20,000 nt of DNA from an uncultured virus (IMG/VR IMGVR_UViG_3300025603_000010) (taxonomy: Duplodnaviria; Heunggongvirae; Uroviricota; Caudoviricetes). The notes beneath the pieces are model-generated. The model was given only the letters and a program-made list of their open reading frames with translations. It did no database searches and was not told the origin of the DNA. Made by a program: the position numbers and the translations under genes. The DNA is taken from the IMG/VR virus record IMGVR_UViG_3300025603_000010; one strand, given 5' to 3'. Below, in pieces: positions 1-20,000 of this stretch (position 1 is its first letter; each line of letters opens with the position of its first letter).

Positions 1-118
1 TAAATGGTGTGGCCTTACCGATCATCATATAATATGCATTTGACGAGGCTTCTGAGAAGGACTCAAAAAACTGTTCTGCATTATGCGCCCTAAATTTCTG
101 TGTTATGATTGCTGTCAT
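1..118 (-). CDS. gp8: Baseplate wedge subunit gp8-like, N-terminal fragment (runs off window start)
   Basis: Translated by hand because it is not in the ORF track: MTAIITQKFRAHNAEQFFESFSEASSNAYYMMIGKATPF. This resembles the N-terminus of marine T4-like gp8. It has a GAGGA SD at ~127-131, a late promoter at 145-152, and lies downstream of gp6/gp7. Confidence 0.8.
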   Translation of the reverse strand, partial: MTAIITQKFRAHNAEQFFESFSEASSNAYYMMIGKATPF

Positions 119-144
119 TTTTTGATTCCTCTAATCTGTATTAG

Positions 145-152
145 TATTTATA
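145..152 (-). promoter_or_regulatory. T4-type late promoter TATAAATA (gp55 sigma)
   Basis: Exact consensus (tatttata on +), 26 nt upstream of the gp8-like ATG. Confidence 0.85.
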
Positions 153-191
153 CGACATCACCAACTATGCCTTGGTTATTCTCAAACTAGT

Positions 192-419
192 TTAATCTGG
201 TATTCTTGTAAAATTATTAGCGTAGTTTTCCAATACATATACCTCAGAATTTATCATTGCAATATTATATTCTTCCCCAGTATAAGTATTACCAAACTCT
301 TCTTTAGCCATTTCAAGAGCTGAACTTAATGAAAGATAATATGAATGACCAATATATTTACTTTCTCTTTTACCAATTTCAATATATTTTGCTAATATGT
401 AATCGTAAGGTTGAGCCAT
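192..419 (-). CDS. Small hypothetical protein (75 aa)
   Basis: ATG with a GGA SD just after the upstream stop; co-oriented, AT-rich; no recognisable motif. Confidence 0.65.
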   Translation of the reverse strand: MAQPYDYILAKYIEIGKRESKYIGHSYYLSLSSALEMAKEEFGNTYTGEEYNIAMINSEVYVLENYANNFTRIPD

Positions 420-430
420 TTATTTAATCC

Positions 431-1720
431 TTAATAATATGCGTTTTCAATGTAATGAAACTTTCCAGTGTCTTTGTGCCAAATTCCCAAATCTTTATTG
501 TTTGCCATAAATAGCGGCCACACAGAGGCATCGGTTGTTGATGAAAATGTTACAACTCCTCTATGACGAACTCTTAACGTGTGTTCACCATTTGGTTTAG
601 AAAAATCAATGTCAATAGTATCTAATTTAAGATCACTTCCAGATGTATAAATTCTACACGTTCTATATAAATCGACGTTCCTACCACTTCTATCTTGACC
701 ACATTGGTATTTTGTACCATTATGAACAATACCGCTTCCATCTAACCCCTTTAAATAACATTCATGAGATGGTATTTGAGTCCCCCCCGCCCACGGAACG
801 GCAGAGCCTATGGTCGGTGATGTGCCTGACCAAGTAACAGGGTATACTACTGAATTGCCGGGATTTGAAGTATCAAAATGAATAAGTATATTACCCCAAG
901 TTGTGGCTAAAATAGTAGGTGCCAGTGTGCTTCCAGTGTGTGTTGGTAATGTAACCACACTATCTCTGTCAACTTTAGTAACAGCTGTTCCAGCGCTGCC
1001 ATCCCACACACAATGATTCATATCAAGTCTTGTAGTGCCTTCAGCAAAAGTTGCACTGTTATTAGTATTTAAATATACCCATGTATTTGCAGTACCTAAA
1101 TTAGCGTACTCCGTTCCGCCGCCGGGGGATGAGAAGTCCCACATATACTGTGCGGGCCCATCACCAAGAGTTGCAGCAATCGTTGTAGTCGCTCCACCAT
1201 TATAAGTACCAATAATTTGTTGTTGAGAATTAGACTTAGCATAGAAAATTCCAGTTGTATCATTTAGACGGTGCCCGGCTGAATAGCGTTCCGTTTGGGT
1301 GGTAACGGCGACGTTATTAGTAAAACTACCTAAGTCATTTGCTAGATCAGTCATATAATTTTTGGCAGTATAACCACTAGTAGAAGACCGCATCCCCCAG
1401 AAAGCCCTATCTAAACTTAATTGCGTGCCTCCGCCTGAATGATTACTCCCCCCTTGATTATATAATACCCAATCACTACCTTCACTGAGTGAGTGATCTG
1501 AAGTATCATATGCAATTGGAGTACCTCCATAGTTAGCTGGGTTGTATGGACGAACCATCATAATCCAATTATCATCATCCTGTGAATTAGTTTCATCTGC
1601 ATCATATAACCAATCGCCGCCCGCAGCAAAAAATCCTAAATCACCACTAGATGTCATGTCATTAGTATGTACTGTTGGTGTTGGAGAACCAACACCGCCA
1701 ATCAAATTATACCCAAACAT
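431..1720 (-). CDS. Putative virion/tail-associated beta-rich protein (429 aa), possible receptor-binding accessory
   Basis: Long ORF with an AGGAG SD and G/T/S/N/aromatic-rich composition, located between the fibre gene and gp8. Function is inferred from context only. Confidence 0.6.
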   Translation of the reverse strand: MFGYNLIGGVGSPTPTVHTNDMTSSGDLGFFAAGGDWLYDADETNSQDDDNWIMMVRPYNPANYGGTPIAYDTSDHSLSEGSDWVLYNQGGSNHSGGGTQLSLDRAFWGMRSSTSGYTAKNYMTDLANDLGSFTNNVAVTTQTERYSAGHRLNDTTGIFYAKSNSQQQIIGTYNGGATTTIAATLGDGPAQYMWDFSSPGGGTEYANLGTANTWVYLNTNNSATFAEGTTRLDMNHCVWDGSAGTAVTKVDRDSVVTLPTHTGSTLAPTILATTWGNILIHFDTSNPGNSVVYPVTWSGTSPTIGSAVPWAGGTQIPSHECYLKGLDGSGIVHNGTKYQCGQDRSGRNVDLYRTCRIYTSGSDLKLDTIDIDFSKPNGEHTLRVRHRGVVTFSSTTDASVWPLFMANNKDLGIWHKDTGKFHYIENAYY

Positions 1721-1735
1721 ATTTATATACTCCTA

Positions 1736-3268
1736 TTAAGCATCGTTAGCAGCATCTGTAGTGAAGAATAATTTAACGCCAATGAGTCTAGCATCCTCGG
1801 CCATATCATCATTGCCGTCTGAAATATCTCTAAATATTCTAAAATAACACATATCTGCTGCAGCAGGCGATCCGGCAATAGTCACCGCACCACTCTCTGC
1901 GGTCACGCACAAATCTTCTGCCGCACCGAGCGCATCGTCTGTAACAACAACTGTTGTACCATATGCAACGTCAATTGTATCATTGTTAGAAGCAGCAACG
2001 CCCTGTAATCCCCAAGCAACACCATCCGTATCTGTTGCAGCGGTTGTCCAAAATACTTGGAAAGTGATGGTGCCTCCATTCCAACTTTTTGGGAATGCAA
2101 TTTGAAACTGAGCTGCTTCATCAGCAGAAGCATCAAAGTCAAGAACTTGCATATCTGGTCTACCAGCGGTTGTTTCAACATCTACAAGACCCGCACAACC
2201 ATTTGATATTGTGGGTCGAATTGCTCCAGCTGGAATAAAGACAGTTTCTTTACCCTGTTCTTTAAATGCAGACCCGGCGGATGATATACTACCAGAGAAA
2301 GTAACATTACCATTTGCTGCAATTGTTACTGCAGCTGGAGTAGTTGCAGTACCAATTGTTCCAGTATCTTTAATTAAGATATCATCTACAAAAGTAACGA
2401 TACCAGTTGAAGCAATTGTCATAGCAGATGTTGCAGATGCAACACCTATCGTACCACCATCTTTTATGAGAATGTCATCTTTAAATGTAACAATACCACC
2501 AGAAGATATTTGCATCGCATCTGTGGCACCTGCTGATCCAATATCTGCATCATTTGGAATTACTATACCACCATTTGCAGTAACTAAACCACTAGAAGTT
2601 AATGCTCCAACAACATTAATTAGAGTAGCAGTGAGTTCAATCTCATCTGTAGCAGCAATATCTAAAACTGTTGCACTTGCACCTTGAATAAATTGTGAAA
2701 CGTCATTGAACATTAATTTATTTGTTGAGTTAAGTGTCAGACCAGCACCATCAGTATGGGTTAATGTTGTATCGTTATCATCACCGAAACCAATTACAGC
2801 ACTATCTGCTAAGAATAAGTCAGAGAATTGCAATGAGGTTGTGCCCAGTGCAGCACCATCTTGTGCGTCTGGAACGAAAGCCGTTGCAGCGGTGATTGTT
2901 CCCGTTGCTGTAACATTACCTGTTACATCCAAACCCGAACTGTCAATTTCAATTCTTTCAGTTCCACCAGTAGTCACATTGACTGTATCAGCAGCACTAA
3001 AGAATATTCCAGTATTTGTGTCACCCGTGTTTGTAATTGATGGTGCTGATACGCTGCCGTCTGCAAATGATGCAACACCAGTGATTGAAGGTGCAGCAAG
3101 AGTAACAACAGTAGCAGTAGCACTGATACCAGAACTTAGTGCAGTACCCGTACCCAACAGAGTATAAATTTCACTAAAGTTATCGTTGATCTTGTCACCA
3201 CCGTCACGGATAGAATCACCTGTCCCATCTCCTTCGGTTGTTCCTAATCCTAATGTTTGTAATGCCAT
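1736..3268 (-). CDS. Tail fibre / baseplate-attached fibre protein with gp9/gp10-type N-terminal domain (510 aa)
   Basis: The N-terminus MALQTLGLGTTEGDGTGDSIRDGGDKINDNFSEIY matches the T4 gp9/gp10 N-terminal motif (G-DGTGD-LR-GG-KIN-NF-E-Y). It has a G/T/A-rich shaft with internal repeats and a globular C-terminal domain. Confidence 0.8.
   Translation of the reverse strand: MALQTLGLGTTEGDGTGDSIRDGGDKINDNFSEIYTLLGTGTALSSGISATATVVTLAAPSITGVASFADGSVSAPSITNTGDTNTGIFFSAADTVNVTTGGTERIEIDSSGLDVTGNVTATGTITAATAFVPDAQDGAALGTTSLQFSDLFLADSAVIGFGDDNDTTLTHTDGAGLTLNSTNKLMFNDVSQFIQGASATVLDIAATDEIELTATLINVVGALTSSGLVTANGGIVIPNDADIGSAGATDAMQISSGGIVTFKDDILIKDGGTIGVASATSAMTIASTGIVTFVDDILIKDTGTIGTATTPAAVTIAANGNVTFSGSISSAGSAFKEQGKETVFIPAGAIRPTISNGCAGLVDVETTAGRPDMQVLDFDASADEAAQFQIAFPKSWNGGTITFQVFWTTAATDTDGVAWGLQGVAASNNDTIDVAYGTTVVVTDDALGAAEDLCVTAESGAVTIAGSPAAADMCYFRIFRDISDGNDDMAEDARLIGVKLFFTTDAANDA
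2290..2565 (-). repeat. Three ~31-aa (93-bp period) degenerate fibre-shaft repeats
   Basis: The motif GIVTFxDDILIKDxGTIGxAxxxxAxTIxxx recurs; equivalent codons lie at ~2301, 2394 and 2487. Confidence 0.8.
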
Positions 3269-3292
3269 TATCCGTGTCCTCTTCTATCTGAG

Positions 3293-3300
3293 TATTTATA
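3293..3300 (-). promoter_or_regulatory. T4-type late promoter TATAAATA overlapping the gp7 stop codon
   Basis: Exact consensus, 24 nt upstream of the fibre gene ATG; a GAGGA SD follows. Confidence 0.85.
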
Positions 3301-6300
3301 CCTTTAGTGAGTCCCAAGTTATTGGACTATCAAATGTTGTTGCACCACTAAATCCTGTGTTTATAATTTTAATATATCGGTCAAGGTCAGTTCCGTCTTC
3401 TAGAATAATTTGGTCATTCTCATCTACAGAAGTGTTGTATACAATCAAATCAAGGTCTTCTAAAGCTAAGTTGCCATTTGTCCTAATGAAGATATCTGAC
3501 GGAATACCATATCGTACTAGTGTAGTAGTATCATATATACCAAATGGTAATTCGCCCGTGTTTAATGACTCTTCTAGCGCAATAAATGTTTTCTCTAGAG
3601 ATAGTTTTCCACCAATACCAAACCCAGTATAATCTTCTAACAGAATATCATCGCCAAAGGTTCCGGTAACAGTTGTACCATCCTCTTGTTTGAATGTTCC
3701 AAGTTCTTGTCCCTCAAGAACAATTGTATCAAGGGAATTCTCATCAGAGATATTAAAGAGAGAATCACGAACAATATCTCCAATAGAATATGATTCTGGA
3801 TTAAAGCTTTCGCCCAATATTGCACCACCGCCTTGGAACCCGACAGGATTTTCAAGGATTAGATTGTCACCATCAGTCTCATCAACAAGGTTATCGTTTG
3901 CAATAGATGTAAAGCTGTTTATCGTAACACTCTGTCCAACATTAACATCTGAAGAATCTTCCAACAAGAAGTGATCGCCATTATCTGCCTGTGGATTTCC
4001 TTCTGGTGAAAGATCAACAGTACCAGTAATCAACAAACGACTACCCAATTCAGATATACCACTCTCTAATTGAATACCATCACCAGTGATACCTTCATAT
4101 GATGAAGTTGCAAGGAAGGCTAGACCATTAGAAGTATTATGATTATTAGTAACTTTTGCATTAAGATGGGTTGTAACTGTTGAACGTAAGAATATTTCAT
4201 GATCACCCTGTGGATCAGCACGACCATCAGTGACAAATTTCTCACCATCTGTTTCATCAATAATATTAAACTTTATACTTACATCTTCACCAAACATAAA
4301 CGAAATGCCATCTGTACCAACTGTCTCACGAAGAATAGCAAATCCATCCTCCAAAAGAAGATCACTTCCATCATCACCTTGAGATTGTGAAAGATGTCCA
4401 TCCTCAGTACCATTAATAACAATATTATTAGATATCTCTTCAGCACTTTCAGATATGATACGGTCCAAGTCTTCAGTAACTAGTATACCAAACTCACCAG
4501 CACCTGTACCGTGAGATATCTCAATTCCTTCAAAATCAGGAAATGCATTTTCTGGGGTTTCTAGTTCTACAAACCCTTCACCAGTTTCGTTTTCAAGAAT
4601 AAATCTATCACCATCCTCTTGAATAATAGAAGTTTCTAATAGAATTTCAAACTGATCAAATAGGATTGTACCAAGACGATATTTTATAGGTTCATCAAAT
4701 ACCGTTCTGAATGTAGAAGCAAGAATTGCACTATAGGTATTAAGATCATAATCATTTCGTGTAAGGCTTGCGCCGGAGATGCCAAGTTTCGCAGAAACGA
4801 ATGATGTGTTGATAACTTTTGAGAATACATTAAATCCAGCTGGATGAACTGCTTTTTTCAACTCATTCAGATATTGATTGCCACCAGCGTTTGTCTGAAT
4901 TTCATATGAGAATTGCTGATAATAATAAGAGTCTTGAATCCTGATAAGAGCTTCACCAATTAAATTTTCAATACCACCAAATCTACCAGATTTCTCAGTC
5001 GTAGTTCCTAGTGTAATATTTGACTTTGCAATATCTGCATGAACGATTGTCGCAGATGCTGCAGAAGTTGTTATTGCTGTTGTTCCAGCAGAGAAATCTG
5101 CACCAGCATCTTCAAATAATACTTTTTCTGTGGCATGAAGAGAGGATGCATTTGTCCCATCCAAGATTAAGTTATCAAAGGGAACATCATCCTCGTATAG
5201 AAGTATTCCATTGCCATCCCCGTTGTCATCTTGGTTTAAAACGATATTATTGTTTGGATCATCCGTTCCATTCGCATCTGTTGCATTAGGAATGATTTTT
5301 TCACCAGCGTTTGTACCACTAGCATCAGTACCATTAAGAACCAAATCATCTTCGTAGGATAGATCAGCATCAAGTACGATAAAGTAACCAGCACCATCTG
5401 AAACGATTGGGATTGGTGAACTTTCTAATATAAATTTTACCTGCCTTGGTGCAGATGAAAGTTGAGTAGTTTCATTATCAGAACCAAGGAAGTTGTTATC
5501 CTCTGTAATTATAAATCCACTATCTCCAGTACCATCTTCCAAATCAAAGTAAGATAATCTTTGTCCGCTCTCCATGATAAGATCGCCGTCACCACTCTCC
5601 AAGAGTATCATCCCAGTATTAGTTGAGAGGTCATCTATTAAAAGTCTGTCTCCATCCTCACTAACTAGATTTTCTCCATAGACAAGATTAGCATCTAAAA
5701 TAATATTTACACCAACATACTCATTAGTTGCAAGTGAGTCTTCTAGAAGCACACCCTCATTAGAAGTTCCGCCCTGAGATTCATCTTGAATAGCAATATT
5801 GTCTTCAATTGAAACTGTTAGAACTTGGGTTGTAGAATCATAAGCCCGAACTGTTCCTGTGTGTGAAGTTAATGCTGCACCCACAGCAAAAGTTCCAGTG
5901 ATGTCTTTAATGACAAAATTTCCACGGGGTTCCATAATAGGTGATTCACTATAATCAAAACCGGGGTTAGAAACATTGATAGAAGATATACGACCAATAT
6001 CCGTAGTGGTTGACAATACTTTAGCACCTGTACCATACTGACTTCTAACAGCCGCAGTTGGTAACAGTGAATACCCATCACCACCCTGAGTAACCGTAAT
6101 TTTTGTAATATCACCAGAACCAGATTCTAAGATAAATCCTTCATTGTCATAACGGTTTGTGTCTATGACTTTTAAATTTACCGCCCACTCAGACTCAACA
6201 CGATCACCAAGAACAGCCTCAGTGTTTATACCATCAGTATAAGAAGCCGCATTTCCAGACTCACCATATAGATGATCTGAACGATGATTATAGTTACCAC

Positions 6301-8089
6301 CATAGAGGGTATATGTTGAACTGTTGTATGATGATTGAGCAATAGCTGTTGTTGCAGTTGGTGAATAGAAAGTAATACCGGGATACTCTAGGAATTGATA
6401 TTGTCTCACTGCTGTTGCTGCGCTCTCAAACACCAACACCTCATTGTCCAGTAGTGTCTGTGCAGCAGACATTGTAATTGAATTTTGACTTGTAACGGAG
6501 ACGACTGTAACAGTATTACTCAAACCGATACTGTTTGATCTAACAGTCATTCCCACCAAAATTTCATCACCAGAATTTCCGTCCAAGATTACTGTTGTTG
6601 AATTAAAAGTTGCCCCGTTGGCCAAGCCGCTAGATTTTGTGATAGTAGTCTGTTCAGCAGAATAATTTGTCAAATGGATTGGATAGTAATAACCGATACC
6701 ATTGTTGTATATAACATCAGTACCATAAACTGTATATGGTTCCTCACCCTCAATTGTACCCTCTTCCAACTGAAAGTTAAACAGATCAATAAACTGATTT
6801 GTACCAGATTCCTGTACAATAATATCACCATCAGTTTCATCGATGATGTTACCATTTATAACTGTAACCTCAGCCTTAGCACTATCTACAAACCCTGCTT
6901 CAGTACTATTATCAGTAAATACAACAAGGTCACCAATCTCATAGTTGGTTCCTGCATCATCAACAACAACACCAGAAACCGAACCAGTTTCTACCTTATT
7001 AATACTAGCAGAAATATCACCACTACCAATTGCAACAGAAGTATCAAGGTCTATAATATCACTGTTACTATATAGCGTTCCGTCATTTGAAATTGTTGTA
7101 GATGAAAGTAATTGTTGAATGACAAAATTATATTTAATATCTTTTGTAGAAGATATACCGGAAATTATTTCTCCATCAACAAATGTTCCAACCACACTTG
7201 AGATTTGAAATTCAATATAAGAAACACCACCAACAACAGCAAAGGTTGTTGCACTCTCAACAAGAGCAGTTGCCAAACTAGTTCCACCTGTAATAGATTG
7301 ACCTATTAGTTCATTTGCAACAACATTACCAGAAGCAGAACAACGAATAACTGTGGGCTGATCCCAATCAGCAGCTGACGCTTTTAACATATACTGGTTT
7401 GGATAGAATATTTCTGCATCTTCATCCAGAAGGATTTTCATAAAGAGTTTAGCACCCTCCTTAGTTCCCTTCCGTCGATACAACTCACGAATATGTTTTT
7501 CTAGATTTCTCTTATCGATACCAGTTGCGGTGTTACTAGGAATTCCTTCCATAAATGATTTACGAAACTGTTCGATAAAGTCATAGATGGTATTGTCAAT
7601 GTCAGCGTAAGCCAATAACTGCTGAATATTCTGAACTGGGTTTGCACGATACCTTGTGATTGTACCAGACGCACCAGAGGTTGAACCTGTAACAGTCTCA
7701 CCAGTTTCAAACAACTGTTGGGATGAGATAAACAATCTAGGGGTATCATCCGAAAGGTCTTCAACAAGAACAGTTGCAGTAGCATAAGATATACTGCCGG
7801 TGATTGTTTCACCTTCAATAAACTTACCTGTCGATCCCGAACCTGATTCTGTAACAACCAGTGTTCCATCTTCACTTAGAAGATTTGTTGATGTTTCCAA
7901 TTCCAAAAGAATATTATCGATATTGACTTCTAGTCGCAGCTCACCCGCTTCTAGAAATTCGTAATATGATCTTAGGAAACGAGAAAATTGTGGATGGTCT
8001 TCAGCAATGAAGTCAGGAAGTTGTCCATCAATCTGGGTACTGAGTTTATTCTCTAGTTCTGGGGTCCAGTTTAAATCAAATGGTGGCAT
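3296..8089 (-). CDS. gp7: Baseplate wedge initiator gp7-like, enlarged (1597 aa)
   Basis: N-terminal QLPDFIAEDHPQFSRFLRSYYEFLE and IRELYRRKGTKEGAKLFMKIL, and later IQDSYYYQQFSYEI...LKKAVHPAGF, are typical of marine T4-like gp7. It lies directly downstream of gp6. Confidence 0.85.
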   Translation of the reverse strand: MPPFDLNWTPELENKLSTQIDGQLPDFIAEDHPQFSRFLRSYYEFLEAGELRLEVNIDNILLELETSTNLLSEDGTLVVTESGSGSTGKFIEGETITGSISYATATVLVEDLSDDTPRLFISSQQLFETGETVTGSTSGASGTITRYRANPVQNIQQLLAYADIDNTIYDFIEQFRKSFMEGIPSNTATGIDKRNLEKHIRELYRRKGTKEGAKLFMKILLDEDAEIFYPNQYMLKASAADWDQPTVIRCSASGNVVANELIGQSITGGTSLATALVESATTFAVVGGVSYIEFQISSVVGTFVDGEIISGISSTKDIKYNFVIQQLLSSTTISNDGTLYSNSDIIDLDTSVAIGSGDISASINKVETGSVSGVVVDDAGTNYEIGDLVVFTDNSTEAGFVDSAKAEVTVINGNIIDETDGDIIVQESGTNQFIDLFNFQLEEGTIEGEEPYTVYGTDVIYNNGIGYYYPIHLTNYSAEQTTITKSSGLANGATFNSTTVILDGNSGDEILVGMTVRSNSIGLSNTVTVVSVTSQNSITMSAAQTLLDNEVLVFESAATAVRQYQFLEYPGITFYSPTATTAIAQSSYNSSTYTLYGGNYNHRSDHLYGESGNAASYTDGINTEAVLGDRVESEWAVNLKVIDTNRYDNEGFILESGSGDITKITVTQGGDGYSLLPTAAVRSQYGTGAKVLSTTTDIGRISSINVSNPGFDYSESPIMEPRGNFVIKDITGTFAVGAALTSHTGTVRAYDSTTQVLTVSIEDNIAIQDESQGGTSNEGVLLEDSLATNEYVGVNIILDANLVYGENLVSEDGDRLLIDDLSTNTGMILLESGDGDLIMESGQRLSYFDLEDGTGDSGFIITEDNNFLGSDNETTQLSSAPRQVKFILESSPIPIVSDGAGYFIVLDADLSYEDDLVLNGTDASGTNAGEKIIPNATDANGTDDPNNNIVLNQDDNGDGNGILLYEDDVPFDNLILDGTNASSLHATEKVLFEDAGADFSAGTTAITTSAASATIVHADIAKSNITLGTTTEKSGRFGGIENLIGEALIRIQDSYYYQQFSYEIQTNAGGNQYLNELKKAVHPAGFNVFSKVINTSFVSAKLGISGASLTRNDYDLNTYSAILASTFRTVFDEPIKYRLGTILFDQFEILLETSIIQEDGDRFILENETGEGFVELETPENAFPDFEGIEISHGTGAGEFGILVTEDLDRIISESAEEISNNIVINGTEDGHLSQSQGDDGSDLLLEDGFAILRETVGTDGISFMFGEDVSIKFNIIDETDGEKFVTDGRADPQGDHEIFLRSTVTTHLNAKVTNNHNTSNGLAFLATSSYEGITGDGIQLESGISELGSRLLITGTVDLSPEGNPQADNGDHFLLEDSSDVNVGQSVTINSFTSIANDNLVDETDGDNLILENPVGFQGGGAILGESFNPESYSIGDIVRDSLFNISDENSLDTIVLEGQELGTFKQEDGTTVTGTFGDDILLEDYTGFGIGGKLSLEKTFIALEESLNTGELPFGIYDTTTLVRYGIPSDIFIRTNGNLALEDLDLIVYNTSVDENDQIILEDGTDLDRYIKIINTGFSGATTFDSPITWDSLKV

Positions 8090-8091
8090 GA

Positions 8092-9996
8092 TTAATAACT
8101 CGACGGCGTTACATAATTAGTTGTTGCCACAAATGCCGAAGTACCCCCACCACCACTATTTACTGCAATGGTATCTTGTCCTCCTGTAATGATGGTATTG
8201 ATTATATCAATTTCGATGATTTGATTTCTCTTACCTACAATATCATTGGACGCTGGTATTGCAGTTAACCTTATTGCTCTTGATGCATTGTCATCAACAT
8301 TAGATACTGAAGTTATATAAATTGGATTAACTGAAACTAGGCCAGTTGCATAGTCTACAGTTCCGGCAGCCGAACTATGATAGGTTCGCACCCCAGAAAC
8401 CAAATAGTATATACGAAGGTTGCCCGCACCATCATCGTCAAAGAACATCTCGTTTGTATTGTCTTGTATGTAGAAACCTGTTGATGCAATGATACCACCC
8501 CCAGATGCGTTGTGTCCAGAGTGTGGATTGAAAAGTGAGTTTCCAAATTGAATTGTGAAAGAAAATGAACCAGATGTGTTTGGTGTATAAAAACTACCCA
8601 GAGTCACCGTTGTGACATTACTCAATATTGAATTATCAGTATTATCAACCAAAGAAGTAAACTGTGAATGCCTAAAAATTGAATTAAATACTTTGAGGTA
8701 ATCAGTATTGTATGTTGAAATTGTATTAGATACAAGTGTCTCTATAGACTCTTTAGAACTTGTTGTTGCATTACTGTCGTATTGAAAATTACAATTGAGA
8801 ATAAGAAATAGATTTTCTGGGTCAACAACCACAGGAGTAATTGATGCAACAGTGTATGGAGCCAAGTCTTTTACCAACTGTGCCTTCTGAATCTCATTTA
8901 GATTTAGACCTGTCGTTGACTTAACACTAATGAAAACCTTACCATAATCTGCAACATCAGATATACCAGTAACCGCATTAAATGAACCATCCTCACCACC
9001 CCAAACAGAAACCGCCTGAGTGTTTGCAAACAACTGTTTAACATATGTCTTGTAATCTTCTGTGGTAACACATCGACCCTGTGATGCATAATCAAGTGGT
9101 GCGTTATACTTGACAGACTCAATTGATTCTGGTTCTGACCCACCAGCAGAATTAGAAACGGTTCTAACATTTACACTATTAACCGTATCAATTGCAGCCG
9201 AACTACTAAAGACTGATGCACCATTTGCAGCACCTTTGTTGGTAACAACATAATTCATTATGATGATGTTACCATCCTCTACTGCATTGCCTAGAATACC
9301 ATCACCAAAGTATATTTCAAACTTACCGTCTTCTACCTCTTGCAGAAAATATACATTGGATGTTGAAGTCAATCCTGCAATATCTGTTGCTCTCGTATAT
9401 GTAGCACTTCCAGTATCCGTTGCAGAATTTTGAACTTTGATTGTAAGAGTTGTTGTATCTGCTCTATCATCATTAATAACAAATCTCTGTTCAACATTCT
9501 GGGTGTCAGCAGTATATCTAGTTGCAACAAAACTACCCTCAGCTATTGTTACATTATTGAATTGAATAGAAGACCCACTATTGGATGCAGTAACACTTTG
9601 TGTGGTTACAAACTGATAAGATGTATCCCCCACACTAGATGTGAAAACTGTACCCGCAGGCATTGTTGCACTTGCAAGAGATGTATTCAAAAATACATCA
9701 ACGACTGCCTTTGCTGCTGTGGATGAACGAGTAGTATATCCCAAAGTCTTCGCATGTGAAACCACACTTGACCTCAACTGAGATGAGTCAAGGAACATCT
9801 CGTTTGCAAGCATGTTCGCATTGAAACCAAGATAGTGAGTATTGTATGCAAGAACATCAAGGAGCGCACTAAGACCCGAACCTTCGAAGTCATAGTCCTT
9901 GAACTCTGATTGATTTCGCATGAAGACTTTTAGGTTATCTTTAACCTCATCAAAGCCAAATTCTGTTACACTGAGTCTTTTTCTAGTCGCTGCCAT
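8092..9996 (-). CDS. gp6: Baseplate wedge subunit gp6
   Basis: Hallmark motifs DYDFEGSGLSALLDVLAYNTHY, ANEMFLDSSQLRSSVVSHAK, FEIYFGDG and APLDYASQGRCVTTEDY. Confidence 0.95.
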   Translation of the reverse strand: MAATRKRLSVTEFGFDEVKDNLKVFMRNQSEFKDYDFEGSGLSALLDVLAYNTHYLGFNANMLANEMFLDSSQLRSSVVSHAKTLGYTTRSSTAAKAVVDVFLNTSLASATMPAGTVFTSSVGDTSYQFVTTQSVTASNSGSSIQFNNVTIAEGSFVATRYTADTQNVEQRFVINDDRADTTTLTIKVQNSATDTGSATYTRATDIAGLTSTSNVYFLQEVEDGKFEIYFGDGILGNAVEDGNIIIMNYVVTNKGAANGASVFSSSAAIDTVNSVNVRTVSNSAGGSEPESIESVKYNAPLDYASQGRCVTTEDYKTYVKQLFANTQAVSVWGGEDGSFNAVTGISDVADYGKVFISVKSTTGLNLNEIQKAQLVKDLAPYTVASITPVVVDPENLFLILNCNFQYDSNATTSSKESIETLVSNTISTYNTDYLKVFNSIFRHSQFTSLVDNTDNSILSNVTTVTLGSFYTPNTSGSFSFTIQFGNSLFNPHSGHNASGGGIIASTGFYIQDNTNEMFFDDDGAGNLRIYYLVSGVRTYHSSAAGTVDYATGLVSVNPIYITSVSNVDDNASRAIRLTAIPASNDIVGKRNQIIEIDIINTIITGGQDTIAVNSGGGGTSAFVATTNYVTPSSY

Positions 9997-10433
9997 TATC
10001 GTAATCTCTCTAATAGAACTTCCATATTCACAAGTTCTGTTGGGGCGTTAACAACATAAAACTCAATAGTAACATTATATGCATTGTTGTCAAGATTAGG
10101 TTGAGCTCGAACTCCAACGAGTCTAGCCCTTGGTTCAAAGTTCTCAATCACCTCTTCGATCTTCATAGTTAGAACATATGCAGTGATTGGCGTCATAGGT
10201 TCAAATAGAATATCTCTTACACCAGAACCAATCTCTGGGTGAAAGGGTTTCTCATAGAAGTTGGTTAGGATAAGATTTCTTACAGATCGCTTGACTGCCG
10301 TAAAATTAATTACCTTATTAACATCACCCGTTCCCGTCTTTGGTCCAAAGAATAAATCAATATCAGAATACAATTGAGCTGCACGGCTTTCACCTTGATA
10401 TGTAGCGTCAGTATATGCATCTTTAGCACCCAT
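9996..10433 (-). CDS. gp25: Baseplate wedge subunit gp25 (sheath initiator)
   Basis: Motifs YSDIDL, AVKRSVRNLILTNFYEKPFHPEIGS and IENFEPRA, ending LERLR; TAATG overlap with gp6. Confidence 0.95.
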   Translation of the reverse strand: MGAKDAYTDATYQGESRAAQLYSDIDLFFGPKTGTGDVNKVINFTAVKRSVRNLILTNFYEKPFHPEIGSGVRDILFEPMTPITAYVLTMKIEEVIENFEPRARLVGVRAQPNLDNNAYNVTIEFYVVNAPTELVNMEVLLERLR

Positions 10434-10452
10434 GTGTATTCCTCTTTAGTAT

Positions 10453-10460
10453 TATTTATA
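10453..10460 (-). promoter_or_regulatory. T4-type late promoter TATAAATA
   Basis: Exact consensus overlapping the upstream gene's TAA, 19 nt before the gp25 ATG; a GAGGA SD follows. Confidence 0.85.
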
Positions 10461-10737
10461 CACTCTCTGATGTGTTTTGTTTCATCATAAACTTATTATT
10501 AGACTTCCAAACGTTCTTTGCACTTACACGAATGAATCGTTTGTTGGTTTCATTTGTATTTGGGTTAGGAATAGTCACTATAACATTCTTACCGTTGTTA
10601 AATGCATCAAGCTGATTTCTCATTCTCGCAAAATCGTTATTCATATAATTTCTACGAACTGCCTTAGTAGTGGACTTACAAACATTATTACGTTCACCCT
10701 TTGATGTTTGTGTCGCCCTTGATGTTTTCTTTCCCAT
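10456..10737 (-). CDS. Basic hypothetical protein (93 aa)
   Basis: GAGGAG SD and its own late promoter; K/R/N-rich. The motif GKNVIVTIPNPNTNETNKRFIRV resembles a family seen in aquatic T4-like phages (recalled, not searched). Confidence 0.8.
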   Translation of the reverse strand: MGKKTSRATQTSKGERNNVCKSTTKAVRRNYMNNDFARMRNQLDAFNNGKNVIVTIPNPNTNETNKRFIRVSAKNVWKSNNKFMMKQNTSESV

Positions 10738-10762
10738 AATATAACTCCTCTATATGTGTTTG

Positions 10763-10770
10763 TATTTATA
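10763..10770 (-). promoter_or_regulatory. T4-type late promoter TATAAATA
   Basis: Exact consensus in the intergenic gap, 25 nt upstream of the ATG at 10737. Confidence 0.85.
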
Positions 10771-10795
10771 ATGACTATCCGGCGGTGTTATTACC

Positions 10796-12019
10796 CTAAC
10801 CTACCATTATACTGCTCAACCAAGGTGCGGCATTTGCAGATTTACCACCCGCTCCCCAATATGTTGCCCCACTACCCCCCAGAGGACCAGATTGTGAAAT
10901 ATCAACATGCATACCCACATCATTCATATAACCAGACCCGGCACCAATTGATAATGCTCCTGCATTCTTAGCTGCCTTTGCAAAACTAGATGCAAGGGCA
11001 ACATCCTTTACCATCGACAAACGGCGACCATCTTTATATAACCATATGTCAGCAGCAAATCCATCATCATGTCTTTTGGAACCAACTGTACCTGTACTTG
11101 CATTTTGTCCACCTGAAAATACAACAACATTAATACCAGTTGCTGCAGCGGCGGATATTAAAATAGATTCGAGTGCAGGTACAAGTCTTAGTTTGCGTGT
11201 TGCGGCAGAGTTTCTATATGTTAATAAACCTGTCGCTGGGACAAAATCTGGCACAGGTTTAATATCGGGATTATAATTGTCTAGAACACCAGCATGACTT
11301 CTGTGGGAAAATCCTGCATCCCCAGAAAAGTTTTTACTTGAACCCGGCAATATAGCTTTTATTAATTCGCCATTAACATTAGATAATGTTTGTGCATCAT
11401 TTTCAGATGCAACTTTAATTGCTCCAGTATCTAATGTTGGCGGAATAGCAGAAACATCATAAGATTTTAACTTCTCTCCAATCGCAAGAACACTTGCTTC
11501 AATTTCTGGATTTTGATTTGACACGGATGGGGTTTCAGATTCCGCATTTACTGCGGCCTGTGTTACTGCAACAGGTTCCATAGTCGCAGGAACTTTACTG
11601 CCCGATTCCTTTTCAAGATTTGGGATAACTGCACAAAGATTACCACCACCCGACAGAGCTTCAGTTGCTTTTGTAATAAGACTTTCTAATTCTAAACCTG
11701 CTGATTTTATATCGTCTCCAAATTCTGTTTTGATTTTTGCAAGAGCAGAAAAGAATGATGGGCTGCCGGGAGTCTGAGAAAGGAGGCTTGTAATTTCTGC
11801 TTGCAAGTTTAGTTTGGGTAGAGTTGGTATCTCAATAGTTTGTAGTTTATCCACCAACCCATCAAGTTCATTCTTCGTTGCTCCAAACGCCGCAGCTGCC
11901 GTTGATGCCGCTTCGTCAATTGATGCCAGTATCTCAGCCTTTGCATCATCCAACTTTGACAGAACACTATTCAGTTCTGGACTTGCACCGCATAAATTAG
12001 CGTTTGCGAAATCAACCAT
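10796..12019 (-). CDS. Protein with a helical N-terminus and a C-terminal peptidase M15-like (Hedgehog/DD-peptidase fold) domain, putative virion-associated peptidoglycan hydrolase (407 aa)
   Basis: The C-terminus has VVVFSGGQ...GSKRHDDGFAADI (S-x-x-H-x6-D) and GMHVDIS (x-H-V-D), the H/D/H Zn-ligand pattern of LAS/M15 enzymes. The gene follows PAAR directly. Confidence 0.7.
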   Translation of the reverse strand: MVDFANANLCGASPELNSVLSKLDDAKAEILASIDEAASTAAAAFGATKNELDGLVDKLQTIEIPTLPKLNLQAEITSLLSQTPGSPSFFSALAKIKTEFGDDIKSAGLELESLITKATEALSGGGNLCAVIPNLEKESGSKVPATMEPVAVTQAAVNAESETPSVSNQNPEIEASVLAIGEKLKSYDVSAIPPTLDTGAIKVASENDAQTLSNVNGELIKAILPGSSKNFSGDAGFSHRSHAGVLDNYNPDIKPVPDFVPATGLLTYRNSAATRKLRLVPALESILISAAAATGINVVVFSGGQNASTGTVGSKRHDDGFAADIWLYKDGRRLSMVKDVALASSFAKAAKNAGALSIGAGSGYMNDVGMHVDISQSGPLGGSGATYWGAGGKSANAAPWLSSIMVG

Positions 12020-12021
12020 TA

Positions 12022-12312
12022 TTAACCCCCCGCAAATACATCAGAACTGCCAGCAGCTACAGAAGTGCATCCACTAATCGCATCACCAATTCTACCAGCA
12101 CCCATATTATTTACAAAGACAGTTGTTGATCCTGTAGCAATTGGTGCGGCATGTGATGGACAAGGAACACCGGGTAATAGATGTGATGTATTGTTATCAC
12201 CCTGTCTGCTCCATGCAATATTATTTACGAACACGGTTGGTGATCCCACTGCTCTTGATGGTGTTGAGCAATGGGGAATATCTGCATCACCTATTCTAGT
12301 TGCTGCTGGCAT
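12022..12312 (-). CDS. PAAR-domain spike tip protein (T4 gp5.4-like)
   Basis: MPAATRIGD, GSPTVFVNNIAWSRQGD and GSTTVFVNNMGAGRIGD repeats; His/Cys metal ligands. Confidence 0.95.
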   Translation of the reverse strand: MPAATRIGDADIPHCSTPSRAVGSPTVFVNNIAWSRQGDNNTSHLLPGVPCPSHAAPIATGSTTVFVNNMGAGRIGDAISGCTSVAAGSSDVFAGG

Positions 12313-12691
12313 TTGATCTCTCCTTTGTCATAAGCAATTGCAATCTATAATTCCAAAGTGCAATTTCCCTATGTTCATCCTCCGTGTGACCATCATTAAC
12401 AGTATGGTGAACATTCGACGGTTCGTGATAGTGATTGTTGTCACCCATGGCCGATGCTGTTTCTAACATTAAATGATTTTCTGACTCTGTTGACCAATTT
12501 TCGGGGATTATACGATCCCCTGCTGATGCAGTTGAACTTTCTAAAAGTATCTCGTTTGTTGTAATTAGCGTTCCCAAATCTGGTAAAAATTTTATGACAT
12601 TTTTTAATGTTGAATCGACTGGAATTGCATCATAACTTGTATACGTTGTAATCGTTCCAACCTGATTCATTATTTGAAATTCGTGTGCCAT
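12296..12691 (-). CDS. Hypothetical His-rich protein between gp5 and PAAR (131 aa)
   Basis: Coupled to gp5 by a TAATG overlap and overlaps the PAAR start; carries HEF...YDAIP...NVIKFLP and HTEDEHREIALWN motifs. Confidence 0.8.
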   Translation of the reverse strand: MAHEFQIMNQVGTITTYTSYDAIPVDSTLKNVIKFLPDLGTLITTNEILLESSTASAGDRIIPENWSTESENHLMLETASAMGDNNHYHEPSNVHHTVNDGHTEDEHREIALWNYRLQLLMTKERSNASSN

Positions 12692-14202
12692 TAGTTCAAG
12701 TCAATCCTTGCGCCGTTAATCTCTAGATTGCCTGTTGATGTGTGAGCCCATGTTGTTCCTGTGGTACTTGACCATGAAGTACCAACTATTTGTGAGAGAC
12801 TTGTCTCTGGATTAATAGTCATTGCAGAATCAGACTTTATATTGAGTGTGCTACCCGACTTCATAGACACGATGCCTGATATAGTTGATATAGACAAATC
12901 CTTTGTTACACCCAACATATAATTAGAACCAGTTGTTATAAAAATACCAGCAGCGGTTAGATTAGAATCCATCTCCTTACCAGAAACCGAAAGTTGATAC
13001 ATTCCACCAACGATTTGTGATTTAGATTTTTCGTGAATAATGACTGCATCGCCACCAACTCTGCCATGAACATCCTTGTTGATATTATAACCATAGTTGC
13101 CAACAATCTCTTCCTCACGATTACCACCAAGGGGCTTCCCAGCCGCATCTTGACCGACACCAACCTTAACACGATGGTTCTTGTGAATCTTCTGATAGAA
13201 GTTTCCTTCAATCTCTTGTATATAATCCCCCTTGATAAGTTCTCTTACTGAACCCTCAACAGTGATGTTCTGCGATCCCTTGATGACAATGTTCTCACTA
13301 CCAATAACAATCTCATACTTATCTCCAATGATCTTGGTGACAACAGAACCATCAGGATGTATCTCTTCAAATGTTCCTGCCATATGTTGACGAAACATCC
13401 GTTCAGCACCGGGACTGTCATCCACTTCCGTGATATGACCAGACTCAGATTCAAATACATGGTTGTATGGATAAGTAGCAGAAATGTATGGATTAGCATC
13501 CTCAACAATTCCTTTTGAATTAGGTTCTTCCCAAAACCCCCGTGTCTCTTGTTCTGCTTCAACAGAGAGACTTTTTATATAGGGTTTGGTTGCGGTAGGA
13601 ATACCTGTACCGCTAGAATCTTCGTCATTAGCCTCGACAGGATCACCATGCAATCTCTGAGCTCTGCGATTAATAAGAGAGTTGTGTGTTTCTGAGATTT
13701 TACCAAGGGCAAGTCTGTTTGTATCAGACTCGCCAACAGCGTCATGACTTGCAAACGATGAGCCGTGGCCACTTTTCCTTGGGCCAGGATATGGCCCATA
13801 AGTTGGACCATGTTCAGATGCATATGCTTTTTGAATACCGATATCGGTATCAAGTCCTCTTGGATCATTAAATCCCTTAGAGTTATCTGCTTGTGATGCG
13901 GCCACACCCGGTAGTGTACCCATGATAACAGGTTGCTGTGCCTCAGTGTCCCTAAAGAACCCGACAACCCACGAACCTTGCGTCAAAAACGAGGGGGTAT
14001 GTCCAAGTCCTTGCATAGATGGATCAGTCACGGGGTGCATAACATGCGCCCACGGCAAATCCGCAGTCTTAACCTGAGTTAAATCCTCATTGTGTCGCCC
14101 AAGTACACGAACACGAACCCTACCAATCTTAGCAGGATCATTCCTGTCTTCAACTACACCAACAAACCAACTGAAACCATCTTTACCCATGAAATCTTGC
14201 AT
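12691..14202 (-). CDS. gp5: Baseplate hub / central spike gp5, lacking a recognisable lysozyme domain (503 aa)
   Basis: OB-fold WFVGVVEDRNDPAKIGRVRVRVLGRH...LPWA...GSWVVGFFRD, then YPYNHVFESESGHITEVDDSPGAERM, and beta-helix repeats ending GARIDLN. Confidence 0.93.
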   Translation of the reverse strand: MQDFMGKDGFSWFVGVVEDRNDPAKIGRVRVRVLGRHNEDLTQVKTADLPWAHVMHPVTDPSMQGLGHTPSFLTQGSWVVGFFRDTEAQQPVIMGTLPGVAASQADNSKGFNDPRGLDTDIGIQKAYASEHGPTYGPYPGPRKSGHGSSFASHDAVGESDTNRLALGKISETHNSLINRRAQRLHGDPVEANDEDSSGTGIPTATKPYIKSLSVEAEQETRGFWEEPNSKGIVEDANPYISATYPYNHVFESESGHITEVDDSPGAERMFRQHMAGTFEEIHPDGSVVTKIIGDKYEIVIGSENIVIKGSQNITVEGSVRELIKGDYIQEIEGNFYQKIHKNHRVKVGVGQDAAGKPLGGNREEEIVGNYGYNINKDVHGRVGGDAVIIHEKSKSQIVGGMYQLSVSGKEMDSNLTAAGIFITTGSNYMLGVTKDLSISTISGIVSMKSGSTLNIKSDSAMTINPETSLSQIVGTSWSSTTGTTWAHTSTGNLEINGARIDLN

Positions 14203-14207
14203 GGGAC

Positions 14208-14215
14208 TATTTATA
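14208..14215 (-). promoter_or_regulatory. T4-type late promoter TATAAATA directly before the gp5 ATG
   Basis: Exact consensus; only 5 nt (GTCCC) separate it from the ATG at 14202. Confidence 0.8.
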
Positions 14216-14220
14216 AGAGT

Positions 14221-14397
14221 TTAATGAAGGTCTGGATCACGCCCTAGACGTTTACCATCAATTGACCAATTATACTGTTCTACATCAAACAACTTTTTTG
14301 GATCACTGTCTCGCAAAGCCATAAGCATTTCAGCAGCTTCGAGCTCAGACATACCCTCTGTTACCATTTGTTTTTCTATAATTCTATATCTTATCAT
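14221..14397 (-). CDS. Small hypothetical protein (58 aa), absent from the ORF track
   Basis: Hand translation: MIRYRIIEKQMVTEGMSELEAAEMLMALRDSDPKKLFDVEQYNWSIDGKRLGRDPDLH*. It has an ATGA overlap with the upstream oxygenase stop and fills the gap almost exactly. Confidence 0.8.
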   Translation of the reverse strand: MIRYRIIEKQMVTEGMSELEAAEMLMALRDSDPKKLFDVEQYNWSIDGKRLGRDPDLH

Positions 14398-14939
14398 GAA
14401 GTTAACTTTTTTGACATCACTAGATGATCCCTTTCTTTACCACAATTAACAAAACTGTGTGGTAGTGTAGTATCAACCTCATAGACACAACCATCAGCAG
14501 GTATATGAACTATCTCATTCAGTGTAGGAAAAATAAAATAAGCATTTGGATTAGTTATAAGAACTAAATGATAACGAGGGGATTTATCTTTATGTACGGA
14601 ATAGGTGCTGTGAGATGACATATGCATAACTCTAGAACGCTCACCATTCATATCCCGTATCACATCAGCAAAAACTGTACCCTCGTATATATCATTTAAT
14701 ATAATGTAGTCAGACTGTGATATTAAAATATGGTCCTTGACTGGATTGTTTCCATATATCGAACCAGTTCCATCGGTAAATGGATTACCGCCAGACTCGT
14801 TACTACGTTGTATACAAGTCTGGCGGTTCTCACCCAGTGGTTTTGACCACAGATTATCACCGAATCGTGACTGTATATTCTCCCATTCAACTAGACATCT
14901 ATTCAGATCATAGGAATGATTTGTTCTTTTTACTAACAT
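14394..14939 (-). CDS. 2OG-Fe(II) oxygenase, Asp/Asn beta-hydroxylase-like (181 aa)
   Basis: HxD (VHKD), RYHLVLITNP, distal His (DTTLPHSFVN) and terminal R-x-HLV form a DSBH facial-triad pattern. Confidence 0.8.
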   Translation of the reverse strand: MLVKRTNHSYDLNRCLVEWENIQSRFGDNLWSKPLGENRQTCIQRSNESGGNPFTDGTGSIYGNNPVKDHILISQSDYIILNDIYEGTVFADVIRDMNGERSRVMHMSSHSTYSVHKDKSPRYHLVLITNPNAYFIFPTLNEIVHIPADGCVYEVDTTLPHSFVNCGKERDHLVMSKKLTS

Positions 14940-14946
14940 GGTTGGT

Positions 14947-14954
14947 TATTTATA
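14947..14954 (-). promoter_or_regulatory. T4-type late promoter TATAAATA before the oxygenase gene
   Basis: Exact consensus overlapping the upstream TAA, 7 nt before the ATG at 14939. Confidence 0.75.
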
Positions 14955-15219
14955 CATTACCAATGAGTTCATTGGGAAGAATGTAGTCTAAATTTTTATC
15001 ACCTCTCGTGCTCTGGCGGGTAATTTCGATATAAACAGATTGCAGAGACTTCTCCTTGAACTCAACATACTTCTTTAGCTTCTTGGATTTGTACATAAAC
15101 ACCCCGTCTTCCAACTTAATGTCATCATACGAGTCCTTGTCAGAACCAATAGCAGTGATCTTCCCACAGAGAATGTCACCATAGTCGCCGTTATATACAA
15201 CTTCATCACCAATATTCAT
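14950..15219 (-). CDS. Hypothetical protein (~89 aa; ORF track extends it to 15252)
   Basis: MNIGDEVVY has an SH3/KOW-like start. A GGAAG SD precedes the ATG at 15219, which favours this start. Confidence 0.65.
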   Translation of the reverse strand: MNIGDEVVYNGDYGDILCGKITAIGSDKDSYDDIKLEDGVFMYKSKKLKKYVEFKEKSLQSVYIEITRQSTRGDKNLDYILPNELIGNV

Positions 15220-15238
15220 TTTTTCGCTTCCGTTTATA

Positions 15239-15430
15239 TTAAAGATATTCATAGGTTGTTGTTACAATAGGGACAACCCCTTCCCCAATTTCTCGACCAT
15301 GCCGGTCAATAAACCTAGTCTCCGTTGTCACGACTCGGATGCGCCGAGATTTTCGACTGTCAGCTGCAACAGCTGTCATGTCGATCTCCTCAAAGTACTC
15401 AGTCGTTACTGTCTTGAATGGTTTCTTCAT
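15239..15430 (-). CDS. Small hypothetical protein (63 aa)
   Basis: Co-oriented, with a GGAG SD inside the uvsX 3' end; overlaps uvsX by 32 bp. Confidence 0.6.
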
Positions 15431-16448
15431 TCTTGCTCACTCCATATTTGAATTCGGTTTCAGCTGCAAGGTCTAACTTGTGCATGATGTCTTCCGTAAA
15501 GTAGGTTTCTGGGTCACTTAGTATTGCCTTACCAAACTGCTTAGACCCGTCAGGCAGTTCATACCGTGTAGACACCTTCTTAAACACCTCATACTTCTCT
15601 GCCAGTTCCAGCAGGCCGTAGTATCGATCCAATCCCCTGTCATAAGTCAGTCGAACGTCCACCATCTTGTTCTCTTTGGTGAGGCGGGACTTGTGGTTCT
15701 TACAATGAATGATGTTACCGATAACCTCAGTACCATCCTTCTCTTTCTTCTTGCTGAGGTAGATGATAGAACTCGCAGCATACTTCAGCCCAGAACCACC
15801 ACCCATCTCCTTGGTAGAGAACAAGCCCATACTCTCGTAAGTATGATTAGTCACCACCATCGGAACCTTTGCTCGCCCAAGTTTAAGGGTCAGAACTCTG
15901 AACGCCGCTTTGAGAACCTGAGCCCTTGTCATGTCCCGTGTCTCTTTACCATCAGCAGTATCTTCGACTTCCTTCGTGGTACTCAGCATCCCCAGAGAGT
16001 CCAGACAAAGGAACATTGGATTGCGATCACTCTCAGGTTGCGCCATGTAACTGTCAAGGACTTTGAGCGCTTGGGTGCGAAACTCCTGCACAGTTGTAAC
16101 AGGGAAGATCACCATACGCTTGGGATCAATCCCCCGGTCAACAACCATGTTCTTGGTAATCGCACTTTCACTCTCAAAATATATGACCCCCGCATTTGGA
16201 TCACTGTCAAGGAAGTTCTTCACAATACCCATAAGGAAGTATGTCTTACCTGTTGCACTCTCTCCTGCGATTGCAGTAATCTTATTGGCAGGCAACCCCC
16301 CATACAATGAGCCACTCAATAATGCATTGAAGATATATGAGCCAGTATCAATGAAACTGTCCACATCTCCTGCTTCAACTCCGTCATCCACGATAGATGC
16401 GTATTCATTACCAACTTCCTTGATAATGTCCTTTAGAAAATTATTCAT
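15399..16448 (-). CDS. uvsX: UvsX RecA-like recombinase
   Basis: [19 protein letters not shown], Walker [16 protein letters not shown], Walker B CLDSLGML, and [12 protein letters not shown]. Confidence 0.96.
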
Positions 16449-16471
16449 TTCAATATTCCTCTTTCATTTTA

Positions 16472-17191
16472 TTAATCCCAAAGATTTTGATAATATACAC
16501 CAAACAATCTAAACCCATTTTGAATTCTTTCTTCATATACCTTACGGCCATCCCAATCATATACCTTAGTATCATTAGGGCCATGGATCATTTCACTGTT
16601 TCCGTTTTCCAGTTTCATCCATTGTATATCACTTACCCCAGTTTCAAATTGATCTTCCCAATCGGTATTAACCTTACTGTCAAAGGCAAAGATCATTTCG
16701 TCCATTACCCAATTCCAACGATCAAAGAAACGATCATCAACTTCCCCATTCTTCTTATAATTCGCCAACTCTTTCTTATTAGGCTTCAAATGGTCTGGGC
16801 AATCCTTTATATCAACTTGAGGCCCGCCGTGATTAGTTTCTTTAAGTTGCTTGAGCATAGGAAGAATGATATAAGCAAGGGTGCTATCCATGCTCCATGT
16901 ATCCCACGAATCTATCTGGACGTTAACAGTCCTCTTCTTTTTACTGTCAGCCCAAGTTAGAAACTTAGACAGCACAGTGTCGTGACGATCACGATCCCAA
17001 CTGACCTTCTCGCCAACTTGTGTTTCAGGCTCTATGCTACCGTAAGCAAGCCATTCACCAAACTGATAAACCCACTCTGGTTTATCAGTTATTCCGTCTT
17101 CGCCTGGAACTTTCTTTGCCCAGAAGCAAAGTTTATCTGCCAGTTGATACGGGCCGAACCATTTTTTATACTTTCCGATAGTAACTTTCAT
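16472..17191 (-). CDS. Conserved-looking phage hypothetical protein (239 aa)
   Basis: Long ORF coupled by TGATG to the upstream gene; Trp-rich motifs DTWSMDSTLAYIILPMLKQLK, WNWVMDEMIFAF and GFRLFGVYYQNLWD. Confidence 0.85.
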   Translation of the reverse strand: MKVTIGKYKKWFGPYQLADKLCFWAKKVPGEDGITDKPEWVYQFGEWLAYGSIEPETQVGEKVSWDRDRHDTVLSKFLTWADSKKKRTVNVQIDSWDTWSMDSTLAYIILPMLKQLKETNHGGPQVDIKDCPDHLKPNKKELANYKKNGEVDDRFFDRWNWVMDEMIFAFDSKVNTDWEDQFETGVSDIQWMKLENGNSEMIHGPNDTKVYDWDGRKVYEERIQNGFRLFGVYYQNLWD

Positions 17192-17619
17192 CAGATTGCT
17201 TTCGATACCATTTCGCCATCACGAACAACATGCCTGTGAATAGTACAACCACTTGACCGAATATAAGCACGGCCCCCATCAATCATATTACCGTTATCAA
17301 ACTGCTTGTAGTCCCAACGGTCAGCACTATATTGTAGAGTACCTTCATCGTCCTCTACAAGCCCAAACTCAAAACCCTCAACTGCATCTGCATTGGTAAT
17401 CATAAGATTTCCTGTACCCTGTGATTTATACAACCCAAAATACCGATTGCCAAACTCTGGGTGAGGGGTTGCACGATAGAACACATCAGCTGAGTTTGTT
17501 CCTTGCTCAGTAGGGGTGGTGGTACAGACATACTTTACTGGCACGCCATCCTTCTCTGAATAAAGTTCACAAATCTTATCTGTATCAAACATGGGAATAT
17601 GCTTAATTGTACCACCCAT
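17191..17619 (-). CDS. Phage hypothetical protein (142 aa)
   Basis: AGGAG SD, downstream of a sigma70 promoter; motifs HPEFGNRYFGLY and IDGGRAYIR. Confidence 0.85.
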   Translation of the reverse strand: MGGTIKHIPMFDTDKICELYSEKDGVPVKYVCTTTPTEQGTNSADVFYRATPHPEFGNRYFGLYKSQGTGNLMITNADAVEGFEFGLVEDDEGTLQYSADRWDYKQFDNGNMIDGGRAYIRSSGCTIHRHVVRDGEMVSKAI

Positions 17620-17663
17620 CTCACTTCGCTCCTGTCATCATATAAAAGAATATTGTAACTATT

Positions 17664-17692
17664 ACTATATACCCTATTGTAACAAATGTCAA
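17664..17692 (-). promoter_or_regulatory. Sigma70-type early promoter TTGACA-17-TATAGT
   Basis: -35 at 17687-17692 and -10 at 17664-17669 with a 17-bp spacer; AT-rich UP-like tract upstream. Confidence 0.8.
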
Positions 17693-17803
17693 GGTATAAA
17701 ATACATATTTCAAAGATTTAATTGGGTGGCTTACAAAGAAGCAGAGGACAAACCCAATCACAAATAATATTAGTAGTGCTTCCATAGCAGTTATTACAGA
17801 TTA

Positions 17804-18154
17804 TTAGTCAGCAGCCCGACGAAACCCTTCTGGAGTATATTCCCGCTGACGGCGGATTTGATAGTTACCGGGCGGGACACGAAGCGTTTCATGTGTGTCA
17901 AATGAACGAATATGCTGAATATCAGTTGGTTCTTTAACAATAAGAAACAGTTCATACAGATCATTATCTGGAACATGATCGGGCTTGAATGCTTCAACAC
18001 GATCTGCAACCATAACATGGTTATGCCCAGTTTCGCTATGTGCGATTGTAAAGTATCCGTTTTCAGATTCCATTTTCTCTACGTTCTCAGGAATATCATC
18101 GATACGAATAATAATAAAATCACCCTGTGCAGCCATTTTAGTGAATGTTTTCAT
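17804..18154 (-). CDS. His-rich 'QGD...RQREY' family protein, partner of DUF6745-like genes (116 aa)
   Basis: Motifs AQGDFII, HSETGHNH, H...HETL and PGNYQIRRQREY; GGAG SD; own sigma70 promoter. Confidence 0.85.
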   Translation of the reverse strand: MKTFTKMAAQGDFIIIRIDDIPENVEKMESENGYFTIAHSETGHNHVMVADRVEAFKPDHVPDNDLYELFLIVKEPTDIQHIRSFDTHETLRVPPGNYQIRRQREYTPEGFRRAAD

Positions 18155-18199
18155 AGTAATCTCTCCATTTCATAGTAGTATTGAAAGTATATTTATCTT

Positions 18200-18310
18200 A
18201 TTATAACTAATAGTAACATATCTAAAGGATTTTGTCAAGGGATATTTTGAGTTGTTGTCAAATAAAGTTTCTACATCTCTATATCATCCCAGACTTGAGC
18301 CTTGACTTGA
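18200..18310. repeat. Direct repeat copy 1 (~110 bp: 3' end of a QV-repeat gene plus promoter)
   Basis: Near-identical to 19386-19495, differing by a couple of substitutions and one short divergent 8-9 nt patch. Confidence 0.95.
18210..18238 (-). promoter_or_regulatory. Sigma70-type early promoter TTGACA-17-(TGn)TACTAT
   Basis: -35 at 18233-18238 and extended -10 at 18210-18215. Confidence 0.85.
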
Positions 18311-18498
18311 CGCCAGACTTGTTCCCAGACCTGATCCCTGACTTGATCAATGACTTGATCCATGACTTGATCCATGACTTGAGCGTTGACTTGAACCCTG
18401 ACTTGAGCCCAGACTTGATCCATGACTTGATTGCTGACTTGATTCCAGACTTGAAGATAGACTTGATCCATGACTTGAGCCCTGATGGATTTCAGCAA
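18271..18498 (-). CDS. QVxx tetrapeptide-repeat protein A (75 aa, 16 units)
   Basis: TTG start with a GAGGA SD 8 nt upstream; sequence (M)LKSIRA-(QVxx)16-DIEM*; in frame with the DUF6745-like gene. Confidence 0.7.
   Translation of the reverse strand: MLKSIRAQVMDQVYLQVWNQVSNQVMDQVWAQVRVQVNAQVMDQVMDQVIDQVRDQVWEQVWRQVKAQVWDDIEM
18286..18477. repeat. 12-bp tandem array: 16 x (variable 6 nt + gacttg)
   Basis: Directly visible; one unit has gacctg at 18328-18333, a synonymous Gln codon. Confidence 0.97.
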
Positions 18499-18501
18499 TA
18501 A

Positions 18502-19362
18502 TCAAGTCCTCACTTCAAGCTGTCGGAGAAGGTCGCCGTCCAAACCATAGGTCCAAGCATTAGCATCAAGGGCAGTCTTCATTTCCGGGGGAACTGGCAA
18601 GGCAAACTCCCGCCCAGTTCCACAGCGTACTTTGAGAAACTTCTCACGGCCAATATCAGGAATAGTCACCTCAACCAATGTGCCAATCATTGGATCATCA
18701 TCACAATCAATCACAGATGCATCCAGCTTCCGAAGAATTGTAGCCCAACCGATAATTTCACATGCACATCGGCGCTGCTCAACATTTTCCCAATTAAGGG
18801 CAGTTTCAGGAGCAAGCCCTGCCTTGTTAGTAATCCATTCAGCAGGGATACGAACACCATGCCAAGCGAACACTGAATAACCATCACGATAGCAAATAGC
18901 AGGGCCATCCTCACAGTGCAGCAGATTTCGGTCATCAAACTTGATTACTTCTGGCCGATCCTGAAAGACAACCGTATCTTCATATACGTTCAACCATCCA
19001 CAATATTTGGCAAGCTCTGTGATACCATCCAGTTTTTCACAATCTTTGATTTTTAGAACATTGCGAAAATATTCATAAAACGCCAGCCAACTTGCATCAT
19101 GGCTACGATAGATCATATCAGACACGATAGTCGATGCCGACATGGAAGGGTCAAGCTCTTGAATGATTCGAACTGCATCCATAGGACTTTTAGCCTGATA
19201 AAAATTGACAGGATTCTTGATACCAGCCAAGTTATATGCTTTGCAAACTGCATCTTTTGATTTCTCAAAATCAATCGGATCAGTTGACAGCCCAATTTTT
19301 AGCCACTTATCACGATAGACATCAAATTGCGCTTCTTGTTCGGCAGTAAGTTTTTCAATCAT
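18502..19362 (-). CDS. DUF6745-like protein (286 aa)
   Basis: MIEKLTAEQEA..., HDASWLAFYEYF, ELAKYCGW, RPEVIKFDDRNLLHCEDGPAICYRDGYSVFAWHGVRIP, NVEQRRCACEIIGW and LKVRCGTGREFALPVPP are motifs I associate with DUF6745. Confidence 0.8.
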   Translation of the reverse strand: MIEKLTAEQEAQFDVYRDKWLKIGLSTDPIDFEKSKDAVCKAYNLAGIKNPVNFYQAKSPMDAVRIIQELDPSMSASTIVSDMIYRSHDASWLAFYEYFRNVLKIKDCEKLDGITELAKYCGWLNVYEDTVVFQDRPEVIKFDDRNLLHCEDGPAICYRDGYSVFAWHGVRIPAEWITNKAGLAPETALNWENVEQRRCACEIIGWATILRKLDASVIDCDDDPMIGTLVEVTIPDIGREKFLKVRCGTGREFALPVPPEMKTALDANAWTYGLDGDLLRQLEVRT

Positions 19363-19385
19363 TATATTTCACTTTCTAATTTCTG

Positions 19386-19495
19386 ATTATAACTAATAGT
19401 ATCATATCTAAAGGATTTTGTCAAGAAGAATCTGAGTTGTTGTCAAATAAAGTTTCTACATCTCTATATCATCCCAGACTTGAGCCCTGACTTGA
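19386..19495. repeat. Direct repeat copy 2 (~110 bp: 3' end of a QV-repeat gene plus promoter)
   Basis: Matches 18200-18310 at an offset of 1185-1186 bp. Confidence 0.95.
19396..19424 (-). promoter_or_regulatory. Sigma70-type early promoter TTGACA-17-(TGn)TACTAT
   Basis: -35 at 19419-19424 and -10 at 19396-19401; upstream of the DUF6745-like gene. Confidence 0.85.
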
Positions 19496-19632
19496 TCCAT
19501 GACTTGATCCCAGACTTGATCCATGACTTGAGCCCTGACTTGATCCCAGACTTGATCCATGACTTGATCCCAGACTTGATCCATGACTTGAGCCCTGACT
19601 TGATTCTTGACTTGATTGCTGACAGATTTCAT
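19456..19632 (-). CDS. QVxx tetrapeptide-repeat protein B (58 aa, 12 units), absent from the ORF track
   Basis: Hand translation: MKSVSNQVKNQVRAQVMDQVWDQVMDQVWDQVRAQVMDQVWDQVMDQVRAQVWDDIEM*. ATGA overlap with gene C. Confidence 0.75.
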   Translation of the reverse strand: MKSVSNQVKNQVRAQVMDQVWDQVMDQVWDQVRAQVMDQVWDQVMDQVRAQVWDDIEM

Positions 19633-19898
19633 TGTATATCATCCCAGACTTGATCCCTGACTTGATTGGTGACTTGTTCCCTGACTTGATTGCTGACTTG
19701 ATTCCAGACTTGATTCCAGACTTGAAGATAGACTTGAGTGTTGACTTGATCCCAGACTTGATCATTGACTTGATCCCAGACTTGATCCATGACTTGATCC
19801 CAGACTTGATTGCTGACTTGAACCCTGACTTGAGCGTTGACTTGAACCCTGACTTGAGCCCAGACTTGATCCATGACTTGATTGCTGACAGATTTCAT
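19629..19898 (-). CDS. QVxx tetrapeptide-repeat protein C (89 aa, 20 units)
   Basis: MKSVSN-(QVxx)20-DIQ*; ATGA overlaps at both ends. Confidence 0.8.
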   Translation of the reverse strand: MKSVSNQVMDQVWAQVRVQVNAQVRVQVSNQVWDQVMDQVWDQVNDQVWDQVNTQVYLQVWNQVWNQVSNQVREQVTNQVRDQVWDDIQ

Positions 19899-20000
19899 TG
19901 TATATCATCCCAGACTTGATCCCTGACTTGATTGGTGACTTGTTCCCTGACTTGATTGCTGACTTGATTCCAGACTTGATTCCAGACTTGAAGATAGACT
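19895..20000 (-). CDS. QVxx tetrapeptide-repeat protein D, 3' fragment (runs off window end)
   Basis: ...VYLQVWNQVWNQVSNQVREQVTNQVRDQVWDDIQ*, identical to the end of gene C; its TGA overlaps the ATG of gene C. Confidence 0.7.
   Translation of the reverse strand, partial: VYLQVWNQVWNQVSNQVREQVTNQVRDQVWDDIQ

Follow-up and report, generated by a model that had tools for sequence, protein, structure and literature searches.

Tract-bearing members of the DUF6745 family (PF20530; phrog_31813) are the closest described relatives of the locus analysed here. For example, gp38 of Mycobacterium phage prophiGD102-1 (QSM05137.1) contains 46 QLxx units within the polypeptide, and UOF77368.1 of Caudoviricetes sp. 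MW202476 contains 29 internal SSLx units, with an unannotated gene for a small QGD protein directly downstream. The first variable residue of the unit (x1) is almost only G, W or R in these two tracts, and the second (x2) is D, A, S or G. A frame-shifted reading of the SSLx tract was rejected, as its variable NGG codon gives a residue change in the same frame. The same pairing with QGD is found in the cultured Microcystis phage Ma-LMM01 and its MaMV relatives, where the DUF6745 protein gp174 adjoins the QGD homologue gp175. DUF6745 occurs in phages and prophages as a very large family, with 8863 cluster representatives at E ≤0.001, and we found no solved relative for it. Literature searches on DUF6745, PF20530 and the three PHROG identifiers led to no paper, and a search on hypervariable tetrapeptide repeats in bacteriophages returned nothing.

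A QVxx-like tract before the HDA-W-L-x-F-Y motif is indeed present in many DUF6745 proteins, as the original prediction stated. Among the best 150 family representatives, 41 have at least five exact tetrad units and 53 are no longer than 305 aa. The internal unit has the consensus Q/S/N/A-V/L/T-x1-x2, and the tract lies between the N-terminal helices and a Y-G-x-H-D-A motif.

The window, a stretch of 20,000 nucleotides from an uncultured T4-type phage, has an arrangement that is real, recurs across related loci and is undescribed. On the minus strand, the order is QV-D, QV-C, QV-B, a promoter-like cassette, DUF6745, QV-A, the cassette again and the QGD gene; each part lies where it had been predicted. 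QV-C (19629-19898) is an ORF of 89 aa with 20 units and an ATG start, and QV-B (19456-19632) has 58 aa, 12 units, an ATG start and the tail DDIEM. QV-A (18271-18498; 75 aa, 16 units, tail DDIEM) has no ATG available and starts with TTG. Only the 3′ end of QV-D is seen (19895-20000; 34 aa, at least 7 units), the gene running off the window end; the nearest record also stops, 179 bases further, and a contig from the same phage type that spans the region (L006/L015) has five QV genes upstream of DUF6745. The predicted heads (MKSVSN or LKSIRA), tails (DIQ or DIEM, here DDIQ and DDIEM) and range of 12-20 QVxx units were all seen. Consecutive genes overlap by ATGA at the QV-D/QV-C and QV-C/QV-B junctions. 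The DUF6745 gene (18502-19362) encodes 286 aa, and the QGD gene (17804-18154; 116 aa) lies 344 bases further downstream, with QV-A in between. QV-A is in frame with DUF6745, behind its TGA stop; stop-codon read-through was rejected, since this in-frame layout occurs in only 2/51 lineages and is treated as chance. Both intergenic regions share a cassette of ~80 bases with TTGACA-17-TACTAT and an upstream TG (minus strand, 18210-18238 upstream of QGD and 19396-19424 upstream of DUF6745). These sites are promoter-like by consensus match only, and the region holds 8 such sites against 8.3 expected in shuffled sequence.

The 286-aa protein is a DUF6745 member by Pfam profile, scoring 107.6 bits against a gathering cut-off of 27 (E 6.8e-31, residues 80-277). 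All the near-invariant columns of the family (alignment A2, 150 sequences) are kept, including D143, H149, D160-G161, W167, G169, W176, R197, E202, G205-W206, C247-G-T-G-R251 and R285-T286. As predicted, the tract is missing: the insert length is 0 in this lineage, and the same site of relatives holds 5 to 46 tetrad units. The AF2 model has a pLDDT of 91.9 and a pTM of 0.80. Foldseek found no match for it in the PDB, and a VIA wide fold search gave no enzyme fold, the best match (Z 4.5) being limited to residues 210-278. The BFVD search yielded only four relatives, all uncharacterised and two carrying the DUF6745 label. Sequence-profile searches of the PDB gave either 0 hits or only hits at E ≥0.56, ESM Atlas gave unnamed viral clusters only or a score of 0.76, and an NCBIfam scan of 8 ORFs found nothing relevant. 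No PADLOC family, a set that covers defence systems and not counter-defence genes, was matched by QGD, DUF6745 or the three complete QV proteins.

The predicted co-occurrence of QGD with DUF6745 is borne out in the related loci, where a QGD HMM match was found in 72/80 DUF6745 loci (49/52 lineages). QGD is on the strand of DUF6745 in 48/49 of the lineages having both, and directly downstream of it in 12/13 fused lineages. By these profile matches, QGD is a conserved partner of DUF6745. The window's protein matches phrog_27831 over residues 3-116 (E 2.5e-8), and 1520 relatives were found. It carries the motifs QGD, A-H-S-E-T-G-H-x-H, T-H-E and R-Q-R-E-Y, and the invariant residues include Q10-G11-D12, H39, E41, H44, H46, H81, H88-E89 and R102-Q-R-E-Y106 (alignment A3, 32 sequences). 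The description of this protein as His-rich is accurate to the extent of 6 His in 116 aa. Its model is all-beta (AF2 pLDDT 81), with the conserved C-terminal tail (108-116) at low confidence. A cupin or 2-oxoglutarate oxygenase-type metal enzyme, with a double-stranded beta-helix and a His/Asp-Glu/His metal site, was considered as a candidate for QGD. Pfam gave no such match; a scan of 32 members with E up to 5 returned scattered DUF matches only, Foldseek found no PDB match at E ≤0.001, and the best VIA fold match was no enzyme fold (Z 2.9, rmsd 3.6, 66 aligned). A QGD-DUF6745 fusion ORF on one contig (L027) was set aside as a deletion joining the first ~73 QGD residues to DUF6745 and not two whole proteins.

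The stand-alone tracts appear to be the same module as the internal tract of DUF6745, judging from sequence matches. With QV-C as the query, 452 matches came from longer proteins, and PF20530 was present in 113 of the best 120. In these fused relatives, the tract ends at Y-G-x-H-D-A, the insertless site of the window's DUF6745. We surveyed related loci with a search built on a 30-sequence DUF6745 alignment (A4), taking the best 80 of 220 loci, which biases the set toward close relatives of the window, and grouping them into 52 lineages at 90% core identity. Stand-alone QV genes were found within 6 kb in 25 of the 39 lineages whose DUF6745 has no internal tract (14 had none) and in 0 of the 13 that have one. 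This is the association that the original prediction had proposed to look for; it is significant with kinship ignored (Fisher p = 4e-5). The tree requires at least four switches between the fused and split forms, but it offers only 3-4 phylogenetically independent pairs (sign test p ≥0.5), too few to establish the association in that way. Many contigs of the 14 lineages with neither form are fragmentary, and in one of these lineages the arrays lie 11 kb off. Conversely, DUF6745 lies no more than 8 kb away on 13 of the 23 contigs that carry at least two stand-alone QV ORFs. Only one of the other 10 is a complete genome (149 kb); it contains a locus with QGD, a tract-less DUF6745 and three QV genes, 38 kb from the array first matched.

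A structure co-model of DUF6745 (alignment A4) and QV-B (A5), which had also been proposed, scored 0.77 (median of 0.70, 0.77 and 0.78), and the controls reached 0.00 as the best of 3. This mark is reached by 116/157 solved complexes and by 2/215 mismatched pairs, counts that apply only roughly to a co-model made, like this one, with our own alignments. At least 50% of the contacts are shared between runs, and the partner pLDDT is at least 81. The modelled interface takes in DUF6745 residues 76-92, on the flanks of the insertion site, and the QV-B residues in contact are Q in 11/12 units, V in 12/12, x1 in 9/12 and x2 in 4/12. These predictions support, but do not prove, the docking of QV-B onto the tract-less DUF6745. 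The pair corresponds to the halves of a split gene, and the score may mirror what the model knows of fused relatives, and not binding in trans.

Our preferred reading, for which we put the chances a little above even, is that the locus is the split form of a widespread phage module with a DUF6745 and QGD core, the tract being carried by detached, fast-rearranging micro-genes whose products dock in trans. The conserved core of the module is the gene pair encoding DUF6745 and the small QGD protein, and many relatives keep the hypervariable tetrad tract inside DUF6745. In the window's lineage, DUF6745 lacks the tract, which is spread instead over a row of micro-genes linked by translational coupling; each runs from a start codon through 12-20 tetrads to a stop. 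Binding of the micro-proteins to this DUF6745 in trans is a model prediction: the modelled constant Q and V face the core and x2, and partly x1, face outward, so that one core may carry any of several alternative surfaces. Our best guess for the function is early-expressed host interaction or counter-defence with a variable recognition surface.

It is also conceivable, although we think it unlikely, that the QV micro-proteins are real yet act independently, for example as acidic, Trp-rich decoys or host-target binders, and that descent and shared regulation account for their link to DUF6745. The copies in the window are net acidic (D+E 10, K+R 5-6) and lack Gly and Pro. Unit composition has diverged, with Gly at x1 in 3% of detached units against 32% of internal ones, and the detached units add S, Y, K, M and F at x1; the detached copies are therefore not simple equivalents of the internal tract and may have a different role. 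The arrays at 11 and 38 kb from DUF6745, and relatives whose C-terminal part is of another kind, for example a membrane segment in P0002, would also fit independent action. Against it stand the mutual exclusion of stand-alone genes and internal tract, the co-fold score, which far exceeds that of the controls and places the constant residues at the interface, and the full three-part locus kept by the one complete genome checked. The original prediction, in which the repeat module was split off, amplified and diversified as subunits acting in trans, stands in part: the linkage of the split form to tract-less DUF6745 agrees with it, and the structure model with its controls is what speaks for action in trans.

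A further possibility, which we hold to be very unlikely, makes the 12-base arrays a selfish or structural DNA element, such as a minisatellite, a set of protein-binding sites or a hot spot of recombination, with the ORFs as untranslated by-products or decaying remains of a deleted tract. Each array unit consists of a constant CAAGTC and six variable bases (positions 7-12, where all four bases occur), and Tandem Repeats Finder scores the arrays far above chance (18286-18485 under QV-A, 16.7 copies, score 183; 19471-19991 under QV-B, QV-C and QV-D, 43.1 copies, score 442). The constant hexamer is fixed even at wobble positions, with CAA in 54/55 units and GTC in 55/55; outside the QV genes, GTC accounts for only 36/362 Val codons (12 genes of the window), and it is the main codon in 33/34 QV-type lineages. 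The arrays are open in all six frames, and an open frame is by itself no evidence of a gene. RNA runs containing the stretch were looked for, and none is listed. The QV frame nevertheless looks coding, and several features are unlike non-coding DNA. In the 52 representative related loci, the stand-alone QV/QL ORFs have the orientation of DUF6745 in 49/49 cases and an ATG start in 47/49, whereas mirror-image antisense ORFs start with TTG in 39/45. The 4-base ATGA overlap is found in 22/26 consecutive QV ORF pairs, tails are kept, and heads of the form M-K-S/Q/E-V recur among phages whose DUF6745 proteins are only 45-65% identical. Moreover, the hexamer differs across lineages (CAAGTA, CAGGTC, CAGCTC; the main Gln codon is CAA in 23 and CAG in 15 of 38 lineages) while the residues stay constant, and the same repeat is translated within DUF6745 ORFs. 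A DNA-level constraint may act on the arrays alongside coding, the two being compatible.

The arrays change beside identical flanking DNA. In six sister assemblies, DUF6745 (861 bases) and the DNA on the QGD side (1155 bases) are 100.000% identical, but the QV gene sets differ: downstream, the genes encode 75 aa, or 54 and 58, or 70, 33 and 58, and two to five QV genes lie upstream. QV-B is identical in all six, and QV-A arose by recombination between the 54-aa and 58-aa genes of the sister assemblies. QV-C is polymorphic (QVYL or QAYG at 19726-19732), and two alleles of one repeat unit coexist in one run. Comparison of these short-read assemblies shows unequal recombination between units reshaping the arrays far faster than point mutations build up. 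Part of the differences between assemblies could be short-read misassembly; the public contigs from four runs end within the arrays instead of spanning them and give no confirmation of the structural variants. Synonymous and non-synonymous changes were compared in the one phage pair that fit (L052 and L053; equal-length genes, 80-98.5% DUF6745 identity). Their DUF6745 genes have 64 synonymous and 27 non-synonymous differing codons of 287, and their matched QV genes 0 synonymous and 28 non-synonymous of 128, 22 of the 28 being at x1 or x2. The lack of synonymous differences would also suit an array maintained as DNA.

An origin as substrates, in which the QV peptides are multi-copy, RiPP-like precursors bound and modified or cleaved by DUF6745 and/or the His/Glu-rich QGD, is highly improbable: small, variable, repetitive peptides do adjoin two conserved proteins, the invariant His/Glu/Arg clusters of QGD look catalytic or metal-binding from sequence, and the predicted peptide-in-groove binding would also fit an enzyme-precursor pair, but Pfam (22 ORFs) and NCBIfam (8 ORFs) reveal no maturase, protease or exporter domain, neither conserved protein matches an enzyme fold, the supposed substrate is in many relatives an internal DUF6745 segment flanked by folded domains, and the micro-proteins are repetitive from first to last residue and have no leader/core organisation. 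A CRISPR-like array was rejected, as the units are in frame and 12 bases long, and cas genes are absent.

The split-module reading can be extended to combinatorial recognition, in which one DUF6745/QGD core would take any tetrad micro-protein, docked through its Q-V stripe with x1 and x2 shown outward, from a library reshuffled orders of magnitude faster than by point mutation. We regard this extension as doubtful. If true, it would provide a repertoire of binding specificities for variable targets in the host, for example defence proteins, and a protein-level parallel of cassette-based variable receptors with all cassettes expressed together. Docking of the micro-proteins on one core would in itself be a new viral way to diversify a binding surface, and a natural scaffold with interchangeable short repeat inserts. 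The locus shows that the hypervariable tract of the family is separable and can be amplified to a whole library of micro-genes. In annotation, such genes of 50-90 aa, of which there are dozens per genome, are easily taken for repeat artefacts. Unlike the fused forms, the split form is open to simple co-expression and pull-down.

Compared with the tract-bearing DUF6745 proteins, the window's protein shares the N-terminal helices and the C-terminal core (39-46% core identity), and its empty site is where they carry their repeat, of 4-residue period with a constant polar-hydrophobic pair. The repeat lies within the polypeptide in gp38 and UOF77368.1, whereas the window spreads it over four or more separate genes, in which x1 and x2 are more diverse. 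In Ma-LMM01, gp175 has the QGD, GH-x-H and Q-x-E-Y-T-P-x-G-F-R motifs in common with the window's QGD, and the predicted structure of gp174 is the best viral fold match of the window's DUF6745 (E 1.6e-17). The two proteins are 29% identical, and a non-repetitive Lys/Glu-rich insert replaces the tract in gp174; no 12-base array was found within 2.5 kb on either side of its gene. The QV micro-proteins resemble the small phage proteins of the unannotated families phrog_33514 and phrog_5189 by weak matches (E 3.5e-6 to 8e-4), in which no matched stretch passes alone; phage catalogues thus already include micro-proteins of a similar kind. Finally, the variable proteins of diversity-generating retroelements (DGRs) and recombination-driven contingency repeats are alike in outline, with a constant scaffold, few hypervariable residues and variation that outpaces background mutation. 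A DGR was rejected for the 20-kb window, whose 22 ORFs include no RT domain and no template/variable repeat pair, and where the variable positions involve all four bases and not the adenine-specific changes of a DGR. Instead, the window reshuffles whole 12-base units or blocks between paralogues, and where a DGR has one variable site, all the copies here are separate, expressed-looking genes.

We confirmed the gene order of the original prediction. In transcription order, all on the minus strand, the locus consists of the tetrad-repeat micro-genes QV-D (19895-20000, an ORF cut by the window end), QV-C (19629-19898, 89 aa) and QV-B (19456-19632, 58 aa), a 93-base spacer, the gene of the DUF6745 (PF20530) protein (18502-19362, 286 aa), QV-A (18271-18498, 75 aa), a 116-base spacer and the gene of the 116-aa QGD protein (17804-18154). 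Tandem Repeats Finder placed 12-base arrays of 16.7 copies at 18286-18485 and of 43.1 copies at 19471-19991, the unit being CAAGTC followed by six variable bases, which correspond to the variable residues x1 and x2 of each tetrad. A cassette of ~80 bases is common to both spacers and holds TTGACA-17-TACTAT with TG upstream, promoter-like by consensus match only. The region's best promoter-like site, TTGACA-17-TATAGT (17692-17664), falls within an ORF for a strongly hydrophobic 54-aa product (17621-17785, minus strand) between QGD and a 142-aa gene; this ORF had no match in the families searched. QV-A has no ATG, and its TTG start lies 3 bases past the TGA stop of DUF6745, in frame (...LEVRT*LLLKSIRAQV..., window 18271-18504). 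Read-through of the TGA would yield a C-terminal DUF6745-QV fusion. Just 2 of 51 lineages share an in-frame tract behind the DUF6745 stop, however, so this placement is probably due to chance.

Because every one of the six reading frames is open in the arrays, an open frame proves nothing about coding. Other features of the sequences single out the QV frame as the probable coding one. In 52 representative related loci, the stand-alone QV/QL ORFs are co-directional with DUF6745 in 49 of 49 cases, a count from which ORFs truncated at a contig end and those above 150 aa were left out. An ATG start is found in 47 of these 49, while the mirror-image antisense ORFs mostly start with TTG (39/45), and 22 of 26 consecutive QV pairs have a 4-base ATGA overlap. 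Moreover, M-K-[S/Q/E]-V heads and short tails recur among phages whose DUF6745 proteins are only 45-65% identical. The micro-proteins are repeat from end to end, the head and tail being themselves degenerate tetrads.

The 286-aa protein is a clear member of DUF6745, as predicted (107.6 bits; cut-off 27), in a family of 8863 representatives at E <=0.001. The internal tract proposed for other members was located in the fused relatives between the N-terminal helices and the Y-G-x-H-D-A motif, and the window protein indeed has zero extra residues at this insertion site. Searches with QV-C led to the same family: 452 longer proteins matched, with PF20530 in 113 of the best 120, as well as 44 proteins of 48-156 aa. 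Several of these 44 consist of a truncated DUF6745-type N-terminus that leads into a QV tract, and in one the tract precedes the DUF6745 core. Among the 150 best DUF6745 representatives, 97 exceed 305 aa, and tracts could be typed in the 41 with at least five exact units (QV 13, QL 9, SV 7, AT 5, SL 3, AV 2, NL 1, QM 1). Fused examples in GenBank are gp38 of the Mycobacterium phage prophiGD102-1, with 46 units, and the siphovirus MW202476, with 29. Another fused relative, P0174, is 350 aa long and has a core with 58% identity. In internal tracts, x1 is G, W or R in 86% and x2 is D, A or S in 83% of 786 units; in 329 units of detached copies, x1 is R, W, S, Y, K, M, F and others, with Gly at only 3%. 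Two proteins, each from one metagenome contig, carry the tract in other settings: in P0019, the ~35 N-terminal residues of a QGD protein lead into a QV tract, and in P0002 a predicted membrane segment comes after a QV tract.

The anticipated co-occurrence of QGD with DUF6745 was seen in 72 of 80 loci and in 49 of 52 lineages (90% core identity); these loci are the best 80 of 220 relatives from a profile scan of viral contigs and are biased toward relatives of the window. QGD almost always shares the strand of DUF6745, and in 12 of the 13 fused lineages it is the gene immediately downstream. In MW202476.1, we were able to map an unannotated QGD homologue (47956-48288; 3717-4049 of the corresponding locus L009; 38% identity, E 7e-20) directly downstream of the tract-bearing DUF6745. 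A 361-aa ORF on contig L027 (5773-6855; the same contig as L143) joins the first ~73 QGD residues to DUF6745. It is a deletion variant and was rejected as a whole-protein fusion; in the sister contig L025, the two genes stand apart.

Of the 13 lineages whose DUF6745 has an internal tract, none showed stand-alone QV genes, compared with 25 of the 39 tract-less ones (Fisher p = 4e-5, with no correction for relatedness); the tract-less group includes two lineages that have just three internal units. On a quick maximum-likelihood tree, at least four switches between the fused and split forms are required, and with only three to four independent pairs a sign test cannot reach significance. The reverse search, with four CAAGTC units as the DNA pattern, gave at least 134 stretches, and 80 loci on 71 contigs were examined. 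At least two stand-alone QV ORFs were present on 23 of the 71, with DUF6745 within 8 kb in 13 of the 23; a tract inside DUF6745 was seen on 7, a single QV ORF on 15, and no QV-frame ORF of at least five units on 26, including several giant-virus bins, with DUF6745 on the locus in 1 of the 26. Three of the 10 multi-QV contigs without DUF6745 on the locus were searched as whole records. In the sole complete genome among the 10, QGD, a DUF6745 without a tract and three QV genes lie 38 kb away from the matched array, and no DUF6745 module was found in the two other records (contigs 12-17% complete). At least four CAAGTC units at 12-base spacing also occur in giant-virus bins (loci L097, L100, L102, L114, L119, L121, L139, L145, L148, L153 and L158), none of which has DUF6745 within 8 kb and most of which have no QV-frame ORF of at least five units.

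The arrays vary between otherwise identical loci. In six assemblies (the window, G001/L001 and L012-L015), DUF6745 is 100.000% identical over 861 bases, as is the QGD side over 1155 bases, but the QV gene sets differ. Downstream of DUF6745 there is one gene of 75 aa (window, L001), 54+58 aa (L012, L014, L015) or 70+33+58 aa (L013); upstream, the sets are 89+58, 89'+61+58, 74+77+61+61+58 or 74+77+61+89'+58. QV-A of the window is an exact join of the 54-aa and 58-aa genes across a shared block, and one QV unit is polymorphic inside a single run. Public contigs break within arrays, so the larger structural differences are possibly in part misassembly.

Within a genome, the constant codons are uniform. 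Of the 55 units in the window, 54 have CAA and all 55 have GTC, yet GTC supplies just 36 of the 362 Val codons in the rest of the window. Across the 38 lineages that have at least eight units (the other 14 of 52 were left out), Gln is mainly CAA (23 lineages) or CAG (15); 33 of 34 QV-type lineages encode Val by GTC, although GTC accounts for only a minority of the Val codons of these phages. The genetic code makes GTC and CTC the sole Val and Leu (CTN) codons from which no stop can arise in either of the two alternative sense frames. In one phage pair, L052 and L053, the DUF6745 genes differ synonymously at 64 and non-synonymously at 27 of 287 codons, versus 0 and 28 of 128 in the matched QV genes, with 22 of the 28 at x1/x2. 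This pattern fits concerted evolution with diversification at x1/x2.

AlphaFold2 gave a confident model of the tract-less DUF6745 (pLDDT 91.9, pTM 0.80) and predicted an all-beta fold for QGD (pLDDT 81). When DUF6745 and QV-B were co-folded, the score was 0.77 (0.70, 0.77 and 0.78 in the individual runs), against 0.00 for the best of three controls. Among 157 solved complexes, 116 reached that mark, as did 2 of 215 mismatched pairs, counts that are only rough here because custom alignments were used. The runs share at least half of their contacts, with a partner pLDDT of at least 81. Contacts to the core involve Q in 11 of 12 units, V in 12, x1 partly (9) and x2 rarely (4), residues unnamed in the interface list being uncertain rather than non-contacting. 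DUF6745 residues 76-92, flanking the insertion site, are within the modelled interface. The chains are in effect the halves of a split gene, so the pass may be owed to their likeness to fused relatives; the co-fold supports, rather than shows, binding in trans.

The window is the end of the contig of an uncultured T4-type myovirus, with all genes on the minus strand. Its other genes include gp5, PAAR, gp25, gp6, a 1597-aa baseplate-wedge-type protein (3296-8089) that matches several very large virion-protein PHROGs, and UvsX (15399-16448), which shares 80.9% identity with its counterpart in Methylophilales phage Melnitz and 73% with the one in Pelagibacter phage HTVC008M. Both phages are absent from the 11 records matched by DUF6745 in a tblastn search of 50,697 phage records, so the cultured relatives of the window phage appear to be without the module. 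Between 84 and 94% of the words sampled from window 16500-20000 are present in each of twenty public DNA runs, all with the label 'salt lake metagenome'; no RNA run was listed among the matches. In one of the DNA runs, X1, array words reach up to ~8x the depth of the unique flanks (594.9 vs 76.5), as expected for repeated words.

Family, fold, PDB, PADLOC, NCBIfam, ESM Atlas and BFVD searches turned up nothing characterised that matches any component, and a literature search for DUF6745/PF20530 found no mention of the family. The best-supported account is structural and evolutionary: relative to the fused proteins, the variable tract of DUF6745 has been split off, multiplied and rapidly reshuffled. 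The detached micro-proteins are predicted to clip back onto the DUF6745 core, with QGD as the putative constant third partner, and we infer that the module could serve early in infection by presenting a variable surface for recognition.
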